The translations under genes and the position numbers were made by a program. Under the pieces are notes generated by a model, which was not told the DNA's origin, searched no databases, and was given only the letters and a program-made list of their open reading frames with translations. 64,000 nucleotides of DNA from Acidobacteriota bacterium (lineage in GTDB: Bacteria > Acidobacteriota > Vicinamibacteria > Vicinamibacterales > CAVVIG01), in the NCBI GenBank assembly GCA_018268955.1, contig JAFDVO010000008.1:22988-86987 (forward strand), read 5' to 3'. This document shows, in pieces, positions 1 through 64,000 of the stretch. The number at the start of each line of letters is the position of its first letter. Within the stretch, counting starts at the first letter, position 1.

Positions 1-215
1 ATGCCGCCGCCGCCGACAAGCGCGAGGTCAAGGACGGCGACATCAAGCCGGCGTGCGTGCAGGGCTGCCCCTCGAAGGCGCTCGTGTTCGGCGACCTGAA
101 CGACCCGGAGAGCGAGGTTTCCCGCCTCGCCGAGTCGCCGCGCGGAACGAAGCTGCTCGAAGATCTCGGCACCGCGCCGAAAGTCACCTACCTCCAGGGT
201 GTGGAGCACGCATGA
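1..215 (+). CDS. 4Fe-4S ferredoxin-type iron-sulfur subunit (ActB/PsrB-like), C-terminal fragment; 5' end lies outside the window
   Basis: Frame 3 is open from the window edge to TGA 213-215. The tail reads ...ACVQGCPSKALVFGDLNDPESEVSRLAESPRGTKLLEDLGTAPKVTYLQG, which resembles the last Cys motif and C-terminus of Fe-S subunits that precede NrfD-type subunits. The stop overlaps the next start (ATGA). Confidence 0.6.
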   Translation, partial: AAAADKREVKDGDIKPACVQGCPSKALVFGDLNDPESEVSRLAESPRGTKLLEDLGTAPKVTYLQGVEHA

Positions 216-1558
216 GCACGTCAGGGGATCGTCTCGCCGCCGACCTGTTGCGTCCGCTCAACCGCACGGGCGCGCTCTGGTACGTGTTCGTCGCCTTCCT
301 CGGGACGATCGTCGCCTGTGGCCTCTTCGCCTGGTTCTTCCAGATGTGGCGCGGCTTCGGCCTCACCGGCATCCGATGGCCGGTCTACTGGGGCTTCCTC
401 ATCACCGACTTCGTCTTCTGGATCGGCATCAGCCACGCGGGCACGCTCATCTCCGCGATCCTGCGCCTCGTGAACGCTGGCTGGCGTCGTCCGGTCACGC
501 GCTGCGCCGAGGTGATCACCGCCTTCGCCTTGATGATCGGCGGTCTCTTCCCGATCATCCATCTTGGCAAGCCGTGGCTGTTCTTCTGGCTCATGCCGTA
601 TCCGAACCAGCGGCTGATCTGGCCGAACTTCCGCTCGCCGCTGGTCTGGGACTTCTTCGCCATCTCCACGTATCTGACCGGCAGCCTGCTCTTCCTCTTC
701 CTGCCGATGATTCCCGACTTCGCGCTCGTGCGCGACCGCACGACCGGGGTGAAGAGGACGATCTACGGCGCGCTGGCGCTCGGCTGGCGCGGCACCACGC
801 ACCAGTGGCACCGGCTCGAAACGGCGATGCAGATCATGGCCATCGCCATCATCCCGGTGGCCGTCTCGGTCCACACGATCGTGTCGTTCGACTTCTCGAT
901 GGCGCCCGTGCCGATGTGGCACTCGACGATCTTCGGGCCGTACTTCGTCGCGGGGGCCATCTTCAGCGGCATCGCCGGCCTGATCATCGCCATGGCGACC
1001 CTGCGGAAGGTGCTCCACCTGCAGGATTACCTGCAGGACATCCACTTCGAAAACCTTGGCAAGCTCCTGCTGACCATGAGCCTGCTCTGGGGCTACTTCA
1101 CGTTCAACGAGCGGCTCACCACCTGGTACGGCAACGGCACCGCCGAGATCAACACCTTCAGGGTCACGCAGAGCGGCACGTTCTCCCCGTTGTTCTGGAC
1201 CATGGTGCTCGTCAACTTCGTGCTGCCGGTCATCATCCTGAGCATCCGCCGGCTGCGCACCGTGACGGGATGCGTGATCGCGTCGATTGGCGTGGTGATC
1301 GGCATGTGGCTCGAACGGTACCTGATCGTCGTGCCGTCCCTGGCGCATAAGTACCTGCCGTACAGCTGGGGCACCTACAGCCCGCGGCCGACCGAAATCG
1401 TCATCACCGCGGCCACGTTCGCGGCGATGACGCTGCTCTACACGCTGTTCGCCAAGTTCGTCCCAATTATCTCGATCTGGGAAATGCGTGCGGGTGAACG
1501 TCCTGAAGAGGACCTGGCTGCCGTCAGCGAGCAGCGCCTTGGGGAGAGCCACGCATGA
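212..1558 (+). CDS. NrfD/PsrC-family polytopic quinol-interacting membrane subunit (alternative complex III ActC-like)
   Basis: Lies in ORF 53-1558. ATG 212 was chosen because it overlaps the upstream stop (ATGA). Many hydrophobic helices and NrfD-like sequence ([29 protein letters not shown]). The stop overlaps the next ATG at 1555. Confidence 0.8.
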
Positions 1559-2058
1559 AGTCGGTGTACGCGCTTTACTCGAACGGGGACGCCGCACAGC
1601 GCGCCGTGAACAGCCTGCGCTCCGCCGGCTACGCGGACCACGACATCACGGTCATCAGCGCCGCACCGATGGAGGAATACGAGTTCAGCCACATCGGGCA
1701 CCACAGCTTCCAGTGGTACATCGCGTGCGGGGGCGCCCTGCTGGGCCTGCTCTTCAGCACCTGGCTCACCACCTTCGCCGAGAAGGACTGGCCGATCGAC
1801 GTCGGCAACATGCCGATCGTCGCGTGGTATCCCAACCTGATCGTGATCTTCGAGATGACGATGCTGGGGGCGATCCTGTCGACGGTGGTCACGCTCATCA
1901 TCACCGCCGGGCTCGGACGTCGCGTCCCGAAGCTCTACGACCCGGAAGTGACCAACGGCAAGATTCTCGTTGGCATCGCCCAACCGAAGGACACCTCCGG
2001 CGCGGATGTCGAACGCGCCCTCCTCGCGGCACCAGGCGCTCAGGTCCGGACCGTCTAG
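1555..2058 (+). CDS. DUF3341-type small membrane subunit (ActD-like)
   Basis: A 167-aa ORF translationally coupled to the NrfD-like gene (ATGA). A soluble N-terminal half ([26 protein letters not shown]) is followed by two hydrophobic helices, the usual architecture after ActC. Confidence 0.7.
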   Translation: MKSVYALYSNGDAAQRAVNSLRSAGYADHDITVISAAPMEEYEFSHIGHHSFQWYIACGGALLGLLFSTWLTTFAEKDWPIDVGNMPIVAWYPNLIVIFEMTMLGAILSTVVTLIITAGLGRRVPKLYDPEVTNGKILVGIAQPKDTSGADVERALLAAPGAQVRTV

Positions 2059-2154
2059 GTCCGGCAAGGCCGACTCGAACAGGTCCCGCTTCCCGCCGTT
2101 CTGCCGTAGACTCTCGTGCTGCGGGGACGAGATCCCCAACAGACGGGAGTATCC

Positions 2155-3969
2155 ATGCACGTCCGATCGCTGTCCGTGTCAGCCACCGTGGCGATGTGGC
2201 TCTGTGCTGCTGTCGCGGCACATGCCCAGGCGCCCGACGGCAGTGCCGTGTTCCGCGCGAACTGCGCCACCTGCCATGACGGTGGGGCGTCGTCTCGTGC
2301 GCCGGCGCCGGAGCAACTGCGCGATCGCACACCCGAGTCGATCATTGCGGCGCTGACCGGCGGTGCCATGCGGTATCAGGGCCTGTCCCTGACCGGCGCG
2401 GAGCGACGCGCGGTCGCGGAGTACCTGACCGGCAAGAGCGTAGGGGCCGACGTGCAGGTGGACCCGAAGGCTGGACGCTGCACCAGCGCCGCGCCGTTCG
2501 TTGGCGTGTCCGGCGGCCCGGCGTGGAACGGCTGGAGCATCGACGCCGAGAACACCCACTTCGCGCCCGCGAAGGTGGGCGGGCTGACGGCTGACCAACT
2601 CCCGAAGCTGACGTTGAAGTGGGCGCTGGGCCTCCCCGAGGCGACGTCCGCGTGGGCACAGCCGACCGTCGTGGGTGGCCGCGTGTTCGTGGGCTCGCAG
2701 AACGGCACCGTCTTCTCGCTCGACGCGAAGAGCGGCTGCGTCGCGTGGACCTACGTCGCGAAGGGCGGTGTCCGTGGTTCGGTGAATGTCGGCCCGCGGC
2801 CCGGGGCTCCCGGCACGTTCAACGCCTACTTCTCGGACCAGAAGGGCTACGCGTACGCCGTCGACGCGAGCACCGGCGCCGAGGTGTGGAGCGTGCAGGT
2901 GGACCCGCATCCGCTCATTCGCCTGACCGGCTCGCCGGCGCTCTATCGCGATCGGCTCTACGTACCCACGTCGTCGTACGAGGAGGTGGGGAAGAGCCCC
3001 ACCTACAACTGCTGCACCTTCCGCGGGGCCATCGTCGCGCTCGACGTCGCGAATGGGAAGGTGGTCTGGCGGGCGTTCCCTATTCCGGAGGCGCCCGCAC
3101 TGATGGGCAAGCGCCCGGACGGGGGCGAGTCGTGGGGCCCGTCCGGCGGCGCGATCTGGTCTGCGCCGACCATCGACGTGAAGCGCGGCCTCATCTACGC
3201 CGGCGTGGGCAACACCTATAGCGGGACGATCTCGCAGCCGGGCACCGATGCCATCGTGGCCTTCGACCTGAAGACCGGCGCCATGAAGTGGTCGCAGCAG
3301 CTGGCGCCGAACGATGTCTATGGGTGCCGGAGCGGCGAGCCCAACTGCGTGGGCGAGCAGGGGCCAGACTTCGACTTCGGCGCGTCGCCCGTGCTGGCGA
3401 CGCTGCCGAACGGCAAGGACATCATCGTCTGCGGCCAGAAGTCCGGTGTGGCGTATGGGCTCGACCCCGACCACGGCGGCAAGGTCGTGTGGGAGTACCG
3501 CGCCGGCCAGGGCGGCGCGCTCGGCGGGATCGAGTGGGGCATCGCCACTGATGCGGAGCATGCCTATCTGCCGGTGGCCGATCAGAACCGGCCGAACCCC
3601 GGTGGTCTCCATGCCGTGAAGCTGGCAACCGGTGAGCGGGCCTGGTTCGCGCCGCCACCCGATCCGCTGCTCTGCGGGCAGAAGGGGCGTGGCTGCAACG
3701 CAGCGCAGTCTGCGGCGGTCACCGTCATCCCGGGTGCTGTGCTGTCCGGCTCCTTCGACGGCGGCATCCGTGCGTACTCGACGAAGGACGGCTCGGTCCT
3801 CTGGCAGTACGACACGAACCGCGAGTTCCTGACCGTCAACCGCGTGCGAGCACGCGGCGCGTCGCTCAACGGGCCTGCGCCGGTGGTCGTCGGCGGCATG
3901 CTGTACGTGAACTCGGGCGACTACCGCGCCCGGACCGGCAACGTCCTGCTGGCGTTCGGCGTCGAGTGA
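2155..3969 (+). CDS. Quinohaemoprotein: signal peptide, N-terminal c-type cytochrome domain (CATCH) and PQQ-like beta-propeller dehydrogenase (polyvinyl-alcohol-dehydrogenase-like)
   Basis: Lies in ORF 2116-3969. ATG 2155 is preceded by GGGAG at 2145-2149. Signal peptide MHVRSLSVSATVAMWLCAAVAAHAQA, haem-binding CATCH, then repeated propeller-like blades (VVGGRVFVGSQNGTVFSLDAKSG, AGVGNTY, VVGGMLYVNSG). Confidence 0.75.
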   Translation: MHVRSLSVSATVAMWLCAAVAAHAQAPDGSAVFRANCATCHDGGASSRAPAPEQLRDRTPESIIAALTGGAMRYQGLSLTGAERRAVAEYLTGKSVGADVQVDPKAGRCTSAAPFVGVSGGPAWNGWSIDAENTHFAPAKVGGLTADQLPKLTLKWALGLPEATSAWAQPTVVGGRVFVGSQNGTVFSLDAKSGCVAWTYVAKGGVRGSVNVGPRPGAPGTFNAYFSDQKGYAYAVDASTGAEVWSVQVDPHPLIRLTGSPALYRDRLYVPTSSYEEVGKSPTYNCCTFRGAIVALDVANGKVVWRAFPIPEAPALMGKRPDGGESWGPSGGAIWSAPTIDVKRGLIYAGVGNTYSGTISQPGTDAIVAFDLKTGAMKWSQQLAPNDVYGCRSGEPNCVGEQGPDFDFGASPVLATLPNGKDIIVCGQKSGVAYGLDPDHGGKVVWEYRAGQGGALGGIEWGIATDAEHAYLPVADQNRPNPGGLHAVKLATGERAWFAPPPDPLLCGQKGRGCNAAQSAAVTVIPGAVLSGSFDGGIRAYSTKDGSVLWQYDTNREFLTVNRVRARGASLNGPAPVVVGGMLYVNSGDYRARTGNVLLAFGVE

Positions 3970-4250
3970 CGCCGCGGGGGTGCAGCAGCGTGTAAGCCCA
4001 GCAGTCTCAGCGACTTTTTACGATTTGCCACGCCGGACCGACCGCCGAAATCCAGTACAATTTGGCGCCCGTCCGCTCGGACGGGGTTCCTGTCTGGAGG
4101 TCGACCTGGGTCTGTCCGAATGCGCGACGCTTACCCGTCGCGAACCTGCTGCTGCCCTGCCCGACGCCGTCGTCGGTACGTGGATGGCGCGTGCGCAGGG
4201 GCCCGGGACGATCTGCGAATTGTCATCATCTGTGTGGTCCCCGGTCCTGC

Positions 4251-6575
4251 ATGAAGTCTGCTGTCCGCATGTGGAGGCGAGCGGGTCTGTCCCTGCTCGC
4301 CGTGCTCGTCCTCTGTTCGCCGGCGCTCGCCCAGCGCAGGCCTCCGCAGGGCTCGTCTTCCGCCCCGTCCTCAACTGAGGATCCGCCGCCGCCCGTTCCG
4401 CCGCAGGTGATCTCGCGCGGCGAGAACGGCCGCATGGTGATCCGTGCGACCCGCTTGTCGCAGCCGCTGCGCATCGACGGTCGGCTGGACGAGTCGGTGT
4501 ACGCCGACGTGCCGCCGATCACCGACTTCATCCAGACCGTGCCGGCAGAGGGGAAGCCCTCGACCGAGCGGACGGAGGCCTGGGTGATGTTCGATGACAA
4601 CTTCTTCTACGTGACGGGCCGCATGTACGAGGACGTGCCGCCGGAGGAGTGGACGGCGAACGAACTCCGGCGCGACACGAGCCAGCTGCGCCAGAACGAC
4701 ATGTTCGGCTTCCTCATCGACACGTTCCACGACCGCAGGAACGGCTTCAATTTCTACACGAACCCGCTCGGCGGCTTTGCCGACCAGATCGTCACGGACG
4801 AAGGCAACCCGAACGTCGATTGGAACCCGGTGTGGGAAGTGCGCACCGGCCGTTTCCCCGGTGGGTGGATCGCCGAGATGGCGATCCCGTTCAAGTCGAT
4901 CCGCTACAACTCGGGCACGAACCAGACGTGGGGTATCCAGCTGCGCCGCTCGATCCGCCGCAAGAACGAGTGGACGCACCTGACCTTCATCCCCGCATCA
5001 ACCGGCGGGTCCACCAGCATCTTCCGCGTGTCCCGGGCCGCGACCCTGATTGGGCTCGACCTGCCGGCCGCCAGCAAGAACATCGAGCTGAAGCCGTACG
5101 GCATCTCGAAGGTGTCGAGTGACGTGGGCAAGGGCATCTCGAACGATCTCGAGCCGAACGCCGGGCTCGACGCGAAGGTCGGCATCACCGCGAACCTCAC
5201 GGCCGACATCACGGTCAACACCGACTTCGCCCAGGTGGAGGTCGACGAGCAGCAGGTGAACCTCACGCGGTTCAACCTCTCGTTCCCGGAGAAGCGCGAT
5301 TTCTTCCTCGAGGGACGCGGTATCTTCGACTTCGGTCGTGGTGGTCCGACGAACAGCCTCGCGGGTGCGAGCGGCGCGAGCAACTCGCTCACCCCGAGCC
5401 TGTTCTACAGCCGCGCGATCGGCCTCAACGCCGGGCGCGTGATTCCGATCAGGGCCGGCGGACGCGTCACCGGCAAGGCGGGCAAATACAGCCTCGGCGT
5501 GGTGAACATCGAGACGGGGGAGGACTCGGTCTCGAGCACCCCGTCGACCAACTTCACCGTCACGCGCATCAAGCGCGACATCCTCCGCCGCAGCAGCATC
5601 GGCGCGATGGCGACCAACCGATCGAACTCCACGGTCGTTCCCGGCGCGTCGAACTTCGCGTACGGGGCCGACGCGTCGTTCTCGTTCTTCCAGAACCTGA
5701 GCATGGGCGGCTACTACTCGAAGTCCGAGACCGACGGCAAGGACACCGACAACCAGAGCTACCAGGGGCGGTTCGACTACGCGGCCGACCGGTACGGCCT
5801 GCAGCTGCAGTTCCTCGACGTCGGCCAGAACTACAACCCTGAGGTCGGCTTCGTGCGTCGCTACGGATTCGATCGCACGTACGCATCCGCCCGCTTCAGC
5901 CCCCGTCCCCGCAAGCGGTTCCGCGGCATCCGCCAGTTCACCTATCAGGCAAGCCTCGAGTACATCCAGAACGCGGCGGGGCAGCTCGAGACGCGCAACC
6001 AGACCGGCCGGTTCGCCCTCGAGCGGCAGAACAGCGACCTCTTCGTCGTCGAAGGCGGGACGAACTACGAACTGCTCGTGGCGCCGTTTGCGATTGCGCC
6101 CGGTGTCCGGATTCCGAAGGGCAGCTACCCGTTCAACGACGTGACGATGTCGTATCAGCTCGGGCAGCAGCGCCGGCTGAACGGAACCGTCTCCTACCAG
6201 ACCGGGCAGTTCTACAACGGGACGATCAACGCCTACGGGTTTACGGCCGCGCGGTACGCGATCCTGAAACAGTGGTCGGTTGAACCGAGCATCCAGATCA
6301 ACTCGGTGAAGCTGCCGGCGGGTGATTTCACGACCAAGCTGATTCGTGCCCGCACCGACTACGGGTTCAACCCGCGCATGTTCATCAGCGGCCTCGTCCA
6401 GTACTCCTCGACGGGCAACGTGTTCAGCAGCAACTTCCGCTTCCGCTGGGAGTACCGCCCCGGCAGCGAGCTGTTCGTCGTCTACACCGACGAACGCGAT
6501 ACGACGAAGCCTGGGTATCCCGATCTCAAGAACCGTGCGTTCGTGGTGAAGGTGAACCGGCTCTTCCGGTTCTGA
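4251..6575 (+). CDS. DUF5916 family protein with N-terminal CBM9-like domain, predicted outer-membrane beta-barrel (paralog 1 of 5)
   Basis: Lies in ORF 4062-6575. ATG 4251 gives the signal peptide MKSAVRMWRRAGLSLLAVLVLCSPALAQ. Contains the CBM9-like block WEVRTGRFPGGWIAEMAIPFKSIRY and the family block TDFAQVEVDEQQVNLTRFNLSFPEKRDFFLEGRGIF. C-terminus is NRLFRF (aromatic terminal residue). Confidence 0.85.
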   Translation: MKSAVRMWRRAGLSLLAVLVLCSPALAQRRPPQGSSSAPSSTEDPPPPVPPQVISRGENGRMVIRATRLSQPLRIDGRLDESVYADVPPITDFIQTVPAEGKPSTERTEAWVMFDDNFFYVTGRMYEDVPPEEWTANELRRDTSQLRQNDMFGFLIDTFHDRRNGFNFYTNPLGGFADQIVTDEGNPNVDWNPVWEVRTGRFPGGWIAEMAIPFKSIRYNSGTNQTWGIQLRRSIRRKNEWTHLTFIPASTGGSTSIFRVSRAATLIGLDLPAASKNIELKPYGISKVSSDVGKGISNDLEPNAGLDAKVGITANLTADITVNTDFAQVEVDEQQVNLTRFNLSFPEKRDFFLEGRGIFDFGRGGPTNSLAGASGASNSLTPSLFYSRAIGLNAGRVIPIRAGGRVTGKAGKYSLGVVNIETGEDSVSSTPSTNFTVTRIKRDILRRSSIGAMATNRSNSTVVPGASNFAYGADASFSFFQNLSMGGYYSKSETDGKDTDNQSYQGRFDYAADRYGLQLQFLDVGQNYNPEVGFVRRYGFDRTYASARFSPRPRKRFRGIRQFTYQASLEYIQNAAGQLETRNQTGRFALERQNSDLFVVEGGTNYELLVAPFAIAPGVRIPKGSYPFNDVTMSYQLGQQRRLNGTVSYQTGQFYNGTINAYGFTAARYAILKQWSVEPSIQINSVKLPAGDFTTKLIRARTDYGFNPRMFISGLVQYSSTGNVFSSNFRFRWEYRPGSELFVVYTDERDTTKPGYPDLKNRAFVVKVNRLFRF

Positions 6576-6580
6576 GGCCG

Positions 6581-8911
6581 ATGGCAAAGACGATGAGAGC
6601 TGTGTGGGCGGCCGTGGCAGCGGCCATGGCGATGAGTGCGGGCGCGGCGCAGGCGCAGGGACAGGTCCAGGCGACCGGCGCGGCGTCGGTCGGCGAACTG
6701 CCAATTCCTGTGGCCCCGAAGACGATCGTGCGCGAGAACGGCAAGGTGGTCGTGCGCGCGATCCGGCTGACCGAACCGCTGAAGGTCGATGGCCGCCTCG
6801 ACGAGTCCGTGTACGAGCAGAACGAACCGGCCGATGGGTTCATCCAGACCGTGCCGGCGAATGGGCAGCCCGTGTCCGAGCGGACCGAGGCGTGGGTGAT
6901 GTACGACGACAGGTACATCTACATTGCCGCGAAGCTGTACGACTCGGCCCCGCCAGAGAAGTGGGTGGCGAACGAGCTCCGGCGCGACACGAACCAGCTG
7001 CGTCAGAACGACATGTTCGGCGTGCTGCTCGACACGTTCCACGACCGCCGCAACGGCTACAACTTCTACACGAACCCGCTCGGGGGCTTTACCGACCAGC
7101 TCGTCACGGACGAAGGCAACCCGAACGCCGACTGGAACCCCGTGTGGGAAGTGCGGCCGGGCCGATTCGATGGCGGCTGGACCACGGAGATCGCGATCCC
7201 GTTCAAGTCGATCCGCTACATCGCCGGCAAGAACCAGGCGTGGGGCATCCAGATGCGACGGTCGATCCGCCGCAAGAACGAGTGGGCGCACCTGACCGCA
7301 CTGCCGGCGGCCAACGGTGGACCGAACAGCGTGTTCCGCATCTCGCAGGCGGCGACGCTGGTCGGGCTCGACCTGCCGCAGCAGAGCGCGAACATCGACG
7401 TGAAGCCCTACGGCATCGTCACCTCGACGACCGACCGGCTGAAAAACCCGCAGGTCAACAACGACCTGACCGGCAGCTACGGCGGCGACATCAAGTACGG
7501 CATCACCGCGAACCTGACGGCGGACGTGACCATCAAGACCGACTTCGCGCAGGTCGAGGTCGACGAGCAGCAGCTGAACCTCACGCGCTTCAGCATCCAG
7601 TTCCCAGAGAAGCGCGACTTCTTCCTCGAGGGGCGCGGCATCTTCGACTTCGGCAAGGCGGGCGCGAACAGCGGCGGCGCCACACTCGGCTTCGGCAGCG
7701 GCGGCAACAGCAGCCCGTCGACCGGCTCGCCGACGTTCTTCTACAGCCGGCGCATCGGGCTCGAAGCCGGGCGGGCCATTCCGATCCGCGCTGGCGGGCG
7801 CCTGACCGGCCGTGTCGGGAAGTACACGATCGGCGCGCTGAACCTGGAGACAGGCGACGAGCCGGTTGCCGCGACGCCGGCCACGAACTTCACGGTGTTC
7901 CGCCTGAAGCGCGACCTGTTCCGCCGCAGCAGCATCGGGACGATGATCACGAACCGCGATCATTCGACGCTGGTGAAGGGCGCCTCCAACCTCGCGTACG
8001 GCGTGGACGGCCTGTTCTCGTTCTTCAACGACCTGAACATGGGCGGGTACGTCGCACGCTCCGACGTGGAGGGACGGAACACGAACAACACGAGCTATCA
8101 GGGACGGCTCGACTGGGCGCCCGATCGTTACGGTGTGCGCGTGGACTACCTGAAGGTCGGCCAGAACTACAGCCCAGAGGTCGGCTTCACGAACCGCAGC
8201 AACTTCCGGCGCTCGTTCGCGTCGGCCCGCTTCAGCCCGCGTCCGAAGCGGAGCAAGCGCGTGCGCAAGTACACGTCGGAAGGCACCTACGAGTACCTGG
8301 TGACCGACACGACCGGGCGCCTCGAATCGCGCGCGGCTGCCGGACGCTTCCTGATCGAGAAGCAGAGCAGCGACCTGATCAGCGTCGTCGCCACGAACCG
8401 CTACGAGTACCTCGCGCGGCCCTTCACGGTCGCCCAGGGCGTGACGATTCCGGTCGGCGGCTACACGTTCTCGGACCTCACGGCCACCTACGGGTTCGGC
8501 CAGCAGCGCCGGCTCTCGGGCAGCCTCGCCTATCAGGTGGGGCATTTCTACAACGGCGACATCAACGCCGTGAGCTTCAGCACGGGACGGTTCGCGATCC
8601 GCAAGAACTGGTCGCTCGAGCCCACCTTCACCGTCAACCACGTGTCGTTGCCTGCCGGCACGTTCACGAACGCGGTGATTGTGGCGCGCACGGACTACGG
8701 GTTCAATCCACGACGCTTCGTGAGCGCACTCGTGCAGTACTCGTCGGCGACGCACGTGTTCAGCTCGAACTTCCGCTTCCGCTGGGAGTATCAGCCCGGC
8801 AGCGAGCTGTTCGTCGTCTACACCGACGAGCGCGATACGACGAGGCCCGGGTACCCCGACCTGAGGAACCGTGCGTTCGTCGTGAAGGTGAACCGCCTGT
8901 TCCGCTTCTGA
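6581..8911 (+). CDS. DUF5916 family protein with CBM9-like domain (paralog 2)
   Basis: Starts 5 nt after paralog 1. Signal peptide MAKTMRAVWAAVAAAMAMSAGAAQAQ. Carries the same conserved blocks as paralog 1. The last ~150 nt are nearly identical at nucleotide level to paralog 1 and end in NRLFRF. Confidence 0.9.
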   Translation: MAKTMRAVWAAVAAAMAMSAGAAQAQGQVQATGAASVGELPIPVAPKTIVRENGKVVVRAIRLTEPLKVDGRLDESVYEQNEPADGFIQTVPANGQPVSERTEAWVMYDDRYIYIAAKLYDSAPPEKWVANELRRDTNQLRQNDMFGVLLDTFHDRRNGYNFYTNPLGGFTDQLVTDEGNPNADWNPVWEVRPGRFDGGWTTEIAIPFKSIRYIAGKNQAWGIQMRRSIRRKNEWAHLTALPAANGGPNSVFRISQAATLVGLDLPQQSANIDVKPYGIVTSTTDRLKNPQVNNDLTGSYGGDIKYGITANLTADVTIKTDFAQVEVDEQQLNLTRFSIQFPEKRDFFLEGRGIFDFGKAGANSGGATLGFGSGGNSSPSTGSPTFFYSRRIGLEAGRAIPIRAGGRLTGRVGKYTIGALNLETGDEPVAATPATNFTVFRLKRDLFRRSSIGTMITNRDHSTLVKGASNLAYGVDGLFSFFNDLNMGGYVARSDVEGRNTNNTSYQGRLDWAPDRYGVRVDYLKVGQNYSPEVGFTNRSNFRRSFASARFSPRPKRSKRVRKYTSEGTYEYLVTDTTGRLESRAAAGRFLIEKQSSDLISVVATNRYEYLARPFTVAQGVTIPVGGYTFSDLTATYGFGQQRRLSGSLAYQVGHFYNGDINAVSFSTGRFAIRKNWSLEPTFTVNHVSLPAGTFTNAVIVARTDYGFNPRRFVSALVQYSSATHVFSSNFRFRWEYQPGSELFVVYTDERDTTRPGYPDLRNRAFVVKVNRLFRF

Positions 8912-8921
8912 GGATCTGACA

Positions 8922-8993
8922 GGCCATGGGCGATGGGCGACAGGCCGCGCCCGCAGTCGTGACGGGCCTGCGGCCCATGCCGATTGCCATCAG
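8922..8993. repeat. GGCNNTG heptamer run with an imperfect inverted partner
   Basis: Starts 11 nt after TGA 8909-8911: ggccatg ggcgatg ggcgaca ggccgcg. A downstream partial reverse complement follows (gcctgcggcccatgccgattgccatc). Confidence 0.6.
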
Positions 8994-9016
8994 TGCTTCT
9001 GTACCCTGAGGTCAAT

Positions 9017-11272
9017 GTGCGACGCGCGTGTCTGACCACGATCCTCGCTGCGCTGGCTGCGACCGCGGCCGCCCAGCAGCCCCCTGACCCCGTTCCACCG
9101 GCGATCATCGCGAGAAACGAGGCCCGACAGGCGACCGTTCGGGCGGTGAAGCTCGACGAGCCGCTGCGCATCGACGGCCGTCTGGACGAGGCGATCTACT
9201 CGTCGATCACGCCGATCACGGACTTCATCCAGACGCTGCCTCGGAACGGCGAGGATCCGACCGAGAAGACCGAAGCGTGGGTGATGTTCGACGGCGAGCG
9301 GTTCTACGTCGCTGCCCGCTGCTGGGACTCGGCGCCGCCAGCGAAATGGGTCGCCAACGAGATGCGCCGCGATGCGAATCAGGTCCGGCAGAACGATCAC
9401 TTCGGCTTCATGATCGACACGTTCCACGATCGGCGGAACGGGTACGTCTTCTACTCGAACCCGGTCGGCGGCCGCATCGATCTCACCGAAGCGGACGAGG
9501 GGAACTCGAACGCCGACTGGAACCCGGTCTGGGAAGTGCGCACCGGCCGCTTCGAGGGCGGCTGGACGATCGAGATGGCCGTGCCGTTCAAGTCGATCCG
9601 CTACATCTCCGGCGAAGGCCAGACGTGGGGCATCCAGATGCGCCGGGCGATCCGCCGGAAGAACGAGTGGGCGCACCTCACGCCGCTGCCGACCGTGATG
9701 GGGGGATCCCAGGGGTTCTTCAGGATCTCGGCCGCCGCGACGCTGGTCGGGCTCGACCTGCCGCCGGCCAGCCGGAACATCGAGTTGAAGCCCTACGGCA
9801 TCGCACGCTCGACAACGGATCGCGTCGCGTCACCGCTCGTGAACAACAAGGGTGAAGGAGACTTCGGCGTCGACGCGAAGTACGGCATCACCGCCAACCT
9901 CACCGCCGACTTCACGTACAACACCGACTTCGCACAGGTCGAAGTGGACGAGCAGCAGGTGAACCTCACCCGTTTCTCGCTGCAGTTTCCTGAGAAGCGG
10001 GAGTTCTTCCTCGAGGGACGCGGCATCTTCAGCTTCGCGTCGTTCCCAACCACTGGTTCATCAGGCGGTGGGTCATCGACGAGCACCGTCCCGCTGCTGT
10101 TCTACAGCCGGCGCATCGGCCTGAACGGCGGGCGCGTAGTTCCGATCAACGTGGGCGGACGCGTGACCGGCAAGGTCGGCAAGTTCAGCCTCGGACTGCT
10201 GAACATCCAGACCGGCGAGGAGTCGGCCTCGAAGTCGCCGTCGACGAACTTCAGTGTTGTCCGCGTGAAGCGCGACGTCTTCCGGCGGAGCGCGATCGGC
10301 GCCATGGTCACGAACCGCTCGCAGTCCGCTGACGTGCCGGGGGCCGCGAACCAGGCGTACGGCCTGGACGGGGTGTTCAACTTCTTCGGCGACCTCACGA
10401 TGGGCGGCTACTACGCGCGCACGGAGACCGACAACGTGAGCGGCGACGGCTCCAGCTACCAGGCGCGCGTCGAGTACGCGCCGGACAAGTACGGTGCGCA
10501 GTTCGAGCGGGTCAAGGTCGGCGACGCGTTCAACCCGGAGGTCGGCTTCCTGCGGCGACGCAACTTCGAGCGCACGTTCGGCGAAGTGCGCTACAGCCCG
10601 CGGCCCAAACGCATCAGAGGCATTCGCCAGGTCACGATGACGGCGGGCGTGGAGTACATCGAGGGCAGCACGTCGAAGCGCATGGAGTCGCGGCAGCAGA
10701 CCGGGCGCATCAACGTGGAGCGGGAGAACAGCGACCAGTTCTCCTTCGAAGGCGGCACGAACTTCGAGTTCCTGCCGTCGCCGTTCAGGGTCGCACGCAA
10801 CGTCACGATTCCGTCCGGCGGCTACGGGTTCAACGACTGGACGGCGCGCTACGCGTTCGGTCAGCAGCGGCGGATCTCAGGCACCGTGCAGTTCCAGAAG
10901 GGGCAGTTCTACAACGGGCACATCAACGCGCTCACTGTGAGCGGCGCGCGCGTGTCGGTGATGACCCGCCTCTCGGTCGAGCCGAGCGTCTCGGTGAATG
11001 CGGTCACGCTGCCGGCGGGCGACTTCACGACCACCGTGCTGCGCGCCAGGTCCGACTACGCGTTCTCGCCGTTGATGTTCGTAAGCGGCCTGGTGCAGTA
11101 CAGCTCGAACGACCGGCTCTTCTCGACCAACCTGCGCTTCCGCTGGGAATACCTGCCGGGCAGCGAGCTCTTCGTCGTCTACACCGACGAGCGCGACACG
11201 ATACCTGTTGGTTTCCCGACGCTGAAGAACCGCGCGCTGGTCGTGAAGGTGAATCGGCTGTTCAGGTTCTAA
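9017..11272 (+). CDS. DUF5916 family protein with CBM9-like domain (paralog 3)
   Basis: Lies in ORF 8984-11272, which has a TTG start. I prefer GTG 9017 because it gives the signal peptide MRRACLTTILAALAATAAAQQ and clears the upstream repeat. Same conserved blocks; C-terminus NRLFRF. Confidence 0.85.
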   Translation: MRRACLTTILAALAATAAAQQPPDPVPPAIIARNEARQATVRAVKLDEPLRIDGRLDEAIYSSITPITDFIQTLPRNGEDPTEKTEAWVMFDGERFYVAARCWDSAPPAKWVANEMRRDANQVRQNDHFGFMIDTFHDRRNGYVFYSNPVGGRIDLTEADEGNSNADWNPVWEVRTGRFEGGWTIEMAVPFKSIRYISGEGQTWGIQMRRAIRRKNEWAHLTPLPTVMGGSQGFFRISAAATLVGLDLPPASRNIELKPYGIARSTTDRVASPLVNNKGEGDFGVDAKYGITANLTADFTYNTDFAQVEVDEQQVNLTRFSLQFPEKREFFLEGRGIFSFASFPTTGSSGGGSSTSTVPLLFYSRRIGLNGGRVVPINVGGRVTGKVGKFSLGLLNIQTGEESASKSPSTNFSVVRVKRDVFRRSAIGAMVTNRSQSADVPGAANQAYGLDGVFNFFGDLTMGGYYARTETDNVSGDGSSYQARVEYAPDKYGAQFERVKVGDAFNPEVGFLRRRNFERTFGEVRYSPRPKRIRGIRQVTMTAGVEYIEGSTSKRMESRQQTGRINVERENSDQFSFEGGTNFEFLPSPFRVARNVTIPSGGYGFNDWTARYAFGQQRRISGTVQFQKGQFYNGHINALTVSGARVSVMTRLSVEPSVSVNAVTLPAGDFTTTVLRARSDYAFSPLMFVSGLVQYSSNDRLFSTNLRFRWEYLPGSELFVVYTDERDTIPVGFPTLKNRALVVKVNRLFRF

Positions 11273-11273
11273 G

Positions 11274-11336
11274 GGCCATGGGCGCTGGTCGGTAGTCCGT
11301 GGGCAGGCTCTTGGCTCCGGACTTCTGGCTTCAGCG
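11274..11336. repeat. Degenerate in-phase heptamer run after the stop codon
   Basis: Starts 2 nt after TAA 11270-11272: ggccatg ggcgctg gtcggta gtccgtg ggcaggc tcttggc tccggac ttctggc ttcagcg. Confidence 0.5.
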
Positions 11337-11401
11337 CGGTCGACTCCTGGCCCGGGGCCGCGGGACGAAAAGCGCCACCACGGAGAGCACGGAGCTCGAC
11401 A

Positions 11402-11563
11402 TGGAGCGCACTGGCTTCGCTTGTGGCTAACGCGCGCGACTACGACCGTAGCTGGCGGGAGGTGGAGCAGCAGAAGGACGAACTGCTCGATGAAGTGCAG
11501 CGTCGAATGCTCACCTATGTCGAACGTGCTGAGTTGTTCACGGTCCGCTTCGTCGTGAGCTGA
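11402..11563 (+). pseudogene. Orphan 3' fragment of an unidentified gene (54 codons to TGA, no start codon)
   Basis: Frame 2 reads WSALASLVANARDYDRSWREVEQQKDELLDEVQRRMLTYVERAELFTVRFVVS*. It looks like coding sequence but has no upstream start. It sits just before a decayed restriction-enzyme-like gene. Confidence 0.3.
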
Positions 11564-11595
11564 CTCCGGTAGACGCTGACGCTGCCGTCCGTCAC

Positions 11596-12013
11596 ATGTC
11601 GAATAAAGAACGATTCTTCGACGAGTTTCGCTGATATGTCGACCGCGTGGACATGACCGCCTCGGGGTTCGCTGCGGACCGACTCCGAGGCGCTGGACGG
11701 TCCCGATATCGTGCCGACGTGGAACGACATCGAGGTGCCAGATGCCTCTGCTGTGCTCGACGCCTGGGAGCTGTTCGACGCGCCGGCGAACACCAGCCGT
11801 CGCTGCCCGCACCGATCTACGACTACGTCGTGTACGAGTCGGAAGTGGAGCGCGAGTTCGCGCGCAGGCTGGATGCGCGTGCGCGAGACCAAGAGCACGC
11901 GCGACTTCCTGAAGCTGCGGAACAGCGAGGCCGACAAGGTCCGCTGCGGGGCGCGCCACTTCGAGGCGCTCGGCGTGCCGTTCGGCGTCGTCGTCAGCGC
12001 CGACGAAGTGTGA
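11596..12013 (+). pseudogene. Decayed type III restriction enzyme Res/helicase-like gene: 12-codon N-terminus plus frameshifted C-terminal pieces
   Basis: ATG 11596 gives MSNKERFFDEFR and then a stop. Downstream pieces sit in two frames: PAPIYDYVVYESEVEREFARRLDAR (frame of ORF 11647) and ETKSTRDFLKLRNSEADKVRCGARHFEALGVPFGVVVSADEV (frame of ORF 11711). By recall these resemble Res-subunit C-termini. G+C is locally lower around 11590-11640. Confidence 0.5.
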
Positions 12014-12143
12014 GCGCCAGGCATCCGCTCGAGGCTGGTCGCCGTCCCGACGCAGCGCCGAGCCCGCCTCGAATGGAGTGCGTGTGACGGGCCAAGCGGA
12101 GTCGGGATGCGGCCGGCCCGACTGCAGGACGCCTGGCGGGCGT

Positions 12144-12213
12144 CAAGGCTCCAGGCGTCAGGCACCGTCGACTCCTGGCCCGGAGCCGACATGCCCGAAG
12201 CCTGAAGCCTGAA
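12144..12213. repeat. In-phase heptamer run; on the minus strand it reads TTCAGGC TTCAGGC TTCGGGC ... downstream of the cupin gene
   Basis: Plus-strand units are caaggct ccaggcg tcaggca ccgtcga ctcctgg cccggag ccgacat gcccgaa gcctgaa gcctgaa. That is ten units in one phase. Confidence 0.55.
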
Positions 12214-12230
12214 AACGCGCGCAGCGCGTG
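12212..12230 (-). terminator. Possible small intrinsic terminator of the cupin gene
   Basis: Minus strand directly after the stop reads ACGCGC-TGC-GCGCGT followed by TTTTC. The stem is 6 bp and the loop only 3 nt, so this is weak. Confidence 0.35.
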
Positions 12231-12231
12231 G

Positions 12232-12753
12232 CTACTTCGGCGCGACGAACCGCACTTCGAGATAGGTGATCTCCCCGTTCACCTTGCTGTACATGTGCGC
12301 TGACCCGGCGGGGACGATGATGACGTCGCCCGGCTTGAGGTCGTGCGACTCGCCGCCTTCGATCGTGGCCTCGCTGGCAGGCGCGCCAGGCTTCCGCACG
12401 ATCTTGCCGCCGGTCGTCACCGTGCCGGTGCCCGCGATGATGTAGTGCAGCTCGGTGTTGCCCGGATGCGCAATCGCGCCGTTGGCCTTCGGCCGATGGA
12501 CGATGTTCACGCGGTACTGATCCGTGAGGGCAATCGGCGAGGTGGCCATGTCATTCGTCTTCGCGATGGCCGCCTTGAGCACCGTCTGCAGATCGGTGTT
12601 CGACTTGAATATGCCAGCGGATCCCGGGGGCGGTGCGGGCGCAGCCTGCTCCTGCGCCGCAGGTGCTCCGCCGCTGCGGCCCTGGGCCGGATTCTGCCCG
12701 AACACCGGCATCGCCACGAGAAGGGTTGCCACCAACGTCATCTGTGCCTTCAT
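12232..12753 (-). CDS. Secreted cupin domain protein
   Basis: This is the last 173 codons of ORF 12232-14043. ATG at 12753 gives the signal peptide MKAQMTLVATLLVAMPVFGQ. Cupin-like core: HPGNTELHYIIAGTGTV...KPGDVIIVPAGSAHMY. Confidence 0.8.
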   Translation of the reverse strand: MKAQMTLVATLLVAMPVFGQNPAQGRSGGAPAAQEQAAPAPPPGSAGIFKSNTDLQTVLKAAIAKTNDMATSPIALTDQYRVNIVHRPKANGAIAHPGNTELHYIIAGTGTVTTGGKIVRKPGAPASEATIEGGESHDLKPGDVIIVPAGSAHMYSKVNGEITYLEVRFVAPK

Positions 12754-12895
12754 ACGCGCTCCATGCACGTCCCGCTGAAGCCGGACGCTACGACATCGAA
12801 TCCCGGACGTCGGGCGAAGCCCGACGCGACGACCGATCTCACCAACCTCCAACCCGTCCCCTACCCGGCAGGGACTGTAGCCCGGCGCCGTGCTT

Positions 12896-12944
12896 CGCCC
12901 AGAGCCGACCCGCCGGAAGCCCAGGGCTCGAAGCCGGAAGTCTA
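12896..12944. repeat. Heptamer run abutting and including the cyclase stop codon
   Basis: Units are agccgac ccgccgg aagccca gggctcg aagccgg aagtcta. The last unit contains the stop (cta, 12942-12944). In the gene's sense it reads TAGACTT CCGGCTT CGAGCCC TGGGCTT. Confidence 0.5.
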
Positions 12945-13946
12945 GAAGATGGCCAGTGCATTGGCGGGGAAGCCGGTCCCGCCCGTGACCGGCACTGGCG
13001 CAACGGTCAGGAGGAACTCCCAGCGATTCAGCTTCGCCGCCGTTTCCGCGACCGCTTCGAGATCCTGGTTGTCGAGGATGTCGACGCCAAGGCCCGCGAG
13101 GATCGCCGTGTGGAAGGGAAGTGTGATGCCCTCCACCAGTGACGGGATCACGTCCTGCGCATCGTCGCTCCCGACGAACGAGACACCGCGCTGCTTCAGC
13201 CACGGCGCGACCGAGGCGTGATATCCCGCTTCGTTGCGGCCGACCGCCCACGGCCCGAGCTTCTCGCGCCGAGCCCATCGGCCCGTGCGCAGGAAGATCG
13301 CATCGCCGGGACCGATCTTCACGTTCGCCATCTTCTCCCAGGCCTCGATGTCCTCGACGAACACCGGCGTGCCCGGCTCGAGCCACGGCACCTTCTTCAG
13401 GCGTGGCATGTCGATGAGCACGCCGCGCGTGACGACCCCGTTCTTGTAGCTGTCGACCGACAGCTTCAGGCAGCCCTTCTCGCTGAGGACCTCCTCGCGG
13501 CGGAAGCCGTTGTAGGTCTGGTCCTTCCAGAGGAAGTGGCAGAGCGCGTCGATGTGGCTGTGCGCGTACCCGTGATAGCTGACGCTGTAGGTGTCGGTGG
13601 TCAGCCCCCGGTTCATCGTGTGGTTGAACGGATTCGGGTTGTCCGGCGCGACCTCCTTGAGTGGGGCATGTGCCATCGACACCGTGATGCCGTTCTTTGC
13701 GAGCGCGAGCGCCTTCTTGCGCGTCTCCTGCGTGATCAGGTTTGCCGCGCCGAGCTGATCGTCCGTGCCCCAGCGGCCCCAGTTCTTGATCTCGTTGAAC
13801 ATCCTGTCGAACTCCTCGGTGTTGCGCGGGAAGCGCGCGGCCGAGGGGCCTGGCGACAGGATCGGTTCGGTCGATGCCGGCTGCTGCGCGGCGAGTGCGA
13901 CGGAGAGTGCCGCTGCCGCGAGCAGGGCGAGGGCAATGCGCGTCAT
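12942..13946 (-). CDS. Cyclase family protein (kynurenine-formamidase-like fold), secreted
   Basis: 334-aa ORF with signal peptide MTRIALALLAAAALSVALAAQ and an HxxxHxDxxxH-like block (HGYAHSHIDALCH). GGAGG lies upstream of the ATG. Confidence 0.85.
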   Translation of the reverse strand: MTRIALALLAAAALSVALAAQQPASTEPILSPGPSAARFPRNTEEFDRMFNEIKNWGRWGTDDQLGAANLITQETRKKALALAKNGITVSMAHAPLKEVAPDNPNPFNHTMNRGLTTDTYSVSYHGYAHSHIDALCHFLWKDQTYNGFRREEVLSEKGCLKLSVDSYKNGVVTRGVLIDMPRLKKVPWLEPGTPVFVEDIEAWEKMANVKIGPGDAIFLRTGRWARREKLGPWAVGRNEAGYHASVAPWLKQRGVSFVGSDDAQDVIPSLVEGITLPFHTAILAGLGVDILDNQDLEAVAETAAKLNRWEFLLTVAPVPVTGGTGFPANALAIF

Positions 13947-13984
13947 CCGGAGGCCTCCGGCGGAGAGTTATATCATTTGCGGGA

Positions 13985-16831
13985 ATGCCCGCATCGTTCG
14001 CGCTGCCCGCGGCCTTCTTTCTCTCAGGCGCCGCAGGGCTCATGTTCCAGGTGGTCTGGCTCTATCGCTGCGGCCTCGTCCTCGGGAGCAGCCTCCCGGC
14101 TGTCACGGTCGTCCTCTCTGCGTTCATGGCCGGGGTTGGCGCAGGCAGCGCCGCGGCTGCGCGCGCCGGCGATCGGGTTGCGCATCCCATCCGTGCGTAC
14201 ATCACGCTCGAACTCCTGGTCGCCATCACAGGCATCGCCGTCAGCGTGTTGCTGCCGCACGTCGGGGCAGTCGTGGGTCGCGTGACTCACCTGACGACTT
14301 CCGCGGCGACCCTCAATGCAGCACGGCTGGCCATCGCGTTCGGGTTGCTCATCGTGCCAGCGGGCGCCATGGGAGCGACGTTGCCGCTGCTCGTTTCCGT
14401 GCTGGCGAAGCGGGGAGCGGCGTTCGGTCCCGCACTGGGTCGGCTCTACGGTTGGAACACGCTCGGGGCGGTGGTCGGCGTGATCGGTGCAGAAGTCCTC
14501 TTCATCGGCGCGGCTGGTGTGACCGGCACGGCGTGCGCCGCCGCAGGCCTCAACCTGTGCGCGGCTTTGCTCGCAGGTTCGATTCGATCGGCTGACGCCG
14601 ACGAGATCCCGAACGCGGGACACCAGCAGGACGAGCAGCGTGCTGGCACGCCGCAGGACCGCGGCGCGGTCCGCTGGTTGCTCCTGTCCACTGCCGTCGC
14701 CGGTGGCGCGCTGCTCGGGCTCGAGGTGGTCTGGTTCCGCTTCCTGTCGATGTACGTGCTCGTCACCACGCTCGCCACGAGCGTGATGCTGGCAGCCGTA
14801 CTCTCCGGCATCGGCGTTGGCGGCATCGTCGGCGCAATCTGGCTCGGTCGTGGACGCAACGCCGCGACGTGGTTGGCAGTGCTGGCCTGCGCGACCGGGC
14901 TCAGTGTGATCGGCTCGTTCACCTTGTTCAGCTTCGTCACCCAGGGCACGCAAGTCGGCGCATGGACCAGCGTCCTGTGGTTCGCGTGCGAGCTGACCGT
15001 GATCACGTCGCTGCTTTCCGGAGCGTTGTTCACGCTGACCGGCGACGCGCTGCACCGAACCGGGCTTGGCGCTGCCGAGGCGACCGGCTCACTGGCTCTT
15101 GCGAACACACTCGGCGCCATCGTCGGTCCCGCGCTGGCCACATGGGTGCTGCTGCCCAACCTTGGGATCAAGGGGAGCATCACCACCTTCGCACTCGCCT
15201 ACGGCATCGTCGGCGCACTCGCCGCGCTGGGCCTTCGCGTCCGGCGCGCTCCCATCGCCATGCGCCGCGTTCCGTCACTGGTGATGGGCGCCGTGCTGGC
15301 TGTCGGTGTGGCACTCCTTCCGCTCGGCGCAGCAGACTCGGCGTATTTCCTGCGCGCCGCTGCTGCGTATGCGGACGATGGTTCCGAGGTCGTGGCGACG
15401 CGCGAGGGCACTGCCGAGACGCTGTTCGTCATGCAGCAGCGGTGGCTCGGTCGGCCCGTGTACAGCCGTCTGGTCACGAACGGCTTTTCGATGTCCGGCA
15501 CCGCCCTGCAGGGGCAGCGGTACATGCGTGGGTTCGCATACTACCCGATGCTCTTTCACGACGGTCCTCTCCGGAATGCGTTGGTCGTCTGCTACGGCGT
15601 TGGGGTGACCGTCGGCGCCGTCACGCACATCCCGTCGGTCGAAACCATCGATGTGGTCGAGATCTCACGCGAGATACCGGAGCTGAGCGACGTGATCTAC
15701 GAGGCCGGTTCGCGCCCGCTCGAGGACCCGCGCGTACGCCTCCATACGGAAGACGGCCGCTTCTTCCTGCAGACCACCGCCGACGCGTTCGACCTCATCA
15801 CCGGTGAGCCGCCGCCGCCTCGCACGCCAGGGACGGTGAACATCTACACGCGCGAGTACTTCGAGCTGGTGCGGAGCCGCCTGCGCGAAGGAGGCATCGC
15901 CACCTACTGGGTGCCGGTGGCTCGCCCCAACCCGGGCACGGACGTCAACACGATCGTCAAGGCGTTCTGTGACGTGTTCAGCGACTGCTCGCTGTGGAAT
16001 GCGACGCCATTCGACCTGATGCTGGTCGGTTCGCGTGGCACGACAGGGCCGAGGTCGCTTGCGGACCTCTCCCGGCCCTGGCAGACACCGGGGCTCGAGG
16101 CGCGGCTGCGGGAAGTGGCCTTGGAGCGGCCGGAGCAGATCGGCGCGACGTTCATCGGGGATGCCGCGTACCTGAAGACCCTCACCCAGGAGACGCCGCC
16201 GCTGGTAGACGACTTCCCGCAGCGTCTGCGTCCGCACCCTGGACGTCCGTCGCTGTCGGATCCGGGTTACGGCCGCGATCAGGCGGTCACGACGATGTAC
16301 GACTCGGTGCTGAGCGTGGAGCGGGCGCGCACGGCGTTCTCGACCTCGGCGTTCGTGCGGGGGCTGTTTCCGCCCGACCTCATCGAGCGGTCGCTGCCGT
16401 ACTTCGAGCAGCAGCGGATCATCAACCGCGTCTACTGGGAAGGCGGCCAGCCGCTGCGCCAGATCGAGGACCTCGACGGCGTGTTGTCCGGCACGACCCT
16501 TCGCACGCTGCCGTTGTGGATCCTCGGGAGCGACGAGGTGAAGCAGCGCATCGCGGAAACCACGCGCGACGATGTGAGTGGTGCGGTGGAATATGCCCGC
16601 GCGCTGCGTGCGTTGTCAGGACGGGACTTCGCCGGCGCCTCACGCTGGCTGTCGGTGGCACTCGAGCGCGGATTCACCGGCCCCACGGCCAGCCCACTGC
16701 TGGCCTACGCGTCGATGAAGAGCGGCAACACGGTGCTCGCGCAGCAGCTTGCCGCAGCCGCGCACGCCTCTTCAGACGACGAACGGCACTTCTGGGCGTG
16801 GATGGGGAAGGCGTTGGACGGCAGACGTTAG
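13985..16831 (+). CDS. Fused MFS-like membrane domain / spermidine-synthase-like domain protein with a helical-repeat C-terminal region
   Basis: Lies in ORF 13874-16831. ATG 13985 gives MPASFALPAAFFLSGAAGLMFQVVWLYR, typical of this fused family by recall. About 12 helices are followed by a methyltransferase-fold region (VVCYGVGVTVGA...DLITGEPPPP). Confidence 0.8.
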   Translation: MPASFALPAAFFLSGAAGLMFQVVWLYRCGLVLGSSLPAVTVVLSAFMAGVGAGSAAAARAGDRVAHPIRAYITLELLVAITGIAVSVLLPHVGAVVGRVTHLTTSAATLNAARLAIAFGLLIVPAGAMGATLPLLVSVLAKRGAAFGPALGRLYGWNTLGAVVGVIGAEVLFIGAAGVTGTACAAAGLNLCAALLAGSIRSADADEIPNAGHQQDEQRAGTPQDRGAVRWLLLSTAVAGGALLGLEVVWFRFLSMYVLVTTLATSVMLAAVLSGIGVGGIVGAIWLGRGRNAATWLAVLACATGLSVIGSFTLFSFVTQGTQVGAWTSVLWFACELTVITSLLSGALFTLTGDALHRTGLGAAEATGSLALANTLGAIVGPALATWVLLPNLGIKGSITTFALAYGIVGALAALGLRVRRAPIAMRRVPSLVMGAVLAVGVALLPLGAADSAYFLRAAAAYADDGSEVVATREGTAETLFVMQQRWLGRPVYSRLVTNGFSMSGTALQGQRYMRGFAYYPMLFHDGPLRNALVVCYGVGVTVGAVTHIPSVETIDVVEISREIPELSDVIYEAGSRPLEDPRVRLHTEDGRFFLQTTADAFDLITGEPPPPRTPGTVNIYTREYFELVRSRLREGGIATYWVPVARPNPGTDVNTIVKAFCDVFSDCSLWNATPFDLMLVGSRGTTGPRSLADLSRPWQTPGLEARLREVALERPEQIGATFIGDAAYLKTLTQETPPLVDDFPQRLRPHPGRPSLSDPGYGRDQAVTTMYDSVLSVERARTAFSTSAFVRGLFPPDLIERSLPYFEQQRIINRVYWEGGQPLRQIEDLDGVLSGTTLRTLPLWILGSDEVKQRIAETTRDDVSGAVEYARALRALSGRDFAGASRWLSVALERGFTGPTASPLLAYASMKSGNTVLAQQLAAAAHASSDDERHFWAWMGKALDGRR

Positions 16832-16879
16832 ACGTTGGACGTTAGAACTTAGAACTCAGAAGTCAGAATGCAGAACGTC
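16824..16879. repeat. In-phase heptamer run beginning inside the last codons of the upstream gene
   Basis: Units are gacgtta gacgttg gacgtta gaactta gaactca gaagtca gaatgca gaacgtc. The gene stop TAG is at 16829-16831, and a second in-frame TAG at 16850. A weaker periodic tail extends to about 16928. Confidence 0.75.
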
Positions 16880-17011
16880 GGTGGGTCAGTCAGTCCCGCC
16901 CGCCTTGCCCGCCCAGCCTGCCCTTTCAGGACCACTCGCTGTCTTCGCGTGTCCGTGACCTCCGTGGTAGTGCCGTTGGCCGCGATTGCGGCGCGACCCG
17001 CGCGATCCGTC

Positions 17012-17095
17012 CAGAGCCCAGAGCCCCGAGCCCGCAGCCCAAAGCCCGCAGCCCAAAGCCTATGGCCCATGGCCCAGCGCCCACCGCCCATTGCC
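17012..17095. repeat. Twelve in-phase heptamers, NNNNGCC on plus and GGCNNNG in the sense of the peroxidase gene
   Basis: Units are cagagcc cagagcc ccgagcc cgcagcc caaagcc cgcagcc caaagcc tatggcc catggcc cagcgcc caccgcc cattgcc. The array ends 11 nt from the stop codon at 17107-17109. Confidence 0.85.
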
Positions 17096-17106
17096 CTCGA
17101 CGGGTG

Positions 17107-18009
17107 TCAGCGAGCGGAGGAGAGTGTCCTGAGGAACGCCACGAGGTCCCGCTTGTCCTCGTCAGGGAGATCCAGGCGCTGCATGTCGCGATCGAGGTTC
17201 GGGTTCGGACGGCCGCCGCGGTCGTAGTAGTCGACGACCTCTTCGAGCGTCGCGAGGGATCCGTCGTGCATGTAAGGCGCTGTCCTGCCGACCTCTCGCA
17301 GCGTCGGTGTCTTGAACGCGCCGCGGTCTTCAGGCTTGCCCGTCACCTCGAATGCCCCGTCATCGACAAAGCGGCCCGACGCTCCTGCCTCGGACGAGGC
17401 GGGCACCCACGCGATGCCGGTATTGTGCAGCTTCTCGTCCGTGAAGTTCGTGCCGACGTGGCACATCAGGCAGTTGCCGCGTCCCTGGAACACGCGCAGG
17501 CCGTTACGTTCCTGTGCTGACAGCGCGCTGCGCTCCCCGTTGTTGAAGCGGTCATAGCGCGTGTCGCCGGACATCTGCGCGCGCACGTAGGTGGCGAGTG
17601 CCGCGGCGATCTTGTCGACAGGCAGTTCCACCCTTTGCGAGGCTTCTTCAAGAGTGAGATCCATCTCGTTTGGATCCTGAATGGGCATCAGGACCTGCTG
17701 TTCGAGCGTCGCAGCGCGCCCATCCCAGAAGAACACGCGTCCCCACACGCGATTAAGGATCGTCGGCGAGTTGCGTCGACCCTTGCGACCGAATACGCCA
17801 GGGGACACAGCGTCCGGCTTCGTGAACGCGCGCTCCGGATCGTGGCAGGAGGTGCACGCGATCGTGCCGTCTTTCGACAGGCGTGTATCCGCGAAGAGCC
17901 GCCGCCCGAGCTCAATCTTCTCCGGCGTGATCGGATTCGCTTCAGGGACCGGCAGCGTGGTGCCGAGGCCGAGCGGGATCGCGACTGCGGCGAGTGCCAG
18001 GAGCCTCAC
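17107..18009 (-). CDS. Di-haem cytochrome c peroxidase (CCP/MauG family)
   Basis: 300-aa ORF with a GTG start. Two CxxCH motifs (CTSCHDPERAF and CLMCHVG), a signal peptide, and the conserved tail PYMHDGSLATLEEVVDYY. Confidence 0.9.
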   Translation of the reverse strand: MRLLALAAVAIPLGLGTTLPVPEANPITPEKIELGRRLFADTRLSKDGTIACTSCHDPERAFTKPDAVSPGVFGRKGRRNSPTILNRVWGRVFFWDGRAATLEQQVLMPIQDPNEMDLTLEEASQRVELPVDKIAAALATYVRAQMSGDTRYDRFNNGERSALSAQERNGLRVFQGRGNCLMCHVGTNFTDEKLHNTGIAWVPASSEAGASGRFVDDGAFEVTGKPEDRGAFKTPTLREVGRTAPYMHDGSLATLEEVVDYYDRGGRPNPNLDRDMQRLDLPDEDKRDLVAFLRTLSSAR

Positions 18010-18034
18010 GAGGGGATCTTACGCCGCGGGCAGA

Positions 18035-18285
18035 GGCTCCAGGCTCCGGACTTCGGGCTCCGGTCGTTGTCGGCTGCGGGCAAGGATCGGCAGGCAGGGG
18101 GAGGGCGGGGCAGGCAGGCGGTCAGGGCTGGTGGGGCTGGTGGGGCTGGTGGGACTGATGCGGGCTTCAGGCTCCAGACCTCGGGCTTCAGGCCGGTCGG
18201 CTTCAGGCCGGACACCACGAGTGTCGCAGCCGGAAGCCGACAAGGCCGAGAGCCTGTAGCCTGGAGCCCAGAGCCTGAAGTTCGG
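18035..18285. repeat. Composite array: heptamers, three perfect 9-mers, then inverted GGCTTCA/TGAAGCC arms
   Basis: Heptamers from 18035: ggctcca ggctccg gacttcg ggctccg. GGCTGGTGG occurs three times at 18126-18152. Then gggcttcaggctccagacctcgggcttcaggccggtcggcttcaggccgg faces ccggaagccgacaaggccgagagcctgtagcctggagcccagagcctgaag. Confidence 0.7.
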
Positions 18286-18290
18286 TGCGC

Positions 18291-21200
18291 TTAGAAGTCC
18301 AATTGCGCACCGAACTTGACGAGTCGTCCCTGCAGGATGCTGGTGGGCGTCCGCCAGTTCGGGCCGACGGTGTTGTTCTGCGTCAGGATCGCGCTGCTGT
18401 TCAGCAGGTTGTACACGTCCATCGACGCGGAGAGGCGGCGGCTGCCGAACCGGAAGTTCTTGCCGACGCGCACGTCAATCTGCGTGAAGCGATCCCCATA
18501 CAGCGTGCCCGGCGCAATGAGGCCGGTCGTTGCCGAGCCGGCCGAGAGCGGCCGACCCAGGTTCTGCGCGAGCGCACTGGTGACCGTGTAGGTCGCGAGG
18601 ATCTGCGGACCGGGCCGGTTCTGGACCGTGCCGCTTGCAGTGAGGCCCCACCAGGGCAGCGGGTAGCTGACGAGCCCCTTCACATCCGGCTGGTACGGCG
18701 GCGCCACACGGCAGTAGAGCGTGCTCGGGGTACCTGCTGCGCCGGTCGAGCCGTACGTCGGCGCAAGCGTCCCGGCCGTGGAGGCGGCCACGCCGGCCAC
18801 GGCTGCGTAGGTGACGCTGACCTTGTCGGCCACATCGCAGATGTCGGTCACTTCGTGGCCGATGCTGACGCCGCCAGACGCCATGCCCCCGCGCGGCAGG
18901 CGCGCGTTCATGTTCAGGTCATAGCCGGTGTACACGTCGCTCACCTTCCCGAAGTTGCTCGCCTTCTGCACGACGAAGAACGGCACCGTCGTCGAGAAGG
19001 AGGGGTTCAGGTCGACGAAGCCGCAGACCTGCTGCCCGGCGTTGGGCAGGGTGAAGCCCGAGGTGGACGCTGGTCCGGTCGGCGCCGTCACGCAGAACTG
19101 GTCGTACGCGGAGGGCGGCCGCGACGTGTTCTCGCTCGCGACGAAGTTGCCGAATGTGTGCCGCGTCCACTGGAAGTCCAGGGCCACGCGCGGCAGGACC
19201 TCGTGCTGGAAGCCGAGCGCGAACTCCTGGTCGTTCGGACGCACGCCCCAGCCCTTCGTGATCTCGTCCGCGTAACGGGCGGCGATGTTCAGCGAGCCGA
19301 GCGGTGCGTTCAGCAGCCCGCACTCGCCGTTCGCGGCGGAGTTGTACAGGTTGCAGTCCGGGAAGAAGTTGCCGTTCGCGTCGGTCCAGCTGCGGGTGGC
19401 GCTGTTCACCGAGGTGTTCACCCGGTTGTTCAGCGTGGCCATGTTGGTCGACTCGCTGGCGAGGTACCGCCCCCAGTTGCCGCGCACCACGGTCTTGCCA
19501 TTGCCGAACAGGTCGTAGGTGGCGCCCACGCGCGGCGTGATGTCCTTCCAGTTCGGCACGTTCGAGATCGCCTCGTACTGCCGTGCGCCGACGAAGGGGA
19601 TGGCAGCCAGCGTCTGCGCCGGGACGTACGCGTTGTGGTAATCGAAGCGCACGCCGTAGTTCAGCGTGAGCTTCCCGACGGTCCAGCGGTCCTGCGCGTA
19701 GAGCCCGAGCGCAGACTTCAGCTTCTCGAGGTCGATGAGCGGACGCGCGTACTGGGTGATCGAGGTCGGGATGCCGTTGCGGAACGACCAGGCCTGGGCC
19801 TGGTTCGTGTCGTACGTGTACTGCCGCGTGCCCCACATGTTCTGCACGCCCACCTTGAACGAGTGCGAACCGGTGACGTAGTTGGCTGCCGCGCGGAAGT
19901 TCCACTGGTGGTTGTAGGCGGTCGTGAACACGTTGTTGGCGCCGTAGGTGATGCCGAGCGCCGACTCCGTCTTCGAGATCACCGCCTCCGGACCGTACCC
20001 GTTCACGTTGTACGGCTCGGGGCCGAAGATCCACCGCTCGTTGTAGAAGGTGAAGCCCCCTTCGAAGAGCAGCTTGTTCGTCGCCGGGTTGCTCCAGGTG
20101 CTCTGGAGGATGTACTCGGGACGGTGCGTGAAGTAGAGGCCCGCTTCCGGGGAGACCGTGGCTGCGCAGTTGTTGCAGTCGACCAGCCGCTGGTTGAAGT
20201 GCCCGTAGAAGGTGAGCTTGTGCTTCTGCGCCGCCTGCCACGTGAGGTTCAGGGTTTCACCTCGCGTCCACGTGTCGCCGCCGACCGCCGGCTGCGTCAG
20301 GTCCTGCGAGTTCGGCACCAGGGTCGTCGGATGGGACGCGTCGCCGTAGAGGCAGCCGTTCGGGTTGGCGCAGTACTGCGGCGCGCCCGGACGCAGGTTC
20401 TTGTACATGCCGGCGATGTAGTTCTGTGCGCCCGAATAGCGGAAGCCGCCGTACCACCAGAGGCGGTCCTTGATGATCGGCCCGCCGCCCGCCGGGTTCA
20501 CGTCCCAGATCTTCTTCACGCTGTTCACGCGCGTGAGGCCGATCTTCTTGAGGTCATCGGTCAGGTTGTCGCTCTGCAGACCGCTGTTGCTGAAGTTGCC
20601 GAAGAAGTAGCCGCGGAACGTGTTGCCGCCCTCCTTCGGAATCGTGTTGCTGAGCACACCGCTGGACCGCCACTCGGCCGAGAGCGCGCTGGTCGTGATG
20701 GTCATCTCCTGGACGGTGCCGGTGTTCTGCACGAGCGTCGTGTTGTAGCCGCCGCCCGTGTTGTTCATGTTGTTGTAGGGCATGCCGTTCATCACGAGCG
20801 GCATCTGGTCCGAGCGGCTGCCGTGGACCGAGAGCGTCTGGTACCGCTCACCACCGGTGCCGCCGACGTCCTGGCTGCCGAGTGCGATGCTGACGCCCGG
20901 CACCAGCACGCTGAGGCTCTGGAAGCTGCGGCCGGTGGGAATCGCGTCGATCAGATCGCTCGTGAGCGACTTCCGCTGCTGCACGCTCTGGGTGTCGATG
21001 AGCGGACTCTGGCCGGACACGGTGATCGTTTCCTCGAGGCCGCCGACCTTCAGGTCGGCGTTCACGGTTGCCGTGAAGCCGCCAGTTAGTTCGATGCCTT
21101 CACGCTTCACCGTGCTGAAGCCGGTCAGCGTGAACGTGACGCTGTAGGTGCCGGGGCGCAGGTCGATGATGCTGTAGCGACCGTCCGCGTCCGTAATCGC

Positions 21201-21380
21201 GGTGCGGGTCTTCTCGATGAGCGCGGGGCTCGCTGCCTCGACCGTGACGCCGGGCATCACGCCGCCGGACGTGTCGCGGACAACGCCAGAGATGCTGCCG
21301 TTCTGCTGCGCGAACGCAGCACCGTGGCTCACGGCCAGGACGGCCAGCGCGAGCAGGCACATCCTCAATGCTTTCCTCAT
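18291..21380 (-). CDS. TonB-dependent-receptor-like outer-membrane protein with N-terminal carboxypeptidase-regulatory-like domain
   Basis: Lies in ORF 18291-21470. ATG 21380 is preceded by GGGAGGAAG. Signal peptide MRKALRMCLLALAVLAVSHGAAFAQ, a CarboxypepD_reg-like block (GSISGVVRDTSGGVMPGVTVEA...DGRYSIIDLRPGTYSVTF) and a C-terminal GAQLDF. Confidence 0.9.
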   Translation of the reverse strand: MRKALRMCLLALAVLAVSHGAAFAQQNGSISGVVRDTSGGVMPGVTVEAASPALIEKTRTAITDADGRYSIIDLRPGTYSVTFTLTGFSTVKREGIELTGGFTATVNADLKVGGLEETITVSGQSPLIDTQSVQQRKSLTSDLIDAIPTGRSFQSLSVLVPGVSIALGSQDVGGTGGERYQTLSVHGSRSDQMPLVMNGMPYNNMNNTGGGYNTTLVQNTGTVQEMTITTSALSAEWRSSGVLSNTIPKEGGNTFRGYFFGNFSNSGLQSDNLTDDLKKIGLTRVNSVKKIWDVNPAGGGPIIKDRLWWYGGFRYSGAQNYIAGMYKNLRPGAPQYCANPNGCLYGDASHPTTLVPNSQDLTQPAVGGDTWTRGETLNLTWQAAQKHKLTFYGHFNQRLVDCNNCAATVSPEAGLYFTHRPEYILQSTWSNPATNKLLFEGGFTFYNERWIFGPEPYNVNGYGPEAVISKTESALGITYGANNVFTTAYNHQWNFRAAANYVTGSHSFKVGVQNMWGTRQYTYDTNQAQAWSFRNGIPTSITQYARPLIDLEKLKSALGLYAQDRWTVGKLTLNYGVRFDYHNAYVPAQTLAAIPFVGARQYEAISNVPNWKDITPRVGATYDLFGNGKTVVRGNWGRYLASESTNMATLNNRVNTSVNSATRSWTDANGNFFPDCNLYNSAANGECGLLNAPLGSLNIAARYADEITKGWGVRPNDQEFALGFQHEVLPRVALDFQWTRHTFGNFVASENTSRPPSAYDQFCVTAPTGPASTSGFTLPNAGQQVCGFVDLNPSFSTTVPFFVVQKASNFGKVSDVYTGYDLNMNARLPRGGMASGGVSIGHEVTDICDVADKVSVTYAAVAGVAASTAGTLAPTYGSTGAAGTPSTLYCRVAPPYQPDVKGLVSYPLPWWGLTASGTVQNRPGPQILATYTVTSALAQNLGRPLSAGSATTGLIAPGTLYGDRFTQIDVRVGKNFRFGSRRLSASMDVYNLLNSSAILTQNNTVGPNWRTPTSILQGRLVKFGAQLDF

Positions 21381-21500
21381 TCTTCCTCCCAGGGAATGGT
21401 GGTGCACTGAAACAAGCGCACGGATGTTTGCACACGGCACGATCGGTCGCAACGACAAGTTGCGACACATCTGTCGCTGCGCGCGTCACTCTCCGTAGAA

Positions 21501-21740
21501 TTGGATGCGATGGCGGGCGACCGATCGGAGGGGCTGCGGATCTGGCGGCTTCGCAAGCGGCAGTTGTATGTGGACGCCGAACTGCGGCCAGCACCAGACA
21601 CAGGGGAATGGGACCTGCTGGTCTACTACGGGACGACGCTCACATCGTCGAAGCGCTTCGCCACGCGGAACGAGGCGGTCGACGAGGGGCGTGCGCGAAG
21701 GGCGGAGCTGGAGCGGGAGGGGTGGACGTTCCACTGGTAA
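21501..21740 (+). CDS. Small hypothetical protein (79 aa, or 76 aa from ATG 21510)
   Basis: The ORF has a high third-position G+C pattern consistent with coding. No family recognised. It ends ...LEREGWTFHW. The start codon is uncertain (TTG 21501 or ATG 21510). Confidence 0.5.
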   Translation: MDAMAGDRSEGLRIWRLRKRQLYVDAELRPAPDTGEWDLLVYYGTTLTSSKRFATRNEAVDEGRARRAELEREGWTFHW

Positions 21741-21766
21741 CGCACATTAGAGCAGTGTGCGTTACC
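21736..21766 (+). terminator. 11-bp perfect hairpin overlapping the stop codon of the small ORF
   Basis: ggtaacgcaca (21736-21746) pairs with tgtgcgttacc (21756-21766) around a 9-nt loop. There is no U-tract, so terminator function is only a guess. Confidence 0.4.
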
Positions 21767-21784
21767 AATGAAGCGTCCGAGAGA

Positions 21785-21875
21785 GGCTACAGACTGCTGG
21801 CTCCAGGCTCCGGGCCGAGTCGGCTCCGGCCTGAAGCCGACCAACCCTGAAGCCCGGAGCCCGAAGCCTGGAGCC
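21785..21875. repeat. Thirteen in-phase heptamers, mirror-symmetric between two convergent genes
   Basis: Units are ggctaca gactgct ggctcca ggctccg ggccgag tcggctc cggcctg aagccga ccaaccc tgaagcc cggagcc cgaagcc tggagcc. Positions 21799-21814 pair with 21860-21875 (16 bp, 1 mismatch). The array ends 1 nt from the stop at 21877. Confidence 0.85.
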
Positions 21876-21876
21876 T

Positions 21877-23049
21877 CTACGCGATCGTGATCTTCCTGGG
21901 GAACTGTCCGTTGTCCTCGAGGAACGTCTTCTTGTTCGCGAGGTCTGCGGCGGTCGGCTGCACGACGCCGTTGGTGTCCGTGACGCGCGAGACGAGCGTG
22001 TGCTCACCGGCAGCGGGGGTGTTCCAGTCGAACGTGAACAGCTTCCATCCGTAGGTGGCCGACGTGTCCGGCGAGAGCGTCGCCTTCTGCCAGGCTCCAC
22101 CGTCGACCTGCACCTCCACCGAGCGGATCGGTGTGCCGTCGTTCAGGACGAAGCCCGTGACCTTGTAGTTCTTGTTGCCGGAGGTGGTCACGCGTGCAAT
22201 CACCGACTTGAGCCGCATCTTCGAGACGCCGGTCTCCTTCGGCATCACGACGCCGCCGATGTTCTCCTCGCGCAGCGTGCGATACCAGCGCGTCTGGAAC
22301 TTGCCCATGTAGGGCTCGGCCTGCACGTGGATGTTGGACAGCCACTTCACGTTCGCGACGCCGTACCACCCCGGCACCAGCAGCCGGAGCGGCGAGCCCT
22401 GGTGGACCGTGAGCGGCTGGCCGTTGAGGGCCCAGGCGAGGAACGGCTCGCCCGACAGCGCCTGCTCACGCGTGAGGCTGCGGCCGAACTGCTGCTCGAC
22501 CGTGAACTTCTGGGTGCGCCACTCGATCTCTTCCTGTCCCTTGTCCGCGCCGAAGAAGACGAACTCTCGCGCGTCGCGCGAGACGCCTGCCTGATCGAGG
22601 ACGAGCCGCAGCGGGATGCCGGTCCACTTGCCGTTGCCCGCAAACCCCTGCACCAGCCGCGGGCTGTTGCCCGAGCACTCGAAGCCGGCGATCAGCTCGC
22701 GGTTGCCCATCTTCTTCAGATCGTCGAGCGACAGCGAGAGCGGCGAGGTCACCATGCCGCTGACCTTCAGGCGCCAGCTGGCGGCATCTACCGTGGGATG
22801 ACCGTAATGCTGCGTCGTGAAGAACTGATCGGGCGGCGTGTACGGGCCGTCGATCTTCCGGATGTCGTAGTTCCGGGTCGTGGCGTTCGGATTCGGGTTG
22901 AAGTTGGCAGGGAAGTCGCTGAAGGGCACCACGGTCTCGCCCTGCGCCAGCGCGGGGAGCGTGAACCCGGGGAGGTTGGCCACCGACAGGCCGATGCCGG
23001 CAAGGCCGAGCGTCTTCAGGATGTCGCGGCGCGACTGTGCAGGGGCCAT
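21877..23049 (-). CDS. Tat-exported molybdopterin-dependent oxidoreductase (sulfite-oxidase family)
   Basis: 390-aa ORF with the twin-arginine signal MAPAQSRRDILKTLGLAGIGL, GGAGGA upstream of the ATG, and Mo-binding plus dimerisation-domain-like sequence. Confidence 0.85.
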   Translation of the reverse strand: MAPAQSRRDILKTLGLAGIGLSVANLPGFTLPALAQGETVVPFSDFPANFNPNPNATTRNYDIRKIDGPYTPPDQFFTTQHYGHPTVDAASWRLKVSGMVTSPLSLSLDDLKKMGNRELIAGFECSGNSPRLVQGFAGNGKWTGIPLRLVLDQAGVSRDAREFVFFGADKGQEEIEWRTQKFTVEQQFGRSLTREQALSGEPFLAWALNGQPLTVHQGSPLRLLVPGWYGVANVKWLSNIHVQAEPYMGKFQTRWYRTLREENIGGVVMPKETGVSKMRLKSVIARVTTSGNKNYKVTGFVLNDGTPIRSVEVQVDGGAWQKATLSPDTSATYGWKLFTFDWNTPAAGEHTLVSRVTDTNGVVQPTAADLANKKTFLEDNGQFPRKITIA

Positions 23050-23164
23050 CGTTCGAAGATCCTCCAGGACCGCGTGTGCGGGTGCGTCCGTCCCTCATGG
23101 ACGTGAACGTCCGCGCGGATTCTAGCACGTCAGCACCGGAGCGCCGGACGGCCCCTCTGGTGGG

Positions 23165-23812
23165 CTACGGACGTGCGGACGTGACCGGCGCCTGGCAGTC
23201 GCGATCCCGGTTGACGCGAATGGGCCACCAGCGATCGAAGCCGTTCTCGGTGGCGCCGATCACCAGCACCGGCGAGATCAGCGCCGGGTCGTACTCGCCG
23301 ATGCCGGCCTGCTCCGGATGCTCGGGGATCAGGCTGACCCGCAACTGGTTGAACCCGGCCGACTCGAACGGCACGAAGTACAGGTCGGCTCGTCCCTCGG
23401 CGCCGTCCACCGTCTGGTGCGCCAGGCAGACCGGCTCGAACGCCTTGCCGCCGTCGAGCGCCGCATCCGCTGCCATGCGGTGGATCGAGTCCACGCCAAA
23501 GGCGCCCTGCAGCGCCTCATCGAATTCCGAGCGCAGGACGAGCGGGATTGCCGGGTGTGCAGGGGCGACGAGCGCGGCGCCCGCCCGCCTGGATACCTCG
23601 GCAAACAGCGAGGCGGTCAGCGTGTCCGGCGGCTTCACCGCGACAATCCACGGGTCGGTCCCATCACTCGTCACGAGCGTCCACCGCTCCGGCACCGTGG
23701 GTGCCACCTGCACCGGTGTCGAATCGACGCGATGGGTCACGTACCACGCGAGTGCGCCCCCGATGACGACGAGCAGCAGCAGGATGGGCAGGGCACGGCG
23801 CGCCAGGGACAT
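23165..23812 (-). CDS. Hypothetical membrane-anchored protein
   Basis: 215-aa ORF with one N-terminal helix (ALPILLLLVVIGGALAWYV). No family recognised. Confidence 0.6.
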   Translation of the reverse strand: MSLARRALPILLLLVVIGGALAWYVTHRVDSTPVQVAPTVPERWTLVTSDGTDPWIVAVKPPDTLTASLFAEVSRRAGAALVAPAHPAIPLVLRSEFDEALQGAFGVDSIHRMAADAALDGGKAFEPVCLAHQTVDGAEGRADLYFVPFESAGFNQLRVSLIPEHPEQAGIGEYDPALISPVLVIGATENGFDRWWPIRVNRDRDCQAPVTSARP

Positions 23813-23836
23813 GCCTCAATGCTACGGAGTAACGGG

Positions 23837-23948
23837 GAAATGCAGAAATGCACAAATGCAGAAATGCACAGGTGCAGAAACGCACAGACGCAGAAGCGCA
23901 CAGACGCAGAAACGCACGACCGCTGAAGTGCACACATGCGGAAGCGCC
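23837..23948. repeat. Fourteen in-phase octamers (GAAAYGCA/CAnAYGCA), alternating with a 16-nt super-period
   Basis: Units are gaaatgca gaaatgca caaatgca gaaatgca caggtgca gaaacgca cagacgca gaagcgca cagacgca gaaacgca cgaccgct gaagtgca cacatgcg gaagcgcc. Confidence 0.85.
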
Positions 23949-23976
23949 CGGCCCCGGAGACGATGGCGGAGACGCT

Positions 23977-24075
23977 GGAATGCAGGAAGGATGGAGGGGG
24001 AGATTGGAGGGTGGAGGTTGGGGTTGGAGTGGGGAACACCGGCTCCCTGCCCCGACCTCAGACCTCCGTCCTCTG
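23977..24075. repeat. G-rich TGGAGGN heptamers facing a C-rich partner (GACCTCN)
   Basis: G-rich side: ggaatgc aggaagg atggagg gggagat tggaggg tggaggt tggggtt ggagtgg. C-rich side: ccctgccccgacctcagacctccgtcctctgcc. The two sides are imperfectly complementary. Confidence 0.65.
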
Positions 24076-24096
24076 CCTTCGCTCGTGCCGCGAGCG

Positions 24097-24300
24097 CTAC
24101 TTCTTGATCTTCTCGCCGATGTCCTCGATGAACTCACCGGCCTTGCGACGGCCGCGGCCGATCGCATCCTGCGTGTCACCGGCGGCTTCATCGGCAATGC
24201 CTTCGTTCTTCATCCGCTCGTTGTCCGTCAGATCGCCCGCGGCCTGCTTCATCTTGCCCTTGAGCGCCTGTGCCTTGCCTTCCATCTCATCGCGGTTCAT
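24097..24300 (-). CDS. CsbD-family general stress protein
   Basis: 67 aa: MNRDEMEGKAQALKGKMKQAAGDLTDNERMKNEGIADEAAGDTQDAIGRGRRKAGEFIEDIGEKIKK. This is the typical CsbD pattern. GGAGGGG lies upstream. Confidence 0.9.
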   Translation of the reverse strand: MNRDEMEGKAQALKGKMKQAAGDLTDNERMKNEGIADEAAGDTQDAIGRGRRKAGEFIEDIGEKIKK

Positions 24301-24331
24301 GGCCCCTCCAATCCTGAATGGCAGCTGATGG

Positions 24332-24484
24332 CTAGACGACCGTCCTGCGTCCGCTGATGATGCCCACCAGGAACAGCACCAGCGCGATGACGAGCAGGAC
24401 GTGCACGATCGAACCGATCGTGTAGACGCCGACGAGCCCGAGCAGCCACGCGACGAAGAGAATCAGCGCGAGTGTGAACAACAT
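24332..24484 (-). CDS. lmo0937-family small membrane protein (50 aa); below the ORF-track size cutoff
   Basis: My own translation is MLFTLALILFVAWLLGLVGVYTIGSIVHVLLVIALVLFLVGIISGRRTVV*. A strong SD (GAGGAGGTAGAAGGAG) lies upstream. Two helices and a GRR tail are typical of this miniprotein family. Confidence 0.75.
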   Translation of the reverse strand: MLFTLALILFVAWLLGLVGVYTIGSIVHVLLVIALVLFLVGIISGRRTVV

Positions 24485-24681
24485 TGCTCCTTCTACCTCC
24501 TCATGCGGCGGCGTTCGGCCGTCGCGTTCAACGCTGAGGAGAACAGCAAAGGACGGGCCGGTCTTTACGGTTCAGCCACGAACTCGACAATGGGCAATTG
24601 ACGCCGAAATCGCAATGGTCCTGCTAAAGTGAAGAGCTCGTCAGGCCGACCTGCTTCACTCCTTGTTCACGCAGTCCTCAG

Positions 24682-26949
24682 ATGTTCCGATCTGTTTCCA
24701 TCGTTGGTGCCCTTCTCTGCCTCACCGCCTCGCTTGCCAGCGCGCAATCGTCAGGTCGCCAGCCTGCGGCGGCCACTGACCCGGTCGTCACCCGCACGCC
24801 GGAAGGGCAGGTGACGATACGGGCCATCCGCGTCGCGCGCCCTCTCGTTCTCGACGGCCAGTTGAAGGAGGAGATCTACGCGCAGGTGCCGCCGATCGAC
24901 GGCTTCCTCCAGCAGGAACCTCTCGAGGGCGAGCCGGCGACCGAACCGACTGAGGCGTGGCTGTTCTACGACGACCGATACATCTACGTCGCCGCGCACC
25001 TGCACGACTCGCAGCCCGACCGCGAGATCATCACCGAGATGCGGCGCGACGGTCAGGGGACGAACGACAACGAGAGCTTCGGCGTCGTGTTCGACACGTT
25101 CCACGATCGACGTAACGGATTCCTGTTCCAGATCAGCCTCGCTGGCGGCCTCTACGATGGCTACATCACCGATGAACGGGACATGAACCGTGACTGGAGT
25201 ACGGTCTGGGACGCGCGCACCGCCCGCGTCGACGACGGGTGGACGGTGGAGATGGCCATCCCTTTCAAGTCGCTCAGGTTTCCTCCCGGGTCGCACGACT
25301 GGGGTGTGAACCTGAAGCGCGTGGTGAAGTGGAAGAACGAGAACCAGTACCTTACCCGCATGCCGGGCGCCCTTGGTCGCCGCGCGATCAACAAGCTCTC
25401 GTCTGCCGCCACGCTGGTCGGCCTCGAAACGCCGCAGGCGCGCCGAAACTTCGAGCTGAAGCCCTACGCGATCGGCGGCGTCACCACCGATCGTCCGGTC
25501 GGCGCCTCCTCGTCGAACGCCGCGAAGAGGAACGTCGGCGGTGACATGAAGATCGGCATCACGGACGGCATCACGGCGGACGTGACGTACAACACCGACT
25601 TCGCGCAGGTCGAGGAAGACGAGCAGCAGGCGAACCTCACGCGCTTCAGCGTGCTGTTCCCGGAAAAGCGGGAGTTCTTCCTCGAAGGGCAGGGCATCTT
25701 CGCGTTCGGCGGCGTGTCGAACCGGCCTCCAGGATCGGGCGCAACCAACTTCGGCAATCCGATCCCCGCCGACGTGCCGGTGATGTTCTTCAGCCGACGC
25801 ATCGGGCTGCAGGACGGCAAGGAGGTCCCGATCGACGTCGGCGGACGCGTCACGGGCAAGGCTGGCAACTACAGCATCGGCGTGATCGACATCAGGACCG
25901 GCGACGTGCCCGCCCGCGCGCTCGACCCCACCAACTTCAGCGTGGTTCGGGTGAAGCGCGACATCCTCCGTCGCAGTGCGGTCGGCATCCTCTTCACCGA
26001 TCGCTCCCGCTCGACGTTCGGCCCCGGACACGGGAGCACGGTCGGCCTGGACGGCGTCTTCTCCTTCTTCCAGAACCTGAACTTCAACAGCTACGTGGCC
26101 GCCAGCGACAACCCCGGGCTCTCGGGCGAGAACCTCAGCTACCGCGGACAGCTCGATTACAACGCAGACAAGTACGGACTGCAGGTCGAGCGCCTGACGC
26201 TCGACCAGAACTTCCGTCCGGATCTCGCGTTCACCCGGCGGACCGCGTTCGCCCGCAACTCCGCGTATGCCAGATACAGCCCGCGCCCGCACTCGACGAC
26301 CGTGCGGAAGATGTTCTACGAGGCGCAGTTCGACTACATCACGGACCCGAGCAACCGCCTGCAGTCACGGCAGGCGCAGGTGGCGGTCCGCGCCGAGTTC
26401 CAGAACAGCGACGCGGCCGCGATCGAACTGCAGCAGAACTACGAGTCGCTTGACAAGCCGTTCGAGGTCTCGCCTGGCGTGTCCATCCCGGTGGGTGGCT
26501 ACGGGTTCCGTGAAGCGCACGTGATCTACAACTTCGGCCCGCAGCGTCCGCTCTCGGCGAACGTGTCGCTCGAGCGCGGCGAGTTCTACAACGGGACGCG
26601 CACCGGCGTCAGCGCATCGCGTGGGCGCGTGCAGATTACCCCGCAACTCATGGTGGAACCCGGGATCACCCTCAACATCGTCCGCATGCCGGAAGGGGAC
26701 TTCACGTCCACGCTGGTGACCGGCCGGGCGACCTACACCGTGACCCCGCGCATGAGCGCCAGCGCGCTGATGCAGTACAACTCCACCGCGAGCACGTTCA
26801 ACACGAACATCCGTTTCCGCTGGGAGTACCAGCCGGGCAGCGACCTGTTCGTCGTGCTCACCGACAACCGCGACACGCTGACAACCGGGTTTCCTGCGCT
26901 GCGCAACCGCGCGTTCATCGTGAAGTTCACGCGGTTGTTCCGCATGTGA
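24682..26949 (+). CDS. DUF5916 family protein with CBM9-like domain (paralog 4)
   Basis: Signal peptide MFRSVSIVGALLCLTASLASAQ. Conserved blocks WDARTARVDDGWTVEMAIPFKSLRF and TDFAQVEEDEQQANLTRFSVLFPEKREFFLEGQGIF. C-terminus TRLFRM. Confidence 0.9.
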   Translation: MFRSVSIVGALLCLTASLASAQSSGRQPAAATDPVVTRTPEGQVTIRAIRVARPLVLDGQLKEEIYAQVPPIDGFLQQEPLEGEPATEPTEAWLFYDDRYIYVAAHLHDSQPDREIITEMRRDGQGTNDNESFGVVFDTFHDRRNGFLFQISLAGGLYDGYITDERDMNRDWSTVWDARTARVDDGWTVEMAIPFKSLRFPPGSHDWGVNLKRVVKWKNENQYLTRMPGALGRRAINKLSSAATLVGLETPQARRNFELKPYAIGGVTTDRPVGASSSNAAKRNVGGDMKIGITDGITADVTYNTDFAQVEEDEQQANLTRFSVLFPEKREFFLEGQGIFAFGGVSNRPPGSGATNFGNPIPADVPVMFFSRRIGLQDGKEVPIDVGGRVTGKAGNYSIGVIDIRTGDVPARALDPTNFSVVRVKRDILRRSAVGILFTDRSRSTFGPGHGSTVGLDGVFSFFQNLNFNSYVAASDNPGLSGENLSYRGQLDYNADKYGLQVERLTLDQNFRPDLAFTRRTAFARNSAYARYSPRPHSTTVRKMFYEAQFDYITDPSNRLQSRQAQVAVRAEFQNSDAAAIELQQNYESLDKPFEVSPGVSIPVGGYGFREAHVIYNFGPQRPLSANVSLERGEFYNGTRTGVSASRGRVQITPQLMVEPGITLNIVRMPEGDFTSTLVTGRATYTVTPRMSASALMQYNSTASTFNTNIRFRWEYQPGSDLFVVLTDNRDTLTTGFPALRNRAFIVKFTRLFRM

Positions 26950-26967
26950 CGTCGTCGTGCTGTCGCG

Positions 26968-28686
26968 TTGGCGCGTTGCTCGCGCTATGCTCGCGTGGAG
27001 GTGCCCGTCTCCCAGAGTTCTTCCGGTCCCCTGAGCACGGCCGAGCGGCTCGCCGTCTCACTGCTGGCCCCATTCGCGACCGTCGTTGTCGCATCCTACG
27101 TTGCGGATCGGATCGGCTTGCGGTTCCTGCCGGTGCCGATGCTCGCGCTCGCCGTGCTCTCTGTCGTCGCGGCCGCTGCCGTCGTCCGTCCGGCCCTTCG
27201 AACTCGGACCGACGTCGCGCTGTTCCTCGCAGCGGTCCTCGGCGTCTTCGGCTGGCTGCTGTGGCTTGCCTCGCCAACGCTGTTGCCGCTCAGCACCGGA
27301 CCCGACCTCACGCACCATCTCATCCTGATCCGCTTCATCGAGGAGCACTGGCGCCTCGTGCACGACCCGTCGCTCGAGCGGTACCTCGGCGAGATGGCGC
27401 AGTACACGCCTGGCAGCCATGTGCTTTCGGCGCTTGCCGGAGCCTGGTCCGGCACTGACGGGCTGCGGGCGCTCCACACGGTGCAGGCCGCGACGGTCGC
27501 ACTGAAGTCAGGCTTCCTGCTCCTGACCGGCCTGCGCCTGCTTCCTCGAACCGCGCCCAGGCCTCTGGCACTGGTCGGCGTGGTGCTGCTGTTCGCGTCT
27601 CCTCAGTACTTCGTGCGCGGCTTCACCGAATTCGGCTTCGTCGCGCAGGTCGTCGCCGAGCTCTTCGTGGTCGCGATGTGGTGGGCCAGCGCCGCCTGGT
27701 GGCAGACGCCCTCGACCGCCCCTTTGCTGGTGTTTGCCATGGCGGGGTCGGCGACATTCCTCACGTGGCCGGTCTACGTTGGGGCACCCGCGCTTGCTGG
27801 AGGCGTGCTGGTGATGGCGCAGCGGCGGATGTCAGTGGCCTCCCGCGTTCGATGCCTGCTGCTGGCGTTCACGCCGATCGCGGTGGTGGCGGCCCTGTAC
27901 ATCCTCGGGCGTCTGGGATGGCTGCAACTGGCGGGCACTGGAGGCACGGCACCGTGGCCATCCATGTCCGCGTACGGTCCCGTGCTCGTCGCACTCGCGA
28001 CGCTCGGAGTCCTGGTTGGTCTGGTGCGCACGCGTGGGCTCGCAACCCTCGTGTTCCTGGCCTCTGCCCTTCTGCAGGCTGGTGCCTTCTTCATCCTTGC
28101 CCAACGCGCGGGAGCGCCTCAGCCCTACATGGCGTTGAAGATGGGGTACCTGCTCCTGTGGCCGATGGCCGCCTGCGCGGTGCTGGCGTGCGGAGCAGCC
28201 TGGGACGCCATGGCGAGCCGCCTCGGTGCCGGCGGCGGTGAACGTCGGGCGAGCGCGGTGGTGGCGTGGGCTGTGGTCATCGCGCTCGGCGTGATCGTTG
28301 GACGACCGCTCCTGCGCAATCCTCGCCTGCTGCATCCGTTGCCGCCGGCCACGTCGCTGCCGCTGTACGATGCGGGGCGCTGGGCTCGCGCGCACGTGCC
28401 CGCCCCATGCGTCGAGTATCTCGTCGGCGACGATGAGACGGCGTACTGGCTGCATCTCGCCGTGCTGGGCAACCCACGCATGTCCCCCCGCACGGGCGAC
28501 AACCGGACGTACGAGCCGACCGATGCGGTGGTTCGCTGGCTCACGCCAGGCGGTCTCCCGTACGCCATTGCGGACCTGCCCGCGCTGCCGAGGGGGGTGC
28601 GCGACGAACTCGACGTCATGCAGGCGTTCGGCACCGCCGCCGTCGTCCGGCGGCGAGGTCCGACCTCGTGTGACCCGTCGCGGTAG
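26968..28686 (+). CDS. Polytopic membrane protein of unknown family (GT-C-like glycosyltransferase is a guess)
   Basis: 572-aa ORF starting 18 nt after paralog 4 (TTG start; GTG 26995 is an alternative). More than 10 hydrophobic helices and a soluble C-terminal tail. Followed by a GT2 gene. Confidence 0.6.
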   Translation: MARCSRYARVEVPVSQSSSGPLSTAERLAVSLLAPFATVVVASYVADRIGLRFLPVPMLALAVLSVVAAAAVVRPALRTRTDVALFLAAVLGVFGWLLWLASPTLLPLSTGPDLTHHLILIRFIEEHWRLVHDPSLERYLGEMAQYTPGSHVLSALAGAWSGTDGLRALHTVQAATVALKSGFLLLTGLRLLPRTAPRPLALVGVVLLFASPQYFVRGFTEFGFVAQVVAELFVVAMWWASAAWWQTPSTAPLLVFAMAGSATFLTWPVYVGAPALAGGVLVMAQRRMSVASRVRCLLLAFTPIAVVAALYILGRLGWLQLAGTGGTAPWPSMSAYGPVLVALATLGVLVGLVRTRGLATLVFLASALLQAGAFFILAQRAGAPQPYMALKMGYLLLWPMAACAVLACGAAWDAMASRLGAGGGERRASAVVAWAVVIALGVIVGRPLLRNPRLLHPLPPATSLPLYDAGRWARAHVPAPCVEYLVGDDETAYWLHLAVLGNPRMSPRTGDNRTYEPTDAVVRWLTPGGLPYAIADLPALPRGVRDELDVMQAFGTAAVVRRRGPTSCDPSR

Positions 28687-28723
28687 GCGGAGGACCCGCC
28701 TCATCCGGGTATCATGAACGCGC

Positions 28724-29428
28724 GTGAACCCGCTGCTCTCGATCATCGTCCCGGTCTACAACGAAGAAGCGACCATCGGCGCCGTCCTGGATCGGCTGCT
28801 CGCCATCGGCTTTCCTGTCCCGATCGAAGTGATCGCGGTGAACGACGGCTCCCGGGATGGGACGGCGGCGGCACTGGACGCCGCGGCCGCACGGAGTCCG
28901 CTGATCACGGCCGTTCACCTCGAACGGAACGGCGGCAAGGGCATGGCGCTGCGTACCGGATTCGCGCGCACGCGGGGCTCGATCGTGGCGATCCAGGACG
29001 CGGATCTCGAGCTCGATCCGGCGCAGTTGCTCACGTTGATCGAGCCGATCCTCGCCGGGCGCGCTGACGTCGTCTACGGGTCGCGCTTCCTGAACGATGC
29101 CTCGCACGTGCCGATCGTCTCGCGGCTGGGCAACGCAGGGCTGACCTTCCTGACGAACCTCCTGTACGGCACCAAGCTCACCGACATGGAGACCTGCTAC
29201 AAGATCATGCGCGGCGACATCGCGCGAGGCCTCCGGCTCACCGCGAACCGGTTCGACATCGAACCGGAGATCACCGTGAACCTGCTCAAGAGCGGCGTGC
29301 GCATCATCGAACTGCCCGTCAGCTTCTCGCCACGCTCGCGGCAGGCTGGCAAGAAGATCCGCTGGCGCGACGGCTGGCACGCCGTGGACCTGCTCGTGCG
29401 GCATCGGTTCGGAGGCAGCGGCTCCTGA
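28724..29428 (+). CDS. Family 2 glycosyltransferase (polyprenyl-phosphate sugar synthase-like)
   Basis: GTG start. Contains LSIIVPVYNEEATIG, VNDGSRDGT and IQDADLE motifs. Confidence 0.85.
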   Translation: MNPLLSIIVPVYNEEATIGAVLDRLLAIGFPVPIEVIAVNDGSRDGTAAALDAAAARSPLITAVHLERNGGKGMALRTGFARTRGSIVAIQDADLELDPAQLLTLIEPILAGRADVVYGSRFLNDASHVPIVSRLGNAGLTFLTNLLYGTKLTDMETCYKIMRGDIARGLRLTANRFDIEPEITVNLLKSGVRIIELPVSFSPRSRQAGKKIRWRDGWHAVDLLVRHRFGGSGS

Positions 29429-29444
29429 CTGGCGGCGACACGGC

Positions 29445-29645
29445 AACGCAGGAACGCAAGAACGCAGAAACGCAAAAACGCAGGAACGCAGGAACGCAGG
29501 AACGCAACGCAAGAACGCAGGAACGCAAGAACGCAAGACAGCGCGCTGGAAGATTCACGCAGTCACGCACGAGCGATTGCAGCATTCGTGCGCTCCTGTG
29601 AGCGTGCATTGTTGCATTCCTGCATTCCCGCATTCCCGCATTCCC
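29445..29645. repeat. ~200-nt imperfect palindromic element whose arms are octamer arrays
   Basis: Left arm 29445-29538 has twelve units of AACGCARR/ACGCARGA. A central bulged hairpin lies around 29556-29604. Right arm 29606-29645 has five units of GCATTCCY, whose reverse complement (RGGAATGC) matches the left unit at 6-7 of 8 positions. The element fills the gap between convergent stops at 29428 and 29651. Confidence 0.85.
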
Positions 29646-29650
29646 CCGGG

Positions 29651-30067
29651 TCAGTGCTTCGCTGGGATCTTCAATACCTGGCCCACCTTGATCTTGTCGG
29701 GGTCTGAGAGCTGGTCGCGGTTCGCGTTGAAAACCTCCATGTAGGCGCCAGCACTGCCGAGGAACTCCTTGGCGATCTTGCTGAGCGTGTCGCCGCTCTT
29801 CACGGTGTACGTCTGTGGTGCAGTCTGCGCGGCCGCTTCACTCTGGGCTGCCGCAGCGGGAGCGGTGTTCAACGGGCGGATGTCGGCGATGATGTCGGTG
29901 CGCCAGCTCGGGACGGTCTTGATGGCGTCCCAGATCCGGTTTGCCTCCTCCTGGTTCTGCACCGTCCCGTGGAAATGGAGCTTGCCGTCACGCTCTTCGG
30001 CCGCTCCCTGCATGTGCAGGCTCTTCGCCACCTGAATGGCCGCCCCGTACGTATCTCGCAATCCCAT
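29651..30067 (-). CDS. BON-like plus LysM peptidoglycan-binding protein (YgaU-like)
   Basis: Lies in ORF 29651-30268; ATG 30067 was chosen (MGLRDTYGAAIQVAK...). C-terminal LysM: YTVKSGDTLSKIAKEFLGSAGAYMEVFNANRDQLSDPDKIKVGQVLKIP. Confidence 0.8.
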   Translation of the reverse strand: MGLRDTYGAAIQVAKSLHMQGAAEERDGKLHFHGTVQNQEEANRIWDAIKTVPSWRTDIIADIRPLNTAPAAAAQSEAAAQTAPQTYTVKSGDTLSKIAKEFLGSAGAYMEVFNANRDQLSDPDKIKVGQVLKIPAKH

Positions 30068-30231
30068 AAGCACCTCGTCTGGAAGTCGTGTGTCGACCAC
30101 GGATCTGCAAGCGACAGGCCTGAGTTGCGCTGTCCGCCGCACGTGACACGCGCTCGCGCACTCTCGAGTGGACAGGCGCCGCCAAGTCGTTGAATTCACA
30201 CGGGCGCGGCACTGGCAGCGGCGTTGCTGAG

Positions 30232-31011
30232 ATGCACACTCCTCCGCACCCGACCCTGTCCAGCCCACTCGATGTGGTGTTCGTCGAGCCCTTCGGAGGA
30301 AGTCGCGATCACCTCAGGCAACTGCTCGAGTTCGAAGGGCTTCGGATCGGGACGTGCTCGGGCGATCAACTCCTGCGCGCCGCCCCAAATCACCCAGTGC
30401 GCGTCCTCATCCTGGACGATGCATCGCTGGGCGAACGGACCGTGCCGGTCGTCGACGCGTGCACCACCGGTGCGCGTGTCCGCCTGCTGTTCCTCGCGCT
30501 CGTGCCTGCTGGCGCAGACGCCCGTGGCATCGAACTGGTCGAACGCGGAGTCGATGGGTTCCTGACGGTTCCGTGTGGGGGGCGCGAGTTCGTTGCGCGG
30601 GTTCGCGCCATGCTTCGGCGGCTCGACCGCGTGGAGCGCGCGCGCTCGCACGCGGAGCGGGTCGAGGAGAACGGCGGCGACCGCGTCGTCCGCGTACGTC
30701 AGCTCGTCGTGGACCCGGCGCGGCGGCGTGTCCGCGCCGCCGACCACGAGTTGCGCCTGACGGAGCAGGAGTTCCAGCTCCTGCATGTGTTCGTGTCGTC
30801 GCCGGGCCGCGTGTTCAATCGGCAGGCACTCCTCGATGCCGTCTGGGGACGCGACACGTTCGTCACGCTTCGCAGTGTGGACGCGCTCGTGAAACGGCTG
30901 CGGCACCAACTCCACCCCGCGCTTCCGCCGGATGTTCTGGAGACTGTCAGAGGCGTCGGTTACCGGCTCAACGAAACACGCCTCGGTGCAATCACGTCCG
31001 CGGAATGCTGA
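30232..31011 (+). CDS. OmpR/PhoB-type winged-helix regulator with a degenerate (pseudo-)receiver domain
   Basis: Lies in ORF 30190-31011 (TTG start; ATG 30232 preferred). C-terminal trans_reg_C: LRLTEQEFQLLHVFVSSPGRVFNRQALLDAVWG...VRGVGYRL. In the receiver, VVFVEPFGG replaces the acidic pair, VLILDD is retained, and the conserved T/S and K positions read LALV and LTVPC. Confidence 0.75.
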   Translation: MHTPPHPTLSSPLDVVFVEPFGGSRDHLRQLLEFEGLRIGTCSGDQLLRAAPNHPVRVLILDDASLGERTVPVVDACTTGARVRLLFLALVPAGADARGIELVERGVDGFLTVPCGGREFVARVRAMLRRLDRVERARSHAERVEENGGDRVVRVRQLVVDPARRRVRAADHELRLTEQEFQLLHVFVSSPGRVFNRQALLDAVWGRDTFVTLRSVDALVKRLRHQLHPALPPDVLETVRGVGYRLNETRLGAITSAEC

Positions 31012-31079
31012 GACACGAAGTCACAGATTTTTCACCGCGCCATCACACAGGTTCAACCGGCGACCGGTTCAATGGGAGC

Positions 31080-31514
31080 ATGTTGAGTTCGCGTGTGGCG
31101 GTCACGCTTGCGTGCGTCGCCACCTTCGCTGCCTCCGCCTGCGGCGGCACTGCATCATCGACCACATCGCCGTCCACGGTGGCGGCGGACGCCACGATCA
31201 ACGAAAGCTTCGGCGCCACCATCGACGTCGGCGGCGGCGTCTTCTACTCCTTCTCCATGCAGAGTTACGGCAACGTGGCGGTCACGCTGACCGCCGTCAC
31301 CGGGACCGACCTGCCAGACGACATCACGCTCGGTCTCGGCATTGGTCGGCCAAGCGGCACGTCGTGCACGACATCGTTGTCGACATCGGCCACGCCGGGC
31401 GCGACGGCACAGTTGACCGGCGTCTACGGGCCCGGTGTGTTCTGTGTCCGGGTGTACGACGCCGGCACGCTGAGCGCTCCCATCCAGTTCACGGCCTCGG
31501 TGGCGCACTCATGA
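31080..31514 (+). CDS. Small lipoprotein, paralog A (144 aa), unknown family
   Basis: Tail of ORF 30354-31514. GGGAG lies 2 nt before ATG 31080. Signal plus lipobox AASAC, an S/T-rich linker, then a ~100-aa domain with two conserved Cys. Confidence 0.7.
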   Translation: MLSSRVAVTLACVATFAASACGGTASSTTSPSTVAADATINESFGATIDVGGGVFYSFSMQSYGNVAVTLTAVTGTDLPDDITLGLGIGRPSGTSCTTSLSTSATPGATAQLTGVYGPGVFCVRVYDAGTLSAPIQFTASVAHS

Positions 31515-31951
31515 CGGCGCGGAATCGAGGCGTTGTCGCCGTGCTGCTCTCGTTGGTGGGGCTCGCCACCGGAGCGTGCGGAGGCTCGTCCACGACGTCC
31601 CCCTCCACGACGACAGCCACGGCATCCACGGAGCTCTTCACCGGGAACCTCTCGCCCGCCGGAACGGCTTTCTACTCCTTCACCGTGACGACTGCCGGCT
31701 CGGTTGCCGTCACGCTAGCCAGCCTGTCGTCCTCCACGATCGGCCCGGCCGTTCCGGTGACGCTGAAGGTCGGCGTCGGTGTGCCGAGCGGGTTCGGCTG
31801 CGCGACGGCCAGCGATGTGGACACATCGCCACGGCTGACGGCGCAGCTCACGGTATCTGGGGCGAAGGACAACATCTACTGCGTGAACCTGGCGGACCGC
31901 GGCGCGCTGCGATCGGACGTCCGGTTCGTCATCCGGATCGTGCACACCTGA
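31511..31951 (+). CDS. Small lipoprotein, paralog B (146 aa)
   Basis: Tail of ORF 30932-31951. ATG 31511 overlaps the paralog A stop (ATGA). Lipobox ATGAC. Same conserved pattern as paralog A. Confidence 0.7.
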   Translation: MTARNRGVVAVLLSLVGLATGACGGSSTTSPSTTTATASTELFTGNLSPAGTAFYSFTVTTAGSVAVTLASLSSSTIGPAVPVTLKVGVGVPSGFGCATASDVDTSPRLTAQLTVSGAKDNIYCVNLADRGALRSDVRFVIRIVHT

Positions 31952-31952
31952 T

Positions 31953-32360
31953 ATGAGAGCGCCGCTTCCCGTGCTTGCTGTCCTGCTGTGCACCCTCTGC
32001 GGCTGCAGCACCGGTACCACCACGTCACCGACGACAACGGTCACGGCACCGACGACCGACACGTTCGCGAGCCTGCTGGTGAGAGGGGGCAGCACGTCGC
32101 GCGCGTTCACGACGTCCACAGCGGGAACGGTGCGGGTGACCCTCACCGCGTTTGGGAACGGCGGCGTTCAGGCGGGAGTGGCGGTGGGGGTTCCTGCCGG
32201 AAGCGGACCCTGCAGCCCTGCGGTGTCGGTCGTGACCGCGCCAGGCGGGTCGCCGCAGATTACGACGTCGGCCGACGCGGGCAGCTATTGCGTGCAGGTG
32301 TTCGACCCGGGAACGCTTGCGGCGGACACGCCGTTCACGATCACGATCGAACATCCCTGA
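31953..32360 (+). CDS. Small lipoprotein, paralog C (135 aa)
   Basis: ATG lies 1 nt after the paralog B stop. Lipobox LCGC, T/S/P-rich linker, same conserved pattern. Confidence 0.7.
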   Translation: MRAPLPVLAVLLCTLCGCSTGTTTSPTTTVTAPTTDTFASLLVRGGSTSRAFTTSTAGTVRVTLTAFGNGGVQAGVAVGVPAGSGPCSPAVSVVTAPGGSPQITTSADAGSYCVQVFDPGTLAADTPFTITIEHP

Positions 32361-32369
32361 CGCCGGTGT

Positions 32370-32390
32370 GTCGCTCCGTCGCGGAGCGAC
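32370..32390. terminator. 9-bp perfect hairpin between convergent genes (possible bidirectional terminator)
   Basis: gtcgctccg - tcg - cggagcgac, 10 nt after the stop at 32360 and 8 nt from the stop at 32398. No U-tract. Confidence 0.45.
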
Positions 32391-32397
32391 GATCATC

Positions 32398-32679
32398 CTA
32401 CTTGGCGGCGTCGGCCTTGCGCCGCGCGGCCCAGTACTTCTTCATGCGGTCGGACACCGCCTTTCGGTCAGCCGCGGTCCACCCGCGCTTCGATACTGCG
32501 GGAGCGCCCTGCTTCGCGGAAGCCGCCTGCCGTGCCGGCGTGCGCTTCGCGCCCGCGGCTCCCCGGCGCAGGTCAGGGAACGTCTTGAAGATCGACTCGA
32601 GCTCGTTCTGCAGTTCCTGCACGCGTGCCACGGCGCCCGCCCGAGCGAGCCGAAGCAATTCTTCACGGGAGATAGCCAC
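32398..32679 (-). CDS. Small basic protein (93 aa) with a helical N-terminus and Lys/Arg-rich C-terminus; unknown family
   Basis: Lies in ORF 32398-32796. GTG 32679 is preceded by GGAGGA at about 7 nt. Sequence: (M)AISREELLRLARAGAVARVQELQNELESIF...RGWTAADRKAVSDRMKKYWAARRKADAAK. Confidence 0.6.
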   Translation of the reverse strand: MAISREELLRLARAGAVARVQELQNELESIFKTFPDLRRGAAGAKRTPARQAASAKQGAPAVSKRGWTAADRKAVSDRMKKYWAARRKADAAK

Positions 32680-32804
32680 GTTTGATCCTCCTGAGCTGAG
32701 TGTACCTGAGAAAACGCATGCGCTTCCGGGCCCGCGTATCAAAAGTGCGCCGTGAGCCGGGTCGATTGCATCGGCGCGCGCGACGTGCAGTAGCATCTTG
32801 GGCC

Positions 32805-34361
32805 ATGCGGAGACTCATTCAGCTCGCCTCCACGACCACAGTGGCGATTGTCGGCGCCTGTGGAGTCCATGTGTTCACGCAGGGCACCACGTCCACGCTT
32901 GCGGATTGCACCGTTGCGAGCCTGCAGGCGAAGGCGCCGGCGGGGACGACGATCACGGGTGCGAAGGTGGTCGACGGTTCCGATCGAGTGCCGCGGCATT
33001 GCCAGGTGGATGGGCATGCTGCGACTCCTGGCAATGAGGTCAACTTCCGGCTTGGCTTCCCCGAGCGCTGGAACGGCAAGTACTACTTCGTAGGCGTCGG
33101 CGGCCTCGGCGGCAGCATCGGCTCACTGAACAAGGGGCTCGAGCGCGGCTACGCATCCGCATCCACCGATACCGGACACAGCGCGGACGATCAGAGCTGG
33201 GGCTCGAACCGCGCGAAGGAAATTGATTACGGCCATCGCGGGACGCACGCGACCGCCGTGGCGGGGAAGGCGCTCGCAGGCGCGTTCTACGGGCGCGCGC
33301 CGCAGCACGCCTATTTCGAAGGCTGCTCCAACGGCGGCCGGCAGGCGCTCATGGAAGTGCAGCGCTATCCGGAGGATTTCGACGGGATCATCGGCGGCGA
33401 TCCTGCCACCGGCACCCCGATGCAGGTGGGACGGGTGCTCGTCTATCAGAAGATGCTCGCGAAGCCTGAGAACTTCCTGCCCGCAGAGAAGATCGAGCTG
33501 CTCTCGAAGGCGACGCTGGCCGCGTGCGACAAGGCGGACGGCCTCAAGGATGGACTCGTCACCGATCCGCGTCGGTGCTCGTTCAAGCCCGAGTCGCTGA
33601 AGTGCAGCGGGGCCGATGGACCGAACTGCCTGAACGACGGACAGCTCGCAGTCGTGAAACAGATTTACGAGGGAGCCTCCATCAACGGCGAACCGTACGC
33701 GTGGGGGTTCCCGGTCGGGCACGAGGGCAGTGCCACGGGGTGGCGCGCGTGGATCTCGGGTCCGGAGGATCCGACGACGCAGGCGGACGGCACGCTCGCC
33801 TATACGGGGCGGCGGCTGCCGAGCGGGTACGGGCTCGCCGAGTCCAACATGCGATTCCTCGCGTTGGAGAACGACGATCCGGCTTTCAACTGGCGTGTCT
33901 TCAGGTTCCCGCAGGATCTCGCCCGGATGAAGACCATGAGCGACATCCTCAGCCCGCTCGATCCCGATCTGCGTCCGTTCAAGAACCGCGGCGGGAAGCT
34001 GCTCCTGTACCACGGATGGTCGGATCCGGCGATCAGCGCGTACGGGACCGTCGGCTATTACGACCGCGTGCTGAAGACCGTCGGCGGCCAGCAGCAGATG
34101 GACGTGTTCGCGAAGCTGTATCTCGTCCCTGGCATGCATCACTGCAGTGGCGGCCCAGGCCCGAACGAGTTCGACATGCTCACCGCTCTGGAGAACTGGG
34201 TGGAGAAGGGGCAGTCGCCGGGACCGGTGGTCGCCACACACCGCGAGAACAACGCGGTCACCCGCACGCGGCCGCTGTGTCCGCATCCGCAGGTCGCCCG
34301 CTACAGGGGGACGGGGAGCATCGATGACGCCGCGAACTTCACGTGCGAGGTGCCGCGGTAG
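32805..34361 (+). CDS. Tannase/feruloyl-esterase family alpha/beta hydrolase, secreted
   Basis: Lies in ORF 32700-34361; ATG 32805 gives MRRLIQLASTTTVAIVGACG. Nucleophile motif FEGCSNGGRQALMEVQRYPEDFDGIIGGDPA. Confidence 0.85.
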   Translation: MRRLIQLASTTTVAIVGACGVHVFTQGTTSTLADCTVASLQAKAPAGTTITGAKVVDGSDRVPRHCQVDGHAATPGNEVNFRLGFPERWNGKYYFVGVGGLGGSIGSLNKGLERGYASASTDTGHSADDQSWGSNRAKEIDYGHRGTHATAVAGKALAGAFYGRAPQHAYFEGCSNGGRQALMEVQRYPEDFDGIIGGDPATGTPMQVGRVLVYQKMLAKPENFLPAEKIELLSKATLAACDKADGLKDGLVTDPRRCSFKPESLKCSGADGPNCLNDGQLAVVKQIYEGASINGEPYAWGFPVGHEGSATGWRAWISGPEDPTTQADGTLAYTGRRLPSGYGLAESNMRFLALENDDPAFNWRVFRFPQDLARMKTMSDILSPLDPDLRPFKNRGGKLLLYHGWSDPAISAYGTVGYYDRVLKTVGGQQQMDVFAKLYLVPGMHHCSGGPGPNEFDMLTALENWVEKGQSPGPVVATHRENNAVTRTRPLCPHPQVARYRGTGSIDDAANFTCEVPR

Positions 34362-34452
34362 GGCGGAGGGCAGAGGTCAGGTCGGAGGTTGGAGGTCGGA
34401 GGTTGGGCCCAGAGCCCGGAGGCTGAAGCCCGGAGCCCGAAATCTCCAGGTT
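34362..34452. repeat. Thirteen in-phase heptamers starting at the first base after the stop codon
   Basis: Units are ggcggag ggcagag gtcaggt cggaggt tggaggt cggaggt tgggccc agagccc ggaggct gaagccc ggagccc gaaatct ccaggtt. The first half is GGAGGTY in the sense of the plus gene. The second half reads GGGCTYC in the sense of the minus-strand tRNA. Confidence 0.8.
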
Positions 34453-34464
34453 CTTGCGTGCTGA

Positions 34465-34553
34465 TGGTGCCGGAGGTGGGAATCGAACCCACACGAGGAG
34501 TAAACCTCACGGGATTTTGAGTCCCGCGCGTCTGCCAGTTTCACCACTCCGGC
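34465..34553 (-). tRNA. tRNA-Leu (anticodon CAA), with long variable arm and encoded CCA
   Basis: The reverse complement is GCCGGAGTGGTGAAACTGGCAGACGCGCGGGACTCAAAATCCCGTGAGGTTTACTCCTCGTGTGGGTTCGATTCCCACCTCCGGCACCA. The acceptor stem pairs GCCGGAG with CTCCGGC, the anticodon loop is CTCAAAA, the T-loop is GGTTCGATTCC, and the extra arm is class II. Confidence 0.95.
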
Positions 34554-34943
34554 GTCGAAGACAGAAGAGCAGTATACCGCGTCGTTCTGCGCCGGGACCG
34601 TGCACTCCCCACGACCTCGGCCGGGGCGTTTCCCAGTGCTCCGCGACGGTGCAGCCACGATTCCCCTGACTCGCCTGCGCTGTTGCGATGGCGGCCGGCG
34701 CGCCCCGCGAGCCGTGTACGAAAGTCGCTCCCAGCCAAGCCCTCCGATCGATCCCGGCCAATGGCGCAGCTCGCGTTGAACTCGAGCGGCACAGCTTCGC
34801 CACAACGTGCCTCTCCGCAGCAGCTTAGCCCCATCTGGCCGAGGCGGACGCACGGGTCGGGCGTGGGTCCGCCGCGGTAAGATCAGCAGGGTGGAAGCAG
34901 AGGCGAAAGTCGCTGAATTGCGCCTGTTTTCGAGGATTTCAGG

Positions 34944-34972
34944 TTGTGGGCCTGTACGGCGTCGGCTATACT
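34944..34972 (+). promoter_or_regulatory. Candidate sigma-70-type promoter for carD
   Basis: TTGTGG (34944-34949), a 17-nt spacer, then TATACT (34967-34972), about 110 nt upstream of the carD GTG. A similar TATACT lies on the minus strand at 34571-34576, 17 nt upstream of the tRNA 5' end. Confidence 0.45.
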
Positions 34973-35084
34973 GAGTGAACTGCCGGTACTGCCTCCGCCG
35001 AGGCTCCGGCTGGTCTCGCCGAAGCGTAGGCGCGAAGGCTGAGTTCATCGGCCTACCATCCAGTAGCTCCTGACAGGGGGAACC

Positions 35085-35687
35085 GTGATATTTGAAGTCG
35101 GCGACAAGGTCATCTACCCGAATCATGGTCTTGGAATCGTGGAGCGGATCGAGGAGAAGACGATCCTCGGTACTACCTGCGGTTTCTACCATCTTCGGAT
35201 TGTGGCCAACGACACCACCGTGCTCGTGCCCGTGGCAAATGCCGATGGCGTCGGGTTGCGGCGCGCCATCAGCGACGAGGACGTCGATCGACTGTTCGGG
35301 CTTCTCGGTGACGGTCAGATCGACAATCACCAGAATTGGAAGGGGCGGTTCAAGGACAACTCGGACAAGATGCGCAGCGGCTCGATCTACGACGTCGCGG
35401 ATGTGTTGAAGAGCCTCACGTTCCTGGCGAAGTCGAAGAGCCTCTCGTTCCGCGAGAAGCGCATGCTCGATCGCGCGAAGTTCCTCATCATCTCGGAAGT
35501 CTCGGAAGTCATGTGCGAGAAGGCTGCGGCCATCGAGGACCGCGTCGATCGCGCACTCGAGCAGTGCTTCACCACGAAGGCCCGTGCTGCGGCACCGCGC
35601 CCGAAGGTGAGCCGCACCGCCGCCGTGCCGCCACCGCGCGCGCAGGCCGCATCAGCCGCGCGTCGCACCGCGCGCGCCGCGTCGTAA
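35085..35687 (+). CDS. carD: CarD/CdnL-family RNA-polymerase-binding transcription regulator
   Basis: GTG start after GGGGGA. Sequence FEVGDKVIYPNHGLGIVERIEEKTILGTTCGFYHLRI...MRSGSIYDVADVLKSL matches CarD_CdnL_TRCF. Ala/Arg-rich tail. Confidence 0.9.
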   Translation: MIFEVGDKVIYPNHGLGIVERIEEKTILGTTCGFYHLRIVANDTTVLVPVANADGVGLRRAISDEDVDRLFGLLGDGQIDNHQNWKGRFKDNSDKMRSGSIYDVADVLKSLTFLAKSKSLSFREKRMLDRAKFLIISEVSEVMCEKAAAIEDRVDRALEQCFTTKARAAAPRPKVSRTAAVPPPRAQAASAARRTARAAS

Positions 35688-35712
35688 GCCGCGCGCCACT
35701 CACGCCCGACAC

Positions 35713-35742
35713 AGCCCGCCGGCTCAGCCGGCGGGCTTTTTT
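35713..35742 (+). terminator. Intrinsic terminator after carD
   Basis: agcccgccggc - tca - gccggcgggct (11-bp perfect GC-rich stem) followed by tttttt. Confidence 0.85.
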
Positions 35743-35759
35743 CGTTATGATGCAGCCCG

Positions 35760-36491
35760 GTGATCATTCCGGCGCTTCGCACGGTCGCGACGTACGTGGC
35801 CGTTTCCCTGTACGTCCTCGTTGCTGGACCGCTGGGCATGCTCCTGGCGCTGCTGTTCCGGTGGAAGGACCTGCTCTACATCCTCGGCCATCTCGGCGTC
35901 AGGCTGGCGCTCTTCACGACCGGCATCCGATTCCGGGTGCGGGGGCGCGAGCACCTGCCTCTCGACCGGGCGGCGGTCTACTGCTCGAATCACCAGAGCA
36001 ACGTCGACCCGCCCGTGCTCTTCGAGGCGCTGCATCCGAGGATGCACATCCTCTACAAGCACGAACTCGATCAGATTCCCATCCTGGCGCGTGCGTTCAG
36101 GCTTGGCGGGTTCATCCCTGTCGATCGCCGCAATCGCGACGCCGCGATGCGCTCCATCGAGAACGGCGCGCGTGCGATACGCTCCGGCAGTTCGTTCCTG
36201 ATCTTCCCTGAAGGGACCCGCAGCAGGACCGACGAGTTGCTGCCGTTCAAGAAAGGCGGCATTCACATGGCGATCCTCGCGCAGGCGCCGATCGTGCCGG
36301 TCGCCATCCGCGGAGGCCGCGCTGCGATGCAGCGTGGCAGCTGGCTCATCCACCCGGTCGTCGTCGACATCGCCGTGGGAGCACCGGTCGAGACGGAAGG
36401 GCTGACCTCGAACGATCGCGACACGCTCATCGCGGAGGTCCGCGGGCGTATCGAGGCGTTGGTGAGCGACCTCAAGCAAGAGCGCGCGTAG
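35760..36491 (+). CDS. plsC: 1-acyl-sn-glycerol-3-phosphate acyltransferase
   Basis: GTG start. HX4D motif NHQSNVDPPVL and FPEGTRSR motif. N-terminal membrane helix. Confidence 0.85.
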   Translation: MIIPALRTVATYVAVSLYVLVAGPLGMLLALLFRWKDLLYILGHLGVRLALFTTGIRFRVRGREHLPLDRAAVYCSNHQSNVDPPVLFEALHPRMHILYKHELDQIPILARAFRLGGFIPVDRRNRDAAMRSIENGARAIRSGSSFLIFPEGTRSRTDELLPFKKGGIHMAILAQAPIVPVAIRGGRAAMQRGSWLIHPVVVDIAVGAPVETEGLTSNDRDTLIAEVRGRIEALVSDLKQERA

Positions 36492-36506
36492 CGACGTTCG
36501 TTCGCC

Positions 36507-37598
36507 TCATCCCGTCTCGAACGTGAGCGTCCAAGGCGCGAGCGGCAGCTTGTCGGTCCCGAGGATGCCGTCCTGCAGTTCGATGACGACCTTCGAGAAG
36601 CGATCGAGCGGCGAGGCGAACCGGATCTCCAGCACGCGGTTCCCGGGTAGGTAGGTGATCGTGAAGGGCACTGGCGAGGCGTTCCCGCTGGCATACCGCG
36701 CGGCGATGCGATTGCGGAACGTCGCCGGGTCCATGTCCCGCGAGAACTGGATCCGCACAGTGGTGGTCGGCAGGACGTCGGTCTCGCCGCCGATCGGCGC
36801 GCTGAAGACCACCTCTGGCGGCGGCGCAGCGGCCACTCGTATGACCGGCTGATCGGGCGTGTCCTGCGGCGCGGTGGTGATCTTGATCGTCGCGCCTTCT
36901 GCGTTGAGCCACTGCAGCCCACGGCCCTGCTGCAGCGTCCCCGAGACCTCGATCCAGCGGCCGGTGTCGATCCGCGAGTCGAGCGCCAGTTCGAAGTCCT
37001 TGCCGCGCGGTCGCAGGTTCGTCACCCACACAGCGGCGTCGGCGGACCGGACCACGAAGTCCCACCGGCTCTGGCCTGGTGCGTCCGGCAGGTCACCGAG
37101 CAAATTGCGTGCGCCGAACTGCCCGACGACGGTCACGCGTTGATCGAGGTAGCGCGAAGGAAACAGGACGATGTTGCGGATCGACGGCGCCGATGGTGGC
37201 GAGACTGGCGAGACCGAAGACGCGATGAGCGCGGTCGCCTGGCCGCTTCGAGGCCAGGGGCCCGCCGGATCGACGCCGAAGGTCCGCTTGAGATCGTAGC
37301 CCGCGAGCCGGGGGTCGTCTGCCGTGAACTTCCCCAGATCCCAGAACTCGCCGCGCACCTCGACGAGACCGTCGGCGGTGCTGCCCTTGCTCACCACGCG
37401 GAGCGAGAGGCCGTCGCTGGTCAGCCGGTACTCGCCCGTGTCCAGCAGCTTCATCTCCCCGACGACCATCACAGGGCGCGTGTGGAAGAACTCGGCGTGG
37501 GCGAGCAGGGCAGCGACGTTCGTGGCGCGCCGCGTTGCACTTGGCTGCGCGCCGGCGACGCTGGCGACGAGCACACACAGCAGTATCAGTCGTTTCAC
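36507..37598 (-). CDS. Secreted hypothetical protein with C-terminal SbsA/Big_5-like Ig domain
   Basis: Lies in ORF 36507-37751; GTG 37598 gives the signal peptide (M)KRLILLCVLVASVAGAQP. C-terminal block PPPEVVFSAPIGGETDVLPTTTVRIQFSRDMDPATF. Confidence 0.65.
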   Translation of the reverse strand: MKRLILLCVLVASVAGAQPSATRRATNVAALLAHAEFFHTRPVMVVGEMKLLDTGEYRLTSDGLSLRVVSKGSTADGLVEVRGEFWDLGKFTADDPRLAGYDLKRTFGVDPAGPWPRSGQATALIASSVSPVSPPSAPSIRNIVLFPSRYLDQRVTVVGQFGARNLLGDLPDAPGQSRWDFVVRSADAAVWVTNLRPRGKDFELALDSRIDTGRWIEVSGTLQQGRGLQWLNAEGATIKITTAPQDTPDQPVIRVAAAPPPEVVFSAPIGGETDVLPTTTVRIQFSRDMDPATFRNRIAARYASGNASPVPFTITYLPGNRVLEIRFASPLDRFSKVVIELQDGILGTDKLPLAPWTLTFETG

Positions 37599-37632
37599 GT
37601 CGTTCCGGCCCCTGTCCTTGAATGGGACGCGC

Positions 37633-39615
<1,983 letters not shown>

Positions 39616-39660
39616 GGCCCGGATATTAGCACGGGGTTTTGCTACAATCTGGCGTCGCTT

Positions 39661-40356
39661 GTGAAACAACCGAACAAACCCAGGGTGCGTGCGCCCAAGT
39701 CCCGTCAGCACGGCGAAAACGTGTCGGAACTGACGACGAATCGCCTGTCCGTGTACCTGCGATGCCTGACCGAACTCGAGGCGCAAGGGGCCCGGACCGT
39801 CTCGTCGCAGTCCCTTGCCGAACAGTTCCACCTGAACGCGGCACAAATCCGGAAAGACCTGGCGTACTTCGGTGAGTTCGGGGTGCGCGGCGTCGGCTAC
39901 TACGTCCGCGACCTCAAGCGGCACCTGCGTCAGATCCTCGGTCTCGATCGCAGCCTCAGGGTCGGCATCATCGGGGCCGGCAACCTCGGCCAGGCGCTTG
40001 CGGATTATCCGGGCTTCCGCCAGGAAGGCTTCGAAATCGCCGCGCTGTTCGACAATCAGGTCGGCAAGGTCGGGCAGCAGTCTCGATCGGGCGTCCCGAT
40101 CTATGAGGTGAACGACCTTCGCAAGCACGTGAAGCGCGACCAGATCAGCATCGCGGTCCTCGCCGTGCCCGCGTCAGCGGCACAGCGAGTGGCGGACGTG
40201 GTGGTCGCCGCAGGCATCAAGGCGATCCTGAACTTCACGCCCGGTACACTGCAGGTTCCGGAGGACGTGAAGGTGAAGGGCGTCGATTTGACCGTGTCGC
40301 TCGAGAGCCTTTCGTTCTTCCTCGCGCACGGTGAGTTCGCCGAGGACGACGAGTAG
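39661..40356 (+). CDS. rex: Redox-sensing transcriptional repressor Rex
   Basis: GTG start. Contains RLSVYLRCLTELEAQGARTVSSQSLAEQFHLNAAQIRKDLAYFGEFGVRGVGY and the Rossmann motif IIGAGNLGQAL. Confidence 0.9.
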   Translation: MKQPNKPRVRAPKSRQHGENVSELTTNRLSVYLRCLTELEAQGARTVSSQSLAEQFHLNAAQIRKDLAYFGEFGVRGVGYYVRDLKRHLRQILGLDRSLRVGIIGAGNLGQALADYPGFRQEGFEIAALFDNQVGKVGQQSRSGVPIYEVNDLRKHVKRDQISIAVLAVPASAAQRVADVVVAAGIKAILNFTPGTLQVPEDVKVKGVDLTVSLESLSFFLAHGEFAEDDE

Positions 40357-40374
40357 CGACCCGCGGGTACTCTC

Positions 40375-40866
40375 ATGGCCAAGCGATCGAGCAGCGGCAC
40401 GTCGCGTCTCTCTCACGTCGATGAGCAGGGGCGCGTCACGATGGTGGACGTGGGCGACAAGCCGGTCACGGCGCGTGAGGCCATTGCCCGCGGGTCAATC
40501 CGGATGTCGGCCGAGGCGCTCGCGCAGATCAGGTCAGGCGCGGTGAAGAAAGGTGACCCGCTCCAGACGGCGCGGATCGCCGGCATCATGGCTGCGAAGC
40601 AGACCTCCGCGCTGATTCCGCTCTGCCATCCGCTCCCGATCTCCAGCGCGAATGTCGAGCTGATCGCGACGGCGACCGGCTACGACATCGAGGCGCGCGT
40701 GCGTACGACCGGACAGACCGGCGTCGAGATGGAAGCGCTGACCGCTGTGTCCGTCGCGGCGCTCACCATCTACGACATGGTCAAGGCGGTCGACAAGCGC
40801 ATGGTCATCAGCAACATCCGGCTGATGAAGAAGACCGGCGGCAAGTCCGGCACGTTCACCCGCTAG
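40375..40866 (+). CDS. moaC: Cyclic pyranopterin monophosphate synthase MoaC
   Basis: 163 aa. Contains [21 protein letters not shown]...IPLCHPLPI...[20 protein letters not shown]. Confidence 0.9.
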
Positions 40867-40893
40867 CGCGCCTCGACCGCGGCGCTCTCACGT

Positions 40894-41691
40894 ATGATGG
40901 CCCGTGTGCGCAGGTTCCTGTCGTCGTGCCTTCTGGTGGTGGCCCTGATGCTGGTCCGCCGAACCCCCGGTTTCGCAGCGTGGCAGTCCGGCAGCGCCAT
41001 GCCGGTCTTCGGGTACACGGTCGTTCACACGTACCCACACGATCGTGACGCCTTCACCCAGGGACTTCAGGTGGTTGATGGGATCTTCTACGAAGGCACC
41101 GGGCTCAATGGACGTTCGTCGATCCGCCGGGTGAAGATCGAAACGGGGGAGGTGCTGCAGAAGCGTGACGTGCCGCCGCAGTACTTCGGGGAGGGGATCA
41201 CGGTCCGCGGTACGGAGCTCTTCCAGCTCACGTGGCAGACCGGCGTCGCCTTCGTTTACGACCGCCAGACCTTCGCACCGAAGCGGCAGTACAAGTACAC
41301 CGGCGAGGGCTGGGGGCTCACGCAGGACAAGACGATGCTGATCATGAGTGACGGCACCGAGTACCTGCGGTTTCTCGACCCCGCCACGTTCACCGAGAAG
41401 AGGCGCCTCCGCGTGATGGCCGCCGGCCAGCCCCTGAAGAACCTCAACGAACTGGAACTCGTGAAGGGCGAGATCCTGGCGAACGTCTGGCAGACCGATT
41501 ACGTCGCGCGCATCGACCCGTCCACCGGCGTCGTGACCGGCTACATCGACTTCCGGGGCCTGCTGACGCCTCGCGAGCGCGAAGGCACCGACGTCCTCAA
41601 CGGCATTGCGTGGGACGAGAAGAGCGATCGCCTCTTCATCACCGGCAAGCTCTGGCCGCGCGTGTTCGAGGTTCGCATCACGCGCAAGTGA
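40894..41691 (+). CDS. Glutaminyl-peptide cyclotransferase (beta-propeller type)
   Basis: Signal/anchor, then YTVVHTYPHDRDAFTQGLQVVDGIFYEGTGLNGRSSIRRV...NELELVKGEILANVW. Confidence 0.85.
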   Translation: MMARVRRFLSSCLLVVALMLVRRTPGFAAWQSGSAMPVFGYTVVHTYPHDRDAFTQGLQVVDGIFYEGTGLNGRSSIRRVKIETGEVLQKRDVPPQYFGEGITVRGTELFQLTWQTGVAFVYDRQTFAPKRQYKYTGEGWGLTQDKTMLIMSDGTEYLRFLDPATFTEKRRLRVMAAGQPLKNLNELELVKGEILANVWQTDYVARIDPSTGVVTGYIDFRGLLTPREREGTDVLNGIAWDEKSDRLFITGKLWPRVFEVRITRK

Positions 41692-41697
41692 ACGGTT

Positions 41698-44007
41698 CTA
41701 CCAGCGCAACAGCCGCGTCACCTTCACGATGAAGGATCGGTTCTGCAGCTCGGGGAAGCCGACCGAACGGCCAAAGGCATCCACCGTTGTCCGCCCGTCG
41801 CTGTAGACCACGAACAGCTCGCTGCCCGGCAGGTACTCCCAGCGGAAGCGGGCGTTGGTGGTGACGCTGTCGGTCCGCGACTGGTACTGAATCAGCGCCG
41901 ACACGAACATGCGGGTCGACAGCGTGTAGGTGGCCCGGCTGCTGTACAGGTTGCTGTTGGCCTTGCCCTGCGGGACATCCACCTTGTTCCACGAGAGCTG
42001 GGGCTCCAAGTAGAACTGCCTCGAGAGTTCGACGCGGCCGCTCCACGTGAGCTCCGTCAACGTCCCGCCGTAGAAGCCGCTCCGTGCCGCGGTCAGCGAT
42101 CCGGAGAGCGGCCGCTGCTGCCCGAAGGTGTACGTGGCGTGCGACTGCGTCATCTCGTACTCGCCCGCGGGGACGAACAGCTTCTTGCCCACCTCGAAGC
42201 GGTTGACGAGGCGCTCGTAGTTCCGGCTCACGTCAAAGGAGAACGTGTCGCTGTTGTTCAGCTCGAACTGGAAGTTGCCCTGGACTTCCTTCGACTCCGG
42301 ACGGTTCTGCGTGTCGGTGATGTAGTCGATGCTCGCGATGTAGTACAGCTTGCGCACCCCGAAGAACTTGCGGGGCCGCGGGCTGTAGCGCGCCTGCCCG
42401 TAGGAGCGCCTGAACGCGGTGCGTCGCAGGAACCCGACTTCAGGGTTGAAGTCGGCTCCGACCGAGAGATGCTCGGCGGACAACCCGTACTTGTCCGCGT
42501 TCCAGTCGAACCTGCCGCGGTAGCTCGTGTCGTCGCCGGTCCGGCCGGGAGAGTCGGTCCTGGCGAGGTACGCGTTGATCGATGTGTCCTTCGTTGGGCT
42601 GAGCAGCGTGTCGAGACCGTAGGCGAGGTTCTCGCTGCCCTGCGCGCCGTACCTCGTGGTGGCCACCGGATCGCGACGCGTGAAGATCGCGCCGACGCGG
42701 CTCCGCTGGAAGATGTCGCGGTTCACGCGCACGACGCTGAAGTTCGTCGACGGGCTGTTGGCGTCCTGTGACGCCGCGGTCTGGATGTTGAGCACGCCGT
42801 AGCGCCACAACCCCGACCGTCCGAGCAGGCGGCCTCCAGCGCGGATCGGCACCTCGAGCCCGTTGTTCAGGCCGATCCGCCGGCTGTAGAAGATCAGCGG
42901 CGCAGTGCTGGTGTTCTGGCTGCTGCCCGCCTGCCCGCCGCCGCCGCCCGTGCCGCCCGTTCCCGCGGAGCCGTTCGCGAAGTTGAACGTGTCGGCCCCC
43001 TCGAGGAAGAAGTCGCGCTTCTCGGGAAAGAGGACGCTGAAGCGGGAGAGGTTCACGACCTGCTGATCGTCCTCCACCTGTGCGAAATCGGTGTTGATCG
43101 TCAGGTCCGCGACGAGCGTCTGCTTGATGCCCCACTTCACGTCGACGCCGAGATTACCGTCCCCCTCGTTGGACACGGGAGGCCGCGCGGTGCGATCGGT
43201 CAGGAGCGACCCGAGCGCGTACGGTTTCACGTCGATGTTCTTGCCGATTGGCGGCGTCTGGATGCCGACCACGGTGGCCGCAGCCGACATGCGCGACATG
43301 GCGGGTCGTCCCCACGACGCCAGGACCGGCGCGAGGTAGCTCAGTTCATTCTTGTAGATCACCCGCCGCCGGAAGTTCATGCCCCAGATGGTGCCGCCCT
43401 CCCTGTACCTGAACGATCGGAAGGGGAACCGGATCTCCACCGACCAGCCGTCCGAGAACGTGCTCGTCTTCGCGTCCCAGACGCCGTTCCAGCTGTTGTT
43501 CGGCTGTTCGTTCGTCGTCGACCAGTCGAGCAGCGCGCCGGAGACGTTCACGACGAACCCGTAGCCGTTGCGCCGGTCGTAGAAGCCGTCGAACGACACG
43601 CCGAAGTGATCGTTGTTGAACAGGTTGTTGGCGTCCCGCCGCATTTCCGTGGCAACCCGCTTGTCCGGCTGCGAATCGTACATCCTGGCCGAGACATAGA
43701 GGTTGTCCCGATCGAAGAAGACCCAGACCTCCGTCTTCTCCGTCGCCGGCGCTCCCTCAGTTGGTTCCTGCTGGATGAAGTCACCGACCGGCTTCACGTC
43801 GCGGTAGAACGGCTCGTCGAGCACGCCGTCGAAGACCATCGGGGACGGCGTGCGCATGGCGCGCATCGTGATGCGCCCCTGCGCGTCGCGCGCGATCATC
43901 TCGGGCAGTTCGGGTGGTGGCGGGCCCTGGATCGGTGGGTCGCCGCCCTGGGCAAAGACTGAAGACGCAGCAAGAAGGGACAGCAGCAGGGCGCCAAGGA
44001 CTCGCAT
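41698..44007 (-). CDS. DUF5916 family protein with CBM9-like domain (paralog 5, most divergent)
   Basis: Lies in ORF 41698-44031; ATG 44007 gives MRVLGALLLSLLAASSVFAQ. Conserved blocks WDAKTSTFSDGWSVEIRFPFRSFRY and TDFAQVEDDQQVVNLSRFSVLFPEKRDFFLEG. C-terminus TRLLRW. Confidence 0.85.
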   Translation of the reverse strand: MRVLGALLLSLLAASSVFAQGGDPPIQGPPPPELPEMIARDAQGRITMRAMRTPSPMVFDGVLDEPFYRDVKPVGDFIQQEPTEGAPATEKTEVWVFFDRDNLYVSARMYDSQPDKRVATEMRRDANNLFNNDHFGVSFDGFYDRRNGYGFVVNVSGALLDWSTTNEQPNNSWNGVWDAKTSTFSDGWSVEIRFPFRSFRYREGGTIWGMNFRRRVIYKNELSYLAPVLASWGRPAMSRMSAAATVVGIQTPPIGKNIDVKPYALGSLLTDRTARPPVSNEGDGNLGVDVKWGIKQTLVADLTINTDFAQVEDDQQVVNLSRFSVLFPEKRDFFLEGADTFNFANGSAGTGGTGGGGGQAGSSQNTSTAPLIFYSRRIGLNNGLEVPIRAGGRLLGRSGLWRYGVLNIQTAASQDANSPSTNFSVVRVNRDIFQRSRVGAIFTRRDPVATTRYGAQGSENLAYGLDTLLSPTKDTSINAYLARTDSPGRTGDDTSYRGRFDWNADKYGLSAEHLSVGADFNPEVGFLRRTAFRRSYGQARYSPRPRKFFGVRKLYYIASIDYITDTQNRPESKEVQGNFQFELNNSDTFSFDVSRNYERLVNRFEVGKKLFVPAGEYEMTQSHATYTFGQQRPLSGSLTAARSGFYGGTLTELTWSGRVELSRQFYLEPQLSWNKVDVPQGKANSNLYSSRATYTLSTRMFVSALIQYQSRTDSVTTNARFRWEYLPGSELFVVYSDGRTTVDAFGRSVGFPELQNRSFIVKVTRLLRW

Positions 44008-44027
44008 GTGCGCCGACGATTCTACCG

Positions 44028-44909
44028 TCAATCCTCGCCGTTCCGCGGTGGTGGCTCCAGGTGAATCACGGCGTCGACAATCTGCGGGTACCGGCTCATG
44101 ACCCGGTCTTTGACGACGTGCGAGATGTCGTGTGCATCAGTGAGTCGCATGTCCGCGGGCAGCCACACGTGGAAATCGAGGAAGACGTGGTCCGCCGATC
44201 CGCGCGTGCGGATCTGATGGCACCCGAGCACACCCTCGACGCTCATCACCACCTGCTCGATGTCCGCCTCCGACATGACGATGCGGTCGCTCAGGATCTT
44301 CGTGGTCGTCAGGGCGATCTGGTAGCCGGAGTACCCGATGAACGCGGCCACGACGAGCGCCGCGAGCGGGTCGAGCACCGGCACGCCCGCCCGCGCTCCG
44401 GCCAGCGCGACGATCACCGTCACCGACGAGAACACATCGCCGCGCGTCTGCGTCGCATCGGCCAGCAACACCTCGCTGCCCAGCGCCTCGGCGGCGGCTG
44501 ACTCGTAGCGCACAACGATGACGTTCACGATGACCGTCAGGATCATCACGGCGAACCCGGATGCCGTGATGTCGGGCGGAGCCGACCGTCCCGTGAGGTG
44601 GTTGAAGGCGTTGCGGAGCACCTCGAGCATCACCAGCCCGAGGAACGCGACTACGCCGACGGCCGCCATCGTCTCGTACTTGCGATGACCGTAGGGGTGG
44701 TCTTCGTCCGGTGGGCGCCTCGCGGCGTACACGCCGACGAGCCCCACGACGTTCGATGCGGTATCCGTCAGCGAGTGGAAGCCATCGGACAGGATGCTGA
44801 TCGCACCGCTCGAGTACCCGTACGCGATCTTCGCGAGCGCGACGGCGAGGTTGAGGAAGAGGACGCGCGTCAGGACCCGCGCGACCCCCGCGTACCGCTC
44901 AGAAGACAC
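44028..44909 (-). CDS. Cation diffusion facilitator family transporter
   Basis: GTG start. Six helices, a HSLTDTASN-type motif, and a C-terminal cytoplasmic domain (HVWLPADMRLTDAHDISH). Confidence 0.85.
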   Translation of the reverse strand: MSSERYAGVARVLTRVLFLNLAVALAKIAYGYSSGAISILSDGFHSLTDTASNVVGLVGVYAARRPPDEDHPYGHRKYETMAAVGVVAFLGLVMLEVLRNAFNHLTGRSAPPDITASGFAVMILTVIVNVIVVRYESAAAEALGSEVLLADATQTRGDVFSSVTVIVALAGARAGVPVLDPLAALVVAAFIGYSGYQIALTTTKILSDRIVMSEADIEQVVMSVEGVLGCHQIRTRGSADHVFLDFHVWLPADMRLTDAHDISHVVKDRVMSRYPQIVDAVIHLEPPPRNGED

Positions 44910-45444
44910 GAGCGGTTGGCACCGGCCACCAGCGGAGTTGCACCTTCCCGATGATGTACTTCTTCGGCACCATGCCCCAGTGGCGGCTGTCCGAGCTGTT
45001 GTTGCGGTGATCGCCCATCACGAAGTAGTAGCCCTCGGGGATGATCTGGGGGCCCCAGTCGTCGTGGCTGCGATACTCGGCGGACACGTAGTCGTCCTGG
45101 AGCGGGATGTCGTTCACGTAGACGCGGCCATCGACGATCCGCACGCTGTCCCCTTCTTCCGCGATGACCCGCTTCACGAACGACTTGTCGGGGTTCAGCG
45201 GGTAGTAGAGCATCACGATGTCGCCGCGCCGTGGCTCCGAGATGCGGTAGATCAGCTTGTTCACGATCAGCCGATCCTGGTCCTCGAGCGTGTGCGCCAT
45301 GCTCTGGCCCTCGACGCGCGCGACCTGGAAGCCGAAGGTCACGATCAGGATCGCGTAGACCGCGGCGGAGAAGAGCGTCTTGATCCACGCGATCAGCTCC
45401 TCCTGCACCTGCCGCAGCCGTGAGTGACCGTTCGCCTGCAGCAC
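44899..45444 (-). CDS. lepB: Signal peptidase I
   Basis: Motifs EGQSMAHTL, GDIVMLYYP, VKRVIAEEGD and VMGDHRNNSSDSRHWG. The frame stays open up to 45726, but that would overlap the upstream response-regulator gene by about 100 nt. GTG 45444 is my guess; the true start is uncertain. Confidence 0.75.
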   Translation of the reverse strand: MLQANGHSRLRQVQEELIAWIKTLFSAAVYAILIVTFGFQVARVEGQSMAHTLEDQDRLIVNKLIYRISEPRRGDIVMLYYPLNPDKSFVKRVIAEEGDSVRIVDGRVYVNDIPLQDDYVSAEYRSHDDWGPQIIPEGYYFVMGDHRNNSSDSRHWGMVPKKYIIGKVQLRWWPVPTARVF

Positions 45445-45620
45445 GGCCGATGCCCCGCCCGCACCAGCCGGTGCGAGTTCGAGCGGCACGCCCAGGGTGG
45501 CGCCGTCCTCGGCCTGTCCGTAACCAGCGTCAGTGCCGCGCACACCGGTCGCCGGAGAGGTCCGGTGTGCGTCCAGGGCCTCAGCCGAGAATGCGAACGG
45601 AGCAGGCGCCGGCGTGCCGG

Positions 45621-46418
45621 TCAGATCTTCAGGTACTCCCTGAGCCGCTTGGTCTGCGTGCGGCTGACCGGAATCTCCGTCGCCTTCTCGTCCTTCATTC
45701 TCAGGATGTAGTTCCGACTGAACCACGGGACGATCTCCTTGATCTTGTTGATGTTCACCAGGTGGGACCGGTGCACGCGCCAGAAGACGCTCGGGTCGAG
45801 CCGCGCATGCAGCTCGTCCAGCGTCCTGTAGTTGGAGGTGCCCGAGAACTGGCTGGTGACGATGGTGATGGTTTCGTCGACGACCGAGGCATGGACGATG
45901 TCCTCGGCCTGGACGAGCAGCAGGCGTTCGCCGACCTTGACGGCGAGCCGTTCCCGTCGGCTCTGCCGTTCGCTGACCAGTTGCAGGATCTTCGCGAGCT
46001 GATCCTCTCCGAGTGCCCCTGCGGTGCCCTCCCCGGGATGCCGCTCCGCCGCAATGCGGCGCCGGGCTCGCTGGACGGCGGTGTCGAGGCGCGCCGGGTC
46101 CACCGGCTTCAGCAGGTAGTCCACCGCGTTCACCTCGAACGCTTCGATCGCGTGCTGGTCGAACGCGGTGACGAAGACGATGTGGGCGCCCGCATCGAGG
46201 TCCATGAGCCGGCGTGCGACCTCGAAGCCGGTCAGCCCGGGCATCTGCACGTCCAGGAAGACGAGGTCGGGTTGCAGTCGATCGATCGTCTCGACGGCTG
46301 CCGGTCCGTTGTCGGCTTCGCCGATCACGTCGACGCCGCCAAGCTGGCCGAGCAGGTAGCCGAGTTCTTCACGCGCCAGCTGCTCGTCGTCCACGAGGAC
46401 GGCTCGCAAGTCGCTCAT
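45621..46418 (-). CDS. LytTR-family DNA-binding response regulator
   Basis: Receiver (VLVDDEQLAREEL...VFLDVQMPGLTG) plus a LytTR domain (VHRSHLVNINKIKEIVPW). The start overlaps the kinase stop (ATGA). Confidence 0.9.
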   Translation of the reverse strand: MSDLRAVLVDDEQLAREELGYLLGQLGGVDVIGEADNGPAAVETIDRLQPDLVFLDVQMPGLTGFEVARRLMDLDAGAHIVFVTAFDQHAIEAFEVNAVDYLLKPVDPARLDTAVQRARRRIAAERHPGEGTAGALGEDQLAKILQLVSERQSRRERLAVKVGERLLLVQAEDIVHASVVDETITIVTSQFSGTSNYRTLDELHARLDPSVFWRVHRSHLVNINKIKEIVPWFSRNYILRMKDEKATEIPVSRTQTKRLREYLKI

Positions 46419-47737
46419 GCCGGGATCCGCTCGGGGAGTGCCAGGTCGGGGATCTCCACGCTCACGCGCGTGCCCCGGCCGGTCGTGCTGGCGAGCTTCA
46501 GCGTGCAGGCGGCGCCGTAGATCGTGCGCAACCGTTCGTTGACGTTGCTCAGCCCGATGCCCCCTTCGAGTGCTTCTTTCAGCCGTTCCTCCGTCATCCC
46601 CAGCCCGTCGTCCTCGACCTCGATGAGCGAGCGGTCACCCCGCCTTGCTGTCCTGATGGTAATGCGACCACCGCCGACCTTGCGCGAGAGGCCGTGCTTG
46701 ATGGAGTTCTCGATGATCGGCTGCAGCAGCATGCTGGGGACGATCACGTCCAGGGTGTCGGGGCTGATCTCCTTCAGCACCTTGAGCTGCGGGCCGAAGC
46801 GGACCACCTCGATGTCCAGATACTGATCGATCGATTCGAGCTCCTCTCGGAGCGTGACGAAATGGTCCGTGCTGCGCATGAGCCGGCGCAGCAGGCCCGA
46901 GAGCTTCGTGATCAGCACCCGGGCAGTGTCCGGCTGCGTCCGGATGAGCGATGAGATGGACGTGAGGGTGTTGAAGAGGAAATGGGGATTGATCCGGTTG
47001 GAGAGCGCCTCGATCCGGGCGGCGAGCAGCAGCTTCTCCTGTTGCTCCAGGCGGTGCTCGATGCGCGCGTTGTTCCAGATCTTGATCGGCGTGGCGACGG
47101 TCAGCACCGTGGCGAGCACGATGACCGGGAAGGTCCACAGCGGATCGGCATGCAGGTAGAACAGGCGGTGGTGTTCGCTCCAGCGCACGCCGAGCCCCTG
47201 GCGAATGAGCTCGAGCCCGACGGGCGCGATCAGCAGGATGACCTGCCAGTCGATCTGCCGCTGTCGCAGCATGTGCCAGATCCGGATCGGCAGCCGGGTG
47301 ACCACGAACGGTGAGAAGTGCCAGATCGCCTCTTTCGGGCAGAGCTCGCGGAGACCTCCGCCCGCGAACCCGCATCCAACCGCGAAGGGGAGTGCGATCA
47401 CCTCGCCATTCGCGAGTGGTGGGAGGCCGACGAGCAGGCCGACGATCGCCCCGGCGTAGGGGCCGGCAATCAGGCCGACCACGAAGGCGCCTTCGAGCGT
47501 GAGGTCGGCCGCGTTATAGTTCAGGAGCAGTCGCGATGCGACGCCGGCCGTCAGCGGGAGGCCCAGGGCGAACACCATGATCAGGCGGTCGCCCCAGCCA
47601 CGCCGCTCGAAGATGAGGATGTGACGGAATCGGCGGTAGCGGACCAGCATGGTCGCCAGCGCCGCCATGACGGCGAGCTTCACGACAAGCGTCGTGAGAA
47701 GCACCTGCTCGGCTGAGAGGAACTGTGGGCCGGGCAT
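46415..47737 (-). CDS. LytS-type sensor histidine kinase (5TM-LYT sensor, His_kinase, HATPase)
   Basis: Lies in ORF 46415-48253; ATG 47737 chosen (MPGPQFLSAEQVLLTTLVVKL...). H-box NPHFLFNTLTSISSLIR and an ATPase region with GIGLSNVNERL. Confidence 0.85.
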   Translation of the reverse strand: MPGPQFLSAEQVLLTTLVVKLAVMAALATMLVRYRRFRHILIFERRGWGDRLIMVFALGLPLTAGVASRLLLNYNAADLTLEGAFVVGLIAGPYAGAIVGLLVGLPPLANGEVIALPFAVGCGFAGGGLRELCPKEAIWHFSPFVVTRLPIRIWHMLRQRQIDWQVILLIAPVGLELIRQGLGVRWSEHHRLFYLHADPLWTFPVIVLATVLTVATPIKIWNNARIEHRLEQQEKLLLAARIEALSNRINPHFLFNTLTSISSLIRTQPDTARVLITKLSGLLRRLMRSTDHFVTLREELESIDQYLDIEVVRFGPQLKVLKEISPDTLDVIVPSMLLQPIIENSIKHGLSRKVGGGRITIRTARRGDRSLIEVEDDGLGMTEERLKEALEGGIGLSNVNERLRTIYGAACTLKLASTTGRGTRVSVEIPDLALPERIPA

Positions 47738-47779
47738 CCTTGATTTACTGGATCTTATCGGCGGGGTAAACTGAGAGCA

Positions 47780-48223
47780 ATGGCTCTGATTCGTCCTTTG
47801 ATCGTCGGCTTTGCGACCACGTTCCGGCACATGTTTAAGAAGCCGATCACTGTGGATTATCCGGACGAGAAGGTTCCGGTGTTTCCGAAGTGGCGCGGCA
47901 AGCAGGTGCTGATGCGCGACGAGAACGGACTCGAGAAGTGCGTCGCCTGCGGCCTGTGCTCGGTCGCGTGCCCGGCGGACGCGATTTACCTCGAGCCCGC
48001 GGAGAACGATGGCACGGTGCAGGCGGGACCGCGGTACGCCGCCGTGTACCAGATCCACAAGACGCGCTGCATCTTCTGCGGCTTCTGTGAAGAGGCGTGT
48101 CCGGTCGGCGCCATCTTCATGGGCAAGGACTACGAGCTGGCGGTCTACAGCAAGGACGACTTCGTCTGGGACAAGACCGACCTCCTCGTCCCGGCCACCA
48201 CGGGGGCGAGCGCCAACGGGTAG
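47780..48223 (+). CDS. nuoI: NADH-quinone oxidoreductase subunit I-like 2x[4Fe-4S] protein, not in a nuo operon
   Basis: 147 aa. Contains CVACGLCSVACP and CIFCGFCEEACP with NuoI-like flanks (ITVDYPDEKVPVFPKWRG). No other nuo gene is in the window. Confidence 0.8.
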   Translation: MALIRPLIVGFATTFRHMFKKPITVDYPDEKVPVFPKWRGKQVLMRDENGLEKCVACGLCSVACPADAIYLEPAENDGTVQAGPRYAAVYQIHKTRCIFCGFCEEACPVGAIFMGKDYELAVYSKDDFVWDKTDLLVPATTGASANG

Positions 48224-48234
48224 GTCCGTCAGGC

Positions 48235-48265
48235 AGGGCGGGCCAGGAGGCATGCCCGCCCTTTG
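48235..48265 (+). terminator. Possible terminator after nuoI
   Basis: agggcgggc (48235-48243) pairs with gcccgccct (48254-48262) around a 10-nt loop, then ttt. Confidence 0.45.
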
Positions 48266-48299
48266 ACCGTCCGCCCGACCAGCCCGCGCTCATCCACCC

Positions 48300-48995
48300 A
48301 TGCAGATTGGTGCGCTAGGCGACATCCACGGCGCCTTCGACGCCGTCGTCGACATCATGGCCCGGCATCCCGATGTCGAGTTGTGGGTGCAGGTCGGGGA
48401 CATGGCCAGCAACGACGGTGAGTACTTCACGCCGCCAAGGCCGCTCTACTGGATTAAGGGTAATAACGAGGACTTTGACGTCGTGGCGGCAGCCATTGCC
48501 GGTCGATCGCCCGCGCCGACGCTGCATTACCTGCCGAATGGCGGACCGTACCAGGTGGGCCCCTGGAAGGTGGCGGCCCTTGGCGGCACCTTCGCGCCGA
48601 GCTGGTACCACTCACCCGTGGCGCTGCTCCCACCGTCGCGCGGCAAGCGGATCGGCAGCGGCTCGATGAAGCTCGGCAAGAGCCGCGACGACAAGCGCCG
48701 GCACTTCGTCCGCGATGAGGTCCTCGCGTGCAAGGCGCTGACCGGCATCGACGTGTTCCTGACGCACGAAGCGCCCCGGCCCTTCTACCCGGCGGGGAGA
48801 CGGATCGACGCGGGCAAGACCGTCATCAGCGAAGTGCTCACCTCCATGCGGCCGCGGCTGCACCTGTTCGGCCACCACCACGAGTTCACCGACTCGGTCC
48901 GCCAGGGCGTCCGCTCGATCGGCCTCGACGTCGTCGGCAAGTCCTACCTGCTGATTGACGCCGAGACGTTCCGCTGTGAGCGCCTGGATACCTGA
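48300..48995 (+). CDS. Metallophosphoesterase
   Basis: Motifs GDIHG, VGDM, GNNED and a histidine-rich HLFGHHHEF. Confidence 0.8.
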   Translation: MQIGALGDIHGAFDAVVDIMARHPDVELWVQVGDMASNDGEYFTPPRPLYWIKGNNEDFDVVAAAIAGRSPAPTLHYLPNGGPYQVGPWKVAALGGTFAPSWYHSPVALLPPSRGKRIGSGSMKLGKSRDDKRRHFVRDEVLACKALTGIDVFLTHEAPRPFYPAGRRIDAGKTVISEVLTSMRPRLHLFGHHHEFTDSVRQGVRSIGLDVVGKSYLLIDAETFRCERLDT

Positions 48996-49016
48996 CGGAA
49001 TGCGCGACCACGCACT

Positions 49017-50858
49017 ATGACTCCATTCTCTGATGCGATTCGCGAGCGCGTGCTCGTCTGCGACGGCGCGATGGGCACGATGCTCTACTCGCGCGGCGTG
49101 TTCATCAACAAGAGTTTCGATGCGATGAACCTCACGCAGGCGCCCCTGGTGGAAGCGGTTCACCAGGAGTACGTGCTCGCGGGCGCGGACATCCTCGAAA
49201 CGAACACGTTCGGAGCGAACCGGATCAAGCTCGGATCGTTCGGCCTGGCCGAGAAGCTGCGGGACATCAACATCGCCGGCGCACAGATTGCGCGGCGCGC
49301 GGCCGGCGATCGCGCGTATGTCGCGGGCGCCATCGGCCCGCTCGGCATCCGCATCGAGCCATGGGGCAAGACCGGTGTTGACGAAGCGCGTGAGTACTTC
49401 CGTGAGCAGGCGTCGGCGCTCCTCGAAGGCGGCGTGGACCTGTTCATCCTCGAAACCTTCCGCGACCTGAACGAGATCGGCGCCGCCATCGACGCAGTAC
49501 GGTCGCTCACCAACCTGCCGATCATCGCCCAGATGACGACGGAGGAGGACGGGAACACGCTGGATGGCACGCCGCCGGAGCGGTTTGCGCCGGAGCTCGA
49601 GAAGCGTGGCGCGACCATCCTCGGCGTGAACTGCGCGGTCGGTCCGGGCCCCATGCTCGAGACGATCGAGCGCATGGAAGCGGTGACGGCGCTTCGGCTG
49701 TCGGCACAGCCGAATGCCGGCAAGCCGCGCGACGTCGAAGGGCGCAACATCTATCTCTGCTCGCCCGAGTACATGGCGTCCTACGCCCGACGCTTCATGC
49801 TGCACAACGTGGGCGTCGTGGGCGGCTGCTGCGGCACCACGCCGGAGCACATCCGGCAGATCAAGGCAGCGGTACGCGGTGCCCACGTGCCGGCGTCGGT
49901 GACGAAAGCGGAAGCCAGGGGGAGCGTGAAAGTCGGCACGACCATCGTGGCGCCTCCCGTCCCGCGCGAGCAGAAATCGCACCTCGCGCGAGCGCTGGCG
50001 AACGGCACCTTCGTGCTCGGCGTCGAGCTGCTGCCGCCCCGTGGGTTCGAAGCAGAACCGGCCATCCAGCGCGCACGCGAGCTGAAGCGGTACGGAGTCG
50101 ACGTGGTGAACATCCCCGACGGGCAGCGATCGGGGGCCCGCCTGAGCGCGCTCGCACTGGCCGTGCTGGTCGAGCAGCAGGCCGGGATCGAGACGGTGCT
50201 TCATTACGCGTGCCGCGACCGGAACCTGGTCGGCATCCAGTCCGACCTGCTGGGCGCCCACGCGATCGGGCTCCGCAATGTGATGCTGATTACCGGCGAC
50301 CCCGGCCGCGTGGGTGACTATCCAGATGCCACGGCCGTGTTCGACGTGGATTCGATCGGCCTGACCAACCTCGTCACACGGCTCAATCACGGCGCCGACA
50401 TTGGTGGGCAGCCCATTGGGGCGCCCACGGCCTTCCACATCGGTGTCTCCGTCAATCCCGGCGCGGCCAACCTCGACGAGGAGCTGCGGCGGTTCGAATA
50501 CAAGGTCGAGGCAGGCGCCGAGTTCATCGTGACCCGCCCGATCTTCGACCTGCCCGCTTTCGAGAAGTTCCTGGCGCGCATCGCATCGGCCGGCCTTCCG
50601 GTGATTGCCGGCGTGTTTCCGTTCGAATCGGCTCGAAATGCCGAGTTCATCGCGAACGAGGTGCCCGGTGTGCGGGTGCCCGAAGGCCTGATGGAGCGGA
50701 TGCGTCGCGCCGACGGGCAGGACGCGGCCGCAGCCGAGGGCATCGCGATTGCGCATGAAATCGCCGCCGGGCTGCGCCATGCCGTTCAGGGCATCCAGGT
50801 GTCGACCCAGACCGGCAACATCGATGCGGCGCTTGGCGTCCTCGATGGACTTCGCTGA
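49017..50858 (+). CDS. Bifunctional homocysteine S-methyltransferase / 5,10-methylenetetrahydrofolate reductase (YitJ-like)
   Basis: The N-terminal homocysteine-binding domain (LVCDGAMGTMLY...GGCCGTTPEHI) is fused to an MTHFR domain (FVLGVELLPPRG...LHYACRDRN...ITGDP). Confidence 0.85.
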   Translation: MTPFSDAIRERVLVCDGAMGTMLYSRGVFINKSFDAMNLTQAPLVEAVHQEYVLAGADILETNTFGANRIKLGSFGLAEKLRDINIAGAQIARRAAGDRAYVAGAIGPLGIRIEPWGKTGVDEAREYFREQASALLEGGVDLFILETFRDLNEIGAAIDAVRSLTNLPIIAQMTTEEDGNTLDGTPPERFAPELEKRGATILGVNCAVGPGPMLETIERMEAVTALRLSAQPNAGKPRDVEGRNIYLCSPEYMASYARRFMLHNVGVVGGCCGTTPEHIRQIKAAVRGAHVPASVTKAEARGSVKVGTTIVAPPVPREQKSHLARALANGTFVLGVELLPPRGFEAEPAIQRARELKRYGVDVVNIPDGQRSGARLSALALAVLVEQQAGIETVLHYACRDRNLVGIQSDLLGAHAIGLRNVMLITGDPGRVGDYPDATAVFDVDSIGLTNLVTRLNHGADIGGQPIGAPTAFHIGVSVNPGAANLDEELRRFEYKVEAGAEFIVTRPIFDLPAFEKFLARIASAGLPVIAGVFPFESARNAEFIANEVPGVRVPEGLMERMRRADGQDAAAAEGIAIAHEIAAGLRHAVQGIQVSTQTGNIDAALGVLDGLR

Positions 50859-50895
50859 CTGACCGGATGTATAGTCGGTCGGACTTGTCTCATCC

Positions 50896-51654
50896 GTGGC
50901 AGACCCGGCGAGTTGGGCGGGGTCGCGCATGGAGCCGCAATCGTCGAGGCTGTTGATGCCGCTATTCGACTCGCCAGAGCCTGAGCACGACAAAATCGTC
51001 GGCAGCGATGTCGCCACCCGGGCGCTGTCGGTGACCGTTGTCGAGAACGATTTCGTCGCCCGCGTCTACGAGAAGCTCGCGTCGATCTACGACTTCACGT
51101 TCGGTCCGACCCTTCATCCCGGTCGCGTGCAGGCGCTGCAGCGTATGGGGATCAAGGACGGAGACCGCGTGCTCGAAGTCGGGGTGGGCACCGGCATCAA
51201 CGCGACCCTGTACCCGCGCACCTGCCACGTCACCGGCATCGACCTATCGGATTCGATGCTGGAGAAGGCGCGCGAGCGGGTCGCCCGCAAAGGGCTGACG
51301 AACGTCCGGCTCCTCGAAATGGACGCCGCCGACCTGAAGTTCGCCGAGGGCTCCTTCGACATTGTGTACGCCCCGTACCTGATCAGCGTCGTGCCCGACC
51401 CGGTGGCGGTGGTGCGCGAGATGGTGCGTGTCTGCCGACCCGGCGGGAAGATCGTCGTCCTCAACCACTTCCTCAGCCCCAACCCGGTGCTGGCGTGGCT
51501 CGAGCGGGCGATCTCGCCCTTCACGGTCCACATCGGCTTCAAGTCTGACCTCGACCTCCCGGCATTCCTCGCGCAGGCCGGGCTCAAGCCAGTGTCCATC
51601 GAGAAGGTGAACATCCCGAGGATCTGGTCGCTCGTCACTTGCATCAAGGCCTGA
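50896..51654 (+). CDS. Class I SAM-dependent methyltransferase
   Basis: Motif VLEVGVGTGINA. The start is uncertain (GTG 50896 or ATG 50929). Confidence 0.75.
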   Translation: MADPASWAGSRMEPQSSRLLMPLFDSPEPEHDKIVGSDVATRALSVTVVENDFVARVYEKLASIYDFTFGPTLHPGRVQALQRMGIKDGDRVLEVGVGTGINATLYPRTCHVTGIDLSDSMLEKARERVARKGLTNVRLLEMDAADLKFAEGSFDIVYAPYLISVVPDPVAVVREMVRVCRPGGKIVVLNHFLSPNPVLAWLERAISPFTVHIGFKSDLDLPAFLAQAGLKPVSIEKVNIPRIWSLVTCIKA

Positions 51655-53438
51655 GACTCAGCCGGATCTGGCTGGTCCTCGTCCTCGTCGCCTTCTGCCT
51701 GCCGCTCTTCAACGGTCTCGGGATTCCCGATCTCGAGACCGACGAAGCCATCTACTCCTTCGCAGTCGATCGCATCCTCGAAGTCGGCGACTGGCTCGAG
51801 CCCAAGAGCAGCCCGAGCGAGACGGCCGTGTTCCTCGAGAAGCCGCCGCTCAAGTTCTGGCTCGTGGCCGCCCCGATCAAGGCCGGCCTGCTGCCGCATG
51901 ACGAGTTTGGCCTCCGCTTCCTCGACGCGGTGGCCGGCAGCGCCGCCTTCGTCTACGTGTTCGCCATCGGCAGTATCCTCGCCGGGCCGGTGTGCGGGGC
52001 GGTCGCGGTACTGCTGCTGTTCGTCCACTGGCCCCTGCTGTTCGCGCATGGGTTGCGCTCCAACAACATGGAGGCGTCGCTCGTCCTGAGCTACTGCGGC
52101 GGCGTGTTCCACGTCCTGCGCTGGTCGGCGGTCGACGAGCCCCGCGGCCGCACCGGCCACGCGGTGGCCGCATCCCTGTGGTTCGTCCTCGGGTTCATGA
52201 CGAAGTTCGTCGCGGCCCTCTTCCTGCCGTTCATGCTTGCCACGGCCGTGGTGGTGACGCCTCGAGTACGCGCCCGGCTGTTCGCGGAGTGGCGGCTCTG
52301 GGGCGCGTGTGCAGGGCTGGTGCTGCTGCTGTGCGCGCCCTGGTTCGCGTACGCCCACGTGCGGTTCGGCTCGCAGCTCTGGGAGACGATCCTCGGTGAG
52401 CACGTGCTCAAGCGCATGACGGCGTACCTCGATCCCACGCACCTGCACCCCTGGTACTGGTACCTGCAGCAGATGTGGAAGGAGTTCGAGAACGAGCAGA
52501 TGCGCTGGCTCATCGTGGCCGGCGTCGTGACGCTGCTCGTGCAGGCCGCCCGCAGACGCTGGTTCGAGGGGATGGTGGTGCTGCTGTGGGCGGCGGTGCC
52601 GATGGCCATCATCTCTGCGGGCACGTCGAAGCTCTATCACTACGCCTACCCATATCTCCCGCCCATCACCCTCGCGGCCGGCTATCTCGTCGCCCTGGTG
52701 GTGATGCTCGCGCCTGCGCCGCTGCGGCGCCTGCTCGAAGCGGCGGAGGACCGCGTTGCCACACGACTGGCACCGCTCCTCGGATCGCCCGTGAGCCCGG
52801 GGGCCCGACGAATCGCCATGGTGCTCGTCACGGTCGGCGCGGCACTGGCGATCGGCGCCGTGGCGCTGGGCGGGCTGAAGTTCGACGTCGGCGGCCGCAC
52901 CGTGTTCCGCAGCTCCGGCATCTGGCGGCCAATCGCGCTGATCCTCGTTGCGGCGATCGTCACACGCAGCAGCGCGCGGGTGACGAAACTGGTGGTGGCG
53001 ATCGTCGTGTTCAACGTGATGCCACTGGATGCGTACCGCGGCCAGCTCGAATGGACCAGCAGGGGAGCCCATCCCATGCGGAGCGCGGCCGCGTGCGTCC
53101 AGCAGGTGCAGGCCTCTGCCGGCACGAACGCCGGGATCTACATCGACATGCCCGAGGGCATCTGGCATCCGCTCTATTACTATTTCCGGCGCGTGCGTCC
53201 GGTGACCGAGGCCACAACTCCGCTCGATCCGGTCATCGATCGATACCTGCTGGACCCGGCAGCTGCGCGTCCGGTGCTGATCTCCGACACGGCCTGGCGT
53301 AAGTACCAAATGCGTCGCGCGCAAGCGGGCGGGAGCGCGCTCTCTCCGCCGATGGTGCCGTTCCTCAACTCACTGCTCCTCCTGCCGGGCCCATACGCGA
53401 CCTGCAGTCCAGAGGCCAGGCTGCTGACGCCGCGCTAG
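51639..53438 (+). CDS. GT39/ArnT-like polyprenyl-phosphate-sugar-dependent glycosyltransferase (GT-C)
   Basis: The TTG start overlaps the upstream gene end. Contains DLETDEAIYSFAVDRILEVGDWLEP...EKPPLKFWL and more than 10 helices. Confidence 0.8.
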   Translation: MHQGLRLSRIWLVLVLVAFCLPLFNGLGIPDLETDEAIYSFAVDRILEVGDWLEPKSSPSETAVFLEKPPLKFWLVAAPIKAGLLPHDEFGLRFLDAVAGSAAFVYVFAIGSILAGPVCGAVAVLLLFVHWPLLFAHGLRSNNMEASLVLSYCGGVFHVLRWSAVDEPRGRTGHAVAASLWFVLGFMTKFVAALFLPFMLATAVVVTPRVRARLFAEWRLWGACAGLVLLLCAPWFAYAHVRFGSQLWETILGEHVLKRMTAYLDPTHLHPWYWYLQQMWKEFENEQMRWLIVAGVVTLLVQAARRRWFEGMVVLLWAAVPMAIISAGTSKLYHYAYPYLPPITLAAGYLVALVVMLAPAPLRRLLEAAEDRVATRLAPLLGSPVSPGARRIAMVLVTVGAALAIGAVALGGLKFDVGGRTVFRSSGIWRPIALILVAAIVTRSSARVTKLVVAIVVFNVMPLDAYRGQLEWTSRGAHPMRSAAACVQQVQASAGTNAGIYIDMPEGIWHPLYYYFRRVRPVTEATTPLDPVIDRYLLDPAAARPVLISDTAWRKYQMRRAQAGGSALSPPMVPFLNSLLLLPGPYATCSPEARLLTPR

Positions 53439-53442
53439 CCGT

Positions 53443-54180
53443 ATGCCGCCGGTCCTCCTGTCCGTCGTGATTCCCGCCTACAACGAGGAGCGTCGCCTCG
53501 GCGCCACGCTCGTCACGGTCGCGGAGTACCTGCGAGAACAGCCCTGGGACTGGGAAATCCGTGTCGTCGACGACGGATCGGCCGATGGCACCGTGCGCGT
53601 TGCGGAGGCCGCAGCCTCGCAAGAGGGGAGGATTGTCGTCCAGCGTGAGCCTCACCGGGGAAAGGGCGGGGCCGTGAAGGCGGGACTGATGGCAGCACGG
53701 GGTGAGTTCAGGTTCATCTGCGATGCCGACCTCTCGATGCCGATCGCCGAGATCGCTCGATTCCTGCCCCCCGAGGCGCCCCCTTTCGACGTGGCAATCG
53801 GATCGCGGGAAGGGCTGCGCGCCAGGCGCGTGGGCGAGCCCGCCTACCGGCACATTGCGGGGCGCGCGTTCAACCTCGGGGTTCAGTGGCTCGTGCTGCC
53901 AGGGATCGAGGACTCACAGTGTGGGTTCAAGATGTTCACGGCAGCAGCCGTGAAGTCGATCTTCCCCCGTGTCACTGTGGATGGTTGGGCCTTCGATGTC
54001 GAGGTGCTCGCGATCGCCCGCGCCCAGAAGCTCCGCATCGTCGAACTGCCGATCGAGTGGCACTACCGCGCCGAGTCGCGCCTGAACATGCTCCGCGATG
54101 GATGGCAGATGCTGAAGGAACTGCTGCGGATCCGATTGAGGTCGATGCGAGGACGATACCGTTCCGAGGTTGGAAGCTAG
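53443..54180 (+). CDS. Family 2 glycosyltransferase (polyprenyl-phosphate glucosyl/hexosyl synthase-like)
   Basis: Contains LSVVIPAYNEERRLG, VDDGSADGT and ICDADLS. Confidence 0.85.
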   Translation: MPPVLLSVVIPAYNEERRLGATLVTVAEYLREQPWDWEIRVVDDGSADGTVRVAEAAASQEGRIVVQREPHRGKGGAVKAGLMAARGEFRFICDADLSMPIAEIARFLPPEAPPFDVAIGSREGLRARRVGEPAYRHIAGRAFNLGVQWLVLPGIEDSQCGFKMFTAAAVKSIFPRVTVDGWAFDVEVLAIARAQKLRIVELPIEWHYRAESRLNMLRDGWQMLKELLRIRLRSMRGRYRSEVGS

Positions 54181-54361
54181 AACTCAGAAGTCAGAACTGG
54201 GCCCGCATCGGTTCCAAGGCTCAGCCCGTCCGCCCAACCCCAACGCCCCAACCTCCAACCTCCAACCTCCAACCTCCAACCTCCAACCTCCACCCTCCAA
54301 CCTCCGACCTCCAACCTCCGACCTCCAACCTCCGACCTCCGACGTTCGTGCGCTGACCTCT
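54180..54361. repeat. 26-unit single-phase heptamer lattice (GAAnTCA drifting to AACCTCC/GACCTCC)
   Basis: Begins at the last base of stop TAG 54178-54180: gaactca gaagtca gaactgg gcccgca tcggttc caaggct cagcccg tccgccc aacccca acgcccc. Then come aacctcc x5, accctcc, and aacctcc/gacctcc alternating x7. It ends gacgttc gtgcgct gacctct. Confidence 0.9.
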
Positions 54362-54372
54362 GAGGGGGGTGC

Positions 54373-55476
54373 TTACCTCTGAAGCCGTGCCAGTATGCGG
54401 CGTGCGATGACGTCGGCGCCGTCTGCCCTGAGTGTCGATGCGGGGGCTGGTTGGGCGAGGAGCGCATCGAGCGCGTCGCCCCAGCGGCCCGCGACCAGGT
54501 CCTCGCGATCGATCAGGCGGCTTCGCATCACCGCAGGCATCTCGCGCATGAAGACCTCCTGCTCGATGAAGCGACCGCGCAGCGTGTAGAGCAGCGGCAC
54601 TCCATTCGCCAGGCACTCCGAGACGATGCCGTAGCCGAGCTTGGTCACGACTGCGTCGCAGGCGGCGAGCAGGTCCGTGTACGTGACGCCGGCGCGCTGC
54701 ATATCGGCTCTCGTGACGACGCGCAGGTTGGGATGTCGTGGCGCGTCTCGAGGCACCTCGTACTCGGTGGCCACCACGAGCTGACGAGGGTCATCGGCGG
54801 CGCTCGCCAGGGGCACGCTCCCACCATGTCCTCCAAACGTCGCAAGCACGAGCCGCTGTGTGGAGGGAAGGCCGAGCCGGGCGCGGGCATCGTGGCGCGT
54901 CACGGTCGCTCGACGCGCGACCAGCGGCACGTCTTCGAGCGGACGCATGCCGTCGAATCCACCCGCGAACGGCAGCCGCAGCGTCAGCGTCGCCTGCGCA
55001 TTTGCGGCTGCAATCTGCTCGCGCACGCCTGGGGCAGCGCTGTCGAAGCCGGGAAGGCCCCCGTAGATCCAGTCCCACGTGAAGTTGCTGATGGCGACCG
55101 ACGGGAGACCTGCCGCGCTCGCAGCCGCGAACGCGAGAGGCGGGATGTCGCCGACCACCAGCGTGCCGCGGTGCTCACGCAGGATGGCCGCCTCGCGCTC
55201 CACGCGCGTATCGAACTCCGCGTAGAACTCCCGCGCTCGCCGTGCGGTCTCCGCCTCGTCGATGCTGAGGCTGTCCGGCTGGACCACTCCAGTGTCGGTC
55301 GCACCGGTGATGATGTTGACGGGCCGGTGTACGTTGGCGCGCAAGAACCACTCCGGCACCGTCGTCCGGAGCCCGATGGGGAGCTCGGGTGCCAGCTCAC
55401 CAAGCGCGTTCACGACGAGCGCGCTGCGCGAGGCGTGGCCGAAGCCGTGACCGGAGATGTAGAAGACGACGGACAA
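54373..55476 (-). CDS. GT-B fold glycosyltransferase (GT1/GT28-like, MJ1255-type)
   Basis: TTG start. The N-terminus (M)SVVFYISGHGFGHASRS is typical of this family by recall. Confidence 0.7.
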   Translation of the reverse strand: MSVVFYISGHGFGHASRSALVVNALGELAPELPIGLRTTVPEWFLRANVHRPVNIITGATDTGVVQPDSLSIDEAETARRAREFYAEFDTRVEREAAILREHRGTLVVGDIPPLAFAAASAAGLPSVAISNFTWDWIYGGLPGFDSAAPGVREQIAAANAQATLTLRLPFAGGFDGMRPLEDVPLVARRATVTRHDARARLGLPSTQRLVLATFGGHGGSVPLASAADDPRQLVVATEYEVPRDAPRHPNLRVVTRADMQRAGVTYTDLLAACDAVVTKLGYGIVSECLANGVPLLYTLRGRFIEQEVFMREMPAVMRSRLIDREDLVAGRWGDALDALLAQPAPASTLRADGADVIARRILARLQR

Positions 55477-55477
55477 C

Positions 55478-57829
55478 TCAGGGCTGTGGCAGTGCGACCT
55501 TCAGCACGTCTTCGAGCGTGGACGCCGGAACGAAGGTCATCTGCTCCTTCACTTCCGGCGGCAACTCGGCCACGTCTGCGCTGTTGCGGGACGGGTGGAT
55601 GAAGGTCTTGATGCCGAACCGCTTCGCGGCGAGTGCCTTCTCGCGAATGCCGCCGACCGGGAGCACGAGGCCGCTCAGGGTGATCTCGCCGGTCATCGCG
55701 ACATCGGGCCGCACGATCTGGTTCTTCAGCGCCGAGACGATGGCGGTGGCCATGGTCACGCCCGCAGAGGGGCCGTCCTTGGGAATCGCGCCGGCCGGGA
55801 CGTGCACGTGGAGGTCGTGCTTCTCGAGCACATCGGGGTCGATGCCGAGCTCCTTCGAGACAGCGCGGACATGGCTCAGTGCCGCGCGCGCGGACTCCTG
55901 CATCACGTTCCCGAGCTGGCCTGTGAGGATCAGGTTGTGGTGGCCCGCAGGCAGCAGGCTCGCTTCCACGAACAGGACGTCACCGCCCACTTCGGTCCAG
56001 GCCACGCCGGTAGCGACGCCGGGACGTGACACGCGGAACGAGAGCTCCTGCTGGAAACGCGGTGGCCCCAGGTAGTCAGGAACGTCGTCGCCCCCGATCA
56101 CGGTCTGCGGCAGCGGCTCGCTGGATGCGGCGACCCTGGCCGCCACCTTCCGGGCGACGGCGCCAATCTGCCGCTCCAGGTTCCGCACGCCGGCCTCACG
56201 CGTGTAGTCGCTGGCGATGCGCCGGAGTGCCGCGTCTTCCAGGAGGATCTGCTCGGGCGAGAGGCCATGCTCGGTCAGCTGCCGCGGGACGAGGTACCGC
56301 TTCGCGATGTGAAGCTTCTCCTCTTCGCTGTAGCCCGCGAGCTGGATGATCTCCATGCGGTCGAGCAGGGCGGGATGGATCGTCCCCAGCTGGTTGGACG
56401 TCGCGATGAAGAGCACCTTCGAGAGGTCGATGTTCACCTCGAGGTAGTGATCGCGGAACGTCGAGTTCTGCGCCGGGTCGAGCACCTCGAGCAGGGCCGC
56501 CGCCGGGTCGCCCTGGTAACCACCCGCTGAAATCTTGTCGATCTCGTCCAGCATGAAGACGGGATTCATCGCGCCCGCCTGCTTCAGGGCCTGGACGATG
56601 CGCCCCGGGATGGAGCCGATGTAGGTGCGGCGGTGGCCCCGGATTTCCGCCTCGTCGCGGACGCCGCCGAGCGAGATCCGCACGAACTTCCGGTTCATCG
56701 CGCGAGCGACCGACTGGCCCAGCGAGGTCTTGCCGACGCCTGGGGGCCCGACGAAGCAGAGGATCGGGCCCTTCATCGCCATCGACCCGGTCTGCTGCGC
56801 CTTCAGCTTCTGCACCGCCAGGTACTCGACGATGCGCTCCTTGATCTTGTCGAGGTCGTAGTGATCCTCGTCGAGCACCTGCCGCGCCGCGACCGGATCG
56901 AGCCGGTCCTCTGTCGTCTTCGACCACGGCACGTCGAGGAGCCAGTCCAGGTACGTCCGGATCATCTGGTACTCGGGTGAAGCCTGGCCCATGCGCTCCA
57001 GCCGTTCGAGCTCGCGAAGCGCGGCGGTGTTGACGTGCTCGGGCAGGTGCGCGTCGGCAATGCGCGCACGGAGCTCCTGCATCTCCGGCTTCTCGCCTTC
57101 GCCGAGCTCTTCCTGGATCGCCTTCATCTGCTGCCGGAGGTAGTACTGACGCTGCGCGTCGGTCATCTCCTGCTGCGCGGCTGACTCGATCTTTCCCTTC
57201 AGCTCCAGGAGCGCGATCTCGCGATTCAGCGCGGCGGCCACCGACGACAGTTTGTCGATCAGCTGGTTCGCCTCGAGAATCTGCTGCTTCTCGTCGGCTT
57301 TCATGTCGAGAAGGCTGGCGAGCACGTATGCCAGCCGGAGCGGATCGTCCAGGCCCTGCACCATCGTCCGCAGTTCCTGCGAGAGGCCCGTGGCCACCGA
57401 GAGCGCCTTGTCGATCAGTTCGCGCAGGCGGCGGACCCAGGCGTCGATTTCAATGGTCCGCTCGGCCGACTCAGGCTGGGGGCGTACCATCGCGCGGAGC
57501 GAGTTCGCGCTCCTCGAGATCAGGTCGGCCCGTCCGCGCTGGAGCCCCTCGACGATCACATGGATCACGCCGTTCGGCGCCTTGGCCATCTGGCGGACCA
57601 CCGCGATCGTGCCGATCTCGCGCAGATCCCCGGGCTGGGGCTCCTCCACGCTGGCGGTCTGCAGCGTGAGGAACAGCAGGCGATCGCCAGCGAGCGCCCG
57701 ATTGACCGCTTCGACAGAGTGCGGTCGCGAAATGGCCAGAGGCTGCAGGGTCAGCGGAAAGACGACGGTTTCGCGCAGCGCGAGCAGGGGCAGTTCGCTG
57801 GGGTAGGTGCGAGCGGGGTCGGTCGCCAT
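55478..57829 (-). CDS. lon: ATP-dependent endopeptidase La (Lon)
   Basis: 783 aa with a LON N-domain, Walker A GPPGVGKTS and the protease motif PKDGPSAGVTMATA. Confidence 0.95.
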   Translation of the reverse strand: MATDPARTYPSELPLLALRETVVFPLTLQPLAISRPHSVEAVNRALAGDRLLFLTLQTASVEEPQPGDLREIGTIAVVRQMAKAPNGVIHVIVEGLQRGRADLISRSANSLRAMVRPQPESAERTIEIDAWVRRLRELIDKALSVATGLSQELRTMVQGLDDPLRLAYVLASLLDMKADEKQQILEANQLIDKLSSVAAALNREIALLELKGKIESAAQQEMTDAQRQYYLRQQMKAIQEELGEGEKPEMQELRARIADAHLPEHVNTAALRELERLERMGQASPEYQMIRTYLDWLLDVPWSKTTEDRLDPVAARQVLDEDHYDLDKIKERIVEYLAVQKLKAQQTGSMAMKGPILCFVGPPGVGKTSLGQSVARAMNRKFVRISLGGVRDEAEIRGHRRTYIGSIPGRIVQALKQAGAMNPVFMLDEIDKISAGGYQGDPAAALLEVLDPAQNSTFRDHYLEVNIDLSKVLFIATSNQLGTIHPALLDRMEIIQLAGYSEEEKLHIAKRYLVPRQLTEHGLSPEQILLEDAALRRIASDYTREAGVRNLERQIGAVARKVAARVAASSEPLPQTVIGGDDVPDYLGPPRFQQELSFRVSRPGVATGVAWTEVGGDVLFVEASLLPAGHHNLILTGQLGNVMQESARAALSHVRAVSKELGIDPDVLEKHDLHVHVPAGAIPKDGPSAGVTMATAIVSALKNQIVRPDVAMTGEITLSGLVLPVGGIREKALAAKRFGIKTFIHPSRNSADVAELPPEVKEQMTFVPASTLEDVLKVALPQP

Positions 57830-57841
57830 GGGTTCAGGATA

Positions 57842-58516
57842 TCAGTGGATGTAAGGGATGAGACGCCAGCGGACGACCCTTCGGTACTCGAGGTAGCGAT
57901 TGCCGCACTGCGACGTCAGGCCCGCTTCTTCGAAGGGCATCGCTATCAGGAGGTAGGCGGTCGTGACCGTGGCGAACAGGAGCCGGTCGCCGGTCATCAC
58001 CGGCGTGCCGAAGAAGATGAGCACCCAGCCCGAGTAGAGCGGGTGGCGGACGAACCGGTATGGCCCGTCATGCTGCAGCACGTCGGTCGGCTTCGGCTCG
58101 GCGAGTCCGGCCAGTTCGCTGACGCTGATCTTCCTGACGCACAGGATGCTGAGTGCGATGCCGGCCACCTGCGCCGAGAGCAGCAGCACGTGCATGGCGC
58201 CAGACGCGTGATACACATCGACACCGATGGGGACCCAGAGCCAGGTCACCGCCATCAGCAGCAGGCTGGCCACCCACACATAGGCGCTCCGTACGAGATC
58301 GGCAGGCACCCACTTTGTCACCCACCGCTTCGCAGCAGGGCGCGCGAGCAGGCTGTGGTGCAGGGCGAACACCGTCAGCAGCCCAGTGTCTGCCGACGCC
58401 GCGCGCAGGGCGTGCCCGCCGCTCGTGACGTCCGACAGGTGCATCCACCACCAGCCGACACGCACGACGGCTGCCACGAATAGCACGAGCCCGATGCGTT
58501 TGATTGCCGGCTTCAT
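57842..58516 (-). CDS. ICMT/PEMT-like membrane methyltransferase family protein
   Basis: Lies in ORF 57842-58519 (TTG); ATG 58516 preferred (MKPAIKRIGLVLFVAAVV). Motif RHPLYSGWVLIFFG. Multi-helix. Confidence 0.7.
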   Translation of the reverse strand: MKPAIKRIGLVLFVAAVVRVGWWWMHLSDVTSGGHALRAASADTGLLTVFALHHSLLARPAAKRWVTKWVPADLVRSAYVWVASLLLMAVTWLWVPIGVDVYHASGAMHVLLLSAQVAGIALSILCVRKISVSELAGLAEPKPTDVLQHDGPYRFVRHPLYSGWVLIFFGTPVMTGDRLLFATVTTAYLLIAMPFEEAGLTSQCGNRYLEYRRVVRWRLIPYIH

Positions 58517-58588
58517 CAATTCACCAACTCACCAATTCACCAACTCACGAATTCACCAACTCACCAACTCACCAATTCACCAATTCCC
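58517..58588. repeat. Nine in-phase octamers CAAYTCAC abutting a start codon in a divergent 5'/5' spacer
   Basis: Units are caattcac caactcac caattcac caactcac gaattcac caactcac caactcac caattcac caattccc. On the minus strand the last unit reads GGTGAATTG immediately before ATG 58516. Confidence 0.9.
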
Positions 58589-58623
58589 TGTGCTCGGTCA
58601 CCTGATGCTATAACCAGCCTGTC

Positions 58624-59883
58624 GTGGATCGGGTCGTCATTTCAGGAATCGGAGTCGTCTCGCCATTCGGTGTGGGTCGGGAGACCTTCTGGACGCACAT
58701 CAGTCGGGGCGACAGTGGTGCGCGCATCCTGGATGACCTGGACCCCTCAATCCCCTGTCGCGTTGCCGCGCCCGTCCTTGGCGTGACCACGGACGACGTG
58801 CCAAGGATCGAGGGAGAAGATACGTGGGATCCCGCCCACCGGGCCGACCCGAAGCGCTACAGCCGAGCCGCGCTCATCGCGGTGATTGCTGCGCGTGAAG
58901 CCTGGAACGATGCCGGCTTGCGGGCGAGCGAGGAGAACGCCGCGGTGATCATCGGGAGCGGCGGAGGCGGGATTGACGTGGGGGAGAAGCAGTACTACGA
59001 CTTCTTCGTCGAGCGCGGACGCAAGGTGACCCCCTACGCGATCCCGATCTCGATCGTTGGCATGATGTCGAGCGAGGTCTCCATCTCGCTCCGGCTGCAC
59101 GGCTTCAGCCACGTGCTGTCCTGCGGCTGCACCAGTTCGACCGATGCCATCGGGTATGCGGTGGCGGCTATCCGCTCTGGTGAAGCGGACATCGTGCTGT
59201 CCGGAGGGGCGGACGCCTGTGTGACGCCGGGGATGCTGTACGGGTTCTCCCGCATGCGCGCGGTATCGGTGGGGCACAACGACACGCCGCACGCCGCCTC
59301 CCGTCCCTTCGACAAGGCACGCGACGGGTTCGTGCTGGGAGAGGGCGCCTGGATGCTGGTCCTCGAGCGCGAGGACCATGCGCGAGCACGCGGTGCAACG
59401 GTCTACGCCTCGATCGACGGCTATGCGTCGACGTGCGACGCCTACCACCGCGTCCAGATGGCTCCCGACGGCGTGCAGATCGTCCGTGCCATGGCGAAGG
59501 CCATCGAGAAGTCGGGCCGTGCCCGCGATGCGATCGGCTACGTCAACTTCCATGGCACATCCACGGTGCTGAACGATGCGATTGAGTCGCGATGCGTGCG
59601 CGAGCTGTTCGGCACGCGCGCCGACCACATCGCCGGGTCCTCCGTGAAGTCGATGATCGGGCACCCCCAGGGCGCAAGCGGCGCCGCGGGGATCGTGACC
59701 ACCGCGCTCGCGATGCAGCGCGGCTTCCTGCCACCGACGATCAACCAGCGGGAGCCGGATCCGTCGTGCGATCTCGATTACGTCCCGAACGTCGGTCGTG
59801 AGGCGCAGGTCGAGGCCGCCCTGTGCAACTGCCTCGGCTTCGGCTCCAAGAACAGCGCCATCGTCATGGGTGCGGGGCGTTAG
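58624..59883 (+). CDS. Beta-ketoacyl synthase, KAS-II (FabF)-like, divergent and outside a fab operon
   Basis: GTG start. Cys-His-His triad context: LSCGCTSSTDAIGYA, CDAYHRVQMAP and NFHGTSTVLND. Also KSMIGHPQGASGAAG. Confidence 0.8.
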   Translation: MDRVVISGIGVVSPFGVGRETFWTHISRGDSGARILDDLDPSIPCRVAAPVLGVTTDDVPRIEGEDTWDPAHRADPKRYSRAALIAVIAAREAWNDAGLRASEENAAVIIGSGGGGIDVGEKQYYDFFVERGRKVTPYAIPISIVGMMSSEVSISLRLHGFSHVLSCGCTSSTDAIGYAVAAIRSGEADIVLSGGADACVTPGMLYGFSRMRAVSVGHNDTPHAASRPFDKARDGFVLGEGAWMLVLEREDHARARGATVYASIDGYASTCDAYHRVQMAPDGVQIVRAMAKAIEKSGRARDAIGYVNFHGTSTVLNDAIESRCVRELFGTRADHIAGSSVKSMIGHPQGASGAAGIVTTALAMQRGFLPPTINQREPDPSCDLDYVPNVGREAQVEAALCNCLGFGSKNSAIVMGAGR

Positions 59884-59908
59884 GTGAGATCTGCCATCTG
59901 CACTGCAC

Positions 59909-61069
59909 ATGGCGTGTGACGTGCTCGTCATCGGCGCCGGCCCGGCGGGCTCGGTTGCGGCGCTCGTGCTGGCGCGCGCGGGCGCGCGTGTGTGCCTTGT
60001 CGATCGCGCCGCCCTGCCGCGGCCCAAGCTGTGCGGCGATACCCTGAACCCGGGCGCGCTCGGCATCCTGCGTCGCCTCGGGATCGGAGACGGCATCGAG
60101 CGGCACGGGCTGCCCATCGACGGTATGCGCGTCACGGGCGACGGCGTGGTCGTGGACGGTCGCTATCCGCGCGGGCTGCGAGGTGTCTCGATGCGGCGGG
60201 ACGATCTCGACCTTGCGCTCGTGCACGCGGCGGCCAGCGCTGGAGTGGACGTGCGGACGCAGGTGCGTGCGGCTGGCCCGATTGTCGAGGAGCAGCCTGG
60301 CAGCGTGCGGGTGGCAGGCGTGGCGTGCACGGGACCCACGGGTGTGCGGTTCGATCTCCGTGCGCCGGTCACCATCGCAGCCGACGGCCGTCGCTCGGCG
60401 CTCGCGCTCGCGCTTGGGCTCACGCGCCACCCGGAGAAGCCGCGTCGGTGGGCCATCGGCGTACATGCGGCCGGCATGGAGGGTCTGTCAGCCTTCGGCG
60501 AAATGCACATCCGTCGCGGCTACTACGTGGGCGTCGCGCCGTTGCCAGGCGGTCTCGCGAACCTCTGCGTCGTGCGTCCCGCTGCTGCCGCCGAGGACGG
60601 TTTCCGCGACCCTGCCGGCACGCTCCGCCGGATCATCGACGCGGAGCCGATCCTGCGCGAGCGGACCACGCACGTGGAGTTTGCGTCCCGGCCGCTCGTG
60701 CTCGGGCCGCTGGCGGTCGACACCGTGCCGGGCGCCGCGATGCCGCCCGGCCTGCTGCTCGCTGGTGATGCCGCCGGGTTCATCGACCCGATGACCGGCG
60801 ACGGGATGCGGTTTGCCCTGCGCGGCGGCGAACTCGCGGCTGACGCCGCCATCCGCGCACTCGCCCACGGCTGGAACGGGGTGCACGCGCATCTCGAGCA
60901 GGCCCGTCGGCAGGAATTTGCAGCCAAGTGGCGGTTCAACCGTGCGCTGCGCGCGCTCGTCGGCAGCGCGATGGGCGTGCGGGGTGCCACCCTCGCGGCG
61001 CGCGCCATGCCGGCCAGCATCAGGCTTCTCATCCGCCACGCGAGCGACTGCGCGCGGGCCACGGCGTAG
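59909..61069 (+). CDS. FAD-dependent oxidoreductase (geranylgeranyl-reductase-like)
   Basis: N-terminal dinucleotide fold DVLVIGAGPAGSVAALVLARAGARVCLVDR. Also GDAAGFIDPMTGDGM. Confidence 0.8.
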   Translation: MACDVLVIGAGPAGSVAALVLARAGARVCLVDRAALPRPKLCGDTLNPGALGILRRLGIGDGIERHGLPIDGMRVTGDGVVVDGRYPRGLRGVSMRRDDLDLALVHAAASAGVDVRTQVRAAGPIVEEQPGSVRVAGVACTGPTGVRFDLRAPVTIAADGRRSALALALGLTRHPEKPRRWAIGVHAAGMEGLSAFGEMHIRRGYYVGVAPLPGGLANLCVVRPAAAAEDGFRDPAGTLRRIIDAEPILRERTTHVEFASRPLVLGPLAVDTVPGAAMPPGLLLAGDAAGFIDPMTGDGMRFALRGGELAADAAIRALAHGWNGVHAHLEQARRQEFAAKWRFNRALRALVGSAMGVRGATLAARAMPASIRLLIRHASDCARATA

Positions 61070-61075
61070 CCGACC

Positions 61076-61591
61076 TTGATCCGCCTCGCGCTCCTCGCGC
61101 TCGTGGTGTTCGGCACGATGATCGTGGAAGCGGTCCGCGCGCGCCGCAACGAACGCCTGCAGCGCGCCCGTGGCGGCGTCGAGCCGCGTCATGACGTGTA
61201 CCCGCTGATGCAGGTGGCCTACCCTGGCGTCTTCCTCGCCATGCTGTGGGAAGGGCTGCTGCGCCCCACGCCGCCAACGGTGGTGGTCGCCGTCGGGCTC
61301 GCGGTCCTCGTGGCGGGCAAGCTGCTCAAGTGGTGGGCCATCCTGACGCTCGGCCAGTGCTGGACCTTCCGCGTCATCGTCGTGCCCCAGGCTCCGCTGG
61401 TCACCTCGGGGCCGTATCGGTGGCTGCGGCACCCCAATTACGTCGGCGTGGTTGGCGAACTCGCCGGCAGTGCGATGATTGCTGGCGCTCCGGTGGCCGG
61501 TCTCCTCGGGACGCTGCTCTTTGGCGGGCTGATGCTGGTCCGCGTGCGCCTCGAGACCCGAGCGCTGGGTGCTATACTCCGGCGCGGGTAA
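61076..61591 (+). CDS. Isoprenylcysteine carboxyl methyltransferase (ICMT) family protein
   Basis: TTG start. Four to five helices. Motif YRWLRHPNYVGVVGELAG. Confidence 0.75.
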   Translation: MIRLALLALVVFGTMIVEAVRARRNERLQRARGGVEPRHDVYPLMQVAYPGVFLAMLWEGLLRPTPPTVVVAVGLAVLVAGKLLKWWAILTLGQCWTFRVIVVPQAPLVTSGPYRWLRHPNYVGVVGELAGSAMIAGAPVAGLLGTLLFGGLMLVRVRLETRALGAILRRG

Positions 61592-61612
61592 TCCCGCCGC
61601 TTTCCAGCACGA

Positions 61613-63082
61613 ATGTCCTCCGAGCCCGGCCCGCCAGAGCACCCCCGATCCACGCTGCCGCCCTGGGCCCGCGTCCTCGATCTGGCGTGCCTGGCCATTG
61701 TCCTGCTCGCAGCGGTGGTTGCCGCCTGGGGCGGATTCCGCATGCGCGTCGGCGGCATCCGGGTGGCGCTCACCTCGCCGTACCGGGTCTTCGCCGTCGC
61801 CGCACTGATCGCGGTCGTTCGACACCTGCTCGTGCCGCGTCCTCCGATCTACGCCGACCTCCCCGGCCGTCTCCGTGCGAACCTTGCGACGACGCCTGCG
61901 CGGACCGCATTCGGCGCGCTGGTCGGCACGCGGCCCGCGATCCTCTTTGTCGGCTACATGGCGGTCGTCGTTTTCGGCTTCGGCGCGGGAGGGCGCGCCC
62001 CGTATCGGCTGTCGGACAACGAGGCCGCCAACCTTCAGGTCCGCTGGGACATGCCGTGGTACTTCGGCATCGCCTCCGAAGGCTACCACTTCAACCCCAA
62101 CTACCACGGCCAGCAGAACGTCGTGTTCTTTCCGGCGTTCCCCATGATCTGGCGCCTGGCCGCGCGGCTGCTCGGTGGGCAGACGATGGCGTACGTGACG
62201 GCGGGAACGGTGGTGGTCTTCGTCTGCTTCTTCGTCGCGCTGACGTACCTCTTCCGCCTGGCGAGGGAACTGACTGGCGAGGATGATCCGGCGCGCTTCA
62301 CGGTGTGGCTGCTCGCGACCTATCCGTTCGCGCTGTTCTACGGCGCGATCTACACCGAGTCGCTGTTCCTGCTCGGTGCGACCGCCGCGTTCTTCCATTT
62401 CCGCCGCCGTGAGTTCGTGGCCGCAGGGCTGTGGGGGCTGCTCGTCGGGCTCACGCGGCCGAACGGCTGCTTTCTCTCCATTCCGCTCGCGTTGATCGCC
62501 ATTGCGCCGTGGCTGCCGCGGTGGCTGAATGGCGGAGCGGACCAGAACATCGAGCGTGAACCAGGGAGAAAGCGGTTCGCTGCGCTGGTGCCGGCCATGC
62601 TGACCTCGGCCATGCCGGGTGTTGGCGTGCTGCTCTACTCGGGGTGGATGTGGTACTTCACCGGCAACCCGCTCCAGTGGGCTGCCGGCCACGCGGCGTG
62701 GGGCCGGGAGTACGTGGGCTTCGCCCCGCTGATTGCCGACCGCTACGACTGGCTGGTGAACGCCGGGCTCTACACGTACTCGACCTACGTGCCGACCGAC
62801 TTCCTCAACACCATCGGCGCGTTCTTCGCGCTCGCGTGTGCAATTCCGGTGGCGCGCCGGCTCGGACTTGCCTACGCCGTGTTCATCCTCATCAACATCC
62901 TGCCGCCGATGGCGGCGGGTGGCATGTTGTCGATGGGGCGGTTCTCGTCCGTGCTGTTCCCCGCGTTCATCTGGTGCTCAACCGTCATTCCAGTGCGGCA
63001 CCGCGCCGGCTGGCTGGCGACGTTCATGGCCATGCAGGCGCTGAACGCCACGCTGTTCTATACGTGGAGAGAGCTCTTCTAG
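61613..63082 (+). CDS. Polytopic GT-C-like membrane protein (PIG-V/mannosyltransferase-like)
   Basis: 489 aa. The block RWDMPWYFGIASEGYHF...VVFFPAFPMIWRL resembles the PIG-V family signature by recall. More than 10 helices. Confidence 0.6.
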   Translation: MSSEPGPPEHPRSTLPPWARVLDLACLAIVLLAAVVAAWGGFRMRVGGIRVALTSPYRVFAVAALIAVVRHLLVPRPPIYADLPGRLRANLATTPARTAFGALVGTRPAILFVGYMAVVVFGFGAGGRAPYRLSDNEAANLQVRWDMPWYFGIASEGYHFNPNYHGQQNVVFFPAFPMIWRLAARLLGGQTMAYVTAGTVVVFVCFFVALTYLFRLARELTGEDDPARFTVWLLATYPFALFYGAIYTESLFLLGATAAFFHFRRREFVAAGLWGLLVGLTRPNGCFLSIPLALIAIAPWLPRWLNGGADQNIEREPGRKRFAALVPAMLTSAMPGVGVLLYSGWMWYFTGNPLQWAAGHAAWGREYVGFAPLIADRYDWLVNAGLYTYSTYVPTDFLNTIGAFFALACAIPVARRLGLAYAVFILINILPPMAAGGMLSMGRFSSVLFPAFIWCSTVIPVRHRAGWLATFMAMQALNATLFYTWRELF

Positions 63083-63138
63083 GCGGTAGGCGATGGGCGA
63101 TGGGCGCCAGGCTCGAGACGCTCGGGCCGCGGCTCTTG
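63083..63138. repeat. GGCNNTG-type heptamer run starting at the first base after the stop
   Basis: After TAG 63080-63082: gcggtag gcgatgg gcgatgg gcgccag gctcgag acgctcg ggccgcg gctcttg. Confidence 0.65.
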
Positions 63139-63151
63139 CTGGGTGCAGACG

Positions 63152-63991
63152 ATGACCAAAGTGCGACGGTTCACGCAACTGGACGTATTCACGACACAGC
63201 CGCTCCTCGGCAACCCGCTGGCGGTGGTGCACGATGCCGCCGGCCTGACCGATCTGGACATGGCGGCGTTCGCGCGGTGGACCAACCTGTCCGAGACGAC
63301 CTTCCTGTTCCACCCAACGGAGCCGGGTGCGGACTACTGGGTCCGCATCTTCACGCCGGGCGGCGAACTGCCGTTCGCGGGGCATCCGACGCTCGGCAGC
63401 GCGCACGCGTGGCTGCTCGCGGGCGGTCGTCCCACGCGCGACGGTGAGGTCGTCCAGCAGTGCGGCGTCGGGCTCGTGCGAGTGCGGTACACCGGCGCAC
63501 GGCTCGCATTCGCCGCGCCTCCCCTGAGGCGCAGCGGTCCTGCGGACGATGCGATGCGCGCACAGGTGGCGACGGCGTTGCGGATTGAACCGGATGCCAT
63601 AGTGGCCCTGGAGTGGGTGGACAACGGACCCGGCTGGCTTGCCGTGATGCTGGCGGACGCCGATGCCGTCCTCGCGCTGCGGCCGGACTTCTCCGCCATG
63701 CATGGACTGAAGCTCGGGATTGTCGGACCGTACGCGGCCGGTGGCGACGCGCACTTCGAAGTGCGTGCCTTCGTGCCGACGCTCGGTGTTCCCGAGGACC
63801 CGGTCACAGGGAGTCTCAACGCGGGCCTCGCGCAGTGGCTGATCGGCAGCGGGCGTGCGCCGGCGCGCTACGTCGCGCGCCAGGGGAGAGCGCTCGGGCG
63901 GGATGGCCGTGTCCATGTGACGCAGGAGGATGGCGACATCTGGATTGGGGGCGATGTCGTGGCGGTAGTACAGGGCACGGTCGACGTCTAG
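63152..63991 (+). CDS. PhzF-family isomerase-like protein
   Basis: Lies in ORF 63143-63991 (GTG); ATG 63152 gives MTKVRRFTQLDVFTTQPLLGNPLAVV, the typical PhzF N-terminus. Also SETTFL and GHPTLGSAHAW. Confidence 0.85.
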   Translation: MTKVRRFTQLDVFTTQPLLGNPLAVVHDAAGLTDLDMAAFARWTNLSETTFLFHPTEPGADYWVRIFTPGGELPFAGHPTLGSAHAWLLAGGRPTRDGEVVQQCGVGLVRVRYTGARLAFAAPPLRRSGPADDAMRAQVATALRIEPDAIVALEWVDNGPGWLAVMLADADAVLALRPDFSAMHGLKLGIVGPYAAGGDAHFEVRAFVPTLGVPEDPVTGSLNAGLAQWLIGSGRAPARYVARQGRALGRDGRVHVTQEDGDIWIGGDVVAVVQGTVDV

Positions 63992-64000
63992 GCGGACCTG

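Follow-up and report, generated by a model that had tools for sequence, protein, structure and literature searches.

How can a response regulator be controlled when its receiver lacks residues needed for phosphotransfer, and what would such a regulator govern? Atypical response regulators with pseudo-receivers have been defined as a class in a 2025 minireview, according to which the on/off mechanisms of bacterial pseudo-receivers "remain a mystery" (PMC12632262). The question is raised by a locus within 64,000 nucleotides of DNA from an Acidobacteriota bacterium (this whole stretch is called the window below), where a regulator gene of this kind is followed by three lipoprotein genes. With the case about evenly balanced, we suggest that the locus could be a sigma-54-dependent operon of a Vicinamibacterales-like soil acidobacterium, in which the regulator sits between the promoter and the lipoprotein genes. 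The sigma-54 region and the pho-box-like repeats in the spacer after the regulator are the two most informative elements of the locus, and both were missed by an earlier, sequence-only reading of this DNA.

A regulator with a pseudo-receiver

The regulator gene (positions 30190/30232 to 31011, plus strand) encodes an atypical OmpR/PhoB-family protein of 259 amino acids as annotated, 100% identical to NCBI protein P0034. Its winged-helix domain (about residues 152-248, nt 30685-30975) matched Trans_reg_C (PF00486) with E = 3.3e-23 and 82 bits against a Pfam cutoff of 26.2. The best solved relative of this domain is the effector domain of E. coli PhoB (1GXP, 1e-19), most of whose DNA-contacting residues are presumably retained. 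The best NCBIfam model for the regulator is PhoB TIGR02154 (2.5e-33), with 115 bits against an equivalog cutoff of 296. The N-terminal half matched Response_reg (PF00072) only at E = 0.19 and 12.4 bits, below the cutoff of 30.2, and it took full-length alignments to reveal that this region (about residues 15-131, nt 30274-30624) is homologous to receivers.

We placed the catalytic sites by aligning the protein with E. coli PhoB and with those relatives whose receiver can still be recognised, and compared them within an ortholog group of 17 sequences. Three of the five residues of the catalytic quintet DD-D-T-K are gone. At the DD1 site (PhoB E9) the regulator has Glu19, and all 17 orthologs have Glu; at the DD2 site (PhoB D10) it has Pro, as do 14 of the 17. 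The phospho-acceptor (PhoB D53) is present as Asp62, and Asn stands there in 14/17 orthologs. The T site (PhoB T83) is V91, with Val in 16/17, and the K site (PhoB K105) is V113, a variable position among orthologs. The sequence-only reading had described a good winged-helix output domain joined to a degenerate receiver without T/S at beta-4 or Lys at beta-5. The output domain and the two missing residues hold up, and so does the degeneracy at DD2, T and K; the loss does not extend to Glu19 and the acceptor Asp62. Judged from its sequence, the protein is an atypical response regulator with a pseudo-receiver, in which DD2, T and K are absent and from which most orthologs have also lost the aspartate. 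It is a new member of an already known class of atypical regulators.

About 65 ortholog clusters of the regulator were found, all without PF00072 and confined to a Vicinamibacterales clade. Column conservation among the orthologs was 0.83 in alpha4-beta5-alpha5 and 0.82 in the DNA-binding domain, and 0.45-0.52 in beta2-alpha3. The receiver gave a dN/dS of 0.35, against 0.15 in the DNA-binding domain; both values are rough because dS is saturated. No HisKA or HATPase family was found among the called genes within +-10 kb of the regulator on the source contig, so that it is an orphan within this neighbourhood, and a crude motif scan of the 64 kb returned no H-box or GAFTGA motif. Because of the pseudo-receiver and the lack of a nearby kinase, control without phosphorylation is the best reading, in line with the earlier suggestion, which had likewise noted that no histidine kinase is adjacent.

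Promoter region and candidate operator

TGGCAGCGGCGTTGCT at 30213-30228 (plus strand) is the sole exact match to a sigma-54 promoter in the 64 kb, with a -24 element TGGCA and a -12 element TTGCT (TGGCAG-CGGCG-TTGCT) at canonical spacing, GG and GC being 10 nt apart. An IHF-consensus-like block (30184-30195, minus strand; (T)AAGTYGTTGA on the plus strand) lies 18-19 nt before the -24 element in 12/12 loci. By eye, its reverse complement TCAACRACTT(A/G) matches WATCAANNNNTTR at 8 of 9 specified positions, and we infer a putative IHF site. Farther upstream, a palindrome TGTC-N10-GACA (30131-30148, plus strand) is centred about 100 nt before the predicted sigma-54 start site and could serve an enhancer-binding protein as its upstream activating sequence. 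Its weight comes from conservation, since a single exact match in the window, as found, is about the chance expectation: no GTC or GACA column varies among 12 regulator-containing loci, and the palindrome also occurs in the regulator-less loci L006 and L014. Between the palindrome and the IHF-like site lies a GGACAG/TGACAG block (30170-30175, plus strand), whose GACA is invariant in 12/12 loci and is kept in regulator-less loci too.

The whole region from the palindrome through the IHF-like site to the -24/-12 elements is conserved in 12/12 related loci, and TGGCA-N6-TTGCT itself is kept in 12/12 regulator-containing loci. In regulator-less loci, the region directly upstream of the first lipoprotein gene is colinear with the region before the regulator, and a homologous TGGCC-N6-TTGCT stands directly before that gene in L006, L014 and L018. 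The window contains neither an enhancer-binding protein gene nor rpoN, and a literature search found nothing on sigma-54 in Vicinamibacter. Only 3 nt separate the -12 element from the annotated regulator ATG at 30232, which means either that the start codon has been placed wrongly or that the promoter functions in another way in this genome. Because of this proximity, the true start may be an in-frame GTG at 30274 or 30277.

Other readings of the upstream region were discarded. TTGAAT/TTGACT within the IHF-like block was ruled out as a sigma-70 -35 element, as no -10-like hexamer follows 16-18 nt on, and a scan of 29400-33000 found no sigma-70 promoter or intrinsic terminator. The upstream GACAG blocks were rejected as autoregulatory half-sites, because a spacing of 24-25 nt does not follow the helical period and loci without the regulator have them as well.

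The spacer between the regulator and the first lipoprotein gene is 68 bp long (31012-31079) and contains no terminator-like site. It carries a candidate operator of three direct repeats, (a/t)GTCAC, TTTCAC and CATCAC (31019-31048, plus strand), with TCAC cores at 31021-24, 31032-35 and 31043-46. These predicted TGTCA-like direct repeats have an exact 11-bp period, as expected of a pho box, and in a weight-matrix scan the tandem site was unique in the 64-kb window. We aligned the spacer across 12 loci, namely 11 with a confirmed adjacent regulator and L011, where the upstream DNA is too short to tell. All 12 carry the TCAC repeats, with only two in L005 and a duplicated version in L009. The repeats are missing from the regulator-less L006, L014 and L018; L017 has a two-repeat form, yet no regulator within 3.4 kb. 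Six to seven nucleotides before the lipoprotein ATG is an AT-rich hexamer, TT(C/G)AAT (31068-31073, plus strand), whose T, T, A, A and T columns are invariant in the 12 loci. It might serve as the -10 element of a leaderless transcript, although a poor one by E. coli standards, or else as a translation-initiation element.

Three paralogous lipoproteins and their neighbours

The three downstream genes, all on the plus strand, encode lipoprotein paralogs of 144 (lipo1, 31080-31514), 146 (lipo2, 31511-31951) and 135 amino acids (lipo3, 31953-32360). The lipo1 stop and lipo2 start overlap as ATGA, and a 1-nt gap separates lipo2 from lipo3; this coupled arrangement, proposed previously, was confirmed from the ORFs, and the same geometry recurs in the relatives L002, L003, L004 and L010. 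Lipidation is predicted at Cys21, Cys23 and Cys18, respectively, by a PS51257-type regular expression, which requires a basic N-terminus, a hydrophobic stretch and [LVI..][ASTG..][AGS]-C within the first 15-35 residues, and which 151 of 181 family representatives also pass. The 20 residues after the lipobox Cys are 50-75% S/T/P, and the tethers of 15-20 residues carry a conserved TTSP(S/T)-like motif. The domain that follows spans about 105 residues. The paralogs are 33-40% identical to one another and share two invariant Cys, a D, an F and a penultimate His; lipo3 is a distinct subtype, in which SRAF replaces FYSF. The architecture and the Cys pair agree with the sequence-only reading. Across loci, lipo1 orthologs are 50-67% identical, versus 30-40% to the other paralogs, and each paralog is maintained as a separate ortholog line. 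The lipobox and the terminal His are general across the family.

In the AlphaFold2 model of lipo2, the domain was predicted with a pLDDT of about 95 as a confident jelly roll of 8 strands, the fold of PPC-type C-domains of secreted proteases. The best Foldseek match was the C-terminal jelly roll of Tk-SP (3afg, E = 2e-4), with a TM-score of 0.54 normalised to the full 146 residues of lipo2, over 107 columns. The top three matches were all to the Tk-SP C-domain (3afg, 9ues; E = 2e-4 to 5e-4), followed by KP-43 and SubHal. Other jelly rolls (PliG, GOLD, CBMs, phage proteins) score similarly, so the likeness to PPC is at fold level only. PF04151 gave E = 0.094 and 14 bits against a cutoff of 25.9, and 0.0011 for the best of 18 relatives; the first strands of the domain gave weak sequence matches to collagenase and Tk-SP (E = 0.2-2). 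No named family was found for the three proteins in Pfam 2025 or NCBIfam 2026. Both the loose PPC likeness suggested earlier and the absence of a named family stand. The family profile had no significant match among PDB sequences (best E = 0.1), Foldseek against a viral library returned only generic jelly rolls, and the clusters of ten distant members carried no annotation beyond "hypothetical protein" and no taxonomy. The family is undescribed; its members are predicted to be disulfide-capable through the Cys pair and to form an 8-strand jelly roll of PPC-like fold.

The family comprises 696 clusters (50% identity) at E<=1e-10 and 1540 at E<=1e-3, the latter including some spurious repeat proteins. 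Three candidate relatives (P0213, P0282, P0300) were rejected as DUF7507/DUF11/SprB repeat proteins with additive partial matches. All family contigs with an assigned taxon are from Acidobacteriota. Among GTDB species representatives, a narrower family alignment turned up no more than 3 loci. In many relatives, paralogs 2 and 3 are fused into one protein. Of 77 two-domain representatives, 60 combine a lipo2-like with a lipo3-like domain, matching the gene order, and 72 have the lipo3-type domain as the C-terminal half. These fusions, together with the translational coupling, suggest a hetero-oligomer, and most likely the lipoproteins would assemble in this way to bind an envelope ligand.

The regulator and the lipoprotein triplet are adjacent in 14 related loci, and every regulator ortholog context examined continues into lipoprotein genes. 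L006, L014 and L017, in contrast, have the triplet but no regulator; L018 looks alike over the 160 nt upstream of lipo1, and L007 has a six-domain array without a regulator. The co-conservation that had been proposed as a check thus holds from the side of the regulator and not from that of the triplet. Since both the triplet and the wider family, which is also found in other contexts, occur without it, the regulator is an optional layer and not a fixed partner. The regulator-containing loci all belong to a single, extensively syntenic clade (GT-C, GT2, LysM, regulator, three lipoprotein genes, tannase), which makes adjacency alone weak evidence for a link.

On the other side of the promoter, the divergent BON/LysM gene (29651-30067, minus strand) matched LysM (2.9e-12) and the LysM/Kbp-like NF008399 (1e-21), and BON only weakly (E = 0.11). 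It adjoins the unit in most related loci; in L005 and L010 a PMT_2 gene intervenes before the promoter. No signal peptide is visible in its product, which resembles Kbp/YgaU, a cytoplasmic protein of E. coli. Because it looks cytoplasmic, its assignment to an envelope module in the earlier reading is doubtful. Genes for a GT2 enzyme resembling polyprenol-phosphate-sugar synthases and for GT-C membrane glycosyltransferases adjoin the lipoprotein genes. One of the proteins, a membrane protein of 561 amino acids, was identified as GT-C by fold search only, and its profile had no match among PDB sequences; one neighbouring GT-C enzyme falls in an unannotated family of about 530 clusters. Hydrolases are also frequent neighbours (tannase, a beta-lactamase-family gene, GDSL lipase, alpha/beta hydrolase) and differ between contexts.

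Proposed control, alternatives and known systems

We propose that an enhancer-binding protein would bind TGTC-N10-GACA and, with an IHF-like bend, activate the -24/-12 promoter. The first product would be the PhoB-like winged-helix regulator, whose receiver is predicted to be unable to catalyse phosphotransfer. It appears to retain the alpha4-beta5-alpha5 dimerisation face and is probably a constitutive dimer, with an activity set by the amount made. It would then bind the three TCAC repeats and raise or prolong transcription of the lipoprotein genes, as a feed-forward layer over read-through from the sigma-54 promoter. Each lipoprotein would be lipid-anchored through its lipobox Cys and would hold on its tether a jelly roll with an invariant Asp and a penultimate His. 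The chain as a whole, from enhancer-binding protein and sigma-54 through regulator abundance as the signal to lipoprotein expression, we put at about an even chance.

Alternatively, the regulator and the lipoproteins could be neighbours by descent only, with the lipoprotein genes read through from the sigma-54 promoter and the regulator controlling other genes, itself, or LysM/PMT_2. We consider this possible if rather doubtful. The synteny within one clade and the regulator-less loci, which show that lipoprotein genes can run straight from the sigma-54 region, speak for it, as do operator-like GACAG and GTGACA half-sites upstream of the regulator; conserved, periodic and regulator-correlated repeats located exactly in the spacer speak against it, and so do the lipoprotein genes that follow the regulator in every ortholog context examined. 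The repeats might also be ordinary pho boxes of a canonical, phosphorylatable PhoB, which would place the lipoprotein genes in a phosphate-starvation regulon, while the pseudo-receiver paralog competes for the sites or regulates something else. Half-site and 11-bp period match the E. coli pho box, the DNA-binding domain of the regulator is PhoB-like, and the two repeats of L017 occur with no regulator nearby. However, the repeats otherwise track the adjacent regulator, being gone from three loci that keep the sigma-54 region, and neither a further site of this kind nor any pst or pho genes turned up in the 64-kb window, which makes this reading unlikely.

That the regulator is still a phosphorylation switch, with a small phosphodonor or a kinase encoded far away acting on Asp62, is highly improbable. 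This protein has kept Asp62 and Glu19, but the metal-binding DD2 is Pro, T and K are both Val, no kinase gene lies within +-10 kb, and most orthologs carry Asn at the acceptor and are still under purifying selection. As for the lipoproteins, they may be envelope-anchored inhibitors or partners of secreted hydrolases, of the PliG or chagasin beta-sandwich type, instead of ligand-binding scaffolds. Foldseek matches to PliG lysozyme inhibitors (4dzg, 8e-4; 4dy5, 4dy3), a weak Inhibitor_I42 match (0.005) in one family member and the frequently adjoining hydrolase genes point this way. These matches are at the level of generic jelly rolls (TM-scores 0.4-0.5, 11-17% identity), with similar scores for GOLD domains, CBMs and phage proteins, and the neighbouring hydrolases vary between contexts, so we hold an inhibitor role to be quite improbable.

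As proposed here, the regulator would be controlled by how much of it is made from a sigma-54 promoter and would act on a recognisable candidate operator, which offers a concrete and testable case for one pseudo-receiver family; the relatives that have deleted the regulator layer but kept the same promoter and target genes are a built-in natural comparison. The lipoprotein family can be defined by its lipobox, TTSP tether, Cys pair and terminal His, and comes from a dominant, poorly studied soil phylum; at present the set is a well-delimited experimental target and not a solved system. More speculatively, and with low confidence, the lipoproteins might form an Acidobacteriota-specific hetero-oligomer (of three paralogs, or of paralog 1 and a 2-3 fusion) with TTSP(S/T) tethers O-glycosylated by the neighbouring GT2/GT-C enzymes, under two-tier gating by sigma-54 and then by the pseudo-receiver regulator, where amount replaces phosphorylation as the signal. 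If true, this would reveal a dedicated set of protein-glycosylation targets in Acidobacteria, and the loci with and without the regulator would show what the pseudo-receiver layer adds.

Among known systems, PPC (PF04151) and the subtilase C-domains (Tk-SP, 3afg; KP-43, 1wmd) share the 8-strand jelly roll with the lipoproteins, which are stand-alone proteins instead of protease appendages and have their own invariant Cys pair, Asp and terminal His. Mycobacterial Ppm1/Pmt is a comparable glycosylation system. In streptococci, GtrB/PgtC2 and Pgf glycosylate Ser/Thr-rich disordered regions (PMC12041528); the present locus has GT2 and GT-C genes beside those for lipoproteins with S/T-rich tethers, a purely positional likeness. 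Just as plausibly, the substrate of the GT-C/GT2 pair is lipid A or a polysaccharide, as in ArnC/ArnT or Gtr systems. With classical sigma-54 promoters (nifH, glnAp2), the upstream region shares the -24 GG/-12 GC spacing, a palindrome about 100 nt upstream and an IHF-like block in between, whereas the palindrome reads TGT-N12-ACA and that of NifA TGT-N10-ACA.

With E. coli PhoB and its pho box, the locus shares the effector-domain match to 1GXP and the TGTCA-like direct half-sites with an 11-bp period. It differs in the 115 versus 296 bits, in the degenerate receiver and in having three repeats, not two; no PhoR or pst genes lie near the regulator. Known members of the atypical class are HP1043/HsrA of H. 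pylori, ChxR of Chlamydia, CosR of C. jejuni and CmrT of C. difficile, which combine a winged helix with a receiver-like domain lacking residues of the catalytic quintet and are usually orphans that act independently of phosphorylation. ChxR is described as a constitutive dimer (PMC3960148) and HP1043 as having a "highly degenerate receiver domain" (PMC8345958). The present regulator resembles these proteins in its sequence features, and no close sequence relationship to them was found. What sets it apart from the known atypical class is the conserved sigma-54 promoter predicted upstream and the pho-box-like candidate operator.

Genomic setting and the receiver domain of the regulator

The OmpR/PhoB-type regulator gene (30232-31011, +) precedes three paralogous lipoprotein genes, lipo1 (31080-31514, +), lipo2 (31511-31951, +) and lipo3 (31953-32360, +), and the window is 66-70% G+C around these genes. 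A protein with 100% identity to the regulator is recorded at NCBI for a metagenome-assembled genome of an 'Acidobacteria bacterium' (GCA_046331445.1, contig JAXLQY010000005.1). The gene calls on this contig agree with the genes read from the window, and the nearest relatives are Vicinamibacterales throughout. Upstream lie genes for a DUF5916 protein (+), a polytopic membrane protein of 561 aa (27001-28686, +), a GT2 glycosyltransferase of 234 aa directly downstream of it (28724-29428, +) and a BON/LysM protein (29651-30067, -). Convergent to lipo3 is a conserved small gene (32398-32679, -), 93 aa as called on JAXLQY010000005.1, followed by a tannase-family esterase gene (about 32805-34361, +) and, between this and a CarD gene (+), tRNA-Leu(CAA) (34465-34553, -). 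As listed, the tannase ORF is long (from 32700) and overlaps the 93-aa gene, so the true tannase start is probably near 32805. The 93-aa product has a coiled-coil-like N terminus and a basic C terminus, recurs at 54-68% identity in loci L001, L005, L006, L008, L013 and L014, and gave no match in a search for its family.

The only Pfam match of the regulator was Trans_reg_C (3.3e-23); with the N-terminal half searched alone, Response_reg reached E=0.19. We aligned the regulator with E. coli PhoB (its key positions verified), 17 ortholog-group sequences and relatives with a recognisable receiver. Among the five catalytic sites, numbered against E. coli PhoB, DD1 is Glu in 17/17 ortholog-group sequences, DD2 is Pro in 14 of the 17 and the T site is Val in 16. 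The K site is Val in the window regulator and variable in orthologs, and the acceptor site is Asp in the window regulator but Asn in 14/17 ortholog-group sequences. The degenerate receiver proposed in the sequence-only reading thus stands in substance, although careful alignment restored the DD1 Glu and the acceptor Asp in the window protein. Column conservation is 0.83 in the alpha4-beta5-alpha5 segment, 0.82 in the DNA-binding domain and 0.45-0.52 in the beta2-alpha3 segment, and dN/dS, with dS saturated, is about 0.35 for the receiver versus 0.15 for the DNA-binding domain. The receiver domain is not decaying. The alpha4-beta5-alpha5 face is the dimer interface of OmpR/PhoB proteins, and its conservation suggests that the regulator is a constitutive dimer. 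No kinase families were found within ±10 kb of the regulator, in agreement with the earlier remark that no histidine kinase is adjacent. Judged from its sequence, the regulator is an atypical response regulator with a pseudo-receiver, and its orthologs are mostly aspartate-less, as these terms are defined in PMC12632262.

A predicted sigma-54 input and a candidate operator

In 12 loci, alignment of the sequence preceding the regulator gene revealed four colinear conserved blocks: a palindrome, TGTC-N10-GACA (30131-30148); GGACAG (30170-30175); (T)AAGTYGTTGA (30184-30195), whose other strand is IHF-like, agreeing by eye with 8/9 specified positions of the IHF consensus; and TGGCAG-N5-TTGCTGGCAC (30213-30228). 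With its canonical spacing, the last block is a textbook sigma-54 element of the -24/-12 type, and it is the sole exact match in 64 kb. The palindrome precedes the predicted sigma-54 start by about 100 nt, which is the usual binding place of enhancer-binding proteins. The gap from the -12 element to the annotated ATG (30232) is 3 nt in the window versus 26-35 nt in the 11 other loci. In-frame GTG codons occur at 30274 and 30277; the annotated start, which is that of the NCBI record, may be wrong, with one of these GTG codons used instead.

Lipoprotein genes follow the regulator gene in 14 loci (the window, L001-L003, L005, L008-L010, L012, L013, L015, L016, L020 and L026), and when regulator orthologs were looked up independently, the same held in 3/3 cases. 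This adjacency speaks for the co-conservation of regulator and triplet to which the sequence-only reading looked; against it stand a wider synteny common to all 14 loci and the absence of the regulator from four loci with enough upstream DNA (L006, L007, L014 and L017). Given the shared synteny and the four regulator-less loci, the link is real within one clade and optional. In L006 and L014, LysM and the lipoprotein triplet are present and the regulator is missing, and L018 resembles them, judged on just 160 nt upstream of its lipo1. These three loci have the same four-block region, with TGGCC-N6-TTGCT, about 95 nt upstream of lipo1, and it aligns in every column with its counterpart before the regulator in other loci. 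That regulator-less loci keep this region before lipo1 argues for the sigma-54 region as the main input to the unit. The regulator would then be a layer that can be inserted or deleted between promoter and lipoprotein genes. L014 also carries a 181-aa gene with no family assigned (1093-1638, +) between LysM and the sigma-54 region, for whose product a PNPOx-like split barrel is our guess from its sequence alone.

The spacer from the regulator stop to the lipo1 start (51-91 bp) contains conserved direct repeats with the consensus TGTCACAGATT-TTTCACCGnGCC-ATCACAC. The TCAC cores in the window (31021, 31032 and 31043) keep an exact 11-bp period, and a TT(C/G)AAT hexamer follows the repeats, 6-7 nt before the lipo1 ATG. 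A weight-matrix scan found this tandem site once in the window. The pho box has the same half-site and period, and canonical PhoB is the obvious rival as the binder of such pho-box-like repeats. The same likeness, together with the PhoB-like DNA-binding domain of the regulator, is consistent with the adjacent regulator as the binder: the best solved relative of this domain is the PhoB effector domain (1GXP, 1e-19), and the best NCBIfam model for the protein is PhoB, at a score far under its cutoff. The repeats occur in 12/12 aligned spacers, 11 with a confirmed adjacent regulator and one from L011, where the upstream DNA is too short to tell; their number varies, with only two in L005 and a duplicated version in L009. 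They were looked for and found absent in the regulator-less L006, L014 and L018. L017 has a two-repeat form, yet the regulator is missing within 3.4 kb. We refer to the repeats as a candidate operator of the adjacent regulator.

The lipoprotein family and its glycosyltransferase neighbours

Several features described from the sequence alone hold for the lipoproteins. The sequence shows the ATGA overlap of lipo1 with lipo2 and the 1-nt gap between lipo2 and lipo3, both of which recur in L002, L003, L004 and L010; the lipobox Cys of all three proteins (Cys21, Cys23 and Cys18 of lipo1, lipo2 and lipo3) passes a PS51257-type test; and the linker described as S/T/P-rich has 50-75% S/T/P over the 20 residues after this Cys. 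The three proteins share 33-40% pairwise identity, and the two Cys earlier called conserved are invariant in 36 family members, as are an Asp, two Phe, two Gly, a Leu and the penultimate His. A word-indexed search returned 33 clusters only. When a domain-only alignment served for an exhaustive profile search, it returned 1540 representatives at E<=1e-3, including a few giant spurious repeat proteins, 696 at <=1e-10 and 65 at <=1e-30. Members are mostly single-domain lipoproteins of ~140 aa or two-domain ones of ~250 aa; 151/181 representatives pass a strict lipobox test and 152/181 end in His-x. The first reading recognised no named family, and Pfam matched none of 18 diverse members. The PPC (pre-peptidase C-terminal) likeness proposed there holds at the level of fold; in sequence, PPC was sub-threshold in 4/18 members (best 0.0011). 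An AlphaFold2 model of lipo2 (domain pLDDT about 95, eight strands) gave, in Foldseek, the jelly-roll domains at the C termini of two subtilases, Tk-SP and KP-43, as best matches, with PliG inhibitors, GOLD domains and carbohydrate-binding modules scoring closely behind. The modelled domain is best described as a generic PPC-like jelly roll, which is not a functional assignment. We conclude that the fold of the lipoprotein domain is common and that its family is undescribed.

Each paralog has its own ortholog line, with 50-67% identity within versus 30-40% between lines, and the three genes are translationally coupled. Among 77 two-domain representatives, 60 have a lipo2-like followed by a lipo3-like domain, as the genes are ordered in the window, and in 72 the C-terminal domain is lipo3-like; a single-domain gene (130-141 aa) precedes such fusion genes with an overlapping junction. 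From the ortholog lines, the coupling and the fusions (Rosetta-stone evidence), we infer that the paralogs form a hetero-oligomer. L007 ('uncultured Acidobacteriota') has six family domains in tandem (5025-7532), in single-domain genes and two two-domain fusions, one of 255 aa and one of about 250 aa that is listed just as a 315-aa maximal ORF; regulator, LysM, GT2 and tannase genes were sought within 6 kb there, and none was found. Secreted proteins of about 300 aa, homologous to one another and unmatched in Pfam, adjoin lipoprotein arrays in two unrelated contexts (L007 3436-4311, -; L032 3274-4197, +). L032 also encodes a 345-aa protein (4833-5870, +) between two family members, with an outer-membrane-barrel-like C terminus (...FFIRF).

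The 561-aa membrane protein had zero matches in Pfam, NCBIfam and PDB sequences, and its family comprises about 530 clusters, every one 'hypothetical'. The top 22 Foldseek matches of its AlphaFold2 model (pLDDT 85) are exclusively GT-C glycosyltransferases (AftA, ArnT, STT3, DPY19, PglB, Pmt and Emb), and on this structural basis it is predicted to represent an unannotated GT-C family. The adjacent GT2 resembles the polyprenol-phosphate-sugar synthases AglJ, PpgS and ArnC, and the two genes form a predicted lipid-linked sugar donor/transferase pair. In L001, L005, L010 (3218-4768, -), L012, L013 and L020, the gene directly upstream of the sigma-54 region encodes a GT-C enzyme of the PMT_2 family; such a gene is also listed for L006, and the window has none. 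In the unrelated context of L034/L035, a PMT_2-TPR gene (L034 4790-6784, -) adjoins and is convergent with a lipo2-lipo3 fusion gene. In streptococci, GT2 and GT-C enzymes glycosylate Ser/Thr-rich tethers, one of which belongs to a lipoprotein (PMC12041528). Given this precedent and the GT2, GT-C and PMT_2 neighbours, O-glycosylation of the lipoprotein tethers is a reasonable idea by analogy. A [ST][ST]P[ST] motif lies 4-8 residues past the Cys in 89/170 representatives versus about 24 expected from shuffled tethers. This TTSP(S/T)-like motif sits inside the low-complexity tethers, for example those at 31155-31175, 31589-31609 and 32019-32039 in the window, and could be a glycosylation or sorting signal.

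Relation to known regulators and folds

Most notable are the control logic inferred here and the regulator-less variants that occur naturally. Atypical, orphan OmpR/PhoB regulators are a known class, of which this regulator is a new member, and the lipoprotein domain adds an undescribed family to a common fold.

What the first reader, a model, noticed from the sequence alone, without database searches (positions are those of the whole stretch)
54178..54372. 26 phase-locked heptamers between convergent glycosyltransferase genes form an anti-SD / SD tandem array
The whole 192-nt spacer between stop 54178-54180 (plus strand) and stop 54373-54375 (minus strand) is one heptamer lattice. I checked it unit by unit from 54180 to 54361.
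- 14 of the 15 units at 54250-54340 are AACCTCC or GACCTCC (the other is ACCCTCC).
- ACCTCC is the core of the 16S rRNA 3' end (anti-Shine-Dalgarno).
- On the other strand, immediately downstream of the GT-B gene in its own sense, the same array reads GGAGGTT/GGAGGTC. That is about 14 consecutive perfect SD cores in a 3' UTR.
- The plus-strand transcript would therefore carry a C-rich, G-poor tract that mimics the anti-SD (also rut-like for Rho). The minus-strand transcript would carry a ribosome-binding-site array.
- The same GGAGGTY units follow the tannase-like gene at 34383-34403 and csbD (minus sense, around 24050-24075).
- Function is unknown. Candidates are sequestration of 30S subunits or of SD sequences, or Rho loading.
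Basis: partly seen in the sequence, partly recalled or inferred. Interest (0 to 1): 0.75.

Follow-up and report, generated by a model that had tools for sequence, protein, structure and literature searches.

The report
Ordinary intergenic heptamer repeat array
The run of ACCTCC/GGAGGT heptamers between two convergent glycosyltransferase genes is real, but it is one of at least 15 short tandem-repeat arrays with many different units that fill the gene-end spacers of this acidobacterial genome, so its likeness to a ribosome-binding site is most likely incidental.

Summary
The array exists: 13 in-register units (9 AACCTCC, 3 GACCTCC, 1 ACCCTCC) at 54250-54340. Two degenerate units precede it, and a separate (AGAACTC)x3 array sits at the GT2 stop codon. 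It is not a 26-unit lattice, because the stretches in between show no 7-nt periodicity.

The window comes from an uncultured Vicinamibacterales bacterium (Acidobacteriota). It holds 16 period-7/8 arrays, 15 of them intergenic, built from about ten unit types and concentrated in convergent spacers next to stop codons.

In relatives, the orthologous GT-B/GT2 spacer carries other heptamers (CGACGAG, CGACCAA, CCAACGC). Their orientation is opposite, and copy number differs between two near-identical strains.

(RACCTCC)4 arrays occur in at least 97 genomes of many phyla. They sit among 153 other heptamer arrays and show no consistent orientation to genes. Near start codons they prefer the anti-SD-like sense, not the SD sense.

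My best reading is a slippage-generated heptanucleotide repeat of the known intergenic class (cyanobacterial STRR, Xanthomonas/Nostoc GGGNATC, Beggiatoa TAACTGA). Its likely consequence is a 116-nt tract (60% C, 5% G) that is unstructured in the GT2 transcript and ideal for Rho entry. The opposite strand is G-rich and predicted to be G-quadruplex-prone.

An SD/anti-SD sponge is not supported. This is a new member of a known kind, of low to moderate interest.

The parts
54234..54340 (.). Heptamer tandem array, consensus CCAACCT (15.3 copies). The core is 13 in-register units at 54250-54340 (9 AACCTCC, 3 GACCTCC, 1 ACCCTCC), preceded by two degenerate units (AACCCCA, ACGCCCC). The last six units alternate in a 14-nt super-unit, AACCTCC GACCTCC.
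   Evidence: TRF; unit-by-unit split; absent from shuffles; present in four other assemblies.
54179..54198 (+). Separate short heptamer array (AGAACTC AGAAGTC AGAACTG) that starts on the GT2 stop codon. The 18-mer AGAACTCAGAAGTCAGAA is identical to 16851-16868, which lies after another plus-strand gene.
   Evidence: TRF; exact 18-nt match at two loci.
54225..54340 (+). C-rich, G-poor tract (70 C, 6 G, 26 A, 14 T in 116 nt) that starts 45 nt after the GT2 stop codon. It is rut-like in the GT2 transcript.
   Evidence: Composition. (C-G)/78 = 0.58, against a coding-window maximum of 0.27. The plus-strand RNA is less structured than all 200 shuffles, z = +2.6.
54234..54340 (-). G-rich reading (GGAGGTY)n, 32 nt downstream of the GT-B-like gene's TAA stop codon. 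It is predicted to form six two-tetrad G-quadruplexes, or to pair through G-U with the GAGUUCU units.
   Evidence: RNA fold -88.2 kcal/mol, z = -2.4. With ViennaRNA's G-quadruplex model the energy is -117.6 kcal/mol. This is a prediction only.
53443..54180 (+). GT2 family glycosyltransferase gene (245 aa), the left convergent gene.
   Evidence: PF00535, E = 7.5e-24; gene called in public assemblies.
54373..55476 (-). GT-B-like glycosyltransferase gene (367 aa), the right convergent gene.
   Evidence: Weak PF13528 match below cut-off. There are 6011 homologues, the closest named ones from Vicinamibacterales.
54166..54174 (+). GAGGTTGGA in the last codons of GT2, a perfect 9-nt complement of the array unit TCCAACCTC. 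It may be chance (about 1 in 100 by a rough estimate of mine).
   Evidence: Inverted-repeat search. The minimum-energy fold does not use it.
34360..34403 (+). Sister array (GGAGGTY, 6.6 copies) that starts on the stop codon of the tannase gene. It contains the same 14-nt super-unit.
23988..24073 (-). Sister arrays downstream of csbD, read in csbD's sense: GGAGGTC x3 (24052-24073) and then CCAACCT x6 (23988-24029). The two are mutually complementary.
16812..17096 (.). Another convergent spacer with two heptamer arrays of other units: CGTTAGA/AGAACTC on the left gene's stop codon and GCCCAGA-type 10 nt from the right gene's stop codon.

Best explanation
The feature is a heptanucleotide simple-sequence-repeat array of the intergenic, lineage-typical kind already known from other bacteria. 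It was made and is continually remodelled by slipped-strand mispairing, and it persists where sequence is least constrained, in the spacer behind two convergent stop codons. The GGAGGT/ACCTCC reading is one state of a purine-rich RGRRGTY unit family and is incidental to ribosome binding.

**Shown**
- The genome region is full of such arrays with other units.
- They sit almost only in spacers, mostly at gene 3' ends.
- Units and orientation turn over at the orthologous site.
- Copy number varies between near-identical strains.

**Inferred**
- The main physiological consequence comes from strand asymmetry.
- In the GT2 transcript the array is a 116-nt untranslated, unstructured tract with 60% C and 5% G. 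Rho would load there and terminate before RNA polymerase runs far into the antisense of the opposing gene. I put this at about 0.3 as a real in-vivo effect, and lower as a selected function.
- In the opposing transcript the array is G-rich and structure-prone.
For: **In the window**
- There are 16 period-7/8 arrays. Fifteen lie in the 8% of the window that is intergenic (p = 9e-16). Density is 7.6 arrays per kb of convergent spacer, 1.9 per kb of co-directional spacer and 0.9 per kb of divergent spacer.
- There are about ten unit types. Some recur at several loci.
- Shuffles give no period-7 arrays.

**At the orthologous spacer**
- Five relatives at 65-68% protein identity hold CGACGAG, CGACCAA, CCAACGC or CGACTGA arrays instead, and these are C-rich on the other gene's sense strand.
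- Two contigs that encode the identical GT-B protein differ by two copies.
- The only difference between the window and a 16-kb contig from another sample is one base inside the array.

**Across genomes**
- In 808 kb around (RACCTCC)4 hits there are 270 period-7 arrays, against 7 of period 6 and 28 of period 8. Of the 270, 153 belong to 97 other unit classes.
- Orientation to genes is neutral.

**Rut-like properties**
-.
- Canonical intrinsic terminators are not enriched: 26 were found against about 26 expected, and only one is convincing.

**Literature**
- Heptameric repeats are over-represented in many bacteria, especially large high-GC genomes.
- G-rich heptamers lie within 50 bp after stop codons on the sense strand, are depleted between divergent genes, and vary in length at conserved sites (PMC4692102).
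Against: - Within the window the unit families keep a fixed orientation to the nearest stop codon. GGAGGTY is in sense after three of three genes and AGAACTC after two of two, plus one relative. Pure neutral slippage does not predict that, although the numbers are small.
- Copy number at this locus is the same (13 units) in the window and the four assemblies that span the array. That is more stable than a hypermutable repeat. One short contig suggests a 3-unit contraction, but it ends inside the array.
- A heptamer array of some kind persists at this spacer across the family. That could mean selection for 'an array' rather than shared ancestry.
- There are no transcript data, and I did not check that the genome encodes Rho.
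Confidence: 0.68

Rival explanations
1. The array is a selected 3'-end element that works through its G-rich strand. In the GT-B transcript, (GGAGGUY)13 folds into stacked two-tetrad G-quadruplexes or a G-U-rich hairpin. That structure would block 3' exonucleases or promote termination or R-loop formation, as proposed for GGGNATC repeats.
For: - ViennaRNA with its G-quadruplex model predicts six quadruplexes and lowers the energy from -88 to -118 kcal/mol.
- The minus-strand RNA folds better than 198 of 200 shuffles.
- In the window the G-rich strand is the sense strand of the nearest gene at all three GGAGGTY loci.
- In relatives the G-rich strand is again the sense strand of the nearest stop codon, that of GT2.
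- The same placement rule has been published for G-rich heptamers (PMC4692102).
Against: - The G tracts are only two long, and two-tetrad quadruplexes are marginal.
- Many sister arrays are not G-rich at all (AGAACTC, CGTTAGA, AACGCAGG).
- Across taxa, G-sense against C-sense after stop codons is 19 versus 13, not significant.
- The published preference for four units is not seen here, where there are 13.
Confidence: 0.12
2. The array is a binding-site array for a single-strand RNA- or DNA-binding protein, for example a CsrA-like GGA binder, ribosomal protein S1 or a cold-shock protein. It would then act as a 3'-UTR sponge or regulator, as suggested for TAACTGA repeats in Beggiatoaceae.
For: - There are thirteen evenly spaced GGA motifs on the minus-strand RNA.
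- A limited vocabulary of units is reused at several loci in fixed orientation.
- There is a precedent hypothesis in PMC4679880.
Against: - Unit sequence is not conserved at the orthologous site.
- About ten different units would need as many binders.
- No candidate protein was identified or sought in the window.
Confidence: 0.07
3. The array would titrate 30S subunits on the GGAGGU strand, or titrate mRNA Shine-Dalgarno sequences on the ACCUCC strand.
For: - There are perfect 6-nt complements to the reported class anti-SD CACCUCCU.
- In the minus sense each GGAGG is followed 7 nt later by a TTG, a start codon this genome uses.
Against: - The unit is one of many, with mutational intergrades.
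- Orientation across 97 genomes is neutral. Next to start codons the anti-SD-like sense is favoured, 34 versus 14.
- Hits are concentrated in lineages reported as SD-scarce or SD-poor, such as Bacteroidota and Akkermansia, and are rare in SD-rich Bacillota.
- Only 9 of 47 genes in the window have an SD core.
- One array per locus could not titrate a meaningful share of ribosomes.
Confidence: 0.04
4. The array is an assembly or sequencing artefact of a short-read metagenome.
For: Two short Logan contigs end inside the array.
Against: Four assemblies from NCBI, ENA and JGI samples span it with the same 192-nt spacer and differ from the window by one or two bases within the array.
Confidence: 0.01

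Closest known systems
G-rich heptameric intergenic repeats GGGNATC / GGGGA(C/T)T of Xanthomonas and Nostoc (Rehm et al. 2015, PMC4692102)
   Same: - They are 7-nt tandem units dispersed over the genome and strongly intergenic.
- They are depleted between divergent genes.
- The G-rich strand is in sense within 50 bp after stop codons or antisense just upstream of ORFs.
- The arrays stay between the same genes in relatives, with extensive length and sequence variation.
- Their function is unresolved.
   Different: - The unit here has two GG tracts rather than one GGG(G) tract.
- There are 13 copies rather than the preferred four.
- The same genome also uses non-G-rich heptamers and octamers.
- The host is an acidobacterium.
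Cyanobacterial short tandemly repeated repetitive (STRR) heptamers (Calothrix/Anabaena; cited in PMC4692102 as ref. 39; the name is from my own knowledge)
   Same: Several distinct heptamer families are tandemly repeated in intergenic regions throughout one genome.
   Different: The unit sequences and the phylum differ. The gene-end placement and paired arrays in convergent spacers seen here have not, to my knowledge, been described for STRR.
TAACTGA direct repeats of marine Beggiatoaceae, some Cyanobacteria and Bacteroidetes (MacGregor 2015, PMC4679880)
   Same: One heptamer is repeated at many intergenic loci and found across distant phyla. [quoted passage not shown]
   Different: Those repeats sit mostly a few nucleotides upstream of start codons, with 2-6 copies. 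In that genome related heptamers are rarely repeated, whereas here many units coexist and 3' ends dominate.
Rho utilisation (rut) sites
   Same: The plus-strand tract is an untranslated, C-rich, G-poor, unstructured stretch of more than 80 nt directly behind a stop codon.
   Different: rut sites are not normally perfect tandem repeats. Rho dependence is untested here, and sister arrays of other composition cannot be rut sites.

Membership tests
Intergenic heptanucleotide SSR / STRR-like arrays | Head-to-tail copies of a 7-nt unit, several copies, beyond chance | tested here: met
   15.3 copies, score 163; lag-7 match 0.92; no period-7 arrays in 50 shuffles.
Intergenic heptanucleotide SSR / STRR-like arrays | Many arrays dispersed in the genome, confined to non-coding DNA | tested here: met
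   15 of 16 period-7/8 arrays are intergenic, p = 9e-16. This covers the 64-kb window only, not the whole genome.
Intergenic heptanucleotide SSR / STRR-like arrays | Copy number and sequence vary between close relatives at a conserved position | tested here: met
   The orthologous spacer has other units. Copy number is 4 versus 2 between L138 and L139. The single base difference from L003 lies in the array. Copy number at this exact locus is constant in the window and four spanning assemblies.
Intergenic heptanucleotide SSR / STRR-like arrays | Enriched next to stop codons and depleted between divergent genes (as in PMC4692102) | tested here: met
   7.6 arrays per kb of convergent spacer against 0.9 per kb of divergent spacer; 10 arrays start 0-32 nt from a stop codon.
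G-quadruplex-forming heptamer repeats (GGGNATC type) | One run of at least 3 G per unit and a preference for four units | tested here: not met
   The unit GGAGGTY has GG runs only, and there are 13 units.
G-quadruplex-forming heptamer repeats (GGGNATC type) | Forms a quadruplex | tested here: inconclusive
   The energy model predicts six two-tetrad quadruplexes.
Rho utilisation site | At least 70-80 nt that is C-rich, G-poor, unstructured and untranslated | tested here: met
   116 nt with 60% C and 5% G; highest C-G excess in the window; z = +2.6 against shuffles; starts 45 nt after the stop codon.
Rho utilisation site | Termination depends on Rho, and the genome encodes Rho | not testable with these tools
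   There are no transcript data. No rho gene was sought; the window is 64 kb of an uncultured organism.
Shine-Dalgarno ribosome-binding site | Complementary to the organism's 16S 3' end | tested here: inconclusive
   No 16S gene is in the window or in any fetched locus. The class-level anti-SD CACCUCCU comes from PMC10783764.
Shine-Dalgarno ribosome-binding site | [quoted passage not shown] | tested here: not met
   No gene follows the array in either sense, because the flanking genes are convergent. Across taxa the SD sense is the rarer orientation before start codons, 14 versus 34.
Intrinsic terminator | GC-rich hairpin followed by a U tract | tested here: not met
   No terminator-like site was found in 54181-54372. 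The only inverted repeats are array-unit matches.
REP / MITE / CRISPR | Palindromic units, terminal inverted repeats, or 23-50-nt repeats separated by unique spacers | tested here: not met
   The units are 7 nt, contiguous and non-palindromic. There is no Rfam match.

The most novel reading that the evidence does not exclude
In lineages that make little use of Shine-Dalgarno pairing, strand-asymmetric heptamer arrays, GGAGGTY among them, would form a reusable set of gene-boundary RNA modules. These lineages include Vicinamibacterales, Verrucomicrobiota, Bacteroidota and Planctomycetota.
- The C-rich reading would give structure-free leaders and Rho entry sites.
- The G-rich reading directly after stop codons would engage the otherwise idle anti-SD of 30S subunits, or fold into quadruplexes, to protect or mark mRNA 3' ends.
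- The array would then be functional and its SD likeness not accidental.
Probability: 0.05. Interest if true: 0.7.

Novelty: new member of a known kind. Interest (0 to 1): 0.27.

Why it matters
**As it stands**
- This is a documentation point. Vicinamibacterales join Xanthomonas, cyanobacteria and Beggiatoaceae as lineages whose gene-end spacers are filled with heptamer and octamer repeats.
- The GGAGGTY unit turns out to be widespread in Verrucomicrobiota, Bacteroidota, Chloroflexota, Planctomycetota and Acidobacteriota. My full-text search found no paper that mentions these heptamers as repeats.

**Practical consequences**
- These arrays break short-read contigs. Two contigs end in this one.
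- They generate long stop-free ORFs on both strands that can mislead gene callers.
- They can be mistaken for ribosome-binding sites.

**Scientific value**
- The role of heptameric repeats in bacteria is still unresolved.
- The paired-array layout of the convergent spacers here gives a clean test case for a role in Rho loading or 3'-end formation. The layout is purine-rich in sense after each stop codon and C-rich further on.

Tried and rejected
- **Finding the source genome.** I identified it instead through exact-protein look-up and homologue names.
- **Finding more arrays of this lineage.** A metagenome scan for the 28-nt alternating super-unit gave only 12 loci, all from other organisms.
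- **Checking the 16S 3' end.** No 16S sequence is in the window or in any locus.
- **Rfam.** The only match was the tRNA-Leu gene.
- **Intrinsic terminator or palindrome in the spacer.** None found.
- **Conservation of the array at the orthologous site.** Rejected. The unit and orientation differ.
- **A single 26-unit lattice.** Rejected by lag analysis.
- **Coding potential.** Stop-free ORFs cross the array on both strands. That follows from the unit having no stop triplet in any frame, so I did not pursue it.
- **Phase variation.** Unlikely, because the array lies behind two stop codons rather than in a promoter or reading frame.
- **Literature.** I searched for GGAGGTT, AACCTCC, GGAGGTC and GACCTCC as words. 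The hits were unrelated papers, none about bacterial repeat arrays.

**Caveat on the cross-taxon orientation counts.** They rest on my own crude ORF/GC3 gene calls with the arrays masked. They are indicative only.
Full report
**1. What is at the coordinates**

The spacer between the TAG stop codon of a plus-strand GT2 glycosyltransferase gene (53443-54180) and the TAA stop codon of a minus-strand GT-B-like gene (54373-55476) is 192 nt.

- Tandem Repeats Finder reports two arrays in it. One is (AGAACTC)x2.9 at 54179-54198. The other is a period-7 array at 54234-54340 with 15.3 copies, 89% matches and score 163, the highest score in the window.
- Cut in register, 54250-54340 is 13 units: 9 AACCTCC, 3 GACCTCC and 1 ACCCTCC. 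Two degenerate units come before it.
- The claimed 26-unit lattice also fails. The lag-7 self-match is 0.92 in the array but 0.26 in 54199-54240 and 0.36 in 54341-54372.
- The array is far beyond chance. Fifty shuffles produced no period-7 array of score >=40.
- It is not an assembly artefact. Four contigs from other samples and pipelines span it with the same spacer length, and two short contigs break inside it.

**2. Whose genome**

- The window is 99.8-99.99% identical to contigs of an uncultured bacterium (NCBI MAG GCA_046331445.1, plus ENA, JGI and Logan assemblies).
- Homologues of the GT-B-like protein at 51-68% identity that carry an organism name are all from Vicinamibacterales or Acidobacteria.
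- The window's GC content is 66.6%.

**3. The array is one of many**

- The window holds 16 period-7/8 arrays of at least 2.8 copies. Fifteen lie in the 8% of the window that is non-coding (p = 9e-16).
- The units include CGTTAGA, AGAACTC, GCCCAGA/GCCCGGA, GAGCCTG and GGAGGTY. The octamers are GAAACGCA, AACGCAGG, TGCATTCC and TTCACCAA.
- Density is 7.6 arrays per kb in convergent spacers, 1.9 in co-directional spacers and 0.9 in divergent spacers. Four of the five long convergent spacers carry two arrays each, one beside each stop codon. Ten arrays begin 0-32 nt from a stop codon.
- Units recur between loci. The 18-mer AGAACTCAGAAGTCAGAA follows two different plus-strand genes.
- So the SD-like unit is one word in a vocabulary of about ten.

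**4. Comparison at the orthologous site**

- Relatives with 65-68% identical GT-B proteins keep the convergent GT-B/GT2 pair. Five of seven have a heptamer array in the spacer, but with other units: CGACGAG, CGACCAA, CCAACGC and CGACTGA.
- There the C-rich strand is the sense strand of GT-B, and the array abuts the GT2 stop codon. That is the opposite orientation to the window.
- Two contigs that encode the identical GT-B protein differ by two CGACGAG copies.
- Between the window and a 16-kb contig from another sample, the only difference is A/C at 54272, inside the array.
- This is the behaviour of a slippage-prone repeat at a persistently permissive site. It matches what was described for GGGAATC repeats between Xanthomonas species (PMC4692102).

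**5. The same unit elsewhere**

By my tally of the record titles these come from 97 genomes:

| Phylum | Genomes |
|---|---|
| Verrucomicrobiota (including Lentisphaeria) | 27 |
| Bacteroidota | 18 |
| Chloroflexota | 11 |
| Pseudomonadota | 11 |
| Planctomycetota | 9 |
| Acidobacteriota | 8 |
| Bacillota | 2 |
| Actinomycetota | 2 |

- From my memory of the collection's make-up, which I did not compute, Verrucomicrobiota are about ten-fold over-represented and Bacillota and Actinomycetota strongly under-represented.
- Those 808 kb contain 270 period-7 arrays, against 7 of period 6 and 28 of period 8. Of the 270, 153 belong to 97 other unit classes in 64 loci. Genomes that carry GGAGGTY arrays are therefore heptamer-rich in general.
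- Within single arrays GGAGGTC grades into TCAGAAG, CAGAGGT, GGAGGCT, GGAGGGC or GGGAGCT. The SD core is thus a mutational neighbour of non-SD units.

**6. Orientation test**

I used my own crude gene calls with the arrays masked.

| Context | SD-like (GGAGGT) sense | Anti-SD-like (ACCTCC) sense | p |
|---|---|---|---|
| Co-directional neighbours | 25 | 26 | 1.0 |
| Within 60 nt after a stop codon | 19 | 13 | 0.38 |
| Within 60 nt before a start codon | 14 | 34 | 0.006 |

- By eye, several acidobacterial examples place (AACCTCC)n directly upstream of a start codon.
- This is the reverse of what ribosome-binding sites would show. It agrees with the published rule for G-rich heptamers (PMC4692102).
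It is not met for this unit across taxa.

**7. Shine-Dalgarno usage**

- Of 18 genes with public start calls in the window, none has GGAGG and two have GAGG upstream.
- Over 47 genes, 9 have a 4-nt core and 4 have GGAGG, against 1 and 0 in controls taken inside genes.
- For the class Vicinamibacteria, a published survey gives the anti-SD as CACCUCCU, with the value 41 in what I take to be its per-cent-SD column (PMC10783764).
- The ribosome can therefore presumably pair with GGAGGU, but the organism relies on that pairing little.
- The same paper lists Bacteroidota and Akkermansia as SD-scarce. Both are prominent among the hits. That fits tolerance of such arrays where SD pairing matters less, but I did not test this.

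**8. Physical properties**

- On the plus strand, 54225-54340 is 60% C and 5% G. Its 78-nt C-minus-G excess is 0.58, the largest in the window, against a coding maximum of 0.27. The spacer RNA folds less well than all 200 shuffles (z = +2.6).
- These are textbook properties of a Rho entry site (my own knowledge), and the tract begins 45 nt after the GT2 stop codon.
- Canonical intrinsic terminators are not enriched in the window: 26 were found against about 26 expected. Only one looks convincing, at 35713-35737.
- The minus-strand RNA folds moderately well (-88 kcal/mol, z = -2.4). With a quadruplex model it is predicted to form six two-tetrad quadruplexes, one per pair of units (-118 kcal/mol).
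- Sister arrays vary. Five other 3' regions have C excess beyond any coding window, but most do not. Several units are neither G-rich nor C-rich. No single RNA-level role fits them all.

**9. Verdict**

- The best-supported explanation is a slippage-generated heptanucleotide repeat array of the known intergenic class. The SD/anti-SD likeness is incidental.
- The most probable consequence is a Rho-loading tract for the GT2 transcript.
- An SD or anti-SD sponge is not excluded by experiment, but every comparative test available here speaks against it.
- Novelty is limited to a new lineage and a unit not found in my literature search.

Noticed in passing
window 29425-29655: Two octamer arrays in one convergent spacer are reverse complements of each other: (AACGCAGG)x11.8 after a GT2 gene and (TGCATTCC)x5 next to the stop codon of a LysM-domain gene. 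The minus-strand RNA folds into a single giant hairpin of -119 kcal/mol (z = -8.0, 0 of 200 shuffles as stable), using G-U pairs. The plus strand folds much less well (z = -2.2).
   Followed up: partly
window 58512-58586: An octamer array (TTCACCAA)x9.4 fills a divergent spacer. In the minus sense (TTGGTGAA) it runs right up to the ATG of the PEMT/ICMT-like gene at 57842-58516. It is the only array on a 5' side. One assembly (L004) has six substitutions within it.
   Followed up: partly
window 23837-23947: About 13 octamer units (GAAACGCA / AAATGCAC, with a 16- and 32-nt higher order) lie 24 nt upstream of the start of the minus-strand gene 23165-23812. They follow the GGAGGTC/CCAACCT pair downstream of csbD.
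   Followed up: no
window 16851-16868 and 54179-54196; L123 15527: The identical 18-mer AGAACTCAGAAGTCAGAA sits on or just after the stop codon of two unrelated plus-strand genes. A relative has TAGAAGAACTCAGGAGCC right after another stop codon. Either the element is shared or the unit family is preferred.
   Followed up: partly
window, all annotated start codons: Shine-Dalgarno motifs are scarce. Nine of 47 genes have a 4-nt core in positions -20 to -3, and none of the 18 publicly called start codons has GGAGG.
   Followed up: partly
window 35713-35737: This is the only convincing canonical intrinsic terminator in 64 kb: an 11-bp GC stem (AGCCCGCCGGC TCA GCCGGCGGGCT) followed by TTTTTT, after gene 35085-35687.
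   Followed up: no
L138/L139 7140-7160, L141 7118-7137, L123 15545-15570; window 34418-34433: A recurring GC-rich hairpin with a UGAA-type loop (GTCCGGC TGAA GCCGGAC) lies at gene 3' ends in relatives. In L141 its loop contains the GT-B stop codon. A similar GGCTGAAGCC core sits inside the GCCCGGA array at 34421-34430. It may be a REP-like element.
   Followed up: no
window 18116-18164: A 9-mer array (GGGCTGGTG)x4.6 lies in the spacer between two minus-strand genes, about 100 nt upstream of the cytochrome c peroxidase gene's start codon.
   Followed up: no
L005 and L006 (contig ends at window 54302 and 54281): Short-read contigs end inside the heptamer array. L005 looks like a 21-nt (3-unit) contraction relative to the other assemblies, but that cannot be told apart from assembly collapse.
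   Followed up: partly
L128, L134, L116, L126 (metagenome and genome loci from other phyla): The same architecture recurs in unrelated organisms of 49-69% GC. Several different heptamer arrays lie back to back in one spacer, for example GGGAGCT, then GGAGGTY, then GAACCTT. Some have a complementary C-rich array that would form a hairpin.
   Followed up: partly

Follow-up and report, generated by a model that had tools for sequence, protein, structure and literature searches.

The nine tandem octamers that lie between a gene for an ICMT-like membrane methyltransferase and a divergent gene for a beta-ketoacyl-ACP synthase (KAS) form an array that belongs to a dispersed family of intergenic repeats, and that probably serves as the untranslated leader and ribosome-binding site of the ICMT-like gene. 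The best explanation overall, to which we assign a probability of roughly 60%, is that the array grew by slippage in the lineage represented by the window (the whole 64-kb stretch of DNA analysed here) and so became a leader beside an old TATA box shared by the two genes. This reading of the locus, with an expanded repeat as the probable 5' leader alongside a conserved promoter, replaces the phase-variation switch proposed in the initial annotation. The features of the locus are listed in Table 1.

Table 1. Coordinates of the octamer array, its flanking features and other arrays of the window.
Feature	Position in window	Strand	Remarks
ICMT/PEMT-like membrane methyltransferase gene	57842–58516	−	224 aa; Pfam PF04191/PF04140
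Partial tenth unit	58512–58516	−	holds the start codon ATG 58516–58514; basis: TRF extension and strain variants
Octamer array	58517–58588		nine tandem units; CAAYTCAC on the plus strand, GTGARTTG in the sense of the ICMT-like gene
SD-like motif GGTGA in the last unit	58521–58525	−	4 nt upstream of ATG 58516
Linker TGTGCTCGGTCACCTGA	58589–58605		unique 17 nt between array and TATA box
TATA box TGCTATAAC	58606–58614		probable bidirectional −10 region; conserved beside the KAS start
KAS (beta-ketoacyl-ACP synthase) gene	58624–59883	+	419 aa; start GTG 58624
Other window arrays, examples	16812–17096; 18125–18166; 23837–24029; 29445–29645; 34360–34403; 54234–54340		

On the plus strand the nine units read CAATTCAC CAACTCAC CAATTCAC CAACTCAC GAATTCAC CAACTCAC CAACTCAC CAATTCAC CAATTCCC, and their reverse complement agrees exactly with the text first given for the array. 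The copies are imperfect, with four unit variants among the nine and two alternating unit types. With a period of 8, TRF reports a repeat at 58512–58586 (9.4 copies, 86% matches, score 108), and with a super-period of 16 it reports 4.6 copies with 89% matches and a score of 120. Because the TRF span starts at 58512, the periodicity reaches 5 nt into the coding region and takes in the start codon (TTCAT-CAA). The array is real and far beyond chance: a search with CAAYTCACCAAYTCAC, allowing up to 2 mismatches, returned 8 overlapping matches, all within the array, versus a mean of 0.08 matches in shuffled sequence, and none of 100 shuffles reached 8. It occupies 72 nt of the 107-nt spacer upstream of the KAS start, and thus most of that region, as had been described. 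The additional statement that every unit carries both GTG and TTG applies to most of them; the distal unit GGGAATTG lacks GTG and GTGAATTC lacks TTG. An in-frame TTG is present at 58519 in the sense of the ICMT-like gene. Read on the minus strand the array contains TGA in all three frames, and read on the plus strand it is open in all three; neither strand contains a TA dinucleotide.

Several structural readings of the array were considered and set aside. No inverted run of units was found within 150 nt on either side of it, and a REP-like hairpin or terminator was rejected for want of this partner. Folding of the array RNA gave no significant structure on either strand (z = −0.94 for the strand of the ICMT-like leader and +1.17 for the other), which led us to reject a riboswitch or attenuator. 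An Rfam scan of the whole window, judged at the gathering score, returned a single match, a tRNA at 34468–34553, and none at the array. A G-quadruplex on the G-rich strand is unlikely, judged from the letters alone, as the GG runs are only two long.

The homologues of the ICMT-like protein carry the JGI names Ste14 or methanethiol S-methyltransferase, and G9 and F13 are invariant in their alignment. Since conservation among these homologues begins at residue 1, ATG 58516 is the true start of the gene, and the array directly abuts this codon in the sequence, as was originally noted. A start further downstream, corresponding to a 211-aa call in variant strains, was rejected, since homologues conserve the first 13 residues and the variant merely has GTG where ATG stands. 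On the other side of the spacer, KAS heads a cluster that continues with an FAD-binding oxidoreductase, a second member of the ICMT family, a PIG-V-like glycosyltransferase and a PhzF-family protein. Of 80 related loci, 71 keep the divergent ICMT-like/KAS pair in synteny. The homologues are annotated as Vicinamibacterales, Acidobacteriota, and the collection of related genomes that was compared is one from which the window's own species is absent. Identity among homologues falls from 97% directly to 60% for the ICMT-like protein and from 100% to 84% for KAS, and no relatives of 85–97% identity, in which the gain of units might be traced, were found in the databases searched.

The 107-nt spacer contains only two TA dinucleotides, and both lie inside the TATA box, a putative promoter element for which readings are available in both directions. 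In the KAS sense the box presents TG-n-TATAAC (58609–58614) followed by 9 nt and the GTG start codon, and in the ICMT sense it presents TAGCAT (58610→58605). The two hexamers overlap near-symmetrically at 58605–58614, and both fall short of the full −10 consensus. A simple scan of 58400–58720 for sigma-70 promoters and terminators found nothing; its rule requires the final T of the −10 hexamer, and as TATAAC has no T at −7, the scan is uninformative and not negative. Two further start codons in the window have the hexamer TAGCAT 6–8 nt ahead of them.

Almost all of 67 related loci have a TATA box within a few nucleotides of the KAS start, on its upstream side, in the forms TAGTATAG, TATTATAG, TACTATAG or TGCTATAA, and relatives with either of the first two forms have −10-type hexamers on both strands. 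The linker between array and box contains TCACC(T/A)GAT, a stretch similar to a single repeat unit and conserved in relatives (comparison with L022, L024, L033, L037 and L051). In 23 of the 67 loci the predicted ICMT-like and KAS start codons, of which the former are approximate calls in relatives, are only 13–30 nt apart around the box. Thus L052 and L077 have CAT-GCGCTTAGTATAGGGGCC-ATG between the divergent starts and L096 has CAC-GCCTCTATTATAGGAAGC-ATG; L052 shows TAnnnT on both strands (TAGTAT and TATACT), 6–7 nt from each start codon. This compact layout suggests back-to-back leaderless genes on a bidirectional −10 element.

Bidirectional promoters built on the symmetry of the −10 element are described in PMC10268837 and PMC12825309, which summarise Warman 2021; divergent transcription start sites about 18 bp apart are expected of this class. 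The relatives resemble such promoters in having one TA-rich box between divergent starts, with a TAnnnT readable on both strands about 6–7 nt from each, and their gap of 13–30 nt between start codons would fit the ~18-bp spacing if both mRNAs were leaderless. Unlike the promoters as summarised there, the evidence here is sequence conservation and not mapped starts, both mRNAs would be leaderless, and in the window the array places one of the two genes 92 nt from the box. About 13% of genes in Acidobacteria have been predicted to be leaderless (PMC3160421). In the window, TAnnnT stands 6–9 nt ahead of the start of several other genes.

KAS has no SD, its duplex with a generic anti-SD tail amounting to −1.8 kcal/mol, and its start lies 9 nt after a −10-like hexamer, so that its mRNA is probably leaderless or nearly so. 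The KAS side would thereby retain the ancestral layout, with the core promoter wholly outside the array, which spans roughly −33 to −105 on this side. The proposal that KAS geometry depends on the number of units is therefore not borne out, the TATA box being external to the array.

On the ICMT-like side, the confinement of TA to the box means that no −10 element of the form TAnnnT can lie within the array or between box and ATG, and an ICMT-like promoter inside the array was rejected on this ground. The array is accordingly most likely contained in a leader of ~82 nt on the ICMT-like mRNA. If the gene is transcribed from within the spacer, the transcript would start at about 58598, from TAGCAT. 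The predicted leader would be unstructured, its last unit would act as the ribosome-binding site, and the remaining units would be redundant copies with SD-like motifs, GUG and UUG codons and UGA stops in three frames. As read from the sequence, it holds eight GGUGA motifs; GUG and UUG open mini-ORFs of 3–4 codons, which UGA closes in every frame, and the final UGA overlaps the start codon (UGAUG).

Exactly as first reported, 4 nt separate the GGTGA of the last unit (58525→58521, minus strand) from the ATG. Its use as a ribosome-binding site is plausible. The duplex with the 16S 3' tail, which was assumed to be generic and not taken from this genome's own 16S, has an energy of −10.4 kcal/mol and is the fifth strongest of 39 genes. 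Parallels exist within the repeat family: in L134 the last unit stands as an SD (GGTGAATCAG-ATG) ahead of a gene for a Tat-signal protein, and the next gene in L163 and L174 starts at the last unit's own GTG. Only about 8 of 40 predicted starts in the window have an SD-like motif, and as most genes of this genome lack an SD, the GGTGA may be irrelevant to initiation.

The ICMT-like promoter could also lie inside the KAS coding region. A separate reading gives the gene its own promoter elsewhere and treats the array as untranscribed neutral filler, junk that is confined to the spacer by selection on the flanking signals. Arrays indeed occupy whole spacers exactly to stop and start codons, their copy number and unit sequence vary between relatives, and neither RNA structure nor an Rfam match was obtained. 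However, array and ATG abut and leave no room for a promoter between them, and since the array contains no TA, any sigma-70-type promoter of the ICMT-like gene lies beyond it and the array would then be transcribed. We regard the filler reading as very unlikely.

The number of units was compared between assemblies and strains. Eight spanning assemblies from at least 7 samples contain a byte-identical nine-unit array: the NCBI MAG GCA_046331445.1 (JAXLQY010000005.1), ERZ27282906, ERZ27282941, ERZ27282986, ERZ27286469 and ERZ27268179, together with JGI 3300006092 and JGI 3300009870. Short-k Logan contigs break inside the array and consequently provide partial haplotypes only and no unit count. 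A second strain, L223 (ERZ27282907), is 99.7% identical to the window over 10.9 kb. With T for CAATTCAC, C for CAACTCAC, G for GAATTCAC, A for CAACACAC and T' for CAATTCCC, its units are ordered T C G A C C T T T' and those of the window T C T C G C C T T'. L223, too, has nine units, with GTG in place of ATG as start codon. In both L021 and L223 the marker unit GAATTCAC is two units nearer to the start codon than in the window, and the GTG start makes the partial tenth unit a better copy (GTGAAGCC versus GTGAATTG). The array is thus polymorphic between strains at the level of the unit. The partial contigs L224 and L225 end ...CAACTCAC CAACTCAC CAATTCCC, which corresponds to either one unit fewer or two substitutions. 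The comparison with related strains called for in the initial annotation therefore revealed differences in the units, with the number remaining at nine in the eight assemblies and L223 and ambiguous in L224 and L225.

The differences between L223 and the window are unevenly placed, 26 of the 31 falling within the 232 nt of 58337–58568, which correspond to the N-terminal third of the ICMT-like gene and the left two-thirds of the array. Such clustering points to recombination rather than slippage, and the tract looks like an imported segment that ends inside the array. In the same pair of strains the CCAACCT ×15 array at 54234–54340 is unchanged in length and differs by two substitutions only. 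No evidence of rapid length heterogeneity was seen across the eight assemblies and L223.

These data bear on the proposal that the array is a phase-variable or tunable contingency locus, in which frequent slippage would alter expression of the ICMT-like gene, the KAS operon or both. The TA repeats of hif are a phase-variable promoter SSR of host-adapted bacteria. A further precedent is found in the 7-bp repeats in the 5'-UTR of hmw1A and hmw2A of H. influenzae (PMC12721329), which the present array resembles as a short tandem repeat in a 5' regulatory region whose copy number could in principle alter the length of the 5'-UTR. The shifted unit order between strains and the possible loss of one unit in L224 and L225 are also in keeping with this proposal. 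Unlike hmw and hif, however, the repeat is imperfect (86%, with two alternating types) where a near-perfect tract would be expected, it lies outside both ORFs and not between −35 and −10, so that neither promoter spacing nor reading frame is affected, and its host is an environmental bacterium, free-living in soil or sediment. Members of the family occur mainly at the 3' ends of genes. Neither the eight identical assemblies nor the diverged haplotype, which also has nine units, show heterogeneity of length, the changes in L223 suggest recombination, and the second array compared in this pair is likewise constant in length. These findings do not uphold the description of the locus as a classic phase-variation set-up, and a contingency locus is quite improbable.

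The geometry of the array leads to the same view. Because the units are equivalent and the array adjoins the ATG, the distance from GGTGA to ATG is constant at any copy number, and a change in unit number would not shift the spacing of the ribosome-binding site, contrary to what was proposed. All that copy number alters is the length of the leader and how far upstream DNA lies from the KAS promoter, and any effect would consequently be quantitative and not on/off. A graded effect of leader length is possible. The presence of nine units in two independent haplotypes could indicate a constraint on length, and hence a function of the array as a whole.

Turning to the origin of the array, the closest relatives, with about 60% identity in the ICMT-like protein, have only 2–4 degenerate copies of the same octamer in the same place. 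In L022 these are CGATTCGC CAACTTGC CAATTCAC CAACTGCC, and in L024 they are CTTCAC CAGCTCAC CAGTTCAC CAGATGCTATAAC, followed by a GTG start codon that is in phase with the units. In the variant strains the start-codon region, GTGAAGCC, is itself a decayed unit. The simplest history that we infer from these arrangements is that slippage multiplied 8 nt of the ICMT-like initiation region (GGTGA + RTTG + GTG/ATG): an initiation region of the form GGTGA-N4-GTG would have been duplicated in tandem and have grown to nine copies in the lineage of the window. The array would have come to lie between the ICMT-like start codon and the shared box, leaving the KAS promoter and start untouched, and the ancient box would drive both genes as back-to-back leaderless mRNAs in many Vicinamibacteria. 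The array belongs to two nested sets, the (GTGARTTG)n/(CAAYTCAC)n family and a clade-wide class of intergenic arrays with units of 7–9 nt.

The first of these sets was revealed by a metagenome scan for three consecutive units (TCACCAAYTCACCAAYTCACCAAYTCAC), which returned at least 120 contigs with differing gene contexts. Together with the clade-wide class, this establishes the CAAYTCAC array as a member of a dispersed family and not as a feature specific to the locus, as it had been treated previously. From 80 of the at least 120 contigs that were fetched, the 69 with a GC content of at least 0.58 were used, and their family arrays comprise 3–13 units. In 36 of the 69 the array is found within about 20 nt of a stop codon, with the gene reading (GTGARTTG)n, and in 10 it stands 2–45 nt upstream of a start codon on the same strand. 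In L127 an array is located upstream of TAGAAT + 7 nt + ATG, a promoter of leaderless type. An inverted arm is present in 33 of the 69 contigs, and the order of the arms is always 5'-(TTGGTGAR)n...(YTCACCAA)n-3' and never reversed (33 to 0). Only two traits set the window copy apart from the rest of the family: it lies where two genes have their 5' ends, and it has no inverted arm. It is also the sole CAAYTCAC array seen within the window.

Local slippage explains the growth of the array, but not the presence of the octamer at more than 100 unlinked loci; this wide spread may point to selection for the motif or to a mechanism of seeding. One possibility is that the units are iterated recognition sites, in DNA or RNA, for a cooperative binder (a regulator, a nucleoid protein or an S1/Csp/CsrA-like protein) that would control the gene pair and the loci of the family. 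The occurrence of the octamer at more than 100 unlinked loci, the strict orientation of the inverted pairs and the retention of nine units in both resolved haplotypes are in line with this idea, as is the presence in the ICMT-like/KAS spacer of period-8 repeats with the related core T(G/C)ACCA in the independent lineages L033, L036, L038, L039 and L061. A similar proposal has been made for TAACTGA repeats beside start codons (PMC4679880). On the other hand, no candidate binding protein was identified, the 8-bp spacing is out of helical phase, and the ICMT-like/KAS spacer is not enriched in arrays (about 10 of 70) relative to the 3' spacer (about 14 of 70). Unit sequences vary freely from genome to genome and, within one genome, from locus to locus, which fits a mutational process better than a dedicated binder. 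Iterated binding sites are in our judgement unlikely.

It is similarly doubtful, although conceivable, that GTGARTTG/CAAYTCAC and its sister families of 7–9 nt in Vicinamibacteria are a selected and actively seeded intergenic punctuation, of which the array in the window would be a leader with multiple SDs, for loading or as a decoy, and of selected length. One arm would supply UGA stops in three frames, SD-like GGUGA and GUG/UUG starts, and the complementary arm would be open in all frames and carry the anti-SD-like UCACC. The arms would pair only in the order 5'-(UUGGUGAR)n...(YUCACCAA)n-3', and the occurrence of nine units in both haplotypes would reflect selection on the length of the leader.

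Returning to slippage within a dispersed family, the second and wider set is evident from the window and its relatives. Ten merged arrays with periods of 7–9 are found in the 64-kb window, all of them in spacers of a gene map based on GC3, and at least 7 spacers besides that of the ICMT-like/KAS pair contain such arrays. Most begin at or near a stop codon, and several, arranged as inverted pairs, give long hairpins when folded (z = −1.9 and −1.6). The claim that the octamer array is the only one in a 5'/5' spacer holds for the gene map of the window, the others lying in 3'/3' or 3'/5' spacers. The vocabulary of units is small: AGGTTGG/CCAACCT occurs at three loci of the window and GAAACGCA-like units at three. 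Among 81 related loci of Vicinamibacteria many have arrays of 7–9-nt units, at densities of 0.1–0.9 per kb and with units that differ. Arrays are present in the ICMT-like/KAS spacer of about 10 of 70 lineages and in the spacer after KAS of about 14 of 70. Period-8 arrays that other lineages carry independently in the former spacer are inverted pairs of TGGTCATY / GATGACCA in L033, L036, L038, L039 and L089, eight copies of TGGTGATC between box and KAS in L061, and five copies of GGTTCACG in L068.

In terms of known systems the array is a long-unit intergenic SSR of the STRR-like heptamer/octamer class, and hence a new instance of a previously known kind. It shows the defining features of at least about four head-to-tail units of 6–9 nt, imperfect copies included, many intergenic arrays per genome and a unit that recurs at many unlinked loci. 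REP and BIME elements are extragenic palindromes, which members of the family resemble in forming hairpins just past stop codons, often between convergent genes; they differ from them in that the hairpin arms are tandem octamer arrays of variable length, and the array in the window is single-armed and placed at two 5' ends. Over-represented intergenic heptamers are known from many bacteria, including GGGAATC in Xanthomonas and GGGGATT in Nostoc (PMC4692102), and TAACTGA repeats stand beside start codons in Beggiatoaceae and cyanobacteria (PMC4679880). The arrays described here share with these and with the cyanobacterial STRR the imperfect units of 7–9 nt, the many arrays drawn from a small vocabulary, and an almost exclusively intergenic location near the ends of ORFs, with some inverted pairs. 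Some arrays in both cases lie within a few nucleotides of start codons where canonical SDs are rare, and at conserved positions related genomes differ in array length and sequence. Unlike the known systems, the present one is found in Acidobacteriota (Vicinamibacteria), its unit is an octamer and not a heptamer, is not G4-forming, and contains SD-like GGUGA, GUG/UUG and UGA in three frames, and the order of its arms is strict. No specific description of such arrays in Vicinamibacteria or Acidobacteria was found in the literature searched.

Vicinamibacteria are abundant and barely cultured soil Acidobacteria, and long-unit intergenic repeats appear to be plentiful in this lineage, as in others described before. 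Compact pairs of leaderless genes, placed back to back and driven from one TATA box, likewise appear to be in use. The repeats and the leaderless pairs affect gene calling, the prediction of start codons and metagenome assembly in this group, and both offer natural test cases for the spread of repeats and their role in translation. More noteworthy than the array itself are two by-products of its analysis, namely the order-wide and apparently bidirectional leaderless ICMT-like/KAS promoter and the fixed order of arms in the octamer hairpins. Elsewhere in the window, the array at 23837–23916 is positioned directly upstream of the −10 box of another gene.

Among the related Vicinamibacteria loci (L023-L102), the start codons of the divergent ICMT-like and KAS (beta-ketoacyl-ACP synthase) genes often lie just 13-30 nt apart, and one box of TAGTATAG or TATTATAG type is found between such closely spaced starts. 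A single box within so short an interval suggests that the two genes form a back-to-back leaderless pair under one bidirectional -10 element. Within the window, TAnnnT hexamers resembling a -10 box are found 6-9 nt 5' of long-ORF start codons and SD-like motifs are scarce (about 8/40 starts); judged from these motifs, leaderless initiation seems to be common in this genome. The features discussed here are collected in the table.

In two of the related loci, L061 and L068, it is the ICMT-like start that has kept the TATA box (the TA-rich element of the spacer) beside it; the box and the KAS start are separated by a period-8 array. This layout is the mirror image of that in the window, where the octamer array separates the box from the ICMT-like start. 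The unit of the L061 array is complementary to the generic anti-SD GAUCACC.

The ICMT-like gene (57842-58516) shows a conserved pairing with a KAS/FAD-oxidoreductase/ICMT/PIG-V-like cluster, which may hint at a lipid or membrane-modification function. Some homologues of the encoded protein (P0019, P0021 and P0028) are annotated by JGI as methanethiol S-methyltransferase of the MddA type.

A second strain, L223 (ERZ27282907), is 99.7% identical to the window across 10.9 kb, with 26 of the 31 differences concentrated in 58337-58568, a stretch that takes in the first (N-terminal) third of the ICMT-like coding region and the left part of the octamer array. The cluster includes a compensated 3-nt insertion/deletion pair, and the ICMT-like start codon is ATG in the window and GTG in L223. 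Either the cluster marks a recombination tract whose end falls within the array, or this region is locally hypervariable.

Where the octamer array occurs as inverted pairs in metagenome contigs (L103-L182), the order of the arms is fixed as (TTGGTGAR)n-loop-(YTCACCAA)n: among the matches listed, 33/69 contigs have (TTGGTGAR)n first and 0/69 the opposite order. The first arm presents TGA in each of the three frames, usually with a stop codon at its beginning; in the second arm every frame is open. The ends of Logan contigs, which are independent short-k assemblies, repeatedly fall inside the octamer array. Arrays of this type break up metagenome assemblies of this lineage, in which they can mask length variants.

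Coordinates and examples of arrays, genes, motifs and start codons (window positions unless a locus is named)
Feature	Location	Strand	Context
(GAAACGCA)n array, about 10 units	spacer 23837-24073		adjoins TAGCAT -10 box of gene 23165-23812 (-)
Small CsbD-like gene	24097-24300	-
(AACGCAGG)x12 array with its (TGCATTCC)x5 partner	29445-29645		x12 array begins 17 nt past a stop codon
tRNA gene	34468-34553	-	Rfam
AGAACTC-type heptamers, then CCAACCT x15	54179-54340		convergent spacer
TAnnnT 6-9 nt upstream of long-ORF start codons	13971, 28710, 32791, 35746	+
TAnnnT 6-9 nt upstream of long-ORF start codons	39628, 23824, 18021	-
Period-8 array, TGGTGATC x8	L061 3904-3966		box-KAS interval
Period-8 array, GGTTCACG x5	L068 3810-3856		box-KAS interval
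Close divergent starts around single box	L052, L077, L096, L035, L047		example loci
Inverted octamer pairs	L104, L106, L115, L142, L153		example contigs
Contig ends inside array	L003, L004, L006, L008-L010, L015, L017, L018, L020		Logan contigs

Elsewhere in the window, the 3'/5' spacer carrying the (GAAACGCA)n array is filled by three successive parts. An AGGTTGG/CCGACCT inverted pair in this spacer, directly 3' of the stop codon of the small CsbD-like gene, folds into a hairpin of -48 kcal/mol (z = -1.9). Pairing of the (AACGCAGG)x12 array with (TGCATTCC)x5, situated about 70 nt downstream, yields a hairpin some 200 nt long (-82.7 kcal/mol, z = -1.6). The units of the convergent spacer are seen again at 16844 and, reverse-complemented, at 23988/34360; different loci thus draw on the same small vocabulary of units. 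Heptamer arrays at 34360-34439 immediately adjoin the tRNA gene, the sole Rfam match in the window.
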